Positions 1 to 64,000 of a DNA stretch of 64,000 nt are shown one piece after another. The position numbers and the translations under genes were made by a program. Source of the stretch: an uncultured Acidobacteriota bacterium. GTDB lineage: Bacteria > Acidobacteriota > Vicinamibacteria > Vicinamibacterales > UBA2999. The DNA lies in NCBI GenBank assembly GCA_963734635.1, contig CAVTIA010000012.1, positions 71,205-135,204 on the forward strand, written 5' to 3'. Every line of letters starts with the position of its first letter. Positions within the stretch are counted from its first letter, which is position 1. The notes beneath the pieces were generated by a model, which had not been told where the DNA came from, ran no database searches, and worked only from the letters and a program-made list of their open reading frames with translations.

Positions 1-1347
1 CCAACCCCTTCCAACCCCTTCCCACTTCCCCCTTCCGGCGAAACTCGCCCTTCTGGCGAAGCCGCCCTCGTTCGCGCGATCGGCGTTCGTCAGCTCACCG
101 CGGCCATTGTCAACACGACGGTGGGCGCCGGGATCTTCGTGCTTCCGGCACTCGTCGCGCAGGGAATGGGCGCCGCGGCGCCGCTCGCGTTCTTGGTCTG
201 CGCGGCGATGATGGCGCTGATATCTGTGACGCTTGCGGTGGCGGGCAGCCGCGTGTCGATGACCGGCGGCATTTATGCGTATGTCGAAACCGCGTACGGT
301 CCGTACGTGGCGCTTCTCGCGGGCGTGCTCCAGTGGCTCACGGGAATGCTCGCCGTTGCGGGTGTGTCGACCGCGCTCGCCGATCAGCTCGGATCGCTCG
401 TTCCGGCGCTCCGTCTCCCGAGCGCGCGCATCGCCATACTGACCGCCATCCTCGCGACGCTCGCGTTTCTCAACGCACGAGGTGTCCGGTCAGGCACGCG
501 ACTGATCGAAGTGGTTACGGTGGCGAAGCTGGCACCGCTCCTTGTTTTCGTAGGCGTAGGAATGTTCTTCGTTGATGCCTCGGCCCTGACGTGGCCCGGA
601 ATTCCGGACGCCGATTCAGTGGCTCGGGCCGTCCTTGTTTTGATATTTGCCTACGCCGGCGTCGAGGTGGCGCTGGCGCCGAGCGGCGAGGTCCGCAATC
701 CCGCACACACCGTACCGCGCGCTATTTTTCTCGCCCTTGCGATCACCACCACGCTGTATGTAGCGATTCAGATGGTAGCCCAGGGTGTGCTGGGCCCGGC
801 GCTGGCGCAGCAAACGGCAGCCCCCCTGGCGGAGGCGGCGGCGCGCTTTCTCGGCAGTGCAGGCGCCACGCTGATGCTGGCAGGCGCTGTCTGTTCAATG
901 TTCGGCTACCAGTGCGGAGACATGCTGAGTACACCGCGCAGCCTCTATGCACTTGCGCGCGACGGATTCGCGCCTTCGATCCTTGCGTACGTCCACCCGC
1001 AGCATCGAACGCCAAGCGTGGCCATCTGGACGCATGCGGCCCTCGCCCTCGCGCTTGCCGGCACACAGACGTTTCAGGTGCTCGCAGTCATTTCCAACGT
1101 CGGCCTGCTGCTGCTGTACCTGCTGGCATGCGGCGCGGCACTGGAGCTCGCACGGCGAGACGTCCGCATGGCGGGTACGCCGTTCAGAATACGGGGCGCC
1201 AGTGCGGCCCCATTCCTCGCGGCCGGGCTCATCACCTGGGTGTTGACGACGGCAACCGTGACGGAGTTCGCGGTCACCGCCGTCGTGCTCAGCATCGCGA
1301 CTCTTGCCTATGTGGTCCGAAAACGCGCACAATCACACAGAGGCTGA
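1..1347 (+). CDS. APC-family amino acid permease (5' end off window)
   Basis: Frame 1 is open from nt 1 (..ALVRAIGVRQLTAAIVNTTVGAGIFVLPA..), so ORF 121..1347 is only the part after an internal GTG. About 12 hydrophobic segments. Stop TGA at 1345-1347. Confidence 0.8.
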   Translation, partial: PTPSNPFPLPPSGETRPSGEAALVRAIGVRQLTAAIVNTTVGAGIFVLPALVAQGMGAAAPLAFLVCAAMMALISVTLAVAGSRVSMTGGIYAYVETAYGPYVALLAGVLQWLTGMLAVAGVSTALADQLGSLVPALRLPSARIAILTAILATLAFLNARGVRSGTRLIEVVTVAKLAPLLVFVGVGMFFVDASALTWPGIPDADSVARAVLVLIFAYAGVEVALAPSGEVRNPAHTVPRAIFLALAITTTLYVAIQMVAQGVLGPALAQQTAAPLAEAAARFLGSAGATLMLAGAVCSMFGYQCGDMLSTPRSLYALARDGFAPSILAYVHPQHRTPSVAIWTHAALALALAGTQTFQVLAVISNVGLLLLYLLACGAALELARRDVRMAGTPFRIRGASAAPFLAAGLITWVLTTATVTEFAVTAVVLSIATLAYVVRKRAQSHRG

Positions 1348-1376
1348 CATCATTTACGGATTAGACGGATTTACGG

Positions 1377-1781
1377 ATGTACGAATTGGTGCGGCGCGGG
1401 CTGGCTGGGACGATACTCATCGCCGTGGCGCTCGGCGTCGCGTGCGGCCCAAGTGAGCCGCTCCGGATCGCCACGTTGCAGCTCGGTAAGTCTCTCAATC
1501 CGGATAACAGCGTCGGAACGCACACCACGCGGTTCAAGCCGGATGAGACGGTGTATGTGTCGCTGTTGTCGGATGATCCCGGCTACGGCACCGTAACGGT
1601 GCGGTGGCTTCTCAACGGCCAGGTGGTCAGCGAAGCCAAACGCGATGTGTCATACACGCGCGCGGCCGCCACCGAATTCCACCTGCAGAACTCTGGCGGC
1701 TTCCCGCACGGCAACTACCGCGTTGAGATTCTGATCAACGGTCAACCGGCCGGTAATCGCGAATTCCGCGTGGAACCCTAA
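1377..1781 (+). CDS. small secreted protein or possible lipoprotein, unknown function
   Basis: ATG at 1377. N-terminal hydrophobic segment ending ..ALGVAC-GPSEP. 134 aa. No recognisable catalytic motif. Confidence 0.55.
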   Translation: MYELVRRGLAGTILIAVALGVACGPSEPLRIATLQLGKSLNPDNSVGTHTTRFKPDETVYVSLLSDDPGYGTVTVRWLLNGQVVSEAKRDVSYTRAAATEFHLQNSGGFPHGNYRVEILINGQPAGNREFRVEP

Positions 1782-2007
1782 TCAAGCGGCTTGTTCTGGT
1801 TCCCCGCCCCGTGGCGCAGGCCACAGCGTGGACACTCGGTGGGCGGAAGACTGTTGTCCACCCTGTGCTGCGCCGGCGGTATCGTCTTGACGTAGGCGAA
1901 TATCGCCTTGAGATCGGTCGAATGCCGACGATGGCGGGCAGCGCCGCAATAGCTAGAAGAACGAGCGCGAACAGGGACAGACCGATTCTCTTGAACCACC
2001 GGCGCAT
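1778..2007 (-). pseudogene. relic of a membrane-anchored c-type cytochrome (internal deletion plus frameshift)
   Basis: ATG at 2007 with GGAG about 10 nt upstream gives the signal anchor MRRWFKRIGLSLFALVLLAIAALPAIVGI. Another frame ending at 1778 encodes ..DLKAIFAYVKTIPPAQHRVDNSLPP.., a typical cytochrome c C-terminal tail. No CxxCH segment lies between them. Confidence 0.35.
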
Positions 2008-2123
2008 TGAGGAAACTCCGTGTATGAGTGGAAGCCAAAACGACCCACTATACACGGACGATCGACCCGAGGAATCAGCGCAATGGAACGCGTGGGCTGA
2101 AGCCCACGCGCTACAGGCGCAGA

Positions 2124-2993
2124 TCAGCGCGCCGGCGCCGGCACCGATTGAATGATCCGTCTCTCCAATCCCATCATCGGCGCCTTCTCGATCGTGAAAT
2201 CGGCGGGCACCTGGAATAACTCTGGCGCCGGTTCTTCGCGAACGATTCGTTCGAGGCGGTACGTGGTCTCGCCAAATCGCGGGTCGGATCGTCGCGAAAA
2301 GAGCACTACCTGTAGCTCGGGTGAATACCACCGCTCATTGACCATTTCAATGGGAGCGGCGTTGCCGATTGCACCGGCCGGTATCGTCACCACGGTCCGA
2401 GTGCCGTCTGCCGTCACGCCCTCGATGTCGCGCTTGCCTAGTGATTCGGTTCGCGTCTCTGGAGCCGGGGCCGACGCCGTGGGCGGAAACGCGCGCACGG
2501 GGCCTTCAATCTTTCTCGTAAACATCACCGGCGATTGGATCGCGACCTTCCTCGTCAAATCCAGCGAGTAATGCACCTTCGCCACCGGATCGTTGATCGT
2601 GATGATCTGCGTGTCGCGCTGCGGCAGGATTGGCCCGATGGCGGCCAGCTGCTGCTCGCGGCGGACGCGCCCTTCACCGTCGCGCGCAACCGAGCTGGTC
2701 AAACGCCGTTCGATGCGATTGCCGTCCGCAAGCTGCTGGAGAATTTCGGTCGTCATCTCTGCCGAGTATGGCGCGCCCGTCACCGGTTCGCCCGCGTCGA
2801 ACGGCTCGACGGCCAGCACGTCCACCGGAAGCTCGAAATGAAACGCCCCGCCGGCCACTGCCACGCCGCCCGATTGCCCGGAGGGATCGAGCGGACCGGA
2901 ACGGAAAAACAGGACATCCCGATCCTGTCCAGAAGCGCCCGCGACGCTTGCCAGTCCGACAACCAGCACGGTGAGGCATGCATACGTCTTCAT
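2124..2993 (-). CDS. secreted hypothetical protein, last gene of the sigma/anti-sigma operon
   Basis: Internal ATG gives the signal peptide MKTYACLTVLVVGLASVAGASGQ. Same strand as, and directly downstream of, the anti-sigma gene. Confidence 0.6.
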   Translation of the reverse strand: MKTYACLTVLVVGLASVAGASGQDRDVLFFRSGPLDPSGQSGGVAVAGGAFHFELPVDVLAVEPFDAGEPVTGAPYSAEMTTEILQQLADGNRIERRLTSSVARDGEGRVRREQQLAAIGPILPQRDTQIITINDPVAKVHYSLDLTRKVAIQSPVMFTRKIEGPVRAFPPTASAPAPETRTESLGKRDIEGVTADGTRTVVTIPAGAIGNAAPIEMVNERWYSPELQVVLFSRRSDPRFGETTYRLERIVREEPAPELFQVPADFTIEKAPMMGLERRIIQSVPAPAR

Positions 2994-3101
2994 CGCTCTC
3001 CCCCTGTTTCCCACCAACCAAGGGGCGCTACCCTTGTCATTCCATCGGCGCGCCCCTTGGCTGGTGGGTCAGTATCTTCTTGCCGCGCTCTGCGCGGCTG
3101 G

Positions 3102-3707
3102 CTAATCGCTCACGAGCGTGGCATGTCGAATCGACTGTGCCACACCATCGTCCCCCACCAGCATTTCGACTTCAACGACACCGTCCAGGTTGGGATCTAC
3201 GATTGGCATCCCAAGAGAGGCCAGCGCCGCCCTGGACATGCGGGCACGTACGACGTGCAGCGCTGACGGATCGACAAGCGGCCCCGGCACGATGACATAG
3301 CCCACGGATCCGTCGATCGCAACTGGAGATCTCGCCGAAACTGCTACCGGCGACGCCAACTCAGCATTCCTACTACTCTCTTCCAATACCGGACCGGGTC
3401 CAGAGGAAATTGCGGGCACGTCAATGGAAACGGCATTGGTTGTGGGCACTGCGTCGCGCGTGGGATGGCGTGCCGACTCGCGTTGAAGTCCAGCCGCGGC
3501 CAGCATGAGGGCTGCAGCCGCAGGGACGACCACCCACGCGAGCCGCCCAGGCTGACGGTGAATACGGCGTCGCCTTCGAACCCCGTGTTGCTGATCCCAC
3601 TCGCGCAGCACAGCATCGTGCACCCGGGCCGACACTCTTACGCGCTCGTCATCCGCGGCAAGCGCCCGGAGCGCCTCGTCAACCAACACGTCGCGTTCGT
3701 GACTCAT
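3102..3707 (-). CDS. anti-sigma factor-like membrane protein
   Basis: Its ATG overlaps the sigma stop (ATGA at 3704-3707). N-terminal cytoplasmic segment MSHERDVLVDEALRAL.., one TM helix (WVVVPAAAALMLAAAGL), then an extracytoplasmic tail. Confidence 0.6.
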   Translation of the reverse strand: MSHERDVLVDEALRALAADDERVRVSARVHDAVLREWDQQHGVRRRRRIHRQPGRLAWVVVPAAAALMLAAAGLQRESARHPTRDAVPTTNAVSIDVPAISSGPGPVLEESSRNAELASPVAVSARSPVAIDGSVGYVIVPGPLVDPSALHVVRARMSRAALASLGMPIVDPNLDGVVEVEMLVGDDGVAQSIRHATLVSD

Positions 3708-4309
3708 ACGACACACCTCGCGGCTCGGCGAGGAACAGCATCGGGGCTTTCAGCTTCGCGCAGCCGCTTCGCAATGATCCTGCGTCCGCGGTTCAGGCGC
3801 GATCGCACCGTACCCACCGGCGTGCCGAGAATCGCGGCTACGTCGGCATAGGACAAGCCATGAATCGCACAAAGAATTACCACTTCCCTGAATTGCGACG
3901 GCAAGCCGGCGATAACCCGACGCAACTGCCCTCGTTCTTCCGAACGCTCGAAAGAACTCGCCGGATCCGAATTGGCAATCGGTTCCCGTTCCCCGGTGAC
4001 GTCGAGCCTCACGAAGCGGCGGTTTCGCCGAAGCGTGCTTCGCGCCAGGTTTCGCGCCACTCCGTACAAATAAGTCGATATGCGCGAGCACTTCGGCTCA
4101 TAGCGATGCAGCTCGCGCAGGAATACCGTGAACGTTTCCTGCGTCACGTCCTCGCCAATCGCCTGGGAGCCGCTCATCATGCGGGCAAATCGGTAAACCA
4201 CCGCATGATAGCGGTGGTAAATCTCAGCGAACGCTTCGCGCTCGCCGCTCTGGGCGCGACGAACGAGCTCGTCGTCAGGTTCGTCGTGCAGGCTCGAAGG
4301 CGCCGCCAT
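3704..4309 (-). CDS. ECF (sigma-70 family) RNA polymerase sigma factor
   Basis: Region 2 (..VRRAQSGEREAFAEIYHRYHAVVYRFARMM..) and region 4 HTH (..ILCAIHGLSYADVAAILGTPVGTVRSRLNRGR..). Start placed at the MAAPSSL methionine. Confidence 0.8.
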   Translation of the reverse strand: MAAPSSLHDEPDDELVRRAQSGEREAFAEIYHRYHAVVYRFARMMSGSQAIGEDVTQETFTVFLRELHRYEPKCSRISTYLYGVARNLARSTLRRNRRFVRLDVTGEREPIANSDPASSFERSEERGQLRRVIAGLPSQFREVVILCAIHGLSYADVAAILGTPVGTVRSRLNRGRRIIAKRLREAESPDAVPRRAARCVV

Positions 4310-4425
4310 CTGGCAATGATTGCCTGACAGCGGGAAAAAGTTCCCGCCGCCAGGTGCACGGCGGGCGCTGGAGACGCCCGCCAAGCCCTAAGACGCAGAG
4401 AGAGCGGCGCCGGTTTGCGCTCGAG

Positions 4426-6132
4426 TCAGCGAGTGGCTGTTTCGGCGGCCGCGTCGTACACGACCCGTCCACCGACAATCGTCATCACCGACTTGATCAG
4501 GTGAATGTCGTCGGCCGGCACCGTCAGGTAGTCGCGATCCGTGATGAACATGTCGGCCAGCTTGCCCGGAGCGATGGAGCCCAGATCGTTTTCACGATTG
4601 AGGAAGTACGCGTTGTTACGCGTGTGGGCGACCAGCGCATCCTCCCTGCTGATGGGGTACTTCATGGTCACCTTGCCGGCGCCCGCACCGAGCAATTTGC
4701 CGGTGACCGCCCACCCGAGCGTCGTGAACGGCCTGTACTGATTCACCTCGAACGCATCGGTGCCGAAGCCCCAATGGATTCCACTGTCCTGCACCAACTT
4801 GAGGTTGGGCATGGCGTAGCCGCGCTCACCGAAGCGTCGGACGAACGCGGCGCCTGCGATGACACCACGCGGGTGGATCGCCACCCACATGCCGAGCTTC
4901 CGCATGCGTTCGAGCTGGTTCGCCGTGACCTGCTCCATGTGCATGAACGTCCATCGCTTCCCACGCACCGGCACCTCTGAAGCGAACGCCTCGATCTGTT
5001 TGAGCTGCTCCTCGATGGTCCACTCCTGGGTCGTGTGGATCATGACCGGAATACCAGCCTGCGCCACCGCCTTGGCCATGCGGCCCCACTCGTTCCACGT
5101 CGCGGCGGGTACTGTGGGTTTCGTGTCGTAGACGTTGTCGGGAACGTTGACCAACCGCTCGCCCCAGTTGACGTGATCGATCCATTCGTCGCCGTCGAAG
5201 TACCGAAGTTTCGGAATCTCGGCAATCACCTGATCGGTGTTGCGCCCCTGGCCGGTGGACGTGCGAAAGCAGAAGAACCGCATGGCAACCGCCTTGCCCT
5301 CTTTGATCCACTGGCGATATTCGTTCTCGAACTGGCACGCGCCTCCTGACGCCGTCAGGCCCGCTACGGCGAAGTCCTTGAGCATTTGCATGCTGCTCGA
5401 TTCGAAGATCTCCTTCGGGATGTTCTTCAGAACCCCCGACGCGTTGCGGAGAATGCCGCCGACGCGATCGCCGTCGACGATGCCGGTGGCCCGACCGCTG
5501 GCGTCGCGCCGGATCTCCGCATCCGTCATCTTCTCCATCCCGGTTGCCTCGATCGCCTTGCTGTTCAGGTAATACGCCTCACGCGAGAACTGCAGGAATG
5601 CGGGGTTGTCTGGCAGGATTTTGTCCAATTCCTCACGCGTGAACGGCCGCGGATCGTCGGTGAACACATCCGGCGCCCAGCCGCCGAGCGTGAAGATCCA
5701 TTTGCCCGGTCCCTTCAGCTTCGCCCGCGCGCGTAGAATCTCGATGGCCTGCTTGCGCGTGGTGACGCCGTCGAGACGGTCTTCGAGCGTCCAGTACGCG
5801 CCTTCCTCCTGGTAGTGCGCATGGTTGTCAATGAACCCTGGCATCAACGCGCGGCCGCGGAGATCGATCCGCCGCGTATTGGGGCCCGCCAGTGCGTTGA
5901 TCTGCTGGTTCGTCCCGACCGCGAGAATCCGGTCGCCGCGGATGGCTACCGCCTGGGCGATCGAGAACTTCTCGTCGACGGTGATTACCTTGCCGTTCGT
6001 CAGCACGATATCTGCGCGTGCTGCCGCATCGGGGCCTTGGGCGGAAGCGGACTGCTGCGTACGCGCGAACAGGAAAACGCCAATAAGTACAGCGACCGCA
6101 AGTAGCACCGGTTTCCGACTTACACGTGTCAT
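4426..6132 (-). CDS. secreted amidohydrolase-family (Amidohydro_3-like) metallohydrolase
   Basis: Signal/TM MTRVSRKPVLLAVAVLIGVFLF. ..PGFIDNHAHY.. metal-binding motif. Long TIM-barrel-type body. C-terminal ..DRDYLTVPADDI... Confidence 0.7.
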   Translation of the reverse strand: MTRVSRKPVLLAVAVLIGVFLFARTQQSASAQGPDAAARADIVLTNGKVITVDEKFSIAQAVAIRGDRILAVGTNQQINALAGPNTRRIDLRGRALMPGFIDNHAHYQEEGAYWTLEDRLDGVTTRKQAIEILRARAKLKGPGKWIFTLGGWAPDVFTDDPRPFTREELDKILPDNPAFLQFSREAYYLNSKAIEATGMEKMTDAEIRRDASGRATGIVDGDRVGGILRNASGVLKNIPKEIFESSSMQMLKDFAVAGLTASGGACQFENEYRQWIKEGKAVAMRFFCFRTSTGQGRNTDQVIAEIPKLRYFDGDEWIDHVNWGERLVNVPDNVYDTKPTVPAATWNEWGRMAKAVAQAGIPVMIHTTQEWTIEEQLKQIEAFASEVPVRGKRWTFMHMEQVTANQLERMRKLGMWVAIHPRGVIAGAAFVRRFGERGYAMPNLKLVQDSGIHWGFGTDAFEVNQYRPFTTLGWAVTGKLLGAGAGKVTMKYPISREDALVAHTRNNAYFLNRENDLGSIAPGKLADMFITDRDYLTVPADDIHLIKSVMTIVGGRVVYDAAAETATR

Positions 6133-6225
6133 GACATCCTCCAATGGACCATCCCCCGCCCCGACCGGCAGGGCGGCCACGGGCCGCGAGAACGCGCAAT
6201 GGTACTGCGTTTAATGTGAGTACGG

Positions 6226-6249
6226 TAGCCGGAGACCTTCAGGTCTCCG
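6226..6249. repeat. REP-like element, type B (GTAG flank plus hairpin CGGAGACC-TTCA-GGTCTCCG)
   Basis: 8-bp perfect stem at 6230-6237/6242-6249 with loop TTCA, preceded by GGTAG. Same element in reverse orientation at 47389..47415. Confidence 0.8.
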
Positions 6250-6280
6250 AAGACTGGCGTAGAATCACAAACGCCTGACC

Positions 6281-7630
6281 ATGAGATTTCTGCTGGCCGG
6301 TTTCGTCGCGGCAACGGTCCTCGTCGGCGCCGCCCAGACCCCGGCTCCCGCAACCGCTGTTTTGTATGAGGGAGCACGACTCATCACGGGAGACGGGACC
6401 GCGCCGATCGAGCGATCCGCGTTCCTGGTTCAGGCCGGTCGTTTCGTCCGTGTGGGTCGCCAGGGCGAAAACCTGGCTGGCCCCGATGTGCGTCGGGTGG
6501 ACCTCACCGGCAAGACCGTCATCCCCGCCCTGATCGATGCGCATTCGCACATCGGCTACATGAAGAACCTCACGAGCGGGCCGCAGAATTACACCCGCGA
6601 GAACATCCTCGACCACTTGTATCGGTTCGCGTATTTCGGCGTGGCGGCCAGCCAGGCGATGGGCAGCGACTACGGCGAGCTGCCGTTTCAGATCAGGAAC
6701 GAGACACGCGCTGGCAAGCATCCCGATGCGGCGCGATTTCTGACTGCCGGCCGAGGCCTGGCGCCACTCGAAGAAATCAGCCACGAGAACATGCGCCACG
6801 CCGCGTATGTGGTGACCACAGTCGAGGGCGCCCGTGCCGACGTGCAGGAACTGGCCAGGCTCCAGGTCCCGCTGATCAAGACGTGGGTGGACACCAGAGG
6901 CGGCACGATCAAGACGCTGACGCCCGACTTGTACGGCGCGATCTTCGACGAGGCCCACAAACATGGATTGCGCGTGGCGGTGCATGCAACCGGACTGCGC
7001 GAAGCCAAGGACCTGCTGCGGGCAGGCGTCGACGTGTTTGCTCACATGATCAGCGACGTCGATGACGAACTGCTGGCGCTCTTCAAGCAGCATCCCAGGA
7101 CGACGGTGCTGCTGGCGCTCAGCGCGCCGCGCCGCATCGTCTCCGCACCCTGGCTCAATCCACCCAATCCGCTCATCCGCGAGACGGTTCGGCCCGAGCA
7201 GATCAAACGGCTGCAGGACCGCCTCGGGGGGCAGTCACCGGAGACCGTCGAACAGGGACGTCAGGCGTGGGACCGGTTGGCTCGCGGCGTTCGCCTGCTC
7301 TCGGCGGCGGGAGTCAAGATTGGCGTTGGAACCGATGGCGGCGGGCAGAACGGCGATCAATTCGTCGGCTGGACGATGCACGCGGAGCTCGAAAACATGG
7401 TGGTGGCCGGAATGACTCCGGCGCAGGTGCTCGTTGCGGCCACGAGGAATTCCGCAGAGATCCTCGGATTGGACGACCTCGGCACGGTGGCGCCCGGCAA
7501 GAGCGCCGACTTCGTCGTGCTCGACGCCAACCCGCTCGACGACATTACGAACACGCGGCGGATTTCACGAGTGTTCCTGCGGGGGCATGAAGTGGACCGC
7601 GCCGGTCTCAGAGCGAAAGTTGGGAGTTGA
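6281..7630 (+). CDS. secreted amidohydrolase-family protein
   Basis: Signal peptide MRFLLAGFVAATVLVGAAQT. ..ALIDAHSHIGY.. and ..VAVHATG.. / ..GVGTDGGG.. metal-ligand motifs. Confidence 0.7.
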   Translation: MRFLLAGFVAATVLVGAAQTPAPATAVLYEGARLITGDGTAPIERSAFLVQAGRFVRVGRQGENLAGPDVRRVDLTGKTVIPALIDAHSHIGYMKNLTSGPQNYTRENILDHLYRFAYFGVAASQAMGSDYGELPFQIRNETRAGKHPDAARFLTAGRGLAPLEEISHENMRHAAYVVTTVEGARADVQELARLQVPLIKTWVDTRGGTIKTLTPDLYGAIFDEAHKHGLRVAVHATGLREAKDLLRAGVDVFAHMISDVDDELLALFKQHPRTTVLLALSAPRRIVSAPWLNPPNPLIRETVRPEQIKRLQDRLGGQSPETVEQGRQAWDRLARGVRLLSAAGVKIGVGTDGGGQNGDQFVGWTMHAELENMVVAGMTPAQVLVAATRNSAEILGLDDLGTVAPGKSADFVVLDANPLDDITNTRRISRVFLRGHEVDRAGLRAKVGS

Positions 7631-7649
7631 GTTGAACCTCACATGAAAA

Positions 7650-7741
7650 GAGGCACAAAGTCACAGAGCAAATATCTGCTCCGTGTCTCTGTGCCTCCCG
7701 TCCTTCGACTTCGCTCAGGACGCCCCGAGCAAAGTCGAGGG
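7650..7741. repeat. two long imperfect hairpins between convergent genes (terminator or REP-like)
   Basis: 7650..7697 is a 21-bp stem with 3 mismatches and loop AATATC. 7702..7741 is an ~18-bp stem, CCTTCGACTTCGCTCAGG / CCCCGAGCAAAGTCGAGGG. Confidence 0.6.
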
Positions 7742-7779
7742 GCGTGGCCCGTGCTCGATGTGCCTTTGACCTGATTACC

Positions 7780-7799
7780 GCGCACGCTTAAGCGTGCGC
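7780..7799 (-). terminator. perfect palindrome GCGCACGC-TTAA-GCGTGCGC, 4 nt after the stop of the LVIVD gene
   Basis: 8-bp GC-rich stem with a 4-nt loop directly downstream (minus strand) of TAG at 7804-7806. No U-tract follows, so intrinsic-terminator status is uncertain. Confidence 0.4.
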
Positions 7800-7803
7800 T
7801 CTA

Positions 7804-9309
7804 CTATTTCTGAGCGGTGCTCTGTCCAGGGAAGTTCGCAATGCGGCGCGCGGCACCGGTCAGCTCGACGATGTGGAGCCCCGTGTTCGCACGGTCGGCG
7901 ATGTAGACATACCCACGGTCGTCCACTTCTACGTTGTTGCTCTGAATGGCCACCTTGCAGCGGCGGTCGGGAGAGTTGGCCTGGCCAACGCACCGCTGGT
8001 CGGTCTTGTCGGTGGTCGCGGGAATGTAATAGGCGACCTCTTTCAGATCATAGGGATCGCGCACGTCGACCACCCGCAGGCCGGCGTTGAAGTACGTGAC
8101 AAACAGCAGGCGCCCGTAATAGATCGACGTCGTATTCTCGTGCGACGCGTGCGCGCCGAAGCGCCCACCGCGTTCGCAGAAGTTACCGCTCGCCTCGGGT
8201 ACGCCCCACGACTCGACGCCAATCGGGTTGGTGTCCCACGTGATGTCCACCATCCGGACGAACTGCCTGTTCTCGAGGCACTCGTTGCCTGTCGTCTCAC
8301 CGACGACGGCCAGAAAGTCGCGATGTGGGCCCCCCGTGGTCAGACGCGGGATCGTGTCGCCATGTTCGTGACCCATGCCTGGCTGCGGATGATTGGCTGG
8401 CGGACGCTGCTTGGCGAACTCCGGCATCGGCATACCGAGCAGTGGCAGCGCCGTGTGAGCGCCAGACTCGGGTGGAAGGTCGATCTGCGTAATAACCGGG
8501 TAGCGCAGGTTTGCCTCGGTCGGCTCTTTCGGACCGTTCAGGAGCTTCTCGCGGTCGACGATCTGGACGATGCCGCCGCGGCCCGTGCCGTGTGAGAAAT
8601 AAACGCGGTTGCCCTTGGGGCCGAGTGAAATCGGTCCGTGGAGATCCGTCGGGACGGCCCCGGTCGAGCCCGGCTGCTGGCCAACAACGCCGTAATCACG
8701 GATGAAGACCGGACTGGCGGGATTGCTCAGGTCGTAGATCTTCGTCATTCGCTGGGCGCGCCATGCGGGATCACCCGACACGAGGTAACCGATACCGGTG
8801 TCGCATTCCCAGAAGCTCTTGTGGGTATCGCGCAGCCCGCTGACGACAACCGTGACGCGCGACGGCTTTTCCGGCGTGGTCACGTCCCATATCTCGTGCC
8901 CCGAGCCGCCGAACGAACGCAGCAGATAGACCTTGGTACGATCGGCGCGCGGCAGCGTGGCGCCGCTGCACACCGCCGCCATCTGGGCGCCGCCGCCTTC
9001 ACCCTGGCCGGCATCGCCAGGAATATGGAAAAGGTAGCGTGGGCTGCGCGGGTTGGTGACATCGAGGATCGATGTCCCGTTCGGTTCCATGCGGCCCGTC
9101 AGGGGGTTCATCATCTGGCCGCCATGGTGGCCGACGTACGCGATGTAACGATCGCCCTGCCGATGGATGGTCGGCATGTACGCGCTTCGGGCCTGCAGGT
9201 CGTTGTGCGCGAGCAAAGCCATATCCCGCGACTCTGCCTTGTTCTGTGCCGTCAGTCCGGCGCCGAACGCAAGGACGAACCCGGCCACCACAAAATGCCA
9301 ACGTCTCAT
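7804..9309 (-). CDS. secreted LVIVD-repeat-like beta-propeller protein
   Basis: Signal peptide MRRWHFVVAGFVLAFGAGLTAQ. Repeated ..GLRVVDVRDPYDLKEV.., ..YVYIADRANTGLHIVELT.., ..TSILDVTNPRSP.. motifs. Family assignment is from memory. Confidence 0.6.
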   Translation of the reverse strand: MRRWHFVVAGFVLAFGAGLTAQNKAESRDMALLAHNDLQARSAYMPTIHRQGDRYIAYVGHHGGQMMNPLTGRMEPNGTSILDVTNPRSPRYLFHIPGDAGQGEGGGAQMAAVCSGATLPRADRTKVYLLRSFGGSGHEIWDVTTPEKPSRVTVVVSGLRDTHKSFWECDTGIGYLVSGDPAWRAQRMTKIYDLSNPASPVFIRDYGVVGQQPGSTGAVPTDLHGPISLGPKGNRVYFSHGTGRGGIVQIVDREKLLNGPKEPTEANLRYPVITQIDLPPESGAHTALPLLGMPMPEFAKQRPPANHPQPGMGHEHGDTIPRLTTGGPHRDFLAVVGETTGNECLENRQFVRMVDITWDTNPIGVESWGVPEASGNFCERGGRFGAHASHENTTSIYYGRLLFVTYFNAGLRVVDVRDPYDLKEVAYYIPATTDKTDQRCVGQANSPDRRCKVAIQSNNVEVDDRGYVYIADRANTGLHIVELTGAARRIANFPGQSTAQK

Positions 9310-9728
9310 GTAGCTCTCCCTCGATAAAAAGTGTGAGTGCGTCGGACGTGCAATTCTTACTTGATGCGCTTATAGAGCAGACGCATAGGACTGTCAAATG
9401 ATATTGAGATTCGACTCGTTTGCGGATTTCGCTGGTTTTCCGAGCGAAGTCGCCGGTGTTGACGGCCCGCCCGCCCGTGGCAATCAGATTCCGGCGACTG
9501 GCGACACGACCGCTGTCCTCGCCCGATCGGTGGATTGTGCTCGAGCCTGGTCGCGAGATGTGGCGGCACTGCGCTTCCAGAAGTGTGTGTACACACCGAA
9601 TTTTTCCTAGTCCGAATCATCATTTCACCAGCTCTGCTACAAAAATTTCAGAAAATTGACGGATTTCGACCGAGGCGGCGCAGGCACATCGTTTGAACTC
9701 GTCTGTCGCGTCTGGGGGCAGAGTCGGT

Positions 9729-10652
9729 ATGCGGATGCAGAAGCCGGCACAGGCTGGCGACGAGATTGGGCCTGAAACGAGATCCGAACTCCACCGCTGG
9801 GTGAGCGAGCACCTCTCGCTGCCGTCGGAGGAGGAGCAGGCGCTCCTCGACGCATTCGACAGCGTCTTCATGCACCACGAGCGCCTCTGGCAGCAATCCA
9901 AGCAGGAAGCGATTCAGGCTATCTCAGCCGGATTTGCCGAACGCCTGAACCGGATGCGCAACGAGCTGACTGCGCGTGACGCCACGGTGAGCAGCATCGC
10001 GCGCTACTTCGAGGACCTGGTAGCCGACCTCACCGATAAAGTCCACCGCGATCCCAAGACCCGCCTGATGAACGTCCGGCGGTTCATCGAGCAGCTCGAA
10101 GCGTTTCTGGCCCTCGAACAGCGCGGCCACTGGTGTGCGATCGGCCTGGTCGATATCACGTCGTTCAAGTCCTATAACGACACCCTCGGTCACGCCCTCG
10201 GCGACAAAATCATCGACCGTGTGGCGCGGCTGTTGCGCGAACAGGTCCGATCCGACGACGTGATTGCCAAGGAAATAGGGGAGCTGCGTTTCGCGCAGGA
10301 CCTGCACGCGCGGTTCGGGGGAGACGAATTCTGCTTTCTGATTCCCGATCTTGCTCAGTCGAGCGCGGCGGATGTGATCGCGGAACGGTTTCGCGAAGCC
10401 GTCGAGCGCTGCGACTGGAACGCCGTCGATCCCCGATTGGCCGAGAGGCCGGTCAACGTGGACGTCGGCGTGGTCTGCCTGCAACTCGGGCCGGTGCACG
10501 AGCGCCGGCCGTTCGCCCGGCAGCTCGCGAATGATCTACTCACGCGCGCCGACAAACTGATGTACGAAGCCAAGGCGCAGGGTTCCCGCCGCATCGCGTC
10601 GCTGAACGTTCGGGTTCTTAACGGCGGGCTCCATCCTGTAAGTACTGATTAA
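9729..10652 (+). CDS. GGDEF-domain diguanylate cyclase
   Basis: ..RFGGDEFCFLI.. active-site motif, ..GDKIIDRVARLL.., C-terminal ..ADKLMYEAKAQG... Start at ATG 9729 (an in-frame upstream TTG at 9693 is possible). Confidence 0.8.
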   Translation: MRMQKPAQAGDEIGPETRSELHRWVSEHLSLPSEEEQALLDAFDSVFMHHERLWQQSKQEAIQAISAGFAERLNRMRNELTARDATVSSIARYFEDLVADLTDKVHRDPKTRLMNVRRFIEQLEAFLALEQRGHWCAIGLVDITSFKSYNDTLGHALGDKIIDRVARLLREQVRSDDVIAKEIGELRFAQDLHARFGGDEFCFLIPDLAQSSAADVIAERFREAVERCDWNAVDPRLAERPVNVDVGVVCLQLGPVHERRPFARQLANDLLTRADKLMYEAKAQGSRRIASLNVRVLNGGLHPVSTD

Positions 10653-10719
10653 CCCGACAGCCGCCAGGCACTCCAGGCACTCAAAAACCGCGTGCTACAC
10701 TTGAGACTTTCCGCCGCAC

Positions 10720-10795
10720 GGTGGGTGTAGCTCAGGGGTAGAGCGCCTGACTGTGGCTCAGGAAGTCGCGGGTTCGAGACCCGTCACCCACCCCA
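10720..10795 (+). tRNA. tRNA-His: tRNA-His (anticodon GTG)
   Basis: Cloverleaf read by hand. Acceptor GTGGGTG/CACCCAC with an encoded G-1 (10720) opposite C73. Anticodon loop CTGTGGC. T-arm GCGGG-TTCGAGA-CCCGT. CCA is encoded. Confidence 0.9.
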
Positions 10796-10804
10796 ATCTC
10801 CACA

Positions 10805-11167
10805 TCAATCCGCGCCGCCTCCCTCGAGCTCGCGATCATGAATCGTGTCCTCGTCCAACAGACGCGTCGGATCCGACGGCGGCGTATCGGCGCCGGAGAA
10901 CCGTCCCCCGATCGATCCGGGTTGACGATACGTCAGAGTGGACGCGTCTCTCTCGCCTGGAATCGGCTCCTCGGCTACAGACGCCGGTCCACGGCGAGCG
11001 CGCGGTGCGCGATGCGCCGGCAGCTCCAGTCCGCCGCTGGCCGCCAGCGTGTCGGTGCTTGCAGGTCCGCTGACCGGCCGCAACGAAGCCTCGCGCATCG
11101 TCTCGTGATCCCATCGCCCGCCACCGGGCGGTGTCCGGCCGCTCTCGTGATCGACCTCACTGGTCAT
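10805..11167 (-). CDS. hypothetical acidic/disordered protein (weak call)
   Basis: ORF 10805..11284, with a possible start at MTSEVDHES. The opposite-strand ORF is Arg-rich, which is typical of antisense artefacts. No motif recognised. Confidence 0.3.
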   Translation of the reverse strand: MTSEVDHESGRTPPGGGRWDHETMREASLRPVSGPASTDTLAASGGLELPAHRAPRARRGPASVAEEPIPGERDASTLTYRQPGSIGGRFSGADTPPSDPTRLLDEDTIHDRELEGGGAD

Positions 11168-11325
11168 GAAGCAAAGGCGTTCACGAGTTGTACCGCGGGA
11201 CCGGCAATGTGTCGACCATGTAGCTGAACTGTAGACCGGCATGCGGACTGCCGCGGCAATTCCGGTCAACCGTCCCGTCCGCATGACGGTCCCCAGCGCG
11301 CGGAGCGCGCCAAGCAGGCGCTGTC

Positions 11326-11372
11326 AACCAGCCAAGGGCATTAACCGGGTATCTACAGGCCCTTGGCTGGTT
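11326..11372 (+). promoter_or_regulatory. perfect 14-bp inverted repeat AACCAGCCAAGGGC-N19-GCCCTTGGCTGGTT upstream of glgX
   Basis: Arms at 11326..11339 and 11359..11372. It ends 31 nt before the glgX ATG (11404). Confidence 0.5.
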
Positions 11373-11403
11373 AAATGGCAGAGGTTTTGAACTGTGCGGC
11401 TCG

Positions 11404-13585
11404 ATGCGCATCTGGCCCGGCCAGCCGTATCCGCTCGGCGCTACGTGGACAGGCCTCGGCGTCAACTTCGCAATCTACTCCGCTAACGCCACGCGCGTTG
11501 AGTTGTGTCTATTCGACGCGGAACACCTCGACCGCGCGCCTACGTCGCTGCCGCTCCCGGAGCACACGGACATGGTGTGGCATGGCTATCTTCCGGACAT
11601 TCGGCCAGGGCAGTTGTATGGATACCGCGTGCATGGCCCATACGAACCGGAGGCCGGACATCGTTTCAATCCGAACAAGGTTGTCGTCGATCCATACGCA
11701 AAAGCCATCGGACGCCCGGTCCGATGGGACGACTCGATGTTCGGCTACGAAATCGGCAACCCCAAAGCAGACCTCTCCTTCGACACGCGCGACAACGCGC
11801 GATTCGCGCCGCTCGCGGGCGTGATCGATCCCGCATTCACATGGGGCGAGGATCGGGCGCCGCGCACGCCGTGGCACAAGACGGTCATCTATGAAATGCA
11901 CGTCAAGGGCTTCAGCCGGCTCCATCCAGGCATTCCCGAGCGGCTCCGCGGGACCTACGAGGCGTTAACCACAGAGGCGGCACTCGAGCACCTGACGCGC
12001 CTGGGTGTCACAGCCGTGGAACTGATGCCGGTGCACCATCACGCGTACGAGCGTCACCTTGCCGAGCGGGGGCTGTCGAACTACTGGGGATACAACACCC
12101 TCACCTTCTTCGCCCCCGATTTGCGCTACTCGACCTCAGGCAAACCGGCAGAGGCCGCGCGGGAATTCAAGCTGATGGTCAAGGCGCTCCACAGCGCGGG
12201 CATAGAAGTGATCCTCGATGTCGTGTACAACCACACGGCCGAAGGCAATCAGCTTGGACCTACCCAGTCGCTGCGGGGCATCGACAATGCCGCGTACTAT
12301 CGGCTCGTCCACGACAACCGGCGCTATTATCTGGACTTCACCGGCTGCGGCAACACACTGAACATGCAGAGCCCCCAGGTGCTGCAGCTCATCATGGACA
12401 GCCTGCGGTACTGGGTGCTCGAGATGCACGTCGACGGCTTCCGATTCGACCTGGCCAGCACGCTTGCGCGCGAGCTGTACGAAGTCGATCGACTCGGCGC
12501 CTTCTTCGACATCATTCATCAAGACCCCGCCATCGGCCAGGTGAAGTTGATTGCCGAGCCGTGGGACCTCGGTGCCGGCGGCTACCAGGTGGGCAACTTT
12601 CCCGTGCACTGGACCGAGTGGAACGGGCGCTATCGCGATGCGATGCGCGCGTTCTGGAAAGGCGACGGTCGCGGAGTTGCCGAGGTGGCAACGCGCATCG
12701 CCGGGAGCAACGACCTGTACGAACATAGCGGCCGGCGGCCGTACGCCAGTATCAACTTCATCACGGCGCACGACGGGTTCACGATGCAGGACCTCGTGAG
12801 CTACGACCAGAAGCACAACGAAGCCAACGGCGACAACAACGAGGATGGCGAGAACCACAATCTGAGCTGGAACTGCGGCGCAGAAGGACCAACCGGCGAT
12901 CCGGGCGTCCTCGCCCTTCGCGAGCGGCAGAAACGGAATCTCATCGCGTCGCTGATGCTTTCGGTGGGGGTGCCGATGATCAGTGGGGGCGACGAGATGG
13001 GACGTACGCAGCAGGGCAACAACAACGCGTACTGTCAGGACAACGAGATCAGCTGGACAAGCTGGGATCTGTCACTCGCCGAACAGCAGTTTCTCGCATT
13101 TACACGCCGTCTCGTGCGGTTTCGGCAATCCCAGCCGGTGCTGATGCGGCGAAAATACTTCCAGGGACGTCCCATTCGCGGCGTCGACGTCAAAGATATC
13201 TACTGGCTCGATTCGTCGGGACGTGAGATGACAGACGAGGCGTGGAATGCGCCCACCGTGACGATCGCTCGGCGTGCTGATGGTCGGCGACGCGCTGGAC
13301 GAGATCGACGAACGGGGCCGTCCAGTTCGAGGCGACACGCTGCTGATCCTGTTGAATGCGCACCCTGAAGAAACGCCATTTACGGTGCCGAGCATCGGAC
13401 CACGTACCACATGGCTTCGCGTGATCGATACGATGGCGGCACGTGTCGAAGAGTGCCGGTATCCGGGCGGGTCCACCTACCCGCTGCAGGGACGCACGTT
13501 GGCGCTTTTCGTCTTGAGCATGGAACGCCGCGAGCGCGCAGCGAGCCCGTCGGATTCAACGAATGAGCCGCAGAGAACCGACTGA
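11404..13585 (+). pseudogene. glgX: glycogen debranching enzyme GlgX, apparent frameshift near 13258-13273
   Basis: GH13 motifs [31 protein letters not shown]. Frame 1 ends in an Arg-rich tail. Frame 2 (13262 onward) continues ..[34 protein letters not shown].. to the stop at 13585. Confidence 0.8.
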
Positions 13586-15707
13586 CCATCCCCGTTCCGG
13601 GGCCATCGAGATGGCCGGCGTTCGAAACGGCGACGAGCCGAACCGTGCACGAATACCGTCGCGCGTGGTGATCGAGCGCATGCAGCCGCAAATCGACTGC
13701 GGCCGCTTCCCCGTGAAGCGCACGATCGGCGAAGCGCTCTTCGTCAGCGCGGACGTGTTCGCCGACGGACACGATCGGCTGGCCGGCGTGCTGCAGTATC
13801 GCCACTGTCATGGGGATTGGCGTGAAGTTCCGCTGACGTCGCTTGGCAACGACTCCTGGGGCGCGTCGTTCACAGTGACGCAGATCGGCGAATACGAATA
13901 CACGATGGAAGCGTGGATCGATCAGTTCGGATCGTGGCTCGCTGCGCTCTCCGCGAAAGCCGATGCCGGTCAGGACGTCGAAAACGAGTTGATTGAGGGA
14001 GGGAAGATTGTCGAGCGCGCGGCGGCAACGGTCCGGCTAAAGCCGGACGCCACGTACGACACGGTCCGGCTAAAGCCGGACACTACGTACGGTGGGAGTA
14101 CGCACGACGAGGAGGCCCGGCGGCTGCTGGAAATTGCGGCGGTCCTGCGAAGCAATCTCGCACAGCCGGTGCGGGTGGCGGCGGCCCGTGATCCCGAGCT
14201 CGCGCGGCTCATGAATTCCCGCCCCGACAGAAGCGCGGCCGCAACGGCGGACCGTCCTCTCAAGGTGATCGGCGATCCCGTGCGGGCGCGATTTGGCGCC
14301 TGGTACGAGCTGTTCGCGCGCTCCTGCACGAGCGACGCCGAACGACCCGGCACGCTGCGCGACGTCGAACGCCGACTCCCGGAGATCGCCGACCTCGGCT
14401 TCGACGTCCTCTACCTCGCACCCATCCACCCGATCGGATCCACCAACCGCAAGGGTCGAAACAACGCGCTCCGCGCGGCTGCCGGCGATCCGGGCAGCCC
14501 CTGGGCCATCGGATCGGATGCGGGGGGCCATACGGCGATCGATCCTGAACTCGGCACGCTCGAAGACTTCGATCGCCTTGTCGCCACCGCCGGGCACGTC
14601 GGAATTGATATCGCGCTCGATCTGGCGTTTCAGGTGTCGCCCGACCATCCCTGGACGAAGTCGCAGCCGGCATGGTTCCAGCACCGTGCGGATGGCTCGA
14701 TCAAGTACGCCGAGAATCCGCCGAAGAAGTACCAGGACATCTACCCCTTCGACTTCGAAACCGACGACTGGCGCGCGCTATGGGACAGCCTGCGGGATGT
14801 CGTGCTGTTCTGGGTCGCCCACGGCGTCAGGATTTTCCGCGTCGACAATCCGCATACGAAGCCGTTCGCGTTCTGGGAGTGGCTGATTGCCGACGTCCGC
14901 CGCCGGCATCCGGATGTGATCTTCCTCTCCGAAGCCTTCACCCGACCCAAGGTGATGCGGCGCCTCGCGAAGCTCGGGTTCAATCAGTCGTACACGTACT
15001 TCACCTGGCGGAATACGGCGCAGGAGTTGAGGGAGTATCTGACCGAGCTCACGCGCACGGAAACGCAGGAATATCTGCGGCCCAACTTCTTCGCCAACAC
15101 ACCAGACATCCTTCACGAGTACTTGCAACGCGGCGGGCGCCCCGCCTTCGAAGTCCGCCTGATTCTTGCCGCGACGCTGGCGGCAAGCTACGGCATCTAC
15201 AGCGGCTTCGAGCTCTGCGAGAACGCTGCCGTCAGCCCGGGCTCGGAGGAGTACCTGCACTCAGAAAAGTACGAGATTCGCCCGCGCAGCTGGAATCAAC
15301 CGGGCGCTCTCAACGAGCTTATTGCGCGCGTAAACCGAATCAGGCGCGAACATCGAGCACTGCAGTTCAACGGCACGCTGGCGTTCCACGAGGTCGAGAA
15401 TCGCGCGTTGCTGTGGTTCAGCAAGACGCCGCCCTCGAACGGGGTGGATCAATTCGATCCGCCTGGACCCGACTGGAATGCGCAAGTGTTTGTCGTCGCG
15501 AACACCGATCCTCACGGCATGCAGCACGGCCGCGTGCGCGTGCCGCTCCTGGAGCTCGGCCTGGACCCCCGCCAGCCGTACATCGTCGAAGATCTGCTCG
15601 ACGAGGCGCGTTACACCTGGCAGGGCGAATGGAACTATGTAAAGCTGGATCCTGCCGAGCGGATGGCACACATCTTCATCATTCGAACCCGTGTCTCAGA
15701 TAAGTGA
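13563..15707 (+). CDS. glgE: alpha-1,4-glucan:maltose-1-phosphate maltosyltransferase GlgE
   Basis: ..[24 protein letters not shown].., ..[22 protein letters not shown].., ..[12 protein letters not shown].., ..[13 protein letters not shown]... The ORF stays intact despite the internal repeat. Confidence 0.85.
14028..14093 (-). repeat. REP-like element type A, 2 x 33-nt tandem, inside the glgE reading frame
   Basis: Units at 14028..14060 and 14061..14093. Each has the hairpin GTCCGGC-TAAA-GCCGGAC. The reverse complement of 14063..14089 is identical (27/27) to the cores at 48728 and 48761. Translated as [22 protein letters not shown]. Confidence 0.9.
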
Positions 15708-18700
15708 CTCCGATCCGCTCTGGTACAAAGACGCAATCATCTACGAGGTGCACGTCCGCGCTTTCTACGACAGCAATGCGGACGGCATAGGCGATTTCCC
15801 CGGGCTCACACAGAAGCTTCCGTACCTGCACGACCTCGGCGTCACGTGCCTGTGGCTGCTGCCCTTCTATCCGTCTCCGCTTCGAGACGACGGGTACGAC
15901 ATTGCAGACTACACGTCGATCAACCCCATCTACGGCACATTGGACGACTTCAAGCGGCTCGTCGACGCAGCGCACGCCCTGAACATCCGCATCTTGACCG
16001 AGCTCGTCATCAACCACACATCCGACCAGCATCCATGGTTTCAACGCGCCCGCCGTGCGCCGAAGGGCTCGCGCGAGCGCGACTACTACGTCTGGAGCGA
16101 CACCGATACGGAGTACGCAGGCACACGCATCATCTTTACGGACACGGAACAATCGAACTGGACCCACGATCCGGTCGCAGGCCAGTACTACTGGCACCGC
16201 TTTTTTTCGCACCAGCCCGACTTGAATCTCGACAACCCCGAAGTGCTGGGCGAAATCCGCGACATCATGCGGTTCTGGCTCGACCTTGGGGTCGATGCGC
16301 TGAGGCTCGACGCGATTCCCTACCTGATTGAGCGCGAGGGCACCATCAACGAGAACCTGCCCGAGACTCACGCCATCCTCAAGTTGCTCCGGCACGAGCT
16401 CGATGAGCGCTACAGCGGGCGGGCGCTGCTGGCGGAGGCGAATCAGTGGCCGTCCGACGTCCGTGCGTACTTCGGCGACGGCGACGAATGCCACATGGCC
16501 TTCCACTTTCCGCTCATGCCTCGCATGTTCATGGCCCTGCGCCAGGAAGACCGTCATCCGATCGTCGAGATTCTCAATCAGACCCCGGAGATTCCGGAGT
16601 CGTGCCAGTGGACCATCTTCCTGCGCAACCACGACGAGCTGACGCTGGAGATGGTGACCGACGAAGAGCGGGACTACATGTACTCGCAGTACGCCGCCGA
16701 TCCCCAGATGCGGGTCAACGTGGGGATCCGGCGGAGGCTCGCGCCGCTCATGGAAAACAGCCGCCCGCGCATCGAGCTGATGAACAGTCTGCTGCTGTCG
16801 CTGCCGGGTACGCCAATCGTCTACTACGGTGACGAGATCGGCATGGGCGACAACGTGTACCTCGGCGATCGCAACGGCGTTCGCACGCCGATGCAGTGGA
16901 GCAGCGATCGGAACGCGGGGTTTTCCCGCGCCGACCCGGCCCGGTTGTTCGGCCCCGTCATCATGGATCCGGTGTACGGCTACGAAGCGATCAACGTCGA
17001 GGCGCAGGAGCGTTCGCCGTTCTCGCTGCTCCACTGGATGAAGCGAATGATCGCCCTCAGGAAGCAGCAGCCGGTCTTCGGGCGCGGCTCACTGCAGTTC
17101 ATTCCGACGGCCAACCGCAAGGTGCTCGTCTATCTGCGGCGCCACGAGCGCGACAGCATCCTCTGCGTCGCCAACCTCTCGCGGAACGTTCAACCGGTTG
17201 AAATCCCGCTCGCGCCCTTCGCCGGGCTCACGCCAGTGGAGATGTGGGGCCAAACCGAGTTCCCCCGGATCGGCGAGCATCCGTATTTCCTGACGCTCGC
17301 GCCGTACGGTTTCTATTGGTTCCAGCTGCAGGAGGTGGTGGCGCCCATTACGGCTCGAACGGCGCCTGCCCCCGAGGAGCTCGCAGCGCTGCCATCGCTC
17401 TTCTCCGGTGTCGTGTGGGAATCGATCCTCGACGGCGGCCTGCGCACCATCGTCGAGCGGCACGCGCTGGTTCCGTTTCTGCATCGGCAGCGGTGGTTCG
17501 GTGCGAAGGCACGGTCGCTCGCTGCCGCACGGTTCGTCGACTGGGCACTGCTGCGCAATGGACCGACTCCCGCGTTTCTCACGCTCGTGGAAACCGAATT
17601 CCACGACGGCGGTCGCGACCGGTATCTTGTGCCGCTGGCAACGGTCAACGGCAGCGACGCGGAACTGTTCGAGCACGAGCACGCCGGGGCTGCGGTGGCG
17701 CGCATCACGGGCGCCCGAAAAGGCCTGGTGTTCGACGGTCTCTTCGACGACGAAGTCTGCGACAAGCTGCTCGGCATACTCCAGGAGAGTCGGGAACTGC
17801 CGATGCGACGCGGCCGCGTTATCGGCACGGCGAGGCAACTCCCGCCGGGCCCGGAGCCACTCAGGCCAATCGTGCGAGCGCTCGACCACAGCAACTCATC
17901 GATCCTGTTCGACAAGCGCGTGATCATGAAGCTGTTCCGGAGGCTCGAGACCGGCCCGCACCCGGACGTCGAACTGAGCGAATTCCTCGGGTCGCGCAGT
18001 TTTACGCGCGTGCCGCCGGCTGGCGGGCACTTGTCGTATCTGCGTGACGGATACGAACCGACGTCGCTCGCCCTGCTCCATCTGTACGTCTACAACCAGG
18101 GAAACGGATGGCAGGTGACCATCGAGGAGCTCGGCCGGTACTTCGAGCAGGCCGCGACGCGTCCACCGCTGCGACCCGACGCGACGGCAGACGCCGGTAC
18201 AGGCGCGGATCGAGAGAGTCCACCCGCAGAGGTCGTCGAAGCGATCGGCGCGTATCTCAGGCTCGCCGAGGTCCTGGGGCGCCGCACGGGTGAACTTCAC
18301 GTGGAGCTCGCCGAAGCGGCCGGAGACCCGGCATTCACGCCGGAGCGGTACACCGCCGACGATCTCGCCGGCGAAGCGGCCACGATGCTTGCGAACGCTG
18401 AGAAGCAGCTTGTGCTGCTCGAAGAGTCGCTGCATCGCCTCGACGAACGCCGTCAAGAGCTGGCGCGCAACCTGCTCGCCCGCCGGGACGATCTTCTGCG
18501 TCCCTTCCAGGGCATGCGGCAACTCGATGACGCGGGGGTCCGCATCCGCGTCCACGGCGACTATCACCTCGGACAGGTGCTCGTGACCGAAGGCGACATC
18601 ATGATCATCGACTTCGAAGGCGAGCCGTCCCGCTCGCTCGTCGAGCGGCGGGCGAAGAGCTCGCCGCTGCGCGACGTCGCCGGCATGCTGCAGTCGTTCA

Positions 18701-19023
18701 CTTATGCAGCGCTGACGGGCCTCGGAGCCGCCACGCTCAGGCGCCCCGACGACGTGGAGCGGCTCGCACCGTGGGCGCACCTGTGGGAGAACTGGGTCGC
18801 GAGGACGTTCGTTCAGGCATACCTGGCGGCAACACGGCACACCTCTTTCCTGCCGTCCAGCAGCGAACATCTCGAGGAGATGCTCTCCGTCTTCATCCTC
18901 GATAAGGCGTTGTACGAGCTCGGGTACGAGCTGAACAATCGGCCAGAGTGGGTGCATATTCCGCTGGCGGGGCTGTTGCGCCCGCGAACAGCGCTCCGAG
19001 TGCGAACTGCGCTTCCCGCGTGA
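15691..19023 (+). CDS. treS: trehalose synthase / maltokinase fusion (TreS-Pep2)
   Basis: N-terminal GH13 TreS motifs ([42 protein letters not shown]). C-terminal kinase motifs ([20 protein letters not shown]). 1110 aa. GTG start overlaps the glgE end by 17 nt. Confidence 0.85.
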
Positions 19024-19154
19024 AACACGGCGTTCCAACCTGGCCGCCGCTCACGAGAACCTGAGCACGGGTCTTGCACCGGTGCGCGAAACCCGAGCGG
19101 CGGCAAGCCCGCTCGCCCAGAATCGAGACACGGGGAAAGTTGGGACTACGAACC

Positions 19155-19394
19155 ATGCCGAAAAAAAGCGCGGACGCACCTGCGTCCCTCGGCCCATCGC
19201 CCTCGCGCTCACCGCGCGCACGTGCGGCTGACACAGCACGGGGCGGCAGCACGGGAAATATCGAGCTGAACCATAACGACATTGCCGAGGCCGCTTATCA
19301 GCGGTACCTGAGCCGTGGAGGAGCACACGGACAGGACGTCGACGACTGGATGGAAGCTGAGCGCGCACTGCGCTCCCGGCGCGTTTCGCGTTAG
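19155..19394 (+). CDS. DUF2934-like small protein
   Basis: ..DIAEAAYQRYLSRGGAHGQDVDDWMEAERAL.. matches the conserved DUF2934 core (from memory). ATG at 19155. Confidence 0.55.
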   Translation: MPKKSADAPASLGPSPSRSPRARAADTARGGSTGNIELNHNDIAEAAYQRYLSRGGAHGQDVDDWMEAERALRSRRVSR

Positions 19395-19490
19395 TCGCGC
19401 GTAACCGCACGTCCGCATATGGCACTGCGGCCCTCTATGGGCCGCGTCATGCCTGCATGGCAGGCGTGTGTCTTGCACGATCGCACCCGC

Positions 19491-20337
19491 ATGGCGCGAG
19501 CGCTCTGGAAAGGTTCAATTGCCTTCGGCCTGGTCAACATTCCTGTAGAGCTGCATACAGCGGTACGCGACTCGCGGCCTCGCTTCCGCCTGCTGCATGG
19601 TGATGATCACTCTCCCGTGAAATTCGAGCGGGTATGTGTGCGCGAAGGCAAGCCGGTCGCCTGGGAGGAACTCGTCAAAGGGTACGAATACGAGAAGGGC
19701 CGATTCGTTGTGCTCACCAAGGAGGACTTCCGGGCAGCCGCGCTCGAAAAGAGCCGGACGATCGACATCCGCAGCTTCGTGAAGGGTGAAGAGATCGACG
19801 ATCGGTTCTTCGAAAGCTCGGTACTATCTGCTCCCCGCCAAGGGAGGCGAACGCGCGTATGCGCTGCTCCGCGAAGCCATGCGTGACACTGGCCTGGTGG
19901 GGGTCGCCACGATCGTGCTCCGCGACGCGCAGCATCTTGCGGCGCTCGAAGTCGCCGACGAGGCCCTGGTCCTCACCCAGATGCGCTACGCGGAAGAGCT
20001 GGTCGACCCCTCGCAGTATTCGTTCCCTCTCGCGAAGGACATCAGGAAACCCGAGCTCGCGATGGCGGAGACGCTCGTGAAGAACCTCGCCGGCAAGTGG
20101 AATCCCGAGCGCTACCGCGACGAGTACCGCGACAACCTGATGAAAATCATCAAGGCCAAGAAGAAAGGCACCTCGCCGAAGCTCGTGGCCCACGCAGAAC
20201 CGCAGCGCGCGGAGGTCGTCGATCTGATGGAGCGGCTGCGCCAGTCGCTGCAGGAAGCGGGCGGGCCAGCCCGGAAATCCTCACGAGCCAGAAAGACGAA
20301 GAAGAAGACGGCCTCCGCGCGAAAGAAGGCGGCGTAG
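19491..20337 (+). pseudogene. ku: Ku DNA end-binding protein, frameshift near 19812-19822
   Basis: MARALWKGSIAFGLVNIPVELHTA.. in frame 3 up to ..EIDDRFFE. Frame 1 continues ..KARYYLLPAKGGERAYALLREAM.. to a Lys-rich tail. The junction lies at GAAAGC (an A-run apparently one base short). Confidence 0.8.
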
Positions 20338-20340
20338 CTC

Positions 20341-22476
20341 CTAGAAACCTACCCGAATTTCCCCGACGACCTGCCGCTTCAGCACGTCGCCGAAGATGTG
20401 CTGCAAAACCTCTTCGTTGGTCAGGTTGGTAATCTTGATACTCGTCGTCACGCGATCGCCGGCCCATCGAACACCGAAGCCGGCATTCACCAGCGCAAAC
20501 GCGTCGGTCGTGCCTGCATAGCGGGCGTCGAGCACGTCCTGCCAGTACGCCTCATCTGTGTAATTCACGTTCAAGTTGCCGAGAAACCGCGCATAGCTGA
20601 AATCGAATCCCACGTTGAAGCGGTTCTTCGGCGGCCAGTTGATGTCGTTGATGGTGCTCGGCGGAGGAAGGTCCTCTGCAATCGGCTTGGCCTGATACGA
20701 ATAGTTCGCAAACACGTTCAGGTACCGGTTGACCGCGGTGTCTATTCCGGCCTCGAATCCCTTGTCCTTGATCCTGCCCAGATTCAGATAGGTGAACCGC
20801 GACGGCAGCAGGACCGGCGGATTGAGACTCGCCAGGGCTCCTACGATGACAGGCGGCAGGCCCGGCGGCGGAGCGGCTGTCGAATAGAACCGGTCCGGCG
20901 TAAAGAAAATACCGTCGTCGGTCACGTTGTAGTAGAAGGCCGCCGTGACGGTGGCGCGATTCCGTATCACACCGGTGTATCCCACCTCGTAGGCCGTCAT
21001 CGACTCCTGTTTCAGGTCCGGGTTTCCGACCGCGCGAATCGGGAACACGAACCTTGCGAGGGCCGGCGAGATGGCGCCCAGATTGATTTCGTTCAGAATC
21101 GCCGTATCAACGTGATTGTTGATGTACGACGGCGCGCGAAACGCGCGATTGAACGACACGCGGAACGTCTGCGCTGGGTCCGGCTTCACCATGAACGTCG
21201 TCCGCGGCGAGAACACCGGATCGTCTATCGACGAGAACTTGTCGAGACGGCCGCCGACGACCCAGCGGAAGCGGTTGCTGAGGAAAATCTCGTCCTGGAC
21301 GAATCCGCCCCCCTCGTTGCGATCGTCGCCAACGGGCGCAAGCGAAATGTCGAATACGTTGTGCCGGAAGTTCCCACCGTACGTCAGCACGTGCGTCGTT
21401 CCGATCGCCCGCACGTCAGACGCGTCGACGTCGAAGGTCTTCGTGTCGAAGTCGAGCGGCAGCGGTTGTCCGGAAAGGTTTCGGGCCAGCAGGTTCGACG
21501 CATTGCCGTTGAGAAGGTTCGTGAAGAACCCGATGCGGCGCCCGGCATTCTGATATCGCGTGCTCAGATAAACCATCCGCGTATCGCTGGAGATGTCGAA
21601 TGGCCCCAGTCCGTTGTGGATGAGGCCTTCGGTCCCGGCCACCCCACCACTCACGGTCACCGAGCCGCCGCCGGCGATGTCGTAATCAACGCGCGCGTCG
21701 AACTTCGGCTGCGACGTTCCCTGATTGGTGAACGCCGGATATTCCGTCCTGAATGCGTTGGGCATCGTGCCGACGGGACGGGGCAATGGATCCTGCGTGA
21801 AGTAGCCGGCCGACAGCTTGAATGCCCACCGCTCGTTGACCGCCTCAGCATGCGAGCCGTTGACGTAGAAAAGCGACCCGGTGTCCTGCTCCATCCCTGT
21901 GACATTACGGTTGAACGCGCCGATGCCGATCGTCAACGCCGTGCCGCCCGCGGCCGCCAGCTCGCGAGGGGTCTTGGTAATCACATTGACGACCCCGGTC
22001 ATCGCATTCGCGCCCCATACCGCTGACGCAGGCCCTCGGATGACTTCGATCTGCCGTATGTCGTGCGCACTGGTCGGCACGAGGTCCCACATCACCATGC
22101 CGAAGAAATCGAGATAGACACTCCGGCCGTCCACAAGCGTGAGCTGCGAGGTGGCCAATGTGGACGTCGCGCCCCGGGAGGTGATGTTGATGTCGCGAGC
22201 GGAAGTCTGCACCACGTTGACGCCTGGCACGGAGCGCAGAAGGTCGCCAACATTCGTGGCCGGCGAATTCTGAAGAGTCTGGGCGGTCACCAGGCTCACC
22301 GTCGCGGGGGCGTTGACCAGCTGCTGCTCGGATCGCGAAGCCGTGACGACGACCTGCTCCTCGAACGAGACCGGCGGTTGTTCTTCCTGTGGTGGCGGCG
22401 CCGGCGGCGTCTGCTGCGCGTGCACAGGCGAGGCAATCGCGAGTACAGCCAGCAGCAATGCGAAACGCATTGTCAT
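20341..22476 (-). CDS. TonB-dependent outer-membrane receptor
   Basis: GAAGGAGA RBS. Signal MTMRFALLLAVLAIASPVHAQQ. Plug region ..VVVTASRSEQQLVNAPATVSLVT... Long beta-barrel body. C-terminal ..EIRVGF. Confidence 0.85.
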   Translation of the reverse strand: MTMRFALLLAVLAIASPVHAQQTPPAPPPQEEQPPVSFEEQVVVTASRSEQQLVNAPATVSLVTAQTLQNSPATNVGDLLRSVPGVNVVQTSARDINITSRGATSTLATSQLTLVDGRSVYLDFFGMVMWDLVPTSAHDIRQIEVIRGPASAVWGANAMTGVVNVITKTPRELAAAGGTALTIGIGAFNRNVTGMEQDTGSLFYVNGSHAEAVNERWAFKLSAGYFTQDPLPRPVGTMPNAFRTEYPAFTNQGTSQPKFDARVDYDIAGGGSVTVSGGVAGTEGLIHNGLGPFDISSDTRMVYLSTRYQNAGRRIGFFTNLLNGNASNLLARNLSGQPLPLDFDTKTFDVDASDVRAIGTTHVLTYGGNFRHNVFDISLAPVGDDRNEGGGFVQDEIFLSNRFRWVVGGRLDKFSSIDDPVFSPRTTFMVKPDPAQTFRVSFNRAFRAPSYINNHVDTAILNEINLGAISPALARFVFPIRAVGNPDLKQESMTAYEVGYTGVIRNRATVTAAFYYNVTDDGIFFTPDRFYSTAAPPPGLPPVIVGALASLNPPVLLPSRFTYLNLGRIKDKGFEAGIDTAVNRYLNVFANYSYQAKPIAEDLPPPSTINDINWPPKNRFNVGFDFSYARFLGNLNVNYTDEAYWQDVLDARYAGTTDAFALVNAGFGVRWAGDRVTTSIKITNLTNEEVLQHIFGDVLKRQVVGEIRVGF

Positions 22477-22574
22477 GGGCTTGGTCTCCTTCGCAAACTG
22501 GTTCGGAAAAGCGCGCCTCATTGTGAGGCGTCAGACGAGTCAGCGCAAGCCTGCGTGGTATGATCGCGCGTTGT

Positions 22575-22651
<77 letters not shown>

Positions 22652-22772
22652 CTTTCAAGTGCAAAGTTTAAAGTGCAAAGTGAAAAGTAAGATGGCAAGT
22701 TCAGCCAACTCACTTCGAAACTTACTTTCTACTTTGCATTTTTCACTTTGAACTTTCCGCGTAAGTTTCCCT
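22652..22772. repeat. AT-rich 121-nt imperfect palindromic spacer between the two tRNA-Arg genes
   Basis: Left arm 22652..22691 (CTTTCAAGTGCAAAGTTTAAAGTGCAAAGTGAAAAGTAAG). Right arm 22721..22758 (CTTACTTTCTACTTTGCATTTTTCACTTTGAACTTTCC). Repeated CAAAGTG/CACTTTG units. Confidence 0.8.
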
Positions 22773-22849
<77 letters not shown>

Positions 22850-22877
22850 CACGTTCCGAGTGATTCGGAGACTCGCT

Positions 22878-25491
22878 TCATAACCCCGTCGTAACCCTCG
22901 TCGACGGCCTTCGTGAGCCAGCGCACGGCGTCGTCGTGACGGCCGAAGAATGGCAAGCGTGCTTCCAATGTGAAATTGCGCGTGATGCATGTGGGAAAGC
23001 CCGGTCGGGTTCTCCGCCGCAGGGGATGGCTGCGGCCATCGTGCGCTCGAGCGTCCTTCCCGACGGCCGAGTGCTGGCGTACGCGACTGCCGAGCAAGGC
23101 GAACGTGGACAGCGTCGGATTCCGGGTCGCCAACCTCCGTCTGACATCCACGGACGGAGCACTTCCACAGCGTTCCGACCGGTTGCCCGAGCGCAAGCAG
23201 ATGCGTCGAGCTCGGTATCGAGGCGCAAGAGACGAGTGCCATTCCGCTCCAGTTCATGGCGCACCTCCTCTAGCCGGCCGGCGTCGATGAGCGCGCTGGA
23301 GCCCTTCGGTTCGTCGACGCCGCAGCGCCTGGGGTCCAGCCGTTGCGCCTGCTCGTTCGCATCCACTGCCTTGTCCGTGAGTCCTATGTGGAGGTACACC
23401 TTTCCCAGTTCTATGTACGCTTCGGCCAGATTGGGATTGATTGAACAGGGCGCGCCGAAGGTCGGTGATGGCGCGCTCGTGGGGAAAACGGTTGCGCAGG
23501 TTCCACGTGAGCTGCGCACGCGCGAGATACGCCTCGGCTTGCGTCTGGATTGATCACAAGCGCCCGCTGGATATGGAGGAACGCCGTCTGCTCCAGGACG
23601 GGGTCGGTCGACGTCGTAGAAAAACCGCTGCGTGTACGCGCTGGCGAGCGCGGCGCCGCGCAAGCGCGAAGTTGGGATCACGAGCCGACCGCCCGTTCGA
23701 GCTCCTCGATGGCCGCCACTCGACCCGTCGCTCCAATCGGCCATGTTCGGCGTGGCGGATGAGCGTCCCTTGAGGTGCCAGATGCCGCGCAGATAGGCGT
23801 CGTACGCGTCGGATTCGTGGTGGCGAGCGACGGCGACGTCGCCGCCGGCTCCGCGCCGAACGTCCTGGCGAGCGTGGTGGCAATCTGCCGCGGAGATCGA
23901 TCATCCTGCGACGGTCCAGGACGTCGGTCAGCTCCCGGCTGTAGCGTTCGCTCCACAGCGCCGTGTCGTCGCGGGTGTCGACGAGGCTCACGTCGATTCG
24001 CACCATCCCGGCCGCGCGCTGCACAGCACCTCTGACGACCAGCTCGACACCAAGGTCGCGCGCGATGTCGCGGAGGCCGTCCTGTCCCGATAGGCGAAGG
24101 TGCTGCTCGACGCGATCACCCGCAGGCCTCCGACTCGCCCCAGCTCGGTCGTGACCGCCTCGGTAATGCCATCGGCGAAATATCGATCGCCCTCGCCAAT
24201 CGTCGTGAATGGAAGCACCGCGACTGATCGGAAGGTCAGACGTCACGGACGACCGAGGGGTCGGTCGCGAACGGCGGCGCCGTGCCCACGTACCACGTCA
24301 GCGCGCCGACGGCGATGAGCGCGACGAGCGACGTGACGACCGCCATCGCCCACGGCAGACGGACACGTGGTCGCGGTGGATCGACGATCGCGGTGTCCGC
24401 AGCCGTGCGAGCACTACCGCGGAGCGCGTCCTCGATCTCCATCCGCGCGTCCGCGATGTCGCGCAGCCGCCGCGTCGGATCCTTCTCGAGACAGCGCTGG
24501 AGCAGACGGCGAATGACCGGCGGCGTCGCACCCGGCAGCGTGTCCCACGCCGGCTCGCGCTCGAGGATGGCGGCGAGCGTGTCGGTCACGGTCGGACCGA
24601 GAAACAGGGCGCGACCAGTGAGCATTTCATGAAGCACACAGCCGAACGCCCAGATGTCGGTCCGCGTGTCGACCGTCAGACCGCGCGCCTGCTCCGGGCT
24701 CATATAGGCGGCCGTCCCGAGGATCACCCCTTCCCGCGTCCCACCCAGCGTGACCGTGGGTGAGCGCGACAGATCCGCCTCCGACCCGTCGCCGACGAAG
24801 ACCTTGGCGAGCCCGAAGTCGAGGACCTTTGACCGTCGCCATCCGGACGCAGTTTGATGTTGGCCGGCTTGAGGTCACGATGAATGACCCCCTGCTCGTG
24901 CGCGGCCGCGAGCGCCTCGCACATCTGTCGCGCGATCGTGAGAGCCTCACGCAGCGGGATGGGGCCTTGCGCGAGGCGATCCGCGAGCGTCGGCCCGTCG
25001 ACCAGCTCCAGCACCAACGCATGAATCCCGTCGGCGTCTTCGAAGCCGTAGATGGCGCCGATGTTGGGATGGTTGAGCGAGGCGAGGACCTGGGCCTCAC
25101 GTCTGAATCGCGCCAGGCGATCGGGATCGAGCGCGGAGAGTTCGGGAAGGACTTTGAGCGCGACGTCGCGGTTCAGCTGACTGTCCCGCGCGCGATAGAC
25201 CTCGCCCATCCCCCGGCCCCCAAGGGGCCGGTGATCTCGTACGGCCCGAGCCGCGTCCCCGCGGGGAATCGGCCTCGGCGTGGTCGGCGGTGTCGGCGGT
25301 GTCACTCCTCGTGCCGCACGCTCGAGAGACCCGTCGGTCGACACCGGCTGCACCAACAGTGACTCGATCTCCTCGCGCAACGTCGCGTCGCCGGCGCACA
25401 CCTCGTCCAGAAACGCCCCGCGCTCGTGCACCGGCCGCTCGTACGCCGCCTGATACAGCTCTTCGACCCGACGCCAGCGATCACCATGCAT
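22878..25491 (-). pseudogene. Ser/Thr protein kinase fused to a TolB-N-like domain and TPR region, shattered by many frameshifts
   Basis: Kinase (HRDLKPANIKL, then GTAAYMSPEQ in another frame). Then ..VLPFTTIGEGDRYFADGITEAVTTELGR.., ..DIARDLGVELVVRGAVQRAAGMVRIDVSLVD.., ..HESDAYDAYLRGIWHLKGRS.., ..INPNLAEAYIELGKVYLHIGLTDKAVDANEQAQRLDP... These pieces are spread over all three minus frames. Confidence 0.8.
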
Positions 25492-25520
25492 CGTGGTCCC
25501 TCGCGGTGGTGTCCTGCTTT

Positions 25521-26117
25521 CTATTTTTCGCGTGCTTCTTGCCCGGTGCCCTTACCGTCACGCAGCTCGCGCAACAGCCACGCTTTCGCGAGCCGCCAGT
25601 CGCGCTTCACGGTGTCGGGCGACACGTCGAACACCGCAGCGGTCTCCTCCACGCTCAGGCCGCCGAAGAATCTGAGCTCGATCATGCGGCTCTTGCGTTC
25701 GTCCACACGCGCCAGCGCCTCCAGTGCATCGTCGAGCGCCACCAGGTCGCGACCCGGTTCATTCGGGACGACGAGTGCGTCGTCCAGCGTGATCCTGGCA
25801 GCGCCGCCACCACGTTTGTCGCAACCCTTCGATCGCGCGTGGTCCACGAGGATTCGGCGCATCAACCGGGCGGCCATCGCGAGAAAGTGCGCGCGGTTCT
25901 GCCAGTTCATCTGCTGAACGTCGACGAGTCTCAGGTACGCCTCGTTGACGAGCGCGGTGGGCTGCAGGCTGTGACCACCACGTTCCTCACGCATGCATCG
26001 CCGGGCGATCTGCTGCAGCTCCAGGTGCACGAGGGGAATCATCCGGTTGAGGGCCGCCTCGTCGCCGTGTCCCCAGGCCACCAACAGTTGGGTGATCCCC
26101 GCGGGAGGGGTCGGCAT
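25521..26117 (-). CDS. ECF sigma factor of the kinase-associated type (TIGR02999-like)
   Basis: MPTPPAGITQLLVAWGHGDEAALNRMIPLV.., ..LVNEAYLRLV.., ..ELRFFGGLSVEETAAVFDVSPDTVKRDWRLAKAWL... Intact. The kinase pseudogene starts 30 nt downstream. Confidence 0.8.
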   Translation of the reverse strand: MPTPPAGITQLLVAWGHGDEAALNRMIPLVHLELQQIARRCMREERGGHSLQPTALVNEAYLRLVDVQQMNWQNRAHFLAMAARLMRRILVDHARSKGCDKRGGGAARITLDDALVVPNEPGRDLVALDDALEALARVDERKSRMIELRFFGGLSVEETAAVFDVSPDTVKRDWRLAKAWLLRELRDGKGTGQEAREK

Positions 26118-26161
26118 GCCCCATTCTAGGCCGCTTTCCCGCCGATTCACCTATTCCGCGT

Positions 26162-26195
26162 CGTTTTCCGCCTCTCGAGACAGAGGGGGAAAACG
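26162..26195 (+). promoter_or_regulatory. leader hairpin CGTTTTCC-N18-GGAAAACG covering the SD of the first HExxH gene
   Basis: Arms at 26162..26169 and 26188..26195. The purine-rich AGAGGGGGAAAA lies in the 3' arm. ATG at 26199. A conserved copy lies at 26844..26880. Confidence 0.5.
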
Positions 26196-26198
26196 GAC

Positions 26199-26744
26199 AT
26201 GGCGAACACGGCGCGAAACCTCACGGCCGGCCTTGCCTGCACGGTCACTCTGCGAGTGGTTGTCTGGGCTCTATGGGTCGGAATCTTCGCGGATTCGGCA
26301 GGAGCAGAACCCCAGGTGCTCCTCGACTTCGTCGATAGCGACAGTCGGTTCGCCGTGCAGGGCGCCGTCGACGGGGCCGCGGCCCGTCTCTCCCGCCAGA
26401 GTTGTCAGGAGGTGCTCTCTGACCTCGCCGACGAATCGGGTCAAAGCCTCCAGACAAGGCTTCTCGCCCGCGGCAGCAGTCCCGCCGCGGCTTTCGCGGC
26501 GTTGCGGTTCGTCGACAGCCATGCGGCACCGCAATGCACCGCTGGTACGACATTGGCCTTCACACAGACGGGCTCGGCGGTCATTCACGTCTGTGCAAGA
26601 CAGTTCATGAAGCGATCCATGCGGAATCGCATGACTGCCGAGATCATCGTGCTTCACGAGTTCCTGCATACGCTCGGACTCGGTGAGAATCCGCCTACCA
26701 GCCAGGCGATCACCGCACAGGTCACACTCCGGTGCGGTGGATAG
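26199..26744 (+). CDS. secreted HExxH-motif protein (putative small metalloprotease), paralog 1
   Basis: MANTARNL.. plus a hydrophobic N-terminus. C-terminal ..IIVLHEFLHTLGLGE.. zinc-binding-type motif. Confidence 0.55.
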   Translation: MANTARNLTAGLACTVTLRVVVWALWVGIFADSAGAEPQVLLDFVDSDSRFAVQGAVDGAAARLSRQSCQEVLSDLADESGQSLQTRLLARGSSPAAAFAALRFVDSHAAPQCTAGTTLAFTQTGSAVIHVCARQFMKRSMRNRMTAEIIVLHEFLHTLGLGENPPTSQAITAQVTLRCGG

Positions 26745-26882
26745 GAAACGCCGCGCTTCGCGTGGGCGTGCGCGCCATCGCGAAAAGTGCGCGCGGTTCT
26801 GCCCCATTCTCGGTCGCTTTCGGGCCGGTTCACCTTTTCACCGCCGTTTTCCGCCTCTCGATACAGGAGGGGGAAAACGGAC
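26745..26882. repeat. duplicated segment: about 30-nt internal fragment of the ECF sigma gene fused to a second copy of the divergent leader
   Basis: 26773..26802 matches 25873..25903 (GCCATCGCGA(G)AAAGTGCGCGCGGTTCTGCC). 26803..26882 is colinear with 26121..26198, including hairpin 26844..26852/26872..26880. Confidence 0.75.
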
Positions 26883-27470
26883 ATGGCGAACAAGGCACGA
26901 AGTTTCAGGACCGGACTTGCTGTGACGATCACTTTGTTCACTGCCGTTCAGACGTTCGCTGCTGGGGACCGACAAGCGACGCTCATCCTCCATGTCGAGG
27001 ACTATGCCCGCATCCCCGCCGCGGATCGCTCGCTGGCTGAGGCGGAGGTAACGCGGATTTACGCGACGGCCGGCGTGCGCACAATCTGGGCCACTGGGAA
27101 CGAAAACGCCAACGTTCCCGGGCTGCATGTGCGCGTGATCCTGTTTTCCCGCGATGTCGCCATTGGGGAGTTCGTCTCGGAACGCGTGCCCGACAGCGTG
27201 CTCGGTCTGGCGGCGCGCGCGGCGGGGCGAGCGTACATCTTCACGCACAGGATCGCCAACCTGGCGTTGCAGCAGGGCGACGACTTCCGGCTGGTTCTCG
27301 GACGGGTCATAGCGCATGAGGTGGGACATCTCGTCCTGCCCGAGTACAGCCACTCGGACCAGGGCATCATGCGCGCGAACGTCGGCGTTCGCTCGAAAAG
27401 CGACCGCGAGTTCACAACTGAGCAAGCCGCCGTGATCCGCTCGATACTCTTGGCCGCGCCCCTCCCGTAA
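26883..27470 (+). CDS. secreted HExxH-motif protein, paralog 2
   Basis: MANKARSF.. plus a signal-like segment ..ITLFTAVQTFAAG. ..VIAHEVGHLVLPEYSHSDQGIM.. motif. Confidence 0.55.
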   Translation: MANKARSFRTGLAVTITLFTAVQTFAAGDRQATLILHVEDYARIPAADRSLAEAEVTRIYATAGVRTIWATGNENANVPGLHVRVILFSRDVAIGEFVSERVPDSVLGLAARAAGRAYIFTHRIANLALQQGDDFRLVLGRVIAHEVGHLVLPEYSHSDQGIMRANVGVRSKSDREFTTEQAAVIRSILLAAPLP

Positions 27471-27969
27471 GCATCCGAGTCGGGCGCGCCACCCCCAAAG
27501 GGAATGTTAAATGGAGGTTCTGGTGCGGGGGCAGTTCTGCAAGAGGAATCCGCGACTCGAAAATCGATCGTTTCGCCCTGAGGCACGCACCGGTAAAACT
27601 TACCTGGTGCGATGAAGCCACCCCTCCCACATCCCATCCTCGGCCAGACGACCAACGACGCGGGCGTGCTAGGTCCCCGAAGGATGCGCAATCCGCTCGT
27701 CGAACTCGCGAAGGACTTCAGCCACGCTGGTGCCCACTCAGCGGCGTAGCAACGTAATTGCCAGTTTCTGCACACACAATCCTGTGCATTCGTTGCACAT
27801 TCTGTAAGCCACCGGTCCAATCTGCGCGCAAAATCACATCAAACTCAGCCGGATCAGGGCTCCGCGCAAGGCAAAGGACTTGCCGAGGTGGCCTGCTAGG
27901 GATTAGTGTCAGCATCTCGGCTCCCCAGCTAGTCAGAGTGGCGCGTTCCCAGAGAGATCTTTGGGGTTT

Positions 27970-30171
27970 ATGCGGGAATTTCTTCGAGGCGAGGTTCGAA
28001 CGCCGATTGCCTACGCGGCGGCCTTCGCTCTTATAGGCGTAGCGTGGCTGCTCTCACGGCCGGCCCCTCCGGCCACGCTCCCACACGTACCGCTGCTGCT
28101 ATTCGCCGCGGCGGTGCTGGCGAGCGGGGCGATCGGCGGCCAGGGTCCGGCTTTGCTTGCGGCCTGCCTCTCGGTGCTGATCACTGACTATTTCTTTCTT
28201 CCGATCACCGGCACGTGGAAATTCCCGGGCAGCGTGTCCGACGCAGCGGGATTCGCCGCCTTTGCGCTCTTGACTGCGCTCATAGTCTGGGTCGCCGGCA
28301 CGACGCGCCGCCGCGCCCTCGATGCAGCACGAGCCGACACACTCGCGATCACATTGGAAGTCGAGGCGCGCCATCGCCAAACGCTGCTCGAGCTGGGCGC
28401 ACGATCGCTCGCGGGCGGCAGCATCGACGCGATCTGTCGAGATGCAGCGACCGTGACCGCCGGTGCGCTGGAGGTCGAGCACTGCGCGATTCTTGAACTG
28501 AAGCGTGAGGGTGGTCCACTGGTGGTGGTCTCGGCGGCCGGGTGGGAAACCGGAACTGTGGAAGGACTCAACGTCGAAGCCGACGCCGACACCCAGACCG
28601 GTTACGCGTTGTACGCGCGCCAGCCTGTGATCGTCAACGATGCCGATTCCGACGCAAGGTTCAGCGTGCCGGCAATTCTGCGCGCCCACGGCGTGAGGAG
28701 CGGCATTGCGGCACGCATCGCGGGACTGCGCCGGCCGTTCGGCGTCGTCGCCGCGTGCTCGACGATGCCTCGAACCTTCACCGTCGAGGACGCGCAGTTC
28801 GTGTCAGGCGTGGCTGCGATCCTGGCGGCCATGTTCGAGCGCAAGCGCGTAGAGAACGAATGCGCGGAACTTGCCGCGCGCGAAAGAGCCAACCGCAAGG
28901 CTGCGGATCTGGCGGCCAGACGTGCCGCCTTCCTGGCGCAGACGGCCACCGTCTTCGATACAGCGCTCGAGCCCGAAGCCACCGTGGTGAGCCTTGCGCG
29001 GCTCGCGGTGCCGGCACTCGCTGAATGCGCCGTTGTGGATCTTGTGCACGAAGACGGCATCGTTCGCCGCGTGGACGTCGTCGATATAGACCCGAGCCGG
29101 CGCGAGATGACCCTCACTATCCGGCGTCAGGCGCCGAATTTGCGCACCGAGAGTCCATTTTCCAGGGCTATTCGCACCGGTCAGGCTGCACTGCTGACAC
29201 AGCTGCCTGAGCGCGAAAGCGGTGGTGGCGATGCGGACCACGAGCGGCTGATGAAGGACCTGCAGTGTCAGTCTCTTCTGCTCATCCCGCTCGTGGCGCG
29301 AGGCCAGACGCTGGGCCTCCTGACGCTCGCTTCAAGGGAACGACGCTACGACGCCGCGGACCTGGCACTTGCCCAGGAACTGACGGGGCGTGCGGCGATG
29401 GCGCTCGACAATGCACGTCTGTACCGCGAAGCGCAGGCAGCGAGCCGAGCCAAGGACGACTTCCTGGCCATTGTTTCACACGAGCTTCGTACGCCAATCA
29501 ACGCGGTGCTTGGCTGGGCGACGATGCTGAGGCGGCATCGACTGGACGAGTCGCGCGCCGAATATGCCTGCGACGCCATCGAGCACAGTGCCCGTGCCCA
29601 GGCGCAGCTGCTGGAACAGCTGCTCGATGTTTCACGCGCGATTGCGGGCAAGCTGGATCTGCATCTTGCGCCGGCGCACATGGCGGGCATCGTCGAGGCC
29701 GCGATCGACGCTGTGCGGCCCGATGCCGATGACAAGAAAGTGCGAATCTCGAGCCGCCTCGATCGCAGCATTCCGCTTCTCATCGTCGATCCCGAACGCC
29801 TCCAGCAGGTGGTCGTCAACATGGTGACCAATGCCGTGAAGTTCTCCGCAGAGGAAGGCGCCGTCCAGGTGGAGCTACGACGCGACGACCGGTTCGTGGA
29901 GATCGTGGTCGAGGATCACGGCGTCGGGATCAAGCGCGAGTTCCTTCCGTACGTGTTCGATCGGTTCCGACAGGCCGGCACGAAGTCCGACGTCAATCGC
30001 GGACTGGGGCTCGGGATGTCGATTGCGCGCGACATTGTCGAACGCCACGGCGGAACGATCACCGCGGACAGCGCCGGCGAAGGCAAGGGCGCCACATTCA
30101 CGGTGCGCCTGCCGGTGCGCAATAGTCCGGAAACCGCCGCTGTGCCAACGCGACTGAGCGCGACGGGATAG
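27970..30171 (+). CDS. sensor histidine kinase with membrane N-terminus and GAF domains
   Basis: N-terminal TM helices. H-box FLAIVSHELRTPINAV. N/G boxes ..MVTNAVKFS.., ..EDHGVGI.., ..GLGLGMSIARDIV... No response regulator is adjacent. Confidence 0.8.
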   Translation: MREFLRGEVRTPIAYAAAFALIGVAWLLSRPAPPATLPHVPLLLFAAAVLASGAIGGQGPALLAACLSVLITDYFFLPITGTWKFPGSVSDAAGFAAFALLTALIVWVAGTTRRRALDAARADTLAITLEVEARHRQTLLELGARSLAGGSIDAICRDAATVTAGALEVEHCAILELKREGGPLVVVSAAGWETGTVEGLNVEADADTQTGYALYARQPVIVNDADSDARFSVPAILRAHGVRSGIAARIAGLRRPFGVVAACSTMPRTFTVEDAQFVSGVAAILAAMFERKRVENECAELAARERANRKAADLAARRAAFLAQTATVFDTALEPEATVVSLARLAVPALAECAVVDLVHEDGIVRRVDVVDIDPSRREMTLTIRRQAPNLRTESPFSRAIRTGQAALLTQLPERESGGGDADHERLMKDLQCQSLLLIPLVARGQTLGLLTLASRERRYDAADLALAQELTGRAAMALDNARLYREAQAASRAKDDFLAIVSHELRTPINAVLGWATMLRRHRLDESRAEYACDAIEHSARAQAQLLEQLLDVSRAIAGKLDLHLAPAHMAGIVEAAIDAVRPDADDKKVRISSRLDRSIPLLIVDPERLQQVVVNMVTNAVKFSAEEGAVQVELRRDDRFVEIVVEDHGVGIKREFLPYVFDRFRQAGTKSDVNRGLGLGMSIARDIVERHGGTITADSAGEGKGATFTVRLPVRNSPETAAVPTRLSATG

Positions 30172-30227
30172 GCGGAGCCAAGTCACGGCCCACCCTCGCG
30201 ACATTGCGATAGAATGAAACGTTCAGC

Positions 30228-30303
30228 GGGCCGGTAGCTCAATTGGCAGAGCAGCAGACTCTTAATCTGCGGGTTGGGGGTTCGATTCCCCCCCGGCTCA
30301 CCA
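30228..30303 (+). tRNA. tRNA-Lys: tRNA-Lys (anticodon CTT)
   Basis: Acceptor GGGCCGG/CCGGCTC (one G-U pair). Anticodon stem-loop GCAGA-CTCTTAA-TCTGC. T-arm GGGGG-TTCGATT-CCCCC. Discriminator A plus CCA. Confidence 0.9.
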
Positions 30304-30333
30304 GATTTCTCTTCGGAAATTTGCGATTCCTGA

Positions 30334-30361
30334 GGCTCCTCCGAGGAGCCCTTTTCGTTTT
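30334..30361 (+). terminator. intrinsic terminator of tRNA-Lys
   Basis: GGCTCCT-CCG-AGGAGCC (30334..30350) followed by the T-rich CTTTTCGTTTT. Confidence 0.6.
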
Positions 30362-30384
30362 GACAGCCAATCTGACAGCCAATC
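30361..30384. repeat. perfect tandem 12-mer TGACAGCCAATC x2
   Basis: 30361..30372 and 30373..30384 are identical. Located between the tRNA-Lys terminator and the conserved end of the integrase. Confidence 0.8.
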
Positions 30385-31703
30385 GCATCGTCCATACGCT
30401 TTGCGGCCTCGGCCTGAAGGCTGGGCAGAACGTGCGAGTAGGTGTCGAGGGTGAGAGAAACCTGCGAGTGCCCCAGCGTCTCCATCACAACGCGCGGGTG
30501 AACACCCTGTGCCAACAATAGCGTCGCCGCAGTGTGCCGAAGGTCGTGGATGCGCATCGAGGGCAGGCCCGCGTTTGAAAGTAGGTTCTTGAATACCCTT
30601 CGGACATTCCTCTCATCGAGAGCAGTGCCGATTGTCGAGGTGAATACCAACCCTGACTCCACCCACCGCGACCCAGCAAGGAGACGTTCCTGAACCTGTC
30701 TCTCGCGGTGCCGCTTCAGCGACTCAATCGCGAAGGCAGGTAACTTAACGACTCTTCTACTCCGATCGCTCTTCGGTTCGACAAACCTCAAGACTGGCCC
30801 CACTCGTTGAAGCGCTCTACGCACGCGGAGCGTGCTGTTGGGAAGGTCCACATCCTGCCAGCCTAGGGCGAGGATCTCGCCAAGCCGTAAGCCAGTCGCA
30901 ATGAGGACGGTGAAGAATGCCTCTAAACGATCGCCTACCGAGACGCCGTAAACGAGGCTTCGCCGTCGTTTCCAACCAATGCTCCAAGAACTGCCGAAGG
31001 GTCTGCTTGGCCGGAGGCGGTTCAACGCCATCCTGAAGGTTCGCGAGAGCTTTGGCGAGCTTGTCTCGCACCTCTCCCTTCGTGGCACCGTAGATGTGCT
31101 TCCTGACGCGCTTTCCTCGACGGAAGCCCACGCTAATGACCGCGGTCCAGCGTCCGTCCGGCCGCTCGTAGATCGACCCTTCGCCACGTCCTCTCCGCCG
31201 TTCGCGCGCCATCCGTCCTTCTCCTTAATGCGTCCCTGTCGTTGCCGTTGGAGTGCGAAGCAACCGGTACGCGGTGACGCCGAACGGTCAACGCTTTCTC
31301 ATAATGAACCCGCCGAAGAAGCCGTTGCGCCGGTGATCGTCATCCTCAATTGGCTAAGAGCTGAAGCGGTTGGTGCCGGTTGACTGAGATCTGCCGTGTC
31401 GCTGCGGCCGGGGACATCGCGCTTCCGCTCGCGAAACCCCATGAACAACATGACTTTATCGGTAGACAGCCCAGAATGACCCGCAATGTTGTTCGACCCT
31501 GGGCGGTCGGCGGCGGCAACTGAGCGCGATCGACCGGGAGCTTCTTCAGATTCTGGTACCGGTACAGGGTTATGCGAAAGGTTGGTGCGTGAAGTTCGAA
31601 GGAATTGCCGCCTCACTCCCAGGACACCGGCTCACGCCCCACGAACCTTTAAGCAGCACACCGGCGTCGGCGAGCACCTAATCGCAATAGAATCTACTCG
31701 GCC

Positions 31704-34389
31704 ATGCCAATCGGCCCCGGCACCCGTCTTGGCCCCTACGAAGTCACCGCCCTGATTGGCGAAGGCGGTATGGGCAAGGTCTGGCGGGCGCATCACACGG
31801 CGCTCAAGCGAGACGATGCCCTGAAGGTGCTGCCGGATGGGTTTGCGTCGGACCCTGACCGGCTCGCTCGGTTCCGTCGCGAGGCACAGGTCCTCGCATC
31901 CCTGAACCACCCGAACATCGCCCACGTCTACGGGCTGGAGCAGTCGCACGGTGTGCAGGCGCTCGTCATGGAACTGGTTGAGGGGCCAACGCTCGCGGAT
32001 CGGATCGCGCAAGGACCGATTCCTGTTGACGAGGCGCTACTTATTGCGAAGCAGATTGCTGAAGCGCTCGAAGCCGCCCACGAAAAGGGCATCATCCACC
32101 GGGACCTGAAGCCCGCGAACATCAAGCTGCGACCGGACGGCACGGTGAAGGTGCTGGACTTCGGGCTGGCGAAGGCGCTCGAACCGGTATGGCCGGCACG
32201 CGTCGACGCGACGGCATCACCAACAATCACGTCACCCGCGATGATGACCGGAGTGGGCGTGTTGCTCGGAACGGCTGCTTACATGAGCCCGGAGCAGGCA
32301 CGCGGGAAGGCAGTTGATAAACGGACCGACATCTGGGCGTTCGGTTGTGTGCTCTACGAGATGCTTACGGGGCAGAGGGCGTTTGGCGGAGAGGATGTCA
32401 CGGAAACATTGGCCTCGGTCGTCAAGAGCGACCCAGCATGGGACGCTCTGCCTGATGGCGTGTCGCCAAGCGTGTGTGTGTTCCTTCGTCGATGCCTGCA
32501 GAAGAACGCGAAGCAAAGGCTTCATGCCATCGCGGATATGCGGCTGGCTCTTGATGGGGCGTTCGAGACAGCGGTTCGCACCGGACAGTCGGTGTCGGTC
32601 GCGCAGCCTGTGTGGCGACGGGCGCTCCCAATAGCCGTTACCGCCGTTGTTGCTATTGTCGCTACGGGAATTGCCGCTTGGAGCTTGTGGCCTGCGGTCG
32701 AGCTGCTGACGGTCAGTCGGTTCGACTATATCGTTCCCGAGGGACGGGACTTCAGAAGCATAGATCGGACTGTCATTGCCCTCTCGCCGGATGGTCGTCA
32801 CTTCGTTTACAACGCAACAGGCGGTCTGTTTCTCCGTTCGATGGGCGCCCTTGAGGCCCGCCCGATTCCTGGAACCGAAGATACGCTATTGAACCCTGCT
32901 TTCTCTCCCGATGGAGAAGCCATCGCGTATTTCCAGCAGAACCAACTGAAGCGCATCAGTCTCAACGGCGGCGTTCCAGTCGGCATCTGTGCCACACAAG
33001 TTCCCTTCGGTGTGAGCTGGGAGCGAGATGACACGATTCTGTTCGGCCAGCCGGGTGGCATTATGCGCGTGTCTGCTAACGGAGGGACGCCAGAACTCGT
33101 GATCAAGGCCAACGAGCGCGAACAACTCCATGGCCCACAGCTGTTGGACGCCGAGTGGGTGTTGTTCAGTGTCACGACTGTCATAGGGCCAACTCGGTGG
33201 GACCAAGCTCAGATTGCTGTGGAGTCACTTCGCACACGTGAGCGAAAGGTCCTGTTGCAGGGCGGGAGCGATGCTCATTACCTGCCTTCGGGTTACCTCG
33301 TGTATGCGGTAGGGGACACGTTGCTTGCCGTCGCATTCGATGCACGCCGGTTGGAAGTCACCAGCGGCCCCGTCTCGGTCATCGAAGGAACTATGCGCGC
33401 TGGACTTCCCGCGTCAGACAGCGGCACCGGTCACTACACCGTGGCCGACAACGGAACGTTGGTCTATGTGAATGGGAACGCCTTCAACTTGCCCGGCAGC
33501 TTGGCCTGGGTGGACCGTAACGGAAACGCAAAGTCGTTGAGCGACCGCGAAGCACCATATATAGCTCCGCGCATTCTCGCCCGATGGGGCGCGCGTGGCG
33601 GTAGGAATGCGAACGCCCGACGGCAACCAGGATGTTTGGGTTGTCGATGGAGAACGCGGCACACACACACGGCTGACGACGGACCCAGCGAATGACACGT
33701 TCCCTGTATGGTCACCGGATGGAACGCGCATTGCGTTCTCGTCCGGGCGTTCAGGCGCGAACGCGCTGTATTGGATGGCGGCGGACGGCAGCGGCGCCCC
33801 AAAGGAATTGACGAAAGCCGAGACGAACCAAGGCGCCACGTCATGGCTACGGGATGGGACGACGTTAGCCTTCTATGATGTCGGTGGAAGCTATGACATC
33901 TTCACTCTGAAGCCCGGAGAATCTCCGGTGCGGTTGGCGGAGACTCCGTTTCAGGAACGGGCTTCTTCATTTTCGCCGGATGGGCGTTGGCTTGCTTTCT
34001 CCTCCAATGAAACGGGTCGCCCGGAGATATACGTTACCGCCTATCCCGGTCCGGGCGGCAAGACTGCTATTTCGAGCGGCGGCGGGCGTTCGCCCCGATG
34101 GTCAGCGGATGGACGCGAATTGTTCTACCGCAATGGTCGGCAGATGATAGCGGTCAGTGTCGAACCAGGACCTACGTTTCGCGTGGGCACACCACGGGTG
34201 CTCTTTGAGGGCAATTATTTCCCCGAGACAGAAACCTCGGGCGCTCACAATTACGATGTCTCGCCTGACGGCCAACGGTTCCTGATGATTGCGCCAGCGG
34301 CACGCGAGGCCGGTGAGGAGGCTCGACCCAAGATTGTAGTCGTGCAAAACTGGCTGGAGGAGCTGAAGCGTCTCGTGCCTGTGAACTGA
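31704..34389 (+). pseudogene. Ser/Thr protein kinase with TM segment and C-terminal PD40/WD40-like beta-propeller, single frameshift near 33573
   Basis: MPIGPGTRLGPYEVTALIGEGGMGKVW.., HRDLKPANIKL, GTAAYMSPEQ. Frame 3 ends ..PYIAPR. Frame 1 continues FSPDGARVAVGMRTPDGNQDVWVVD..FPVWSPDGTRIAFSS..FSPDGRWLAFSS.. to 34389. Confidence 0.8.
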
Positions 34390-34600
34390 CCGGCCTTCAT
34401 CACACCCGCGAACACGTTCGGTTTCGTGCTTCGCTCAGCGTGAGCGATGGCATTAGCGGTACCGGCATCACTCGTAACAGACTACCCGCCTGCCCCCACG
34501 CCCACGCCATGCAGGCCATCGTCAGCTCTCGTCCTACAATGTTCAATTTGTGACGCGACTCTGACTGCCGCCTATCTCTACTCATCGACGGGAGAAATGA

Positions 34601-34873
34601 ATGCCACGACAAGGATTAAGCATCGAGCAACTCCGTGAACTCGCCAAGGACGGAGCGGACGCAGCGCTGCGCCGGTTACGCGCCGAAATAATTGCGATAG
34701 AGCGGACCTTTCCTGAACTGGCGCTCACCGGACCCCGAAAAGCTCTAGGTAAGTCTGTCGCCACCGCTCGCAAGCGGACCAAGCGAATGTCGGCAGCGGC
34801 GCGGAAGGCGGTCTCGCAGCGGATGAAGAAATACTGGGCGGAGCGGCGGAAGGCACTGACGAAGGCGAAGTGA
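34601..34873 (+). CDS. small basic hypothetical protein
   Basis: GGGAGA RBS before the ATG. 90 aa. Lys/Arg-rich C-terminus (..RKRTKRMSAAARKAVSQRMKKYWAERRK..). Confidence 0.5.
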   Translation: MPRQGLSIEQLRELAKDGADAALRRLRAEIIAIERTFPELALTGPRKALGKSVATARKRTKRMSAAARKAVSQRMKKYWAERRKALTKAK

Positions 34874-35006
34874 AGCTTCGCATTATGCTGAGTCCCGCGC
34901 GGGGTCGACAGACATATGCTCGGTCTGCCTGTTGCTGGTTGAGGCGACCAATTGAAGCTGTGTTTGCGAGTCGTAAGAGCCAATCAAGTGAGCCGTGGGA
35001 GTGACG

Positions 35007-35372
35007 ATGCCATACCAGACGCAGTGCGTGAAGATCCGGCTGAAACCGAACAGTCTGGAACAGGTCCGGGAATGGGCACGAACTCTGAACGAATCAAGAC
35101 GTGCCGAGGCTTTGGCCACGTTACGTGACGAAACGGTGGTGCTTGAAGCGGCGTTTCTCGATCACACATCCGAAGGCGATTTCCTCATCTACGTCATGAA
35201 AGCCGAGAGTTTCGAGAAAGCTGCCCAAGCCGTCTCGGCCTCCAAGCACCATATTGATGCGTACCATCAACGATTCAAGAAAGCGACCTGGGACACGCGT
35301 GAGCAGCTGGAGCTCCTTGTGGATTTGGATAGGATCGACGAGTTGATGGGCACTCGGGCGGAGCGACGGTGA
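35007..35372 (+). CDS. DUF6176-like small protein (tentative)
   Basis: MPYQTQCVKIRLKPNSLEQVREWARTLNESRRAEALATLRDETVVLEAAFL..GDFLIYVM... Family recalled from memory, not searched. Confidence 0.45.
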   Translation: MPYQTQCVKIRLKPNSLEQVREWARTLNESRRAEALATLRDETVVLEAAFLDHTSEGDFLIYVMKAESFEKAAQAVSASKHHIDAYHQRFKKATWDTREQLELLVDLDRIDELMGTRAERR

Positions 35373-35394
35373 AACTGATGGTCGCTGTGATCAG

Positions 35395-35530
35395 GTGGTT
35401 CATGAATTGAACAAGGCCACTCTGTACATATTCGCTGGTCTCCCCGGCAGTGGAAAGACAACGTTGTCACAGGCGCTAGCCTCGCGGCTGGGTGCCGCCC
35501 ACCTTCGAATCGACACGGTCGAGCAGCGCT
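35395..35530 (+). pseudogene. N-terminal fragment of a P-loop (AAA_33-type) kinase
   Basis: ..TLYIFAGLPGSGKTTLSQALASRLGAAHLRIDTVEQ.. (Walker A), then the frame degenerates into an Arg-rich tail. Confidence 0.5.
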
Positions 35531-35710
35531 TGGGCCAGGCCCTTCCGCGTGCCGTGGTCAACGAGGACGAGCACCGGTGGGAACGTCGGAGCGCAGACTG
35601 TCGGCAACGAACTCCAGAACAGCCTCGACCTGTTCGCGCGTCACGTCGAACTGTTCGATAACCTCGTCGATGCTGAGGTCTTCGAGGTTCTCGATGACCG
35701 TTGCCGTCAC
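35476..35710 (-). pseudogene. remnants of a DUF433-like / DUF5615-like toxin-antitoxin pair
   Basis: 35558..35710 encodes VTATVIENLEDLSIDEVIEQFDVTREQVEAVLEFVADSL (the C-terminal half of a DUF433-type protein only). Overlapping GTG at 35574 gives VLVLVDHGTRKGLAQALLDR.., truncated after about 20 homologous residues. Confidence 0.35.
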
Positions 35711-35866
35711 GCGGGCTCAAGCGGCGGCTCGAAGGGCCTCGATCTGCCTCAACCAAGCGGCCATCTGGTTCCAACTGGCGAAAATGCGGCTCACCTACGC
35801 GCAGAGCCCTTGCCCGCAAAATCAGAGCGCGCGGACACACGAAGCGTCGCGCAACTCTCACGCGAG

Positions 35867-36583
35867 TCAGAAACCAATTCCTTGCTGCTTCTTCCTTCTC
35901 TTGCTCCATAGCCACAGCGCAACCGGAGCCGCCACGGTGGTCCATAGCCATTGCCAGTTCTCGGCTACAAATCCGCTGATGCGCTGCGGCCATGTGACTT
36001 GCACCTGAATATCCCGGTCGAATGTCCGAATCGCCCGTGTGGAATCCTTGCCCTCAATCTGTAGGAGCGCGGTCAGCGTCAGATGCAACGCCTGGCTTCC
36101 CGCTTCGGTGGGCCTCACTTCCCACCGCCATTCCGTAGGCTGTTTCCAGGTGACGGGCTGAACTTCTGGCGTGAGGGCGAGAATCGAGAAATTTGTTCCG
36201 CTCAAGCGCGCTTCCATGCGCGGGGCAATGCGAATCTGCAAACCCTCCACTTGAGTCTCGCGACGGAGAGTCTCAACGAGCTGCTTTTCAAGCTCCTCGA
36301 TGGACATCGACGGTGATAGCAGGAGATGAACATCTTCACCGCGATTCAGCATCATCACCGTCGATACGCTGAATGCGATATTCCCCAACGGTAGGGCCTC
36401 CAGTGCGCGGTCAACAGCGGCGAACTCAGCGGAAGGAACACCAGTCGGAGGCGGTACGGCATCCGCAGGCGCTTCACGATTGAGAGTCGAGAGAAGAGAC
36501 GCGAGGACCGCCACCACCGCCAAGACGATGACGATTTCGATGAGAGTAAAGCCCTTAGAGGGTTGCGGAAGTAGCGCGTTCAT
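35867..36583 (-). CDS. prepilin-type N-terminal methylation-motif protein with an extra C-terminal TM helix
   Basis: MNALLPQPSK-GFTLIEIVIVLAVVAVLASLL (class III signal). Unknown middle domain. C-terminal WQWLWTTVAAPVALWLWSKRRKK. Confidence 0.6.
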   Translation of the reverse strand: MNALLPQPSKGFTLIEIVIVLAVVAVLASLLSTLNREAPADAVPPPTGVPSAEFAAVDRALEALPLGNIAFSVSTVMMLNRGEDVHLLLSPSMSIEELEKQLVETLRRETQVEGLQIRIAPRMEARLSGTNFSILALTPEVQPVTWKQPTEWRWEVRPTEAGSQALHLTLTALLQIEGKDSTRAIRTFDRDIQVQVTWPQRISGFVAENWQWLWTTVAAPVALWLWSKRRKKQQGIGF

Positions 36584-36788
36584 TGGCGTTCGGCAGCGGT
36601 GTGGCTTGCGTGGTGCCGATGCGCACATCATCATCCACCCTCATCGGGCCTTCTGATGCCTTGAACTGCTGATTTGGTGATGGCATCCTACCGTAGCTCA
36701 GCCGCGATTTCAGTAGGACTCTTTAGAGTCATTGCTCAGCTTCAACTGCGGGGCTGGCGCTTTAAGATTCGCAGTCAAGGAGGCGACG

Positions 36789-37833
36789 GTGTTTCTTCCT
36801 TCGGCTAAGAACGCGATCGCACTGTTCGTCGGCATTTTCGCAGCCGGGCTGATTCTCGAGATCGGACTGCGAATGACGGGGCGCTTCAGGTCGCAGGGGA
36901 TTCATACCGTGTCTGACCAAGACTACCGGCGCATACCCCTGGGAACCGAATCAAGACTATGTCGACACCACGAATACCGCTTTGCCGTACCACTCGCAGA
37001 CTAACTCTCTGGGTCTCCGCGGTCCCGAAACAACGCTAAAGCCTGATGGTCCGCGTGTATTGGTGATCGGGGATTCGTTCACCTTCGGTGAGTTCGTGGA
37101 CAATGAGGAGACCCTTCCTGCAAATCTGGGGGCGCGGCTGTCGGGACGAGCTGAAGTGTTGAATGCCGGCGTGCTGGGCAGCACGATCGTTGATCAACGC
37201 GTATTCCTGCAGCGCCTGCTGGACCTCAATCCCACACTCGTTCTGCTCGTCTTCTGCGAGAACGATCTCGACGATTTTCAAACAACACCGCCCCTCCATA
37301 TCCAGCTGGAAAACAACCGTAAATTGAAAAGTGGTTTTCTTCGCCCCTTCTACCTCGCGTTTCGAGATACTGCGTTGTTCAATGTCTATCTTCGACGGCA
37401 TGATCTATTCGGGTGGCCCTTCCGGGAGGAACAGAACACGGCCGTGGCTGCCGAAGACGTGTCGTTTCCGGCGGTGGACTCCGAAACGACCCGTCGAGAG
37501 TCTGCGAAACGCTACGCGATGGAGGCGGCCGCTATGCGTACGACTTTGGCTCAGCGTGGAATCAGCCTCCTGGTCGCCACATTTCCCGGATACCCCACGC
37601 TGTTGGGGGAGGCTTTGGCGAAGGCCCCCGTGGACCTGGTCATTCCAGAACTGGAACGCGTGGATATTCATGCCATCGATTTGAGACCGGACCTACTCCG
37701 CGCGGAACCCAAGGTGACGCCGTTGTACCTGCTGCCCTACGATCCCCATCCCTCTCCCCGGGGCTATTCCGTAGCCGCCGATACTTTGATGCCACATGTC
37801 CTCACGGCACTGAATCACGCCGCCGCTCCCTAG
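36789..37833 (+). pseudogene. membrane-anchored SGNH/GDSL hydrolase, frameshift at C4 run 36936-36939
   Basis: AAGGAGG RBS plus GTG at 36789. TM ..AIALFVGIFAAGLILEIGL. After ..DQDYRRIP the frame shifts to WEPNQDYVDTTNTALPYHSQTN..RVLVIGDSFTFG (block I) ..LNAGVLGS.. ..VFCENDLDDF. Confidence 0.7.
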
Positions 37834-37922
37834 CGAGCGACACGCTCCACTCCGCGCATCACTGAATAGCTGAGCGGCCTTCTCCGCGGCTTCGCTTTTG
37901 GCCACCGATCGAATTCGGTCGA

Positions 37923-38666
37923 GTGCATACGGCCGCCGGAGCGGCTCAGTCGTCCGCCGGACCATCTATTGCTGCGCAAACAGGCATGGCGCCCGAGTTC
38001 GGCCGTACACCGGCCGAGGAGCACCCACTGGCGCTGCGTGACGGAGGAGATCGCCGCACCGGCGGCGAGCGGCGTGCGCATTCGCGCGACGTCCCGGATC
38101 GGCGATGGAGAGAGCGCCGCCGTCAGTGGCTCGGTCATGCGCTGCTCACGTCGCTGACGATCTGTGTGCCGGTGCCCGCGAACATCGCCAAGTTGCGACC
38201 GTCGCCGCCGCCGCTATCGACGAGCGCGCCGAAGGGCGCAAGCGTCGTCCCGACGCAGCGCGTCGTATCGCCGCCGCGAAGTCCCTATGACGATCTCATC
38301 ATCGAAGCCGCAAGAATGCACGGCCTGGATCCGCGGCTGCTTCGATCGATCGTGGAGGTCGAATCAGCGTTCAACCCCAGGGCCGTCTCGCCCGCGGGCG
38401 CAAAGGGGCTCATGCAGTTGAGACCCATCCTCGCGCGTGAGCTCGGCGTACGCAATCCGTTCGATCCACGGCAGAACATCATGGGCGGCGCGCGTTATCT
38501 GCGGCAGCTGCTCAACATGCACGACGGGGACATCCGGCTGGCGCTGGCGAGCTACAACGCAGGCCCGGGGAACGTGACGCGCTATGCGGGCGTGCCGCCG
38601 TTTCGGGAGACACAGAAGTACGTCAAGCGCATCCTTGCCCTGCTAGAGGAGGGCTCGGATATTTGA
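37923..38666 (+). CDS. lytic transglycosylase (SLT domain); start uncertain
   Basis: ..LLRSIVEVESAFNPRAVSPAGAKGLMQL.., ..ALASYNAGPGNVTRY... The N-terminal 80 aa of the ORF are Arg-rich, so a later start is likely. Confidence 0.7.
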   Translation: MHTAAGAAQSSAGPSIAAQTGMAPEFGRTPAEEHPLALRDGGDRRTGGERRAHSRDVPDRRWRERRRQWLGHALLTSLTICVPVPANIAKLRPSPPPLSTSAPKGASVVPTQRVVSPPRSPYDDLIIEAARMHGLDPRLLRSIVEVESAFNPRAVSPAGAKGLMQLRPILARELGVRNPFDPRQNIMGGARYLRQLLNMHDGDIRLALASYNAGPGNVTRYAGVPPFRETQKYVKRILALLEEGSDI

Positions 38667-38740
38667 GTGCCGCTCCGGGCGACGCACCTCGAGAAGACGA
38701 GTGCGTGCTAAAAGAAAGCACCGCGCCGAAGATTTGCGGG

Positions 38741-38944
38741 CTATTGAGGTGTCACGTTCTCGGCTCGCGGCCCTTTCGCGCTCTGTCCGACCTCGAAGCT
38801 GACACGTTGACCTTCTTGCAATTCATCGAAACGCGTTCCACGGCATGCCGAGGAATGGAAGAAGTATTCCTGCTGCTGGTCGTCGTCCGCGATGAATCCG
38901 AAGCCTTTGTCACGCACAACGCGTTTGATTGTTCCACTCGTCAT
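38741..38944 (-). CDS. cold-shock domain protein (CspA family)
   Basis: MTSGTIKRVVRDKGFGFIADDD..EYFFHSS..FDELQEGQRVSFEV..GPRAENV. 67 aa. Confidence 0.85.
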   Translation of the reverse strand: MTSGTIKRVVRDKGFGFIADDDQQQEYFFHSSACRGTRFDELQEGQRVSFEVGQSAKGPRAENVTPQ

Positions 38945-39099
38945 CCTGTTCTCCTCACTTGCCGTCCGCTGGCTTGTCTCGTCCGATAACTCTCCGCTGA
39001 GCTGCACGAACACATCTGCTATTGCGTTCATGTTTCGTGCCGGAAAGCAGCGACCCAACCTCTGGCCCTGCAGAAATCGGCACGATCGGTGCACTGTCT

Positions 39100-39807
39100 G
39101 TGCACGTGTTTATCGCTCGTCAACCGCTCACGATTCCGGTTCTTCTGTTGGCATCGGTTGTCGGGCAAACTCTCTCCGCGACAGTTCCCGACACGGCCGA
39201 CGACTCCATCAGGCAATTCCTTGCACAGGACGTTGCGCGGCCTTCCTATCGCGCCGTCCGTCGGCTGGAAGCCGAGAACGGAAGTCGAACGGGATGGCTC
39301 GAGGCCCTCACCGAGTACTCGCAGGAGACTGGATTCCGTTACGAAGTCACGACCGAAGGAGGGTCAAGCTATATCCGCTCGAAGGTGCTGCGCGCCGTAC
39401 TTGATGGCGAGCAAGAGGTCATTGCACAAGGCGAGGCAGCGGGTTCGGCACTGGCGCGCGCAAACTACACGTTTCAAACGAACGGCGTCGACGCCGAGGG
39501 GCTGGCCAACATCCTCTTATCCCCACGTCGAAAGGAGCGCGTGCTCGTGTCGGGGACGATGTTCCTGCAACGCGATGGCCGCTTGGTTCGACTCCAAGGA
39601 CGGCTCGCCAAGAGCCCGTCGTTCTGGATCAAATACGTTGACATCGTTCGATCCTACGAACGGATCAATGGTGCGATCGTACCAGTGACGCTTGAATCGA
39701 ATGCCGAGCTCCGCGTGCTTGGGCCAGCGACGCTCCGTATGACGTACAAGTATTCCGAAATCGACGGGCACCCGATCGGACCCGCGCCTTCGCGAGTCCG
39801 CGGCTAG
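39100..39807 (+). CDS. secreted hypothetical protein
   Basis: GTG at 39100 gives the signal-like VHVFIARQPLTIPVLLLASVVGQTLSA. No motif recognised. Confidence 0.5.
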   Translation: MHVFIARQPLTIPVLLLASVVGQTLSATVPDTADDSIRQFLAQDVARPSYRAVRRLEAENGSRTGWLEALTEYSQETGFRYEVTTEGGSSYIRSKVLRAVLDGEQEVIAQGEAAGSALARANYTFQTNGVDAEGLANILLSPRRKERVLVSGTMFLQRDGRLVRLQGRLAKSPSFWIKYVDIVRSYERINGAIVPVTLESNAELRVLGPATLRMTYKYSEIDGHPIGPAPSRVRG

Positions 39808-39924
39808 AACCCCTCTTCGGCAGCTGCGGTCAAGAGCAAGACGGACTTCTTCAATGTCGGGCAGCTTCCAGGACTGGTGGCCTTGAAACTGCCTGTGTTC
39901 CCGCGTTGTGTAGAATTCGAGGGA

Positions 39925-40158
39925 ATGGCCGCGCCCGATAGCTTCGGCGAGTTCGAGGCGACCAGCCTCTTCTGCCCGAGGTGTCGCCGTGCCACGCCAA
40001 CGCGGCGAAAGCTCCTGCTCGTCTTGCCGAGCGGCAACAAGTACGACTACGTCTGCGCCGAATGCGGGACGGCAGTGGGCGGCAAGACGGATAACGATGC
40101 TTCCGACTTCTACCAGACGATGCTGCCGCCGCCTGTCCCTCGTCGCGGACGCTCGTAG
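39925..40158 (+). CDS. zinc-ribbon hypothetical protein
   Basis: CPRC..(23 aa)..CAEC four-cysteine pattern. 77 aa. Confidence 0.45.
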   Translation: MAAPDSFGEFEATSLFCPRCRRATPTRRKLLLVLPSGNKYDYVCAECGTAVGGKTDNDASDFYQTMLPPPVPRRGRS

Positions 40159-40226
40159 TACGTCATCGGCCGCCGTCATCTCTGCTACTGTGCTCCCCCG
40201 CCCGGCGTGACCAAAGCGTGCCACAC

Positions 40227-40484
40227 CTACTTCTGCGCGTCGACCATCACGCGACCTTCGGCATTCAGGTACACGTGATACTTGTTTCCGTCTTGGCATG
40301 AAGCGGCGTAGTCGTTGTCGGCCAGCACCTTGACAGCGACGACCTGACCGCACGGCTTCCCGTGCAGCGCGATCACAGCGGTCAGGTCTTTCTTGAGCGT
40401 CTCCTCGTCCTGTGCAGAGGCCGGGACGGCGAGCAACATCGCCACAACCAGCGATTGAGCCCACCGTTCAGTCAGTTTGTTCAT
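40227..40484 (-). CDS. small secreted protein
   Basis: MNKLTERWAQSLVVAMLLAVPASAQD signal peptide. 85 aa. Confidence 0.55.
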   Translation of the reverse strand: MNKLTERWAQSLVVAMLLAVPASAQDEETLKKDLTAVIALHGKPCGQVVAVKVLADNDYAASCQDGNKYHVYLNAEGRVMVDAQK

Positions 40485-40496
40485 GGTGTTCGCCTT

Positions 40497-41336
40497 TCAT
40501 GAGACGTCGAGGGTCGCGAACTTCTTCGGATCGGCGAGCAGAGCCCATATGGCCTCTCGCGAGGCCGTGATGTCGGATGCGAGTTTCTTGTCATCGTCCT
40601 GCACCAGCGACAGCACCTTCATGACCAGCAGCTCGTAAGACCGGCGCAAATCCGGGAGCGTGGAATTTGCCTGGCCCTGGTGGTACTTGCGGAACCGGTT
40701 CAGCAAGTCATCCATCTGGTTCTTGAGGGTGATCTTGCTGAAGATGCCGATAGCCTTGGTGTCTCGGAGCTCCTGTTTCAGTTCCTTCAAGTCCAGCGGC
40801 GCCGGCGCCGGCATTCTCGCGGCGGACGACGCGGATTTGCCTCCGGCCTCCTTGGCTGGTGGCGCGGATTTGGGCGACGGTGGAGTCGCCGGCTTCCTGA
40901 TGATCGGAGGCGGCACGCTCGGTGCGGGCGCGACCGGCGCCGGGGCTGCTGGTTTCACGGTCGTATGGGGCGCCGGTACCGAGGCGGCTGGCGCGGGCAC
41001 TGCGGCTGGCTGCGATGGCGATGCAGGTGCGGGCGGTTCAGCAGCGGCGTGCGGCGGGGGCGGTGCCGCAGTGGCGTGCGGCTCGGCCGTCTGTTCACCG
41101 GGTGCGGGCGCCTCACCAGTTTCGGGTTCATTCACCGATGGCGCTGTCGATCTGGGAGGCTGCGGCGTGACGGGTTGCTCCGCGACCACCGGCGGCTCAA
41201 TGCCCGGCTGCTCAGGTTTGATGCCCCCGCATGCCGTCAGCACCAAGAGCAGCACGTTCGCCCCGGCAACGCGCGCCCATCGCCCGTTTGCCAGGAACGG
41301 AAGAGCGATGCCGGTGCGGCTGGCAAAAAGAGTCAT
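40497..41336 (-). CDS. lipoprotein with a Pro/Ala-rich linker and helical C-terminal domain
   Basis: Lipobox ..LLLVLTAC-GG. About 130 aa of low-complexity P/A. Conserved-looking C-terminus ..IGIFSKITLKNQMDDLLNRFRKYHQG... Confidence 0.6.
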   Translation of the reverse strand: MTLFASRTGIALPFLANGRWARVAGANVLLLVLTACGGIKPEQPGIEPPVVAEQPVTPQPPRSTAPSVNEPETGEAPAPGEQTAEPHATAAPPPPHAAAEPPAPASPSQPAAVPAPAASVPAPHTTVKPAAPAPVAPAPSVPPPIIRKPATPPSPKSAPPAKEAGGKSASSAARMPAPAPLDLKELKQELRDTKAIGIFSKITLKNQMDDLLNRFRKYHQGQANSTLPDLRRSYELLVMKVLSLVQDDDKKLASDITASREAIWALLADPKKFATLDVS

Positions 41337-41413
41337 CTGCCCAGGGACAGGGCAACTGAAATGCCAGTGTCATTGGTCCGATTTGTTCGTCCGACTCCGG
41401 TCGAGGTTCCCCT

Positions 41414-42253
41414 TCAGCTGTCCACCGCGAGCCGACCGCGAAGTCCTGACAGTGCGGGGGTCGGTCCGCGCCAGGCCAGCTCGTCGACGGATTCGAACAC
41501 CGGGACGTCCGTTCGCAGCGTGGCGAGCTGCCGGAAAAGCCGTGCCAGCTCGCGGTCGCGGGTCAGCGTCGCCGCGAGCGAGCTGGCGCGGGCCACCTTG
41601 AGATCCCATGCGCGGTGGTCGTCAGGAATCGCCTCAATGTTGTCGAACTTGGCAAGCACGGTCGCCGCTGATTTGGACCCCCAGCCTGCCAGCCCGGGGA
41701 AGCCGTCCGACGTATCGCCCACGAGGGCCAGATAGTCCGGGATCGAGGGCGGTGGCACGCCGAACTTCGCCACGACCCCGGCTTCGTCCCGCGTAGTCTT
41801 CCTCACGCGATCGAGCTGAACCACGCGCGTGCCGCGCACGCACTGCGCGAGGTCCTTATCCGGGGAACAGATGATCACCTGGTCCACCCGGGAATCCAAC
41901 GCGGCCTTCGCCGCCGCGGACGCGAGCGCGTCGTCCGCTTCGACCTCCACCATCGGCCAGACCGTGAGACCCCAGGCGCGCAGAGCCTCCTCGAGCAACG
42001 GGAACTGCGCCCGTAACGCGGGATCGATGCCGTCCCCTGTCTTGTAGCTGGGCCACAGGCCGTTACGAAACGACTCGATCACGTGGTCCGTCGCGACACC
42101 GATGTGCGTGGCGCCGTCCTGCACGAGTCCGCGAAGCGAGTACATCACGCCGCGCACGGCCGCAACCTCCTCGCCATTGCGGTTCTTCACCGACGGCATC
42201 GCATAGAAATGCCGGAACAGCTCGTAGGTGCCGTCGACAAGGTGAATCCTCAC
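41414..42253 (-). CDS. stand-alone 5'-3' exonuclease (FEN/PIN-like plus H3TH)
   Basis: MRIHLVDGTYELFRHFYA.., ..EADDALASAA.., ..IICSPDKDLAQC.., ..LVGDTSDGFPGLAGWGSKSAATVL... Confidence 0.75.
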   Translation of the reverse strand: MRIHLVDGTYELFRHFYAMPSVKNRNGEEVAAVRGVMYSLRGLVQDGATHIGVATDHVIESFRNGLWPSYKTGDGIDPALRAQFPLLEEALRAWGLTVWPMVEVEADDALASAAAKAALDSRVDQVIICSPDKDLAQCVRGTRVVQLDRVRKTTRDEAGVVAKFGVPPPSIPDYLALVGDTSDGFPGLAGWGSKSAATVLAKFDNIEAIPDDHRAWDLKVARASSLAATLTRDRELARLFRQLATLRTDVPVFESVDELAWRGPTPALSGLRGRLAVDS

Positions 42254-42432
42254 GCGATCAGCATACTCGTGGAGCCCGATGTCAGTTCCCGCAAGGAACC
42301 GTGTTCAGGTCCTTCGCCTGCTCCGCCCCACAACGATCAGCTGAGTCTCCGCGGAGGAGATAGCCGCGCCAAGGTCGTCTTGAGGCCCAATTCGCCGCAA
42401 CGCGTGGCGCACCGGTTGCGTACGCAGAAGTA

Positions 42433-42508
42433 GACCGTTATGCGGCCCAGACGTGAATTTCGTTACCCGTTGTAGACCCGCATAACGGTCCAGGCGCGCA
42501 AAGCGCGC
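42433..42508. promoter_or_regulatory. 13-bp perfect inverted repeat GACCGTTATGCGG-N32-CCGCATAACGGTC plus palindrome GGCGCGC-AAA-GCGCGCC in a divergent promoter region
   Basis: Arms at 42433..42445 and 42478..42490. Second palindrome at 42492..42508. Lies between the divergent starts at 42253 (-) and 42586 (+). Confidence 0.45.
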
Positions 42509-42585
42509 CAAAAATGGTGGCTGTTTCCTCTGACGAGCGGCTCGTCCGATTCAATCGCCGGCGAGCAAGGGAAGGAAGGAGTGCG

Positions 42586-43158
42586 ATGGATACGTCTGTG
42601 TCGAAGCGGATTGGGATCGTGTTCGCCGCCGTGTTGTGCGCCGCCGCAGTTTCCGCTGCGGCAAGTGCTGGGCATGCCATCGTAGGCTCAATCGACAAGG
42701 TCGACACCGCAGCCAAGACGATTGCAGTCAAAACGGCCGACGGTACTGTCGAAGTCCTGGAGTTCACGGAGAACACTGCCGTGACAGGCGCGAAGGATGT
42801 CGCCAGGGTCGCAGATCTGACAGGCAAGCGCACGTACCATTTCGTGGTGCGTTATACCGACGATGGAGCGCGGAAAGTCGCCACGGGCCTCGAATATGTC
42901 GGCGACGGAGTGTGGAAGGCTGCCAGGGGTACCGTCGTTGGCGTCGACCATGCGACCCGAACCGTCGTGATGAAAACTGCGGACGGTGCCGAATGGACTT
43001 TCGACGCCGGGAAGCACGCGGTTGTTGAGTCCGGCCGCGGCATCGCGAAGCTCGGCGAGGAAACCGGCGAAGGCCTGGCCAGGGGCGCGGCGGTGACCGT
43101 CCACTACACCGAAGAAGGCGGCAAGAAGGTCGCCCACTTCTTCCGGAAGGCCAGTTGA
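42586..43158 (+). CDS. secreted protein with an internally duplicated domain
   Basis: GGAAGGAAGGAG RBS. Signal ..VFAAVLCAAAVSAAASAG. Two repeats: ..GSIDKVDTAAKTIAVKTADGTVEVLEF.. and ..GTVVGVDHATRTVVMKTADGAEWTFDA... Confidence 0.6.
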   Translation: MDTSVSKRIGIVFAAVLCAAAVSAAASAGHAIVGSIDKVDTAAKTIAVKTADGTVEVLEFTENTAVTGAKDVARVADLTGKRTYHFVVRYTDDGARKVATGLEYVGDGVWKAARGTVVGVDHATRTVVMKTADGAEWTFDAGKHAVVESGRGIAKLGEETGEGLARGAAVTVHYTEEGGKKVAHFFRKAS

Positions 43159-43291
43159 CGCGCTAACGTCCGGCACCGAAGCTGTGAACCGGCAACGGTG
43201 GAATACAACGAGCAGGTGAAAATGGTCCGCGGAGAGTTCTCCGCGGGCCATTCCCAAGAGACAATCGCATTTCCAGCCTTACAATTTTCTG

Positions 43292-43768
43292 GTGATTCCC
43301 CGAGCGGTCCCGACGTGCGATCGAACCGCACATTCCGAACGTTCACGCCGGTTCTCGTTTGCGTTGTGGATTTTGTTCGCCCTCTTCACCCTTCGCGTCA
43401 TTGCGCAGCCATTGGCGCTCGCCGTCGAGAGCGCGGCGCTGCCGCGATTCGAATCGTGGCACAGCGCTGCGCTTCCGTACGGCGTGCTGCTGTCCTCGCA
43501 GATATTGATTCTCGTGGCCCTGGGCTGGACGTCATGGCGCTTCACGGTGGGGGACGTCGCGCCACGACGTGCCAAGGGCACGCTTGCGCTCGCACTGGGG
43601 ACCGCGTACCTGCTGACGATGGTCGTGCGGCTCGTGCTGGGCGCGACCGTGCTCAGTCACGTGCGGTGGTTTGCGAGTCCGCTGCCAACGGTGTTTCACA
43701 TGGTTCTCGCGACGTACCTGCTGGTTTATGGCCGATTCCATTATCTCCATGGAGGATCGGACCGATAA
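43292..43768 (+). CDS. integral membrane protein, unknown function (start uncertain)
   Basis: Four hydrophobic segments (..FALWILFALFTLRVIAQPL.., ..VLLSSQILILVALGW.., ..LALALGTAYLLTMVVRLVL.., ..VFHMVLATYLLVYG..). Confidence 0.5.
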   Translation: MIPRAVPTCDRTAHSERSRRFSFALWILFALFTLRVIAQPLALAVESAALPRFESWHSAALPYGVLLSSQILILVALGWTSWRFTVGDVAPRRAKGTLALALGTAYLLTMVVRLVLGATVLSHVRWFASPLPTVFHMVLATYLLVYGRFHYLHGGSDR

Positions 43769-43783
43769 TGATCTCGTAGGCTC

Positions 43784-44635
43784 GTGCAACTGATCCCGTA
43801 CCTGCACTACCCGGTCGTGATGACGATCACGTTCGGGCTCTTCGCGCTGCTGCGCAGCGAGGGCGCATCACTTGTCGTCAGCACGTATGTGCCCGTGCTG
43901 CTGGCGGCGGGGATCGTCACTCTTCTGGAAGCGAAGTTCCCGCACCGATCGGAGTGGCGTCCGCCGATCAGCGAAGTCCAAACGGACTTGGGATTTATGA
44001 CCATCGTGCAGCTGGCGTTCCCGCCGCTGATGGGATTCGTGTTCACGTATGCGCTCATCGCGCCCGCACGCGCATTGAACCTGCCCATCTCAGCGTTGTG
44101 GCCCCACGCCTGGCCGATCTGGCTGCAAGCGCTGCTGATGATCCTGACGGTCGATTTCCTGCGGTACTGGCTCCACCGCGCTGCGCATCAGTACGACCCG
44201 CTGTGGCGGCTTCATTCGGTGCACCACTCTGTGGAACAGATGTACTGGCTGAACACCGCACGATTTCACCTGATCGAAAAAGGCCTGCAGATGACGCTCG
44301 ACAGCCTGCCGTTCCTGCTGATGGCGGTTGAGCCAACGGTTCTTGCTCTCTATTACGTTGCGTACGCGACCAACGGCTTCTTCCAGCACTGCAACATCGA
44401 GCTCCGCTACGGCGTCCTCAACTACATCGTCGGCAGCGCGGAAACGCACCGGTGGCATCACTCGAGGATTCCGCGCGAATCGAACGCGAATTACGGAAAC
44501 ACCGTGATCGTGTGGGATCTGTTGTTTGGCACGTGGTTCCTTCCCAGAGAACGCTCGGTCCAGGAGCTCGGGCTGCAGGATCCGGATTATCCGAAATCCT
44601 TCTGGGCGCTGATGCGCGCTCCGTTCAGTCGCTGA
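43784..44635 (+). CDS. fatty acid hydroxylase / sterol desaturase superfamily membrane enzyme
   Basis: His boxes HRAAHQ, HSVHH and HRWHH in the expected order. Multiple TM helices. Confidence 0.75.
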   Translation: MQLIPYLHYPVVMTITFGLFALLRSEGASLVVSTYVPVLLAAGIVTLLEAKFPHRSEWRPPISEVQTDLGFMTIVQLAFPPLMGFVFTYALIAPARALNLPISALWPHAWPIWLQALLMILTVDFLRYWLHRAAHQYDPLWRLHSVHHSVEQMYWLNTARFHLIEKGLQMTLDSLPFLLMAVEPTVLALYYVAYATNGFFQHCNIELRYGVLNYIVGSAETHRWHHSRIPRESNANYGNTVIVWDLLFGTWFLPRERSVQELGLQDPDYPKSFWALMRAPFSR

Positions 44636-44642
44636 CCGTTCG

Positions 44643-46289
44643 ATGCAGGAAGTCGTCTTCCGCGCCGGAATGACGGCGTACGCAGCGCGATACTGGTTAC
44701 CCGTTACCCGTCATGCCGCGCGGCCCGGACGGGCGCAAGCCGACGCACTGCGGCGCATACTCACCGCCAATCGAGCGACCGAGTTTGGCCATGCGCACCG
44801 GTTTGCCGCCCTGCGGACGCCGCGCGAGTTTCGCGAGCAGGTGCCGGTTCAGGAATACGAAACGCTGCGTGGATATATCGAGAAACAGCGTTGCAGCGGC
44901 GTCGCCGCACTGACGGCCGAGCCGCCCCTCTTTTATGCGCAGACAAGCGGTTCGACCGGCAAGCCCAAATACATCCCGGTCTGCGCATCGGCGCTCCGGA
45001 TGTACCGCACGGAGCAGGCGCTATTCACGTATCTGCAGTACCGCGCGAGCCCGACCGCATTTTCCGGCAAGGCGCTGGGCATTATGGGGGCCGCCGTCGA
45101 GGCGCGTCTGGACTCGGGCCACTCGGTCGGCTCCGTATCCGGCCACCTGTACGAATCGCTGCCCCGAACCGTGCAGTCTCGATTCGTGGTGCCTCCGTCG
45201 ATCTCGGCGATCGCCGACTACGACCTCAAGTACCTGACGATTCTGCGGCTCGCGCTCGCCGCGCCAGACATCACCTATCTCGGCTCTCCGAATCCGTCTA
45301 CGTTCCTGCGGCTTCTCGACATACTCAATCAACGGAGAGACGAGCTGGCGCACTCCCTGGAAACGGGATCCCTGCCCGAGCTCGATGCGCTCGATTCGAA
45401 CACGCGCGACATAATCCGACAGCGGCTGCGACCCGATAGCGCGCGTGCCGCGCAACTGCGAACCACGGCGCCGCTGACATTCGCGAGCCTGTGGCCCGGA
45501 ATAAGGCTCCTCACGACGTGGACCGGCGGAAGCTGCGGCATCGCGCTCGACAAGCTCCGGGCAACGCTTCCGCACGAGACGAAGGTGATGGAACTCGGGT
45601 ATCAGTCCACGGAATGTCGCGGCACAATCGCCCTCGAAGCCGAAACACAAGGGGGCTTGCCCCCGCTTCATCACCACTTCTTCGAGTTCGTGCGGCAGGA
45701 ACACTGGGAAAGCGGCCGGCAGGAATTCCTGGGGCTCGAGGAGCTGGAGCCGGGACCCCGGTACTACATCGTGATCACAACAGTCTCGGGGCTCTATCGG
45801 TACTTCATGAACGATCTGGTGGAGGTCGCCGGGCGGTATCGCAACACGCCACTCATCAGGTTCGTTCAAAAGGGGAAAGGGGTCACCAACCTCACGGGTG
45901 AAAAGCTCTACGAAGCGCAGGTCATTCAGGCAGTCCAGACCACCGCGCGGCAGCGCAGCTTCGTTCCGGGCTTTTTCATGCTCGTCGCCGACGAGGAGGC
46001 GTCTTCGTACAACCTTTTCCTCGAGACCGATCGTGCGATGACCTCTTCGATCCACGACGTCGCCGCGGATATCGACCGCCGCCTTGGCGAGTTGAACGTC
46101 GAGTATCAGAGCAAGCGCGCCAGCGGGCGCCTGGCGCTTCTGACGATCTCACTCCTCGCGGAAGGCGCCGGCGAAGCGTACAAGGCCGCGTGCGTGCGCG
46201 CGGGCCAGCGCGAGGGACAATTCAAGCCGGTCGTCCTTCAGTATCGAAAGGATCTCGCGTTGTCGTTCGGACCGTATGTCATCGAGTGA
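44643..46289 (+). CDS. GH3-family adenylating acyl-acid amido synthetase-like protein
   Basis: ..FYAQTSGSTGKPKYIPV.., ..YRYFMNDLVEV.., ..FVQKGKGVTNLTGEKL... 548 aa. Confidence 0.7.
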   Translation: MQEVVFRAGMTAYAARYWLPVTRHAARPGRAQADALRRILTANRATEFGHAHRFAALRTPREFREQVPVQEYETLRGYIEKQRCSGVAALTAEPPLFYAQTSGSTGKPKYIPVCASALRMYRTEQALFTYLQYRASPTAFSGKALGIMGAAVEARLDSGHSVGSVSGHLYESLPRTVQSRFVVPPSISAIADYDLKYLTILRLALAAPDITYLGSPNPSTFLRLLDILNQRRDELAHSLETGSLPELDALDSNTRDIIRQRLRPDSARAAQLRTTAPLTFASLWPGIRLLTTWTGGSCGIALDKLRATLPHETKVMELGYQSTECRGTIALEAETQGGLPPLHHHFFEFVRQEHWESGRQEFLGLEELEPGPRYYIVITTVSGLYRYFMNDLVEVAGRYRNTPLIRFVQKGKGVTNLTGEKLYEAQVIQAVQTTARQRSFVPGFFMLVADEEASSYNLFLETDRAMTSSIHDVAADIDRRLGELNVEYQSKRASGRLALLTISLLAEGAGEAYKAACVRAGQREGQFKPVVLQYRKDLALSFGPYVIE

Positions 46290-47400
46290 TCTCTCGATCG
46301 ATCGGTTGGAGTTCCGGGAGCTTGGCATTCGCTTCAAGACGGCATTCCGCCACGCAGCGGCGGAGCGTTCGGCAACCGAGACGGTCTGGATCGACGCGGT
46401 GGCCTCCGATGGGACGGTCGGAAGCGGCGAGTCGTGTCCAAGGTCTTACGTTACGGGTGAAACCATTGCCACGGCGCGCGCGTTCGTGTCGCGGCACGAG
46501 GCCTCGCTGCGGAGCAGCATTATCGACGTTGAAACGCTGCAGGCCTGGATGGCCGATCACGAGGAGGACATCGACGCCAATCCGGCTGCATGGTGCGCGC
46601 TGGAGCTGGCGCTCCTGGATCTGATCGGCAAGCACATTGGCGTAACGGTCGAAACGCTGCTTTCGGTACGACCGCTTGCCAACGCCGTTTTTCGCTATAC
46701 CGCCGTGCTCGGCGATGCCCCCGCAATCGCGTTTCACGCAATGGCCGAGCGCTATCGCGAGGTGGGTTTCCGCGACTTCAAGATAAAGCTGTCGGGCAGC
46801 GTGGAGCGCGACCGCGAGAAGATGGCAGTCTTCGACAAGTGGACCGAATCGGTTCGGCTGCGCGCCGACGCCAACAATCTCTGGCCTGCTGCAGACGAGG
46901 CGATCGACGCACTTGGCCGCCTCGGCTACGCGTTCTTTGCGATCGAAGAGCCAATTGGCAAGGACCAGCATGCCGAGTTGCCCCGCATCGCACGGGCATT
47001 GAATTGTGCCGTGATCCTGGATGAAAGCTTCTCCCGCGTCCAACAGCTGTCGCTCCTCTGCGACCCCGCTGCGATGTGGCTCGTCAACATTCGCGTTTCG
47101 AAGATGGGCGGATTGATCCGCTCGCTGCAGGTACTCGAAGCTGCGCGCGCGCGGGGAATCGGCGTCATCGTCGGCGCACAAGTCGGCGAAACGAGCCTGC
47201 TCACACGAGCGGCGCTGACGGTTGCATGCGCCGCGGGAAACACGCTCGTCGCCCAGGAAGGCGCCTTCGGAACCTTGCTCCTCGAACGTGATGTGTGCGA
47301 TCCGCCACTGATGTTTGGCGCGGGCGGCGTGCTCAATGCGTCTGCGTACCCCATGCTCGGGAAACCCGGGTTGGGCGTGACGTTCAATGCGGAGACCTGA
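46276..47400 (+). CDS. enolase-superfamily enzyme (mandelate racemase / muconate lactonizing / N-acylamino-acid racemase-like)
   Basis: ..FKIKLSG.., metal-ligand pattern ..RADANNLW.. / ..AIEEP.. / ..ILDES.., ..RVSKMGG... Start overlaps the GH3 end by 14 nt. Confidence 0.7.
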   Translation: MSSSDLSIDRLEFRELGIRFKTAFRHAAAERSATETVWIDAVASDGTVGSGESCPRSYVTGETIATARAFVSRHEASLRSSIIDVETLQAWMADHEEDIDANPAAWCALELALLDLIGKHIGVTVETLLSVRPLANAVFRYTAVLGDAPAIAFHAMAERYREVGFRDFKIKLSGSVERDREKMAVFDKWTESVRLRADANNLWPAADEAIDALGRLGYAFFAIEEPIGKDQHAELPRIARALNCAVILDESFSRVQQLSLLCDPAAMWLVNIRVSKMGGLIRSLQVLEAARARGIGVIVGAQVGETSLLTRAALTVACAAGNTLVAQEGAFGTLLLERDVCDPPLMFGAGGVLNASAYPMLGKPGLGVTFNAET

Positions 47401-47415
47401 AGGTCTCCGCCTACC
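47389..47415. repeat. REP-like element type B, reverse orientation, containing the stop codon of the enolase-superfamily gene
   Basis: GCGGAGACC-TGAA-GGTCTCCGC, a 9-bp stem at 47389..47410, followed by CTACC. The stop TGA at 47398..47400 lies in the loop. Confidence 0.8.
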
Positions 47416-47676
47416 TCAGCCGTACCTCAGCACTGCGATCTCCGCCCAAGCGCGGGATGCTGGTTCTCGCGCCGGGCATGTCCCGTCAGACGGCGACTAA
47501 TATCGCGGCGGGTCCCGGCAACCGGCGAGGTCTTCCCTGCCAAGGTCAAGTTTCCGAGGATTCTGGCGTCATCCCACGGCCTGTGAATTGCTCGATCAAA
47601 CCGTGCAGTGGTGGAAATTTTCCGCTCTCGATTTCGCTCCCTGGCCTGGCAGGCGAGCAACTATCAGAGCGAGCCG

Positions 47677-47811
47677 ATGAGCCGCGTCGAGATGTGGTTC
47701 GGGGTCATCGCGGTGTACCTCGTCTTGAGCGCGTTCCTGATGGGCCACATCGCCGATCGCGCTGGCGCCGCGGACAAACACCCCGTCGTCCCCGTAAGCG
47801 ATCGCGGCTGA
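47677..47811 (+). CDS. possible 44-aa single-TM peptide (weak)
   Basis: MSRVEMWFGVIAVYLVLSAFLMGHIADR... No clear RBS. Called only because of the clean TM segment in an otherwise empty 480-nt gap. Confidence 0.25.
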   Translation: MSRVEMWFGVIAVYLVLSAFLMGHIADRAGAADKHPVVPVSDRG

Positions 47812-47890
47812 TCGCGACCGAAGCCCGTTCTCTTTACACCCCGCCCGCATTAGGCTAATCTCGCGATTCACAGCTGAATTGAACCTATAT

Positions 47891-48727
47891 ATGCCCAAAA
47901 TCGCACTTGTCCTGGCGGGCGCCCTCATTGCTGGCATGCTCGCTGCCTCCACTCACGCTCAACAGCGCCCTGCACAACCTGCCAACACATCCGATGTAAA
48001 GGGCATCGTGTTCGAGCTGGCCAACTCAATGGGGATGCTGCGCGGTCTTCAGCAGGAGGATTCGATCCTCACGCTGGAACACTGGGCCAAAGGCACCATG
48101 ACGGTCGGGGGCCAGCGGTTCGACCTCCCGGAATACCGGATGAGCATCAACTTCAGCGTTCCGGGCGTGCGCCTCGATTACCGTCGCCAACCTGCCAGTG
48201 GACAGGCGCAGCGCGTCATCGAAGTGGTTGCGGGTCCCGTCGCGTGGAATGAGACCGATCGCGGCAGGGGCGCAACAGGGGCGCGCGACAAAGCGAAGGA
48301 ACGACTGGTCCAACTCTGGACCACCCCGATGGGTGTCGTGAAGGCAGCAACGTTGGCTGGCGCCAAAGCCACCATCAAGAATGCCGGCGGATCAATGGTG
48401 CTGTCGTTCCCGCTGCCGGCACCGGCCGACGATGTCACTGTGAACGCCACGTTGCGCCGGGACAACAGCCTGCTGATCCCAGACCCGGCAGCTCTCAAGA
48501 GCCTCGTCGGCACCTACATCGCCCGCGTGGAGACGACCGGTGGGGTGGTGAGCGATACGACTTACGCCGAATACGGTGACTGGAACTGGGACGACTATCA
48601 GGCGGACATCCTGCAGCCGCGCCGAATCACGAGGAAGCAGGGCGACATGTCGCTCGAGCTGATGACGGTCAACACCAACACCTATAATCCGTACGTCATC
48701 ATGCCGGTGCCCGACACCGTCAAGTAG
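47891..48727 (+). CDS. secreted hypothetical protein (LolA-like fold suspected)
   Basis: MPKIALVLAGALIAGMLAASTHAQQ signal. Its C-terminal pattern resembles the C-terminal half of the cytochrome at 50214. Confidence 0.55.
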   Translation: MPKIALVLAGALIAGMLAASTHAQQRPAQPANTSDVKGIVFELANSMGMLRGLQQEDSILTLEHWAKGTMTVGGQRFDLPEYRMSINFSVPGVRLDYRRQPASGQAQRVIEVVAGPVAWNETDRGRGATGARDKAKERLVQLWTTPMGVVKAATLAGAKATIKNAGGSMVLSFPLPAPADDVTVNATLRRDNSLLIPDPAALKSLVGTYIARVETTGGVVSDTTYAEYGDWNWDDYQADILQPRRITRKQGDMSLELMTVNTNTYNPYVIMPVPDTVK

Positions 48728-48787
48728 TACGTAGTGTCCGGCTTTAGCCGGACCTAGGAATACGTAGTGTCCGGCTTTAGCCGGACC
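48728..48787 (+). repeat. REP-like element type A, 2 x 33-nt tandem, intergenic
   Basis: The core TACGTAGTGTCCGGCTTTAGCCGGACC occurs at 48728..48754 and 48761..48787 (identical), starting 1 nt after the stop of the upstream gene. Confidence 0.9.
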
Positions 48788-48817
48788 GGGAATGTTGGAA
48801 GTCAGCGGAGGCAGACA

Positions 48818-49228
48818 ATGAAACCATGGACAGCTTGTAGCGTATTGGCCGCGGTGGTGCTCGCGCTGTTGACGGCTCCGCCGGCCGTGGCGCATCACGC
48901 CATTCAGGCAGAGTACGAAATGAGCGAGACGAAAGGCTTCACCGGGGTCATGACGCGGTTCGCCATGATCAATCCTCATTGCCGCTGGTTCTTCGAAGAA
49001 ACCAAGGCGGACGGCACCAAAGTGACGTGGGAGATGTCGGGTGCGGGCCCGCAGGCGCTGCGCGCCGCCGGTCTCGTGCGCATCTTCCAGATCGGGCAGC
49101 CCTACGAGGTGACGTTCGCGCCCGCGAAGAACGGGGCCAATGTGGGACGCGTGCGCACCATGAAGGGTCCCGACGGCAAGGTCATCACCTTGTTCCACGA
49201 AGACCCGACGGACCCACTCAACAACTGA
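48818..49228 (+). CDS. DUF6152-like periplasmic protein
   Basis: GGAGG RBS. Signal ..LLTAPPAVA-HHAIQAEY.., ..INPHCRWFF.., ..WEMSGAGPQALRAAG... Family recalled from memory. Confidence 0.55.
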   Translation: MKPWTACSVLAAVVLALLTAPPAVAHHAIQAEYEMSETKGFTGVMTRFAMINPHCRWFFEETKADGTKVTWEMSGAGPQALRAAGLVRIFQIGQPYEVTFAPAKNGANVGRVRTMKGPDGKVITLFHEDPTDPLNN

Positions 49229-49250
49229 CGACCGGAGAAGGACGGCAGTC

Positions 49251-50111
49251 ATGATGCTTCGACGTATTCGTACTAGCACGAGCATCGCCGCAGCCCTCGC
49301 GGCTGTACTGTGGCTGACCGCCGCAGACGCGACGATGCAGCAGGGCGCGAGCAACGGGAATGCGGCAACGCCGCGAACCCCGGACGGTAAGGTGGACTTC
49401 AGCGGGATGTGGGTCGGGACCGGCGGCGGCGATCTCAAACCTGACGAGGCAGGCAACATCACCGTGCTCAGTCGCGGACGTCCGTGCCACCCGGGGCAGG
49501 AATGCAAGCCGGCCATCAACTTCGAGCGCGACAGCGGCGTCAGGCAGCGCATGAGCCCCAACCTGCCGAAGTACAAGCCCGAGCAGTGGGCGCGGGTCGA
49601 GGACCTGGATGTGAACGGCAACTTCAGGGACCCGGAGATCAAGTGCTACCCGGCGGGGCTGCCGCGCATCGGCGCACCCAGCAAGATCGTCCAGACGCCG
49701 ACGGAAATCATCTTCCTCTACACCCACCACAACACGTTCCGCGTCATCCCTATCGATGGCCGCGAGCATGATCGGATTCGATCACAGGACCTCACCTACT
49801 ATGGCGACTCGATCGGCAAGTGGGAAGGCGACACGCTCGTCATCGACAGCGTCGGGTTCACTGACGAAACCTGGCTTGCGTGGCCCGGTTACTTCCACAC
49901 CAACAACATGCGCGTGGTGGAGCGCCTGACCCGCCAGGGCAACACCATCACGTGGCAGGCGACGGTGCACGACCCCGAGATCCTGATGGAGCCGTGGACC
50001 ATGAATCCCGTCAGGAGAAACCTGAACTCCAATTCGAAAGCGCTGCTGGTCGAAGATCTGCCGTGCGAGAGCCGGGACAGCGACCACATCGTGACCCGCG
50101 AGCGCGGCTGA
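49251..50111 (+). CDS. secreted hypothetical protein (..TPDGKVDFSGMW.. family)
   Basis: Signal MMLRRIRTSTSIAAALAAVLWLTAADA. Conserved-looking ..GDSIGKWEGDTLVIDSVGF... Confidence 0.55.
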   Translation: MMLRRIRTSTSIAAALAAVLWLTAADATMQQGASNGNAATPRTPDGKVDFSGMWVGTGGGDLKPDEAGNITVLSRGRPCHPGQECKPAINFERDSGVRQRMSPNLPKYKPEQWARVEDLDVNGNFRDPEIKCYPAGLPRIGAPSKIVQTPTEIIFLYTHHNTFRVIPIDGREHDRIRSQDLTYYGDSIGKWEGDTLVIDSVGFTDETWLAWPGYFHTNNMRVVERLTRQGNTITWQATVHDPEILMEPWTMNPVRRNLNSNSKALLVEDLPCESRDSDHIVTRERG

Positions 50112-50213
50112 GATCGCACGCCGCTTTTGAAGTCTGCGGTGCGCAGCGTGGCGACAGCCACGCTGCGCGTTCCTCGTCACCTTCATTACCCAGCACCACA
50201 ACGTGAGGACGGC

Positions 50214-51362
50214 ATGATTTTCAGAGGGAGACACCTGATTCGCGGTGCCATCGCCACGACATTCGTGTGCCTGGTGGGAACCGTGCTTTCAGCCAGGCAG
50301 GCCGCCGCGCCGCAGCAGCCGCCAATGGCCGAGAACGTCTATCTGGACGTGCAGGTGCTCAAGGGCATTCCGGTGGACCGCTTCAACGACACGATGGGAA
50401 TGTTTGCCTCGGCGCTCCTTCTGGACTGTGTCGGCTGCCATGACGGCAGAATCACCTCCGACCCGAAGGCGTTTGCGCTGCCGACGCCGCGCATCTTGCG
50501 CGCACGCCAGATGGTCGTGATGATGAACAACCTGAACCGCATGTATTTCGGCGGCCAGCAGCGCATTACCTGCTTCACGTGCCACAACGGCGACCCGCAG
50601 CCGGAACGATCCCCGAGCCTCAGGCTCCAGTACGGTGAGCTCCTGAACGACCCCTCGTCTTTCAAATTTTTTCCCGACGTGGCGGCTCCGCCCGCGGAGA
50701 AAATACTCGCGCGCTACATCCAGGCCGTCGGAGGTGCTCAGCGACTTGCCGCGCTCACCAGCTTTTCGGCGACCGGCACCTACCTTGGCTTTGAGACGAG
50801 CGACACCGAAGTGCCGTTCGAAATAGTGGCGCGAGCGCCCGACCAGCGAGCAATGACGGCCGAAACGGGCGCCAACGACCTTCTCTGGATCTACAACGCC
50901 GCCAACGCGTGGCGGTATCACCCTGATACCCCGATCCCACTCATTCAATTCACGGGATGGAGCTTGAGCGGCACGCGCATCGACACGATGAGCCTCTTTC
51001 CCGCGGCGCTTGCAAAAGCGTTCGCACAGTTCCAGGTGGGCTACGCCAATATCGACGGCAAAGAGGTGGAGGTAGTCCGCGGGATCAACGAGGGCCAGTC
51101 GCCCGTGAACCTGCACTTCGATGAGTCGGGGATGCTCGTTCGCCTCGTCCGGTGGACCGAAACGGCAGCCGGTCCGGTTCCGGTCCAGATCGACTATTCT
51201 GATTACCGCGACGTTGCCGGCGTGAAAATGCCCTTCACCTGGACGACGACCTGGACGAACGGCCAGTCGTTTATCAAACTCAAAGAGATACGGCCGAACG
51301 TTCGCATCGACGACTCCCGATTTGCCAGACCCAACGTGGCGTCGCCGACATCGCTCAAATAG
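50214..51362 (+). CDS. reaction-centre-type c-type cytochrome domain fused to a LolA-like domain
   Basis: ..AENVYLDVQVLKGIPVDRFNDTMGMFASALLLDCVGCH.. and ..RITCFTCHNG.. (two CxxCH). C-terminal ..ILARYIQAVGGAQRLAALTSFSATG... Confidence 0.7.
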   Translation: MIFRGRHLIRGAIATTFVCLVGTVLSARQAAAPQQPPMAENVYLDVQVLKGIPVDRFNDTMGMFASALLLDCVGCHDGRITSDPKAFALPTPRILRARQMVVMMNNLNRMYFGGQQRITCFTCHNGDPQPERSPSLRLQYGELLNDPSSFKFFPDVAAPPAEKILARYIQAVGGAQRLAALTSFSATGTYLGFETSDTEVPFEIVARAPDQRAMTAETGANDLLWIYNAANAWRYHPDTPIPLIQFTGWSLSGTRIDTMSLFPAALAKAFAQFQVGYANIDGKEVEVVRGINEGQSPVNLHFDESGMLVRLVRWTETAAGPVPVQIDYSDYRDVAGVKMPFTWTTTWTNGQSFIKLKEIRPNVRIDDSRFARPNVASPTSLK

Positions 51363-51381
51363 GGAGGACCGTAGCTGTACT

Positions 51382-51411
51382 GGTAGCCGGAAGCCTTTAG
51401 GCTTCCGGACC
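51382..51411. repeat. REP-like element type C (GGTAG plus CCGGAAGCC-TTTA-GGCTTCCGG)
   Basis: 9-bp perfect stem at 51387..51395/51400..51408. Lies between TAGGGAGG (51360..51367) and the ATG at 51416. Confidence 0.8.
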
Positions 51412-51415
51412 TCCC

Positions 51416-52201
51416 ATGCATAACCTCGTCTCCCGACGGATTAACGCCGAGCGGCTCGTGATGTTCGGCTGGTCGCGCGCCATCCTGCTGCAGCTCGCAC
51501 ATCCGCTCGTGGCGGCCGGCGTGACCGAGCACAGCTCATTCCGCGGCGGCGGCATTTCTGCGATTCTGAGGCTGCATCACACGATCCGCGTCATGCTCGC
51601 GCTCGTCTTCGGCGACGAGTCCGCGCGCCGCGCCGCCCTCGACGGGATTCGCACCATCCATCGGCGCGTGAACGGGCGCCTCCCTGCCGCGGCAGGCATT
51701 TTCCCCGCACGCACGCCCTACTCCGCCGAGGATCCGGATCTCGTGCTCTGGGTGCACGCCACGCTGCTCGAGTCGATTCCGATGGTGTACGAGCTGCTGG
51801 TTCAGCCACTTTCCAATACCGAGCGCGACGCGTACTGCGCCGAGGGCGCAGCGACCGCGATCGAACTGGGCGCACGAACCGATCAGGTTCCGCGCACGTG
51901 GGGCGAGAACGCCGCCTACGTCGAGCGCATGTCCCGGTCCGGCGCGATTGCTGTCGGCGCGCAGGCGCGCGAGCTCGCGGCACTCGTCGTGTCGCCTCCT
52001 TTCGGACGCCTCGCCGCGCCAGCCGCATGGACGAACCGGCTGATTACTGTCGGGCTCCTGCCAGAAGAGATCCGGCGTCAGTTCGGATTCGTATGGAGTA
52101 AGAGAAGTGCACGACGGATGCGGCGCGTCGCGGCTCTCGTCCGCTCGGTACGACATGTGACGCCGAAGGCCCTGGCACTGTGGCCCGAGGCTCACATGTA
52201 G
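51416..52201 (+). CDS. DUF2236 / MpaB-family oxygenase-like protein
   Basis: ..RINAERLVMFGWSRAILLQLAHPLVAAGVTEHSSF.., ..IRTIHRRVNG... Confidence 0.6.
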   Translation: MHNLVSRRINAERLVMFGWSRAILLQLAHPLVAAGVTEHSSFRGGGISAILRLHHTIRVMLALVFGDESARRAALDGIRTIHRRVNGRLPAAAGIFPARTPYSAEDPDLVLWVHATLLESIPMVYELLVQPLSNTERDAYCAEGAATAIELGARTDQVPRTWGENAAYVERMSRSGAIAVGAQARELAALVVSPPFGRLAAPAAWTNRLITVGLLPEEIRRQFGFVWSKRSARRMRRVAALVRSVRHVTPKALALWPEAHM

Positions 52202-52218
52202 GCTGTTATCATCCATTT

Positions 52219-53505
52219 GTGAAGCTACACAACAAGCTGGCCATCGCGCTCCTGCTCGGCATCGCGCTCGGCGCAGCGCTTCATCCATACGCCGATAACC
52301 CGGGACTCGTCGCGTTCAACATGCACGTGCTCCGGCCGATCGGCCAGATCTTTCTCCGTTCGATCTTCATGATCGTCGTTCCGATGGTCTTCTCGGCGCT
52401 GGTGATCGGCGTCTATCAACTGGGCCGCGGCCACAACCTGTCCGGTGTGGCCGGCCGCACGCTGGCCTTCACCGTCGTCCTCAGCTCGGCTTCAGTCGCG
52501 ATCGGCGTGGCGCTCGTCAACCTGCTGCAGCCCGGGCGAGGGTTTCAGCTCGGCAGCGCGGCAGGTGCCGCTTCCGGCGTTCAGGCCATCCAATCCAATG
52601 CCGCGGCCGCGAAGCCGCTCAGCGATGTGCTCATCGAGCTCATCCCACGCAACCCGCTGGAGTCTGCGGTGCGGGCGCTCGACGGCGAAATGCTGCCGCT
52701 GATGGTCTTCGCCGTGATATTCGGCGTTGCGGTCAGCGGCCTCGCGAAGGGCAAAGACGAAGACGAGGTCGTCCTCGTGCGCGTCTTCGAGCAGATCTTC
52801 GATGCGTGCATGCGCATTGTCCATTTCGCTATGCTGCTCGCCCCCTTTGCGGTGTTCGCGATCGTCTTCAACACCGCGTTCACCTTCGGCACGAGCATCG
52901 TCGCCTCGCTGATGTTCTACGTTGCCACGGTCGTCGCCGGGCTGCTGATCCAGCAGTTCGGCGTGTACTCGGCGCTTCTCTGGACAGTTGCGCGACGGGC
53001 GCCAGGCGAGTTTTTCCGCAAGTGCCGTGAGGTGTACCTCTACGCCTTCTCCACCGCCTCGTCCAATGCGACGCTGCCGCTATCGCTGGATGTAGCCGAG
53101 CACAAGCTGCACCTGCCTCCACAGATCTCGCGCTTCGTGTTGACGGTCGGGTCGACGGCCAATCAGAACGGCACCGCGCTGTTCGAAGGGGTCACGGTTC
53201 TGTTCCTGGCGCAGGTATACGGTCTCGACCTGGCCGTCGGTCAGCAGATCCGCGTGATGGTGATGTCGATTCTTGCAGGGGTCGGCACCGCCGGAGTCCC
53301 TGGCGGTTCGCTGCCGATGGTCATGATCGTCGCGCAGTCGGTCGGCATTCCTGCCGAGGGGATGGCACTGATTCTGGGCGTCGATCGGTTCCTCGACATG
53401 TGCCGGACCGCGGTCAACGTCAGCGGCGACCTCGTGATTGCCGCGCTCGTCAGTGGACGCGAGGTGCGAACGTTCGCGCCCGCCGAAGTCGTGGCCGATC
53501 GCTAA
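52219..53505 (+). CDS. dicarboxylate/amino acid:cation symporter (DAACS family)
   Basis: ..AFSTASSNATLPLS.., ..GSTANQNGTALFEGV.., ..GVPGGSL... Start GTG at 52219 (an upstream in-frame start at 52180 is possible). Confidence 0.8.
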   Translation: MKLHNKLAIALLLGIALGAALHPYADNPGLVAFNMHVLRPIGQIFLRSIFMIVVPMVFSALVIGVYQLGRGHNLSGVAGRTLAFTVVLSSASVAIGVALVNLLQPGRGFQLGSAAGAASGVQAIQSNAAAAKPLSDVLIELIPRNPLESAVRALDGEMLPLMVFAVIFGVAVSGLAKGKDEDEVVLVRVFEQIFDACMRIVHFAMLLAPFAVFAIVFNTAFTFGTSIVASLMFYVATVVAGLLIQQFGVYSALLWTVARRAPGEFFRKCREVYLYAFSTASSNATLPLSLDVAEHKLHLPPQISRFVLTVGSTANQNGTALFEGVTVLFLAQVYGLDLAVGQQIRVMVMSILAGVGTAGVPGGSLPMVMIVAQSVGIPAEGMALILGVDRFLDMCRTAVNVSGDLVIAALVSGREVRTFAPAEVVADR

Positions 53506-53634
53506 GCTCCATCCGTCGCTCATTCTGCGCACCTCACTGAGTCTCGCCAGCTGATGCGGCGCCGCATCGCGTGAGGAAGTCCCGCTCATCACCGATCACA
53601 TCGCCCATTTTCAGATCTCCGGCGCGCGTAGGCG

Positions 53635-55896
53635 TCAGAAGTCCACGAGCCTGGTGTATTTGACGATGAACGATCGGCCGAGCAGCGTGTCGCCAGTGAA
53701 GTCAGCGGTGTCGCGCCGATGGTTGTAGACCGCGAACAGCCCTGTGCCGCTGCGATTCAACAACGCCAGACGGATGTTCGACGAGATCGTCGCCGTTTGC
53801 CGGTTGTACTGGATGAGTCCCTGCACACTGGCGAGGCTCGTGAACGAATACCCGACATTGATCGGGACCAGATCGTTCTTGAAGTTACCGAATGGGAGCT
53901 TGATGTCGTCGCGGTTCCATCCGGCCGACGAGATGAGCCGCGCACCCAGGCGGACGCCCAGCGCGACCTCCCAGCCGAAATGATCCCCGTCGTAGAACCG
54001 GCCGTTCTTGGTTTGCACTGCGACGTTCACGGGTGCGCTCGGGTCGGATATGTACTCCACGCCGCCGGTCACCGACACGTACTCACCCGGCGGGATGATC
54101 ACGCGTCGTCCAGAGACGTCCTGATACACCGTGAAGGGACGGAGCGGGCGGTCCTGGCCAATGTCCATCGTGTACGTGATGCGGCCGCCGCGTTGCGGCT
54201 GGATCTCGAACACGTGCCAGTGACCGTACGTGCTCTCGAGCCGGTTCTGCAGGTCCAGGTACACGTTGTAATTCAGCGTGGACACGAGTCGCCGAATCGA
54301 CGGCCAGCGCTTGGGCTGGTACGAAAAGCCGTAGCGGCTTTCCAAACGGCGGTAGGCGCTGCGCTGCAGGAAACCAACCTCAGGGTTGAACCTGTCGCCC
54401 ACCTGTGAATAGCCCACCGCGGTGCTCCAGACAGGGCCGGCATAGTTGTAATAGGCACGGCCGGCATAGTCTGAGCCTCCCTTGCTGACCGGAGAATCAG
54501 TGCGCGCGAAAAAGGCGAACAGGCGGCCATTCGTCGAGGTTTGCCACGCCGCATCGAGACCGTACGCACGGTTGAAGTCGTCGGCCGACGCCAGACTCCC
54601 GGTGCCCTGGCGGTTGACGACGATACCGCCGAAGTTCGAGCGGCCAATCTCGCGCTGCAGGCGTACCACCGTAAAGTTGTTGGCAGGTGTCAGAGGTGCG
54701 CCGGTCCGATGGTCGAAGGCCTTGTCGGTCTGAAGATTCAACAGCCCGATGTTGAAGCCGCCACCAAGCTTGCCGCTCAGGCGCGCGCCGCCGAGGATGT
54801 CGATTGGCTGCCCGGTCGGATCCAGGCCGATGCGGCGTGAGAAAAACAGATCGACGCCTTGCGGCTGGCCGACTTGAAACAACTGAGCGTTCTCGAGAAA
54901 GAACGGCCGCTTCTCCGGGAAGACCAGCGCGAACCGGGTCAGATTCACCTGTTCTTCGTCGGCTTCGACCTGTGCGAAATCGGTATTGACCGTTGCGTCG
55001 AGCGTCAGGTCGGCCCGCACTCCCCACTTCACGTCGATGCCCAGGCTACCGGTGCGGTCGACCTCGTTGGTGCGGAGGGTTCTGTCGTCGTTGACCGACC
55101 CGGACACGTACGGAATGAATCGCAGATCCCGCCGCGTGGGCAGGCTCAGGCCATTCAGCTTGCCGCTGGCGGAGACACGGTAGAGCGAATATCCGCGCGG
55201 CACGGGCGACAGAAAGACCTGCTCGTTCTTGCGTCGGATGTTACGCATGACGTTAAGGCCCCACGTCCGGTCGGGTCCCGGGTTGTACCGCAGTGTCCTC
55301 AGCGGAATCGCAAACTCGGCTTCCCAGCCGCGTTCGGTGGTGCTCGCGCGCACCGTCCAGTCGGCGTCCCAGTTGGCGTTGAATCCCCTCACCTGTCCGC
55401 GTTGGGATCCGCCGACGCCGGACTGAATGAACCCGCCAGCCGATGTCTGTCCCTCGCCCATCACCTGGCCGTCCAGTTCGATGCCGAACGGGTTGGTCCC
55501 GAAGACGAAGGCGTTCTGGCCGTCGTCGAAAGTATCGAGAAGGATCTCGATCGAATCGGTATCGGCAAGACTCGCATCGCGGCGGCTTTCGCTGACGACG
55601 ATCTCTGCAGGCGCCGAGTCGTAACAGATGACGGCGACGTAGAGATTGCGGCTATCGATCAGGAAGCGGACCTCAGTGCGTTCGGTGGCCGGCTGGCCTT
55701 CGTTCGGTTCCTGCTGAATGAAGTCGCCATACGGTTCGGCGAGCTGCCATTCGTTCTCGGAGACGCGTCCATCTATGGTCGGGCCTTCCCCATCGGTCAG
55801 GCGGCCGACGGTGAGCTGCGGCACGTTCTGGGCTACCGCGGAGCACAGCGAAACCACAATGAAAACCGCAACAAATAAGGCACGATGTATGGGCAT
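53635..55896 (-). CDS. secreted CBM9-like plus DUF5916 domain protein
   Basis: Signal MPIHRALFVAVFIVVSLCSAVAQ. ..IDGRVSENEWQLAEPYGDFIQQEPNEGQPATERTEVRFLIDSRNLYVAV... Long beta-rich body. C-terminal ..KYTRLVDF. Confidence 0.65.
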   Translation of the reverse strand: MPIHRALFVAVFIVVSLCSAVAQNVPQLTVGRLTDGEGPTIDGRVSENEWQLAEPYGDFIQQEPNEGQPATERTEVRFLIDSRNLYVAVICYDSAPAEIVVSESRRDASLADTDSIEILLDTFDDGQNAFVFGTNPFGIELDGQVMGEGQTSAGGFIQSGVGGSQRGQVRGFNANWDADWTVRASTTERGWEAEFAIPLRTLRYNPGPDRTWGLNVMRNIRRKNEQVFLSPVPRGYSLYRVSASGKLNGLSLPTRRDLRFIPYVSGSVNDDRTLRTNEVDRTGSLGIDVKWGVRADLTLDATVNTDFAQVEADEEQVNLTRFALVFPEKRPFFLENAQLFQVGQPQGVDLFFSRRIGLDPTGQPIDILGGARLSGKLGGGFNIGLLNLQTDKAFDHRTGAPLTPANNFTVVRLQREIGRSNFGGIVVNRQGTGSLASADDFNRAYGLDAAWQTSTNGRLFAFFARTDSPVSKGGSDYAGRAYYNYAGPVWSTAVGYSQVGDRFNPEVGFLQRSAYRRLESRYGFSYQPKRWPSIRRLVSTLNYNVYLDLQNRLESTYGHWHVFEIQPQRGGRITYTMDIGQDRPLRPFTVYQDVSGRRVIIPPGEYVSVTGGVEYISDPSAPVNVAVQTKNGRFYDGDHFGWEVALGVRLGARLISSAGWNRDDIKLPFGNFKNDLVPINVGYSFTSLASVQGLIQYNRQTATISSNIRLALLNRSGTGLFAVYNHRRDTADFTGDTLLGRSFIVKYTRLVDF

Positions 55897-56005
55897 GGGC
55901 GCGGAATGATACTACGCGCCACGTGGCTGACTGGTGGCGGTGTATGTAAGATGACTTGTTCGAGGTAACGAGGACGGCGCCCTTCGGTTGGCCAGGACAT
56001 CGAAT

Positions 56006-56548
56006 ATGGAACACGACCTGTCAAACACTGTCGCCCTTCTCACGCGCATGCCGGCCGTTCTGGATGCGCTGCTCCGCCATGTGCCGGATGCGTGGTCGCA
56101 TAAACACGAAGGCGAGAACACCTGGAGCGCATTCGAGGTGGTTGGCCACTTAATCCACGCAGAGCGCGTGGACTGGATGCCGCGTTTGAGGTTGATCCTG
56201 GGAAGCTGGGAGGCGCGGGAATTCGAGCCGTTCGACAGGATGGGCCACGTCCGGGAGGTTGAAGGCAGATCGCTGGGCGACCTGCTGGACGAGTTTGCAC
56301 GTGTCCGTTCTCACAACCTTACCGACCTCCACGGATTGAGGCTGAGTGAGGACGACCTGGACAGGCGGGGACTCCACCCTGCGCTTGGATCGGTCACACT
56401 GTCGCAGCTACTGGCGACATGGGCGGTGCACGACCTGACGCACCTTCATCAGATTTCCAGAATCATGGCGCATCAGTACCGAGAAGCGGTCGGACCGTGG
56501 AGCCAATACCTGGGCGTTCTCCGCTGCCAGGGTCACAGCGCGGCATAG
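56006..56548 (+). CDS. DinB-family protein
   Basis: ..WSAFEVVGHLIHAERVDW.. and ..TWAVHDLTHLHQI.. histidine pattern. Confidence 0.65.
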   Translation: MEHDLSNTVALLTRMPAVLDALLRHVPDAWSHKHEGENTWSAFEVVGHLIHAERVDWMPRLRLILGSWEAREFEPFDRMGHVREVEGRSLGDLLDEFARVRSHNLTDLHGLRLSEDDLDRRGLHPALGSVTLSQLLATWAVHDLTHLHQISRIMAHQYREAVGPWSQYLGVLRCQGHSAA

Positions 56549-56633
56549 CCGCAACCACAATCACCTTAGCGAAGCGGACAACCGTCAGCATGCGAGCGGT
56601 GGCCGCCGGCAACTGACTGCTGACCCGACAGAA

Positions 56634-56680
56634 CTACGAAGGTTTTCGTATTGACATCTACGAAGTCCTTCGTAGATAAT
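56634..56680 (+). promoter_or_regulatory. sigma70-type promoter flanked and overlapped by two CTACGAAG palindromic operators
   Basis: TACGAA-GGTT-TTCGTA (56635..56650). TTGACA (56651..56656). CTACGAAG-TC-CTTCGTAG (56658..56675). GATAAT (56675..56680, 18-nt spacing). The ATG at 56687 follows with no SD. Confidence 0.65.
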
Positions 56681-56686
56681 CCGACC

Positions 56687-57070
56687 ATGGTTACACGTTC
56701 TGCCAGGAAGCCGACCGACGCCGAGCTGGCCATCTTGCGTGTGCTCTGGTCGCTTGGGCCCAGCACCGTCCGCGAAGTGGCGCGCGAAATGGGCCGGGAG
56801 AGCGCCTACACGACCATCCTGAAACTTCTGCAGATCATGACCGAGAAGCGCCTCGTCCGACGGGACGAGTCGCCGCGTACGCATGTGTACGAGGCGGTCC
56901 TGACCGAGGGTGACACTCAGCAGCAACTTGTCACCGATCTGCTCGAAAAGGTGTTCGACGGGTCGGCCAGCAAGCTGGTGATGCAGGCACTCGCGGCGAA
57001 AAAGACGTCTCGCAAGGAGCTGGCCGAAATTCGGAAATTGCTGGATCAACAGCGAGGAGGCCGCCGATGA
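56687..57070 (+). CDS. BlaI/MecI/CopY-family transcriptional repressor
   Basis: MVTRSARKPTDAELAILRVLWSLGPSTVREVAREM..YTTILKLLQIMTEKRLV... Stop overlaps the next start (ATGA). Confidence 0.8.
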   Translation: MVTRSARKPTDAELAILRVLWSLGPSTVREVAREMGRESAYTTILKLLQIMTEKRLVRRDESPRTHVYEAVLTEGDTQQQLVTDLLEKVFDGSASKLVMQALAAKKTSRKELAEIRKLLDQQRGGRR

Positions 57071-58888
57071 GTCCCTGGACGCACGTGGTCGGCTGGACCC
57101 TGATTCATTTCGTATGGCAAGGCGCCGTACTGGCCGCTGTTGCTGCCGGTAGCGTTGCGGTTCTATCGGCAACGCGCAGCAAACGCTCGTTACGCCATTG
57201 CCTGTGTGGTGCTGGCGACGATGTTGGCGGCAGCAGCGGTCACTGCACTCGTCCTGGCGACGCGAGATGTGACGGTCGCGCCTGCCGTGCGCCTGTCTCA
57301 GACCTCCGCGCCGCCTGCAGTCGCATCGGCCCGGCTGCGTAGCTGGACAGACAACGACATTTTCTCGATACGCTCGGTTTCTTCGGCGGACATCGACGCC
57401 TTGCTTCCCGTCATCGTCTTCGTCTGGCTGGCGGGCGTGACGATGCTGCTCGTGCGGATGGCCGGCGGCTTGTGGCACGTGCGCCGTTTACAGGTGGCGT
57501 CACTCGCGGCCGCCCCTTCGCGCTGGCAGGCAGCGGCTGAACGAATTGCATCCGGGCTCGGCCTGCGAATGGCCGTCCACGTCGTCGAGTCGGTGCTCGT
57601 CGAGACACCGGCCGCTGTTGGCTGGCTGCGTCCGGTGATTCTCCTGCCGATTGCGGCACTCGCGAATCTGACGCCCCTCTCAAGTCGAAGCGATCCTCGC
57701 ACACGAGCTGATCCACATCCGGCGACATGATTACCTGGTCAACGTGGCCCAGACAGTGGCTGAAACTCTGTTGTTCTTTCATCCGGGTGTGTGGTGGGTC
57801 TCGGGACAAATACGCGTGGAACGCGAACATTGTTGTGACGATGTCGCAGTACAGGTGTGCGGCGATCCCGTGGACTATGCGACCGCGCTCGCCGAGCTCG
57901 AAGCGTGGCGGTCTCGCGGGACCACGCTGGCGCTCGCTGCATCCGACGGATCACTTGCCGGACGTGTTCGTCGGGTGCTGAAAGTCCCGATGGGGCACGA
58001 AGCACGGTCACTGAGTTGGGTGGTCACACTCGGGTTGACATTCGTGTCGGCCGTTGTGATGGGCGGTGTCTATGTGTCGTCGTTTGGCCCCGAGCAGCGC
58101 TGTGGACTTCGAGCAGTGGCGCACAAATCGAACCGATTGCATCACCAGGCCCGTTCGACTGGCAGGTTCGTGCAACGAACCACTTCGACATTTACTATTA
58201 CCCGGCGCTTACACCGATTCTCGAGCAAGTAGCGGAGTCAGCCGAGCGTGCCTATCAGCGAATCAGCTCGGAGCTGCAGCACAACGTTCCGTTCAGGGTC
58301 CCACTGATTCTCTTCAAGACGCGCAGCGACTTTGCGCAGCAGACCATCATTCCCGACGTGGGAGGGGCGGGAGCGATTGCCCGAGGCGAGGTGATCTCCT
58401 TTTCGGAGCCCAGGCGCAACCGGGTCGTCATTCTCGTCGAGGAGGAGCCGGACAGGTTGTATCGGCTAATCACCCATGAACTGACCCACATTTTTGCCTT
58501 CGACATCATCCCGCGATCTCCGGCCAACGTCCATCGCGTACCCCCATGGATCGACGAGGGGTTTGCCGAGTACATGGCCGGCGTGTGGGATCCGGACCAC
58601 CTGCAGCAGATACGCGAGCTGGTCCTGGCGGACAGGGTGCCAAAAATATCTGCGCTTACAGGAACCGTGGACGGTCAATCGCATGTAGTGGCCGCGCAAC
58701 TCGGTCACGCTGTCTTTGAATTCATCGAAGCGGAATACGGGAAGCCAGCTGTCTGGCAGTTCCTTCTCGAAGTACGAAGGAGCGTCGTCGACGGCGCCGC
58801 CGACCCCTTTCAAGCAGCGTTCAACAGGTCACCCGAGGAGCTCGATTCGGCATTCGCGAGCTACCTCCGAAGACGATTCAGCCTGTAA
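57067..58888 (+). pseudogene. BlaR1-like M56 peptidase sensor with C-terminal peptidase-MA-like domain, at least 3 frameshifts
   Basis: Frames 1>2>3>2: ..GWTLIHFVWQGAVLAA | LLPVALRFYRQRAANARYAIAC..IAALANLTP | SQVEAILAHELIHIRRHDYLVN..FFHPGVWW.. | ..NHFDIYYYP..LITHELTHIFAFD..WIDEGFAEY... Shifts near 57140, at C4 run 57674-57677, and within 58085-58140. Confidence 0.75.
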
Positions 58889-58987
58889 GCGCCGGCGCCT
58901 GCAAATACCAGGGCCATGAACGGCTCTGCGAGAGAGCGGGCGGTCCTTCCGAAGAAGAGCCGCCGCCAGTTGAGCTCGAGCGTACTC

Positions 58988-60488
58988 TCAGGGAGCGACG
59001 GTGACCGTCACGTTGTTTCCCGTCGTCGCCCCATCTGCATTCGGAACCGTCGTTAGGTCGACATCGGTCAGAAGCAGTGACCCGACGCCCGGCGGAGTCT
59101 GTTGATCGGCGCGCACGCCGCGCGCCCGTGTTTCCGGTTGACGTGGAGTTGGAGACCGACGCCGTCAGGTCACCTTCCGTATCCGACGAACCCTCGGTTT
59201 TCGTCGAAGTTGATGCCATGGCCGTCGTTGCCGGTGCTCAACGCGCGATTGACAGAAGCGACCAGGCTGCCATTCGCATCTTCGCGTATCTGAATCCCGT
59301 CGAAGCTGTTGTTCGACGTTTCCACCCGGCTCAGCGTCGCGTCGAGGTTGCCTTCGCCCTTTTCGCGAATCTTGATTCCGGCATCGCCGTCGACAGGTCC
59401 GTTGTTGCTGGCTTCGGCCCGGGATATCTCCGCAACGAGATCGCCTCCCCCGGCGAAGTCGTCGTCTTCCTCGAGACTCGATGCCCTCTTCGTCGTTCCC
59501 ATTGGCCGACACGAGCAGCATCTTCACGCGCATATCGCCGGCATCGTTCTCGTTGAAGTCGAATCCTTCTTCGTGGTTGTCGTTGGCAGAGCTCGAAACG
59601 ACGCTCACGACGACATCGCCGTTGTTCCATTCGTCGATGTCAAAGCCGTCGTCCAGATCGTCTTCGTCGAACGGGCCATTCGCGCGCAGCTGCGTCAGCA
59701 GCATGTCCACCAGCGCGTCGCCGTCGCCACGCTCGTCCACCTCGATCCCGTCGGCGCCGTTTTCCTCGAACACGGAGAGCCGGACCGTGAGTTTGAGGTC
59801 TGCCGAGACCCCCTTCATTCACGCGCAGCCCATCGTTGTCGGACACACTGACGCCCTCGGTGTTGCCATTGCCGCTGAAGCGGGATCCGAGCACCGTCAC
59901 TTCCACCGTAGCGTCGGATCCGTTCGGGTTGGGTCCCGGCGGAATCGGATCGCCGTCCTCGTCTTCGGGCACGCTCGGATCCAGCTGATCGTTGATGAGC
60001 ACACCGTGACTGCCGTTCCCGGTGATCTCGACGTTCACCAGCGAGATCCGGAGGGTTCCCTTGGCGTCACCGGGGACATAGTAGGCAATCCCCTCCCCAG
60101 GGGCGTTCTTCACGGCGAGGCTCAGAACGGTGAGGTTGCCACCGCCGCCACCCTGGACCGGATCTCCCACCTGGAAGGCAGGACCGCCTGCGTTGGTCCC
60201 ATCGAGCGTGGCGCCATTCCCTTCAATCGTAAGTTCCTGCTTGCCGGTAAAGAACACCGTGCTCTGCAGCGCAATGACGTTGACCGAGCGATGAATGACT
60301 ATGCGGCGGATCGAGGGGCTGCTGTTGGCCTTCGCGATCGCGCGACGGAATGAACCAGGTCCATCGTCATTTGAGTTGACGACGACCTCGACGGTGGCGG
60401 CCTGGCCGGCCGCAGCGCCAATGACCGTCATGAGCACGGCAATAACCAGGGTACGTAGGGCCGGTCTGACCGGCGTGACTTTGAGCAT
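58988..60488 (-). pseudogene. secreted parallel beta-helix repeat protein, at least 4 frameshifts
   Basis: Signal MLKVTPVRPALRTLVIAVLMTVIGAAAG. ..NSNDDGPGSFRRAIAKAN... Repeats ..DGIEVDERGDGD.., ..EGFDFNENDAGD.., ..DGIQIREDANGS.., ..HGINFDENRG.. are spread over three frames. Shifts at 59809-59813 (homopolymer), ~59475, ~59197 and ~59115. Confidence 0.7.
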
Positions 60489-60645
60489 CTGATTTCCTCC
60501 AGGGAGAGAAATGCCTGAGGTGTAGCAATCAGATACTCAGCGGGAACTGCGTCAAAAGAGTAACAGCGGTGTAACTGACGTGAAAATTTCGCTCGCCTGA
60601 CACCTGCAGGAAGCCAGTTAGCTGGCAATTCCTTCTCAGCGAGGC

Positions 60646-61774
60646 CTATCGGAGCTCGCTCGCCAATTGACGTCCCAGGGAATCCATCACGTACTTGTTG
60701 CCTTCAGTATTCCAGTGGCCGTCGGTCTTGCTGATGACGGCATCGCGCGGCGTGCCGGCCACACGAATCGTTGAAAGCCCTTCCATCACCCGGGCGAGCA
60801 CAGCGCGGCGAGCAGCCGATGATAGCCAGTAGCCCTTCCCTTTGACCTCGAACATCGTCGGGGAATCAGGTAGGGGCGGCGATTTTTCTGCAATCAATAT
60901 GAAGAACCTGGTCCCGTTGGCTTCGCACAGATCGCGGATGCGGAGAAGCAGCGCACGCGTCAATGCCGCCGAATATGTGAGACGGGGACTTTCCGGAACA
61001 AGGTACGTGTTGTAGTGCGTCTTCTCCGTATCGAAGTTCTCGTCGTTGAAGTACGGCAGCTCGTCAACCCGAACTCCACGCGCCTCCGCAAGCGTCTTCA
61101 TGAGCGAGACCGCGCCGTTTGACGGAGCCGAGGCGCGGTAGGGCGGCGGAAGACGGCGTTCCCACTCGGCGTCAGTGGGGTAGATGGGGATGCCTCTGAC
61201 GCGTCGCATTGCCTGCGCAAGATAGAGTCCCGGTGGTCGGTACGCTTCGAGCCACGGGAGGTTGGGCCCCTCCAACTTCGTGCCGTCCAACCAGAACGTG
61301 GGCTTGGGAGTCCCATCCTTGGGAAAGTGAGTTGGAAACGTGTTGTTCCAGAGATCGTTGTCTTCCGTAAACCAAAGTACCACTGCTGACGGAAGGACCG
61401 CCTTTATGTGAGCCTGTAGCGCCAACAACTCCTGATCTTGACCCCAGCCACCACTGCCAATGGACACAACGCTGACGGTGGTTCCGCACGAGTTCTGCCA
61501 CGGTGCTTCGCAGCTGACGCTCAGGCATGTCCTCAAAAGCGACCCCGTCGGCCTCGACCTGCGAATCCCCGAGCAAGACCACCCGAACATCGGCGGTGGG
61601 ATCGAAGCGATGACCTCGAAACCCGAACTGGTTCCGTTCCTCCGGCCGACCAGAAGTCCACCCGATGACCGGCGCACCAGGCCGGCCAGTCAATCGCAAC
61701 ACAACTTCCATGAGAAGAAGCATCGCGATCAAGACAACGGTGATAGCGACCGCTCCGATCAGATGTCTGCGCAC
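60646..61774 (-). pseudogene. membrane-anchored SGNH hydrolase paralog, frameshift near 61470-61520
   Basis: TM ..LIGAVAITVVLIAMLLLMEVVL. Block I ..RVVLLGDSQVEA.. is in one frame. ..VSVVSIGSGGWGQDQ.. and ..VVLWFTEDNDLWNN.. are in the next. The start (GTG 61774 or ATG 61870) is uncertain. Confidence 0.65.
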
Positions 61775-61859
61775 GTCCTCCCAGTTCCCCCTTCGTTGCG
61801 CGCCAGGCCCCGGCCGATGGTAGCATTCGCCGTCCCCACAGCCATCTCCGCGTGGAGAG

Positions 61860-63404
61860 ATGATTCCCACCGCCCCGTTTCAGTTCTCTTACGAACTGGC
61901 CCCGTCGTGGCCGCCCCTGGCGTGGGCCGCTCTTTGCGAGAACGGCTCGTCATCGATTCCAGTGATTCATGGTCCGGCGGTTGACCGGGCGGAGAACTGG
62001 TTCTGCGAAGCGGTCTGGGACGGACCATTTTCGGAGGGAAATCTCGATCAGACCGATCTCGTGTTCGGGAGTGGCGCCCGCTGCCGCGACGGCGTGACCT
62101 TCGTATCCTCGGCGGCCACGGTCGACCGGCTGCACGTTTCAGTGCACGGCAATCGCACGTTCGTCTCCAATTCGCTGCCGTGCCTGCTGGCAGTGATCGG
62201 CGCGCGGTTGGACCCCGCGTTTCGCGGATACGCGGACTTGTTCCTGAGTATCACGCGGGGTCTCGACGAAGTGCGGGATCTCCCGCTCGATGACGGGGGC
62301 GCTGTCCAGTTCGCGTACCGCATGAACCTGCTCTGGGACGGCTACAAACTGCATCGTGTACCGAAGTGCGCCGAGCCACGAAACATTTCCCGCTTCCATG
62401 ACTACGTCGCATTTCAGCAGACGGCGCTTCAGCGCATCGGCCAAAACATGGCGAGCCCTCAGCGACAGCGAGCGTACTCGTGGCTGGGCACTATTTCGCG
62501 CGGCTACGACTCGCCGACGTGCGCACTCCTCACTCGAGAAGCAGGACTGCGTCGCGTGATCACGATTGACGAGTCACGCCCGGGCGTTGTCGACGACGGG
62601 TCTGACATCGCGCTCGCACTTGGCTTGACGTGCGTCGTCGTGGGTCGACTCGAGTGGACGCGTCAAGAACCGCTCGAACCGCTGTTCCTCGTGGCGGACG
62701 GACAGGGCAAGGAAATCCTGATTGCAGGAGCAGCGGCTGAACTCCCTCGCGTGGTACTCGTGACAGGACACGGTGGAGATACTGCCTGGTCGCTGGAGGA
62801 CCCGGACCACAAATACGCGAATCCTGGAGCGTTTGCCGGCATGTCGATGGCCGAATATCGGTTACACGTCGGGTTCATTCACCTGCCTTGTCCATTCATC
62901 GGATGGAATCAGATGTCCGATATTGTGAAACTGAGTCGATCAGACGAGATGACAGCCTGGAACATCGGCGGCGCGTACAGCCGGCCGATTTGTCGCCGAC
63001 TACTTGAAGAGGCCGGCGTTCCGAGGGGCAGCTTCGCCGTTTCGAAAACGGGCGCATCGATTCGGTTTCTCCGCGGCGAGGACGCCTGGTCGAAACAGGG
63101 ACGACGCGCATTCCTCGCGTGGCTGCATACGCGCCCGAACGGCTACGCCGTCACGCGGCGACTGCTCATCGAAGCGCGTGTGAACATGCTGGGCTTGGCA
63201 GTCGCCCTGCGACTGCAACGTCGGACGCAGCGGTTCCTGGCGAACGCGTTCCAGCGGATCGCCGGTGCCCTCACGGACCGCATCAGGTCACAAGGGCTCG
63301 ACGATCTGGCGTTTGTCTGGGCCACTCAGGCCGTCCGACGGTCTTACTTGTTGCGCCATCATGACGAAATCCACGAGCAGTCGCCGTGGAGCAACACCTC
63401 CTGA
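61860..63404 (+). CDS. hypothetical 514-aa protein with a degenerate PP-loop-like motif
   Basis: Intact ORF. ..WLGTISRGYDSPTCALL.. resembles the SGGxDS(T)TC PP-loop of QueC/asparagine-synthase-type ATP pyrophosphatases, with the second Gly replaced by Arg. Confidence 0.45.
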   Translation: MIPTAPFQFSYELAPSWPPLAWAALCENGSSSIPVIHGPAVDRAENWFCEAVWDGPFSEGNLDQTDLVFGSGARCRDGVTFVSSAATVDRLHVSVHGNRTFVSNSLPCLLAVIGARLDPAFRGYADLFLSITRGLDEVRDLPLDDGGAVQFAYRMNLLWDGYKLHRVPKCAEPRNISRFHDYVAFQQTALQRIGQNMASPQRQRAYSWLGTISRGYDSPTCALLTREAGLRRVITIDESRPGVVDDGSDIALALGLTCVVVGRLEWTRQEPLEPLFLVADGQGKEILIAGAAAELPRVVLVTGHGGDTAWSLEDPDHKYANPGAFAGMSMAEYRLHVGFIHLPCPFIGWNQMSDIVKLSRSDEMTAWNIGGAYSRPICRRLLEEAGVPRGSFAVSKTGASIRFLRGEDAWSKQGRRAFLAWLHTRPNGYAVTRRLLIEARVNMLGLAVALRLQRRTQRFLANAFQRIAGALTDRIRSQGLDDLAFVWATQAVRRSYLLRHHDEIHEQSPWSNTS

Positions 63405-63625
63405 GAGTCCTTGTGCGAGTTGGCTAGTTTCGCGGCGGTTGTCAAAAGTCTGCTCCCTACAGCACTAACGCGCTGCGATGCGGGACGACCGGCGTGTGGC
63501 ACCTCAAACGGCCGCCAAACCCACACCTCTCCTGTCACCGGCGCAGGCATGTTCCGTGCTACAGCCGTCTCGACCCGATCACGGCTGGGTTTCGGCCAAT
63601 TCCAATCAGCAAACACGTAATCTCG

Positions 63626-64000
63626 ATGAACCGACAACGAATAGCGAGTCGGATTGACCTGCTGACTGTTCCGCTCGAGCCGGATGAGACCGCCGGCTGG
63701 AAGCCGTACTACCAATACGAAGGATCGACCCACAACGCAGACTTCCTGTCGTGTCATGCGTCGGTTCTGATCCCTGGACATTGCCCGCACCCTCCTCATA
63801 GCCATCCCGAAGAAGAGATTCTGCTCATGCTGGCCGGCGAGGCCGAACTCATCCTCCCGAGCCTTCGTTCCGACGACGGAATGCAGCAGCCGTTGCGGCT
63901 GAGACCGGGCCAGTTCGTTTACTACCCGGCGCACTTCCTTCACACGCTGCAGACGGTCAGCACCGAACCGGCGAACTACGTAATGTTCAAGTGGCGCGCT
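63626..64000 (+). CDS. cupin-domain protein (3' end off window)
   Basis: ATG at 63626. Frame 2 is open to the window end (not in the ORF track because no stop is reached). ..HPHPPHSHPEEEILLMLAGEAELIL..GQFVYYPAHFLHTLQTVSTEPANYVMFKW... Confidence 0.65.
   Translation, partial: MNRQRIASRIDLLTVPLEPDETAGWKPYYQYEGSTHNADFLSCHASVLIPGHCPHPPHSHPEEEILLMLAGEAELILPSLRSDDGMQQPLRLRPGQFVYYPAHFLHTLQTVSTEPANYVMFKWRA

Follow-up and report, generated by a model that had tools for sequence, protein, structure and literature searches.

In the window, by which we mean the whole stretch of 64,000 nucleotides analyzed here, two pairs of short palindromic units were found, one of them within a glgE gene and the other in an intergenic region. 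The features concerned are the following.

13563..15707, plus strand: glgE (alpha-1,4-glucan:maltose-1-phosphate maltosyltransferase), 714 aa, assigned by Pfam, PDB and dN/dS
14028..14060, minus strand: REP unit 1 in glgE, with the tag degenerated to GTGG and the GTAG side on the minus strand
14061..14093, minus strand: REP unit 2 in glgE, with the consensus 28-nt core, CGGTCCGGCTAAAGCCGGACACTACGTA on the plus strand
48728..48754, plus strand: intergenic REP unit TACGTAGTGTCCGGCTTTAGCCGGACC, adjoining the TAG stop of ORF 47879-48727
48761..48787, plus strand: second intergenic REP unit, head-to-tail and with a 33-nt period with the first

On the basis of its full-length similarity to characterized GlgE proteins, the product of ORF 13563-15707 is a GlgE maltosyltransferase (GH13_3) with N/S, GH13 catalytic and C domains. 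Pfam searches with this ORF matched GlgE_dom_N_S (4e-53), GLGE_C (1e-22) and Alpha-amylase, the PDB matches were Streptomyces and Mycobacterium GlgE proteins with E values from 1e-183 to 1e-155 (4u2y/3zss from Streptomyces at about 1e-183), and the operon neighbors of the gene were a TreX-like isoamylase upstream and a TreS-maltokinase fusion downstream. The dN/dS values of 0.17-0.30 obtained against orthologues indicated that glgE is intact and under purifying selection, and on these values a pseudogene was rejected. The repeat is translated in frame and the ORF stays open across 14028-14093, the plus-strand reading of each of the two units being an 11-residue peptide of GlgE, and the alignment with Streptomyces GlgE shows at this point a gap of exactly 22 residues, as expected from the initial annotation, which had GlgE remaining open and becoming 22 residues longer. 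The extra residues are predicted to form part of a disordered loop that joins two domain S helices, since in the AF2 model residues 158-179 are coil with pLDDT below 50 and the flanking helices, 140-155 and 178-196, have pLDDT values of 84-92.

The region 14028-14093 was recognized by TRF as a tandem repeat with a period of 33, 1.9 copies, 93% matches and a score of 114, and both units contain the hairpin GTCCGGC-TAAA-GCCGGAC. At several positions the two units are not the same, and their cores show two differences (TACGTGGCG versus the 27-nt core TACGTAGTG). At 48.7 kb, positions 48761-48788 are the reverse complement of 14062-14089 in 28 of 28 nucleotides, and the complementarity of the whole 62-nt dimers of the two sites amounts to 89%. 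The GTAG tag is present in three of the four window units, with GTGG in unit 1 of glgE, and the spacers between units are unlike, GTGTC in glgE versus TAGGAA/GGGAAT at 48.7 kb. The predicted folding energies of the two window dimers were -40.6 and -37.8 kcal/mol (z values of -4.4 and -5.1, respectively). The 48.7-kb dimer ends about 30 nt 5' of the probable ATG (48819, with a GGAGG RBS) of a DUF6152 gene, and, as a typical extragenic copy of the family, it lies where REPs usually do, right after a stop codon. The earlier description of this DNA, which had reported two tandem 33-nt units with the hairpin, a reverse-complement core occurring twice at 48728-48787, a second glgE core two positions off the 27-nt core and an intergenic location of the second dimer 34 kb away, was accurate on all these points. 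Chance similarity of the cores was rejected, as the 19-nt core occurs at four sites in the window versus 0.01 expected from shuffles. CRISPR-like repeats and ordinary peptide-level tandem repeats were also rejected, because the identical 28-nt DNA occurs intergenically and in both orientations. Rfam at gathering thresholds revealed no RNA family at either REP site, and the window gave four tRNAs only.

The family to which these units belong has the consensus G-TACGTAGT-GTCCGGC-TTTA-GCCGGAC-C, with a conserved element of 28 nt that consists of a 7-bp stem (GTCCGGC/GCCGGAC), a 4-nt loop and a GTAG tag placed 1 nt 5' of the stem. It was found in at least 116 genome stretches, mostly from Vicinamibacterales (Acidobacteriota) and with several stretches per MAG, and the 211 copies from these stretches and the window were used for the copy statistics. 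Tag positions -5 to -2 were G in 205, T in 200, A in 172 and G in 204 of the 211 copies, counts that are largely forced for at least one copy per locus because the retrieval pattern prescribed the tag (G, T and G fixed, with A or G allowed at the third position). About 92% of the copies lie outside long ORFs, and about 16 of the 211 fall in what counts as real CDS when ORFs and GC3 are used as a crude criterion. Head-to-tail pairs, with a period of about 28-36 nt that is mostly 33-34 nt, are the commonest arrangement (48 pairs, against 27 head-to-head and 20 tail-to-tail), and 91 copies are singletons. In the 64 kb of the source genome covered by the census there are two sites and four units. 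A short stem-loop palindrome, a GTAG tag outside the stem and dispersed copies that are mostly extragenic are among the features that define GTAG-type REPs, and the view of the repeat as a dispersed, REP-like palindromic family was supported. The MITE label that had accompanied it was not, as neither terminal inverted repeats nor target-site duplications were seen: the hairpin is the only inverted repeat, and no duplicated flank was observed at either window site or in the aligned orthologues.

Three of the six reading frames of the element are free of stop codons and, therefore, translation through a copy is possible if its length is divisible by three. The in-frame copies use all three open frames and were found in unrelated genes with real Pfam domains, such as those for a ThiS-ThiF-rhodanese protein, an SDR and a sulfatase-histidine kinase; several units in frame are present in a radical SAM protein (three units), an aminotransferase (two) and another GlgE (four).

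Recognizable REP peptides were present in the loop of 44 of the 120 closest GlgE proteins, with both orientations in 24, and at the DNA level REPs of either orientation were confirmed to sit at one fixed position with respect to the codons of the upstream helix. REP units occupy this loop position in orthologues of about 62-95% identity, dS exceeding 1 at about 62%. The commonest state in the deeper orthologues is an inverted pair, VRLKPDTTY...VSGFSRT, in which the same DNA is found in both orientations. Such inverted pairs were observed in the orthologous loops of L200, L201, L202 and L204, and the predicted folding energies of the orthologue pairs ranged from -58 to -78 kcal/mol. Among the relatives that are more than 87% identical, the copy number at an identical junction is one, two, three or four tandem units, and independent assemblies carry two (P0001/L198), two (P0005/L117), four (P0002/L197) and one (P0004/L199). 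Divergence of the 5' unit took a different course in the window, in P0001, in P0005/L117 and in P0002, which indicates that the array is older than the split of these lineages. In around 75 outgroup GlgE genes at 27-50% identity, examined by tblastn, the loop is short and the hairpin is missing, and a hairpin scan of the outgroup set (273,726 nt) returned a single match, which corresponds to the close relative L117. The metagenome scan for close glgE relatives yielded three close loci, the other 77 being outgroups. Hence the segment is lineage-specific, being absent from Streptomyces GlgE and from the approximately 75 distant orthologues. Beyond the clade, neither the segment nor the repeat is present in GlgE orthologues, so that the refuting case named in the initial annotation, repeat-free genomes with the segment in their GlgE, did not occur. 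As a side observation, the GlgE loop by itself offers a series that comprises zero to four direct units, inverted pairs, variant pairs and a nested insertion.

The possibility that the 33-nt duplication, or the REP itself, is an assembly error produced by a chimeric join at the repeat was considered, given that short palindromic repeats can mislead assemblers and that the exact 714-aa protein has no record elsewhere. However, the independent assemblies mentioned above, which were obtained from other samples, show this in-frame arrangement too, with two, two, four and one units, and thereby argue against a chimera, the two window units are not identical to each other, and neither the reading frame nor the GlgE sequence on either side shows a break in continuity or conservation. 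An assembly error is, accordingly, extremely improbable.

The initial annotation regarded the insert as a mobile dimer that had landed in glgE and was tolerated there. Its in-frame, tolerated and lineage-specific character stands; a recent landing is not supported, as orthologues with as little as about 62% identity have REP units at this site too. Nor did the close relatives, with their one to four units, bear out the arrival of the dimer as such. In its stricter form, i.e. a preformed REP/MITE-like dimer recently transposed into glgE of the window and independent of what is found in other genomes, this explanation agrees with head-to-tail dimers of 33-34 nt being the commonest arrangement of the family and with the same 33-nt period at the intergenic site of the window. 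Nevertheless, it is very unlikely in view of the occupied loop of the orthologues, the variable copy number at an identical junction and the differently diverged 5' units that place the array before the split of the close relatives. Moreover, the spacers differ between the two window sites, which indicates that the dimer is not a fixed mobile unit, and the terminal inverted repeats and target-site duplications looked for were not seen.

Taken together, these results make it probable that the 66 nt in glgE are two head-to-tail GTAG-tagged REPs that represent the two-copy state of an old insertion subject to local copy-number change, the one to four units of the relatives that are more than 87% identical being the reason to consider the window dimer as a local copy-number state. 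The comparisons show that a REP, most likely as an inverted pair, has resided in the domain S loop from a time earlier than the split of a large clade, and GlgE tolerates a REP between these two helices because the loop is disordered and variable in length. According to this model, the unit in the opposite orientation would then have been lost in the sub-lineage of the window, and the remaining 33-nt unit would vary locally between one and four copies, probably by replication slippage or unequal recombination. As to the original spread of the family, the GTAG tag points to a RAYT-type (IS200/IS605-like HUH tyrosine) transposase as the enzyme that may have been responsible. A search for RAYT/Y1 proteins with an HUH...Y..NP motif regular expression in 5,084 ORFs from the window and 844 kb of REP loci gave none in this small and biased sample, and phmmer with an E. 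coli RayT query gave no match either (best E value of 1.2). Pfam analysis of nine ORFs flanked on both sides by REPs revealed no transposase, and these ORFs are ordinary genes (GNAT, DsbA-like, cytochrome c, MOSC, DUF6152 and others).

A single ancient insertion is not easily reconciled with the presence of near-consensus units in genes whose synonymous sites are saturated. The REP units of the orthologues are identical to the family consensus in 24-26 of 27 nt, including rare codons such as CTA-Leu, versus a synonymous-codon identity of 0.51-0.54 and dS of 1.1-1.4 elsewhere in the same genes, i.e. the REP nucleotides are more conserved than the synonymous sites of the glgE orthologues. It is also strained by the deeper lineages, which have at the same site a different variant in both units, with a T-A to G-C change in the stem (VRLKPD/VSGFSRT versus RLKPAP/GAGFSRP). 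Because of the near-consensus units and the paired variant, the old insertion must be supplemented either by renewal, through re-insertion or gene conversion, or by selection that acts on the structure. One such addition is that the intragenic REP or pair is not neutral baggage and is kept by selection, for instance through a hairpin, in mRNA or DNA, that influences how the glgE-treS/mak operon is expressed, or by continual homogenization, for instance through repeated renewal of the site by a REP-mobilizing enzyme or by gene conversion from other copies. Besides the excess conservation and the change shared by both units, this proposal is in agreement with the persistence of the units among flanking loop residues that are hypervariable in sequence and length, and with the arms of L204, which match over 32-nt windows and would form a helix of 29 uninterrupted pairs. 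On the other hand, many orthologues have decayed units (VSGLSRT, VSAFSRT, ASGSSRT, VRLEAD, VRLSDD), have lost one arm in some cases or, as P0018, P0049, P0052, P0056, P0058 and others, carry no insert; the complementarity between arms is imperfect in L200 and L202; and the covariation has little statistical weight, because the switch of variant may be a single phylogenetic event. We therefore give maintenance by selection or homogenization, as a complement to the old insertion, a small but appreciable chance. That the REP or pair in glgE is a structured element conserved at the nucleotide level and kept throughout the history of a large Acidobacteriota clade appears improbable. If true, it would mean either a hairpin tuning the glgE-treS/mak operon or continual renewal by REP-mobilizing machinery, with compensatory stem changes in concert in both arms and a tunable copy number.

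Several known systems resemble the elements described here. The BIMEs of E. coli are clusters of REPs located 3' of stop codons, with alternating orientation, that bind IHF and gyrase; the 48728-48787 dimer is similarly placed just downstream of a stop codon, but the units of the window are in direct orientation. Rickettsia palindromic elements (RPEs), reportedly the subject of Ogata et al. in Science in 2000, are about 100-150 bp in size and occur in an alphaproteobacterial obligate intracellular genus, whereas the present units are 28-33 nt long, GTAG-tagged and from free-living soil Acidobacteriota. REPIN-RAYT systems, with which Nunvar et al. are said to have dealt in 2010, share with the present family the GTAG hairpin and, in the orthologous glgE loops, an inverted REP pair that folds into one long hairpin. 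Unlike REPINs, which have been described as extragenic (Bertels & Rainey 2011, PMC3116915), both window dimers are head-to-tail and not inverted, and no RAYT gene accompanied them in the window and 844 kb searched. RPEs are palindromic repeats inserted in frame in many unrelated protein-coding genes (summarized in PMC10969869) and are CGTC-tagged (PMC3733652), and their resemblance to the glgE insert, an in-frame palindromic sequence that adds a peptide tolerated by the host fold, is functional only. The closest precedent is the work of Di Nocera, De Gregorio and Rocco (2013, BMC Genomics 14:522; PMC3733652), who described intragenic GTAG- or CGTC-tagged REPs, for example in Opitutus terrae, Thauera, Xanthomonas recB and Rickettsia conorii, the GTAG ones often being dimers that encode 20-30 residues, and different REPs at about the same recB site in two Xanthomonas species. 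As in that catalogue (PMC3733652), the present elements are 20-40-bp palindromes with GTAG outside the stem, mostly extragenic near the 3' ends of ORFs and in a minority of cases inside unrelated ORFs. In contrast, neither this sequence family nor its Vicinamibacterales hosts are included in the catalogue (PMC3733652), and REPs are found in one and the same GlgE loop over a far deeper clade, where units of either orientation and differing copy numbers are seen.

In-frame intragenic REP dimers are thus an already published phenomenon (PMC3733652) and no new kind of system is described here. A literature search on the peptides SGFSRT, RLKPDTT and VRLKPD found no paper. The glgE insert adds a naturally occurring and well-documented example of a DNA repeat, selfish or structural, that is translated within a housekeeping enzyme in a poorly studied soil phylum, and the unusually deep comparative series could be used to measure the persistence of intragenic REPs, the balance of renewal versus selection and the gain of loop length. 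In practical terms, the REP peptides, including GPAKAGHYV, mark REP-derived segments and can also mark spurious short ORFs in Vicinamibacterales annotations. The concatenated REP peptides gave 305 matches at E <= 10 in a collection of 5.8 billion proteins, most of them short ORFs of 57-180 aa that were likely over-called across REP arrays or are fragments and a few of them proteins with real domains, and these matches lend weak support to the breadth of the family.

The open reading frame at 13563-15707 encodes a full-length GlgE with the GlgE_dom_N_S, GH13 catalytic and GLGE_C domains (Pfam), matched by the crystallised Streptomyces and Mycobacterium enzymes with E values of 1e-183 to 1e-155. 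It is flanked by a TreX-like isoamylase gene on one side and a TreS-maltokinase fusion gene on the other, the usual neighbourhood of the GlgE pathway. The initial annotation had placed one REP dimer in frame within glgE and a matching one in an intergenic region; sequence inspection confirmed the coordinates and sequences of both, and on translation the frame was uninterrupted across the repeat.

REP copies in the window
14028-14060, first 33-nt tandem unit in glgE
14061-14093, second 33-nt tandem unit in glgE
48728-48787, intergenic dimer

The glgE units (TRF score 114, 93% matches) each contain the hairpin GTCCGGC-TAAA-GCCGGAC. Once reverse-complemented, the core of the second unit equals 48761-48788 at 28 of 28 positions, whereas the first unit departs from the 27-nt core at two (GTAG-T to GTGG-C). 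Over their full 62 nt the dimers are 89% complementary. Four sites in the window contain the 19-nt core; the expectation from shuffling is 0.01. The intergenic dimer closely precedes a DUF6152 gene (probable start codon, ATG 48819; GGAGG ribosome-binding site); in another genome (locus L116, about 390-880) a DUF6152 gene is also flanked by the same REP, which suggests that this REP site is orthologously conserved.

In agreement with the claim that the repeat adds 22 residues to GlgE, the HMMER gap against the Streptomyces protein was exactly 22 residues long and located at the repeat, and the segment was also missing from about 75 GlgE genes of other phyla (27-50% identity). A search for the hairpin in these loci gave a single match in 273,726 nt, in the close relative L117. 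An AlphaFold2 model built from 22 close sequences, of mediocre overall quality (mean pLDDT 62) although domain N/S is confidently modelled, predicted residues 158-179 as coil (pLDDT below 50) bracketed by helices 140-155 and 178-196 (pLDDT 84-92). The dN/dS values against six orthologues (0.17-0.30) rule out a pseudogene and indicate purifying selection. A chimeric assembly is very unlikely: although the exact window protein has no record elsewhere, the same in-frame arrangement, with 1-4 units, occurs in independent assemblies from other samples, and the window's units differ from each other.

REP peptides were recognisable in the same loop in 44 of the 120 closest GlgE proteins (61-95% identity), of VRLKPDTTY type only in 17, VSGFSRT type only in 3 and both in 24. 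VSGFSRT is encoded by the same REP DNA in opposite orientation (GTG TCC GGC TTT AGC CGG ACC), as confirmed in the DNA of seven orthologues, in all of which the alignment puts the first unit at the same place with respect to the conserved helix codons upstream. In the inverted pairs the GTAG ends point inward, a tail-tail, REPIN-like arrangement, with predicted 28-29-bp hairpins within the coding sequence (-58 to -78 kcal/mol). The window's group (87-95% identity) has direct units only, and some clade members, e.g. P0018, P0052 and P0058, have no insert.

REP copy number in the GlgE loop (P, orthologue protein; L, its locus)
One copy: P0003, P0004, P0006, P0009, P0011
Two copies: window, P0001, P0005/L117
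Three copies: P0023
Four copies: P0002/L197

The 5' unit has diverged differently among two-copy alleles, and the array therefore predates their split (dS about 0.09-0.15). Given same-loop units in relatives at 61-95% identity, copy numbers of 1-4 and inverted pairs, a landing of the dimer as such, as initially proposed, is not supported. The most economical history of these sequences would be that a REP pair entered the loop early in the clade, that the window lineage lost the opposite-orientation arm and that the remaining 33-nt unit expanded or contracted locally. In the GlgE of L118 (P0007 type, cluster of 38 sequences; about 1966-2050), the REP hairpin in the glgE loop is interrupted, within the loop of the hairpin itself, by a 60-nt in-frame insert that is also rich in palindromes (protein VR|QPPSPAKRASASLAGASGGGG|PDTT), which on sequence grounds is a nested insertion within an intragenic REP.

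The DNA of about ten orthologues was compared for unit conservation. Between L200-L202 and the window, synonymous sites are saturated (dS 1.1-1.4; identical-residue codon identity 0.51-0.54) and the residues surrounding the units are hypervariable, whereas the VRLKPDTTY units of L200-L202 agree with the family consensus in 24-26 of 27 nt, and the agreement extends to rare codons (e.g. CTA). One possibility is that the units are renewed periodically, either through gene conversion with other copies or through re-insertion beside a REP already present; another is that the loop is a hot spot for insertion at a fixed junction. Deeper orthologues (P0047, P0065, P0071, P0072, P0081, P0082, P0113) carry at the same loop a variant pair, RLKPAPT...GAGFSRP, with the outer stem T-A changed to G-C in both units.

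Loci with the variant pair
L204, 4424-4540
L203, 2743-2877

In L204 the arms match across the 32-nt windows compared, and the predicted helix (-78 kcal/mol) runs for 29 pairs without interruption; the 14-16 kb around the L203/L204 loci showed no copy of the variant in intergenic DNA. Selection on REP structure is also possible, but the many lineages with decayed units, one arm lost or the whole insert lost argue against its being strong.

Scanning one genome per prokaryotic species with the pattern TACGTRGYGTCCGGCTTTAGCCGGAC gave matches in at least 116 stretches, and nearly all of those listed were from Vicinamibacterales or unclassified Acidobacteriota MAGs, several of which gave many. The 211 copies from the listed stretches and the window yielded the consensus G-TACGTAGT-GTCCGGC-TTTA-GCCGGAC-C, with GTAG one base from the stem on its 5' side (G205, T200, A172, G204 of 211), counts that are partly circular because the pattern fixed or nearly fixed those four bases. 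The tag is visible independently in the window's own units, and canonical REPs are characterised by such a tag placed outside a short stem-loop (PMC3733652). With three mismatches allowed, the count was 250 copies, of which 91 were singletons; adjacent pairs were head-to-tail in 48 cases (periods mostly 28-36 nt, commonest 33-34), head-head in 27 (24-28 nt) and tail-tail in 20. Thus, the direct 33-nt dimer that the window shows at two places represents the family's commonest arrangement; head-to-tail arrays predominate here, whereas such dimers are rare in most REP families of Di Nocera et al. 2013 (PMC3733652). Only about 16 of the 211 copies lay inside genes by a crude long-ORF and GC3 criterion, far below coding density, as expected if the element is usually harmful there. 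As for GTAG REPs in other organisms, a RAYT (Y1 HUH transposase) would be expected to mobilise the family; with an approximate E. coli query, no RAYT gene was found in the window or among 844 kb of loci that carry the REP, covered as 8-kb snippets. Among the matches listed, exact cores also occurred on contigs binned to unrelated taxa, probably mis-binned Acidobacteriota contigs rather than horizontal spread.

REP cores in unrelated bins
Bifidobacterium-labelled MAGs: L011, L020, L025 (one contig 116 kb)
Gemmatimonadales: L001, L003, L067
Solirubrobacteraceae: L023, L080
Pyrinomonadaceae: L014

Translated REPs are general in this family. Stop codons are absent from three of the element's six frames, one of which reads GPAKAGHYV, and each of the three was found within genes with bona fide Pfam domains flanking or surrounding the insert.

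In-frame REPs in other genes
ThiS-ThiF-rhodanese protein, in linker
SDR
Sulfatase-histidine kinase
Radical SAM protein, three units
Class I/II aminotransferase, two units within the domain
Second GlgE (L026, P0012 type), four units

Of the four units of the L026 GlgE, three occupy the domain-S loop, in both orientations; the fourth, a VRLKPDTTY unit, is at about residue 618, in another variable loop close to the C-terminal domain. Two additional candidates precede DUF2400 and TAtT genes and are more likely 5'-UTR copies.

In-frame palindromic repeats within genes have been on record since the description of the Rickettsia RPEs (summarised in PMC10969869). Di Nocera et al. reported intragenic GTAG and CGTC REPs in several phyla, including different REPs at the same recB site of two Xanthomonas species (PMC3733652), and the glgE insert agrees with their account. 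What is new relative to it is the sequence family and host clade, the prevalence of head-to-tail arrays, and how deeply and variously a single enzyme loop is occupied; a full-text literature search for the family's peptides gave no match.

The window also contains two copies, against 0 expected, of a second GTAG-tagged palindromic family, GTAG-[C/G]-CGGAGACC-TTCA-GGTCTCCG.

Second-family copies
6225-6249, plus strand
47390-47414, minus strand

One lies in the intergenic space of two divergent ORFs; the second overlaps an enolase-superfamily ORF (46276-47400) at its 3' end, where the hairpin loop TGAA gives the TGA stop. A direct duplication (26117-26252 and 26800-26936, about 80-83% identity), which takes in the beginning of two neighbouring small genes and the region upstream, and a 116-nt inverted match (24615-24730 and 32256-32371, 79%) between two distant ORFs are probably paralogous genes. 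Downstream of the glg operon, a Ku-domain ORF (19786-20337) appears truncated, where orthologous loci have Ku plus LigD. Two of the four tRNA genes lie 198 nt apart and are 86% identical.

tRNA genes
10721-10792
22575-22648
22773-22846
30228-30300
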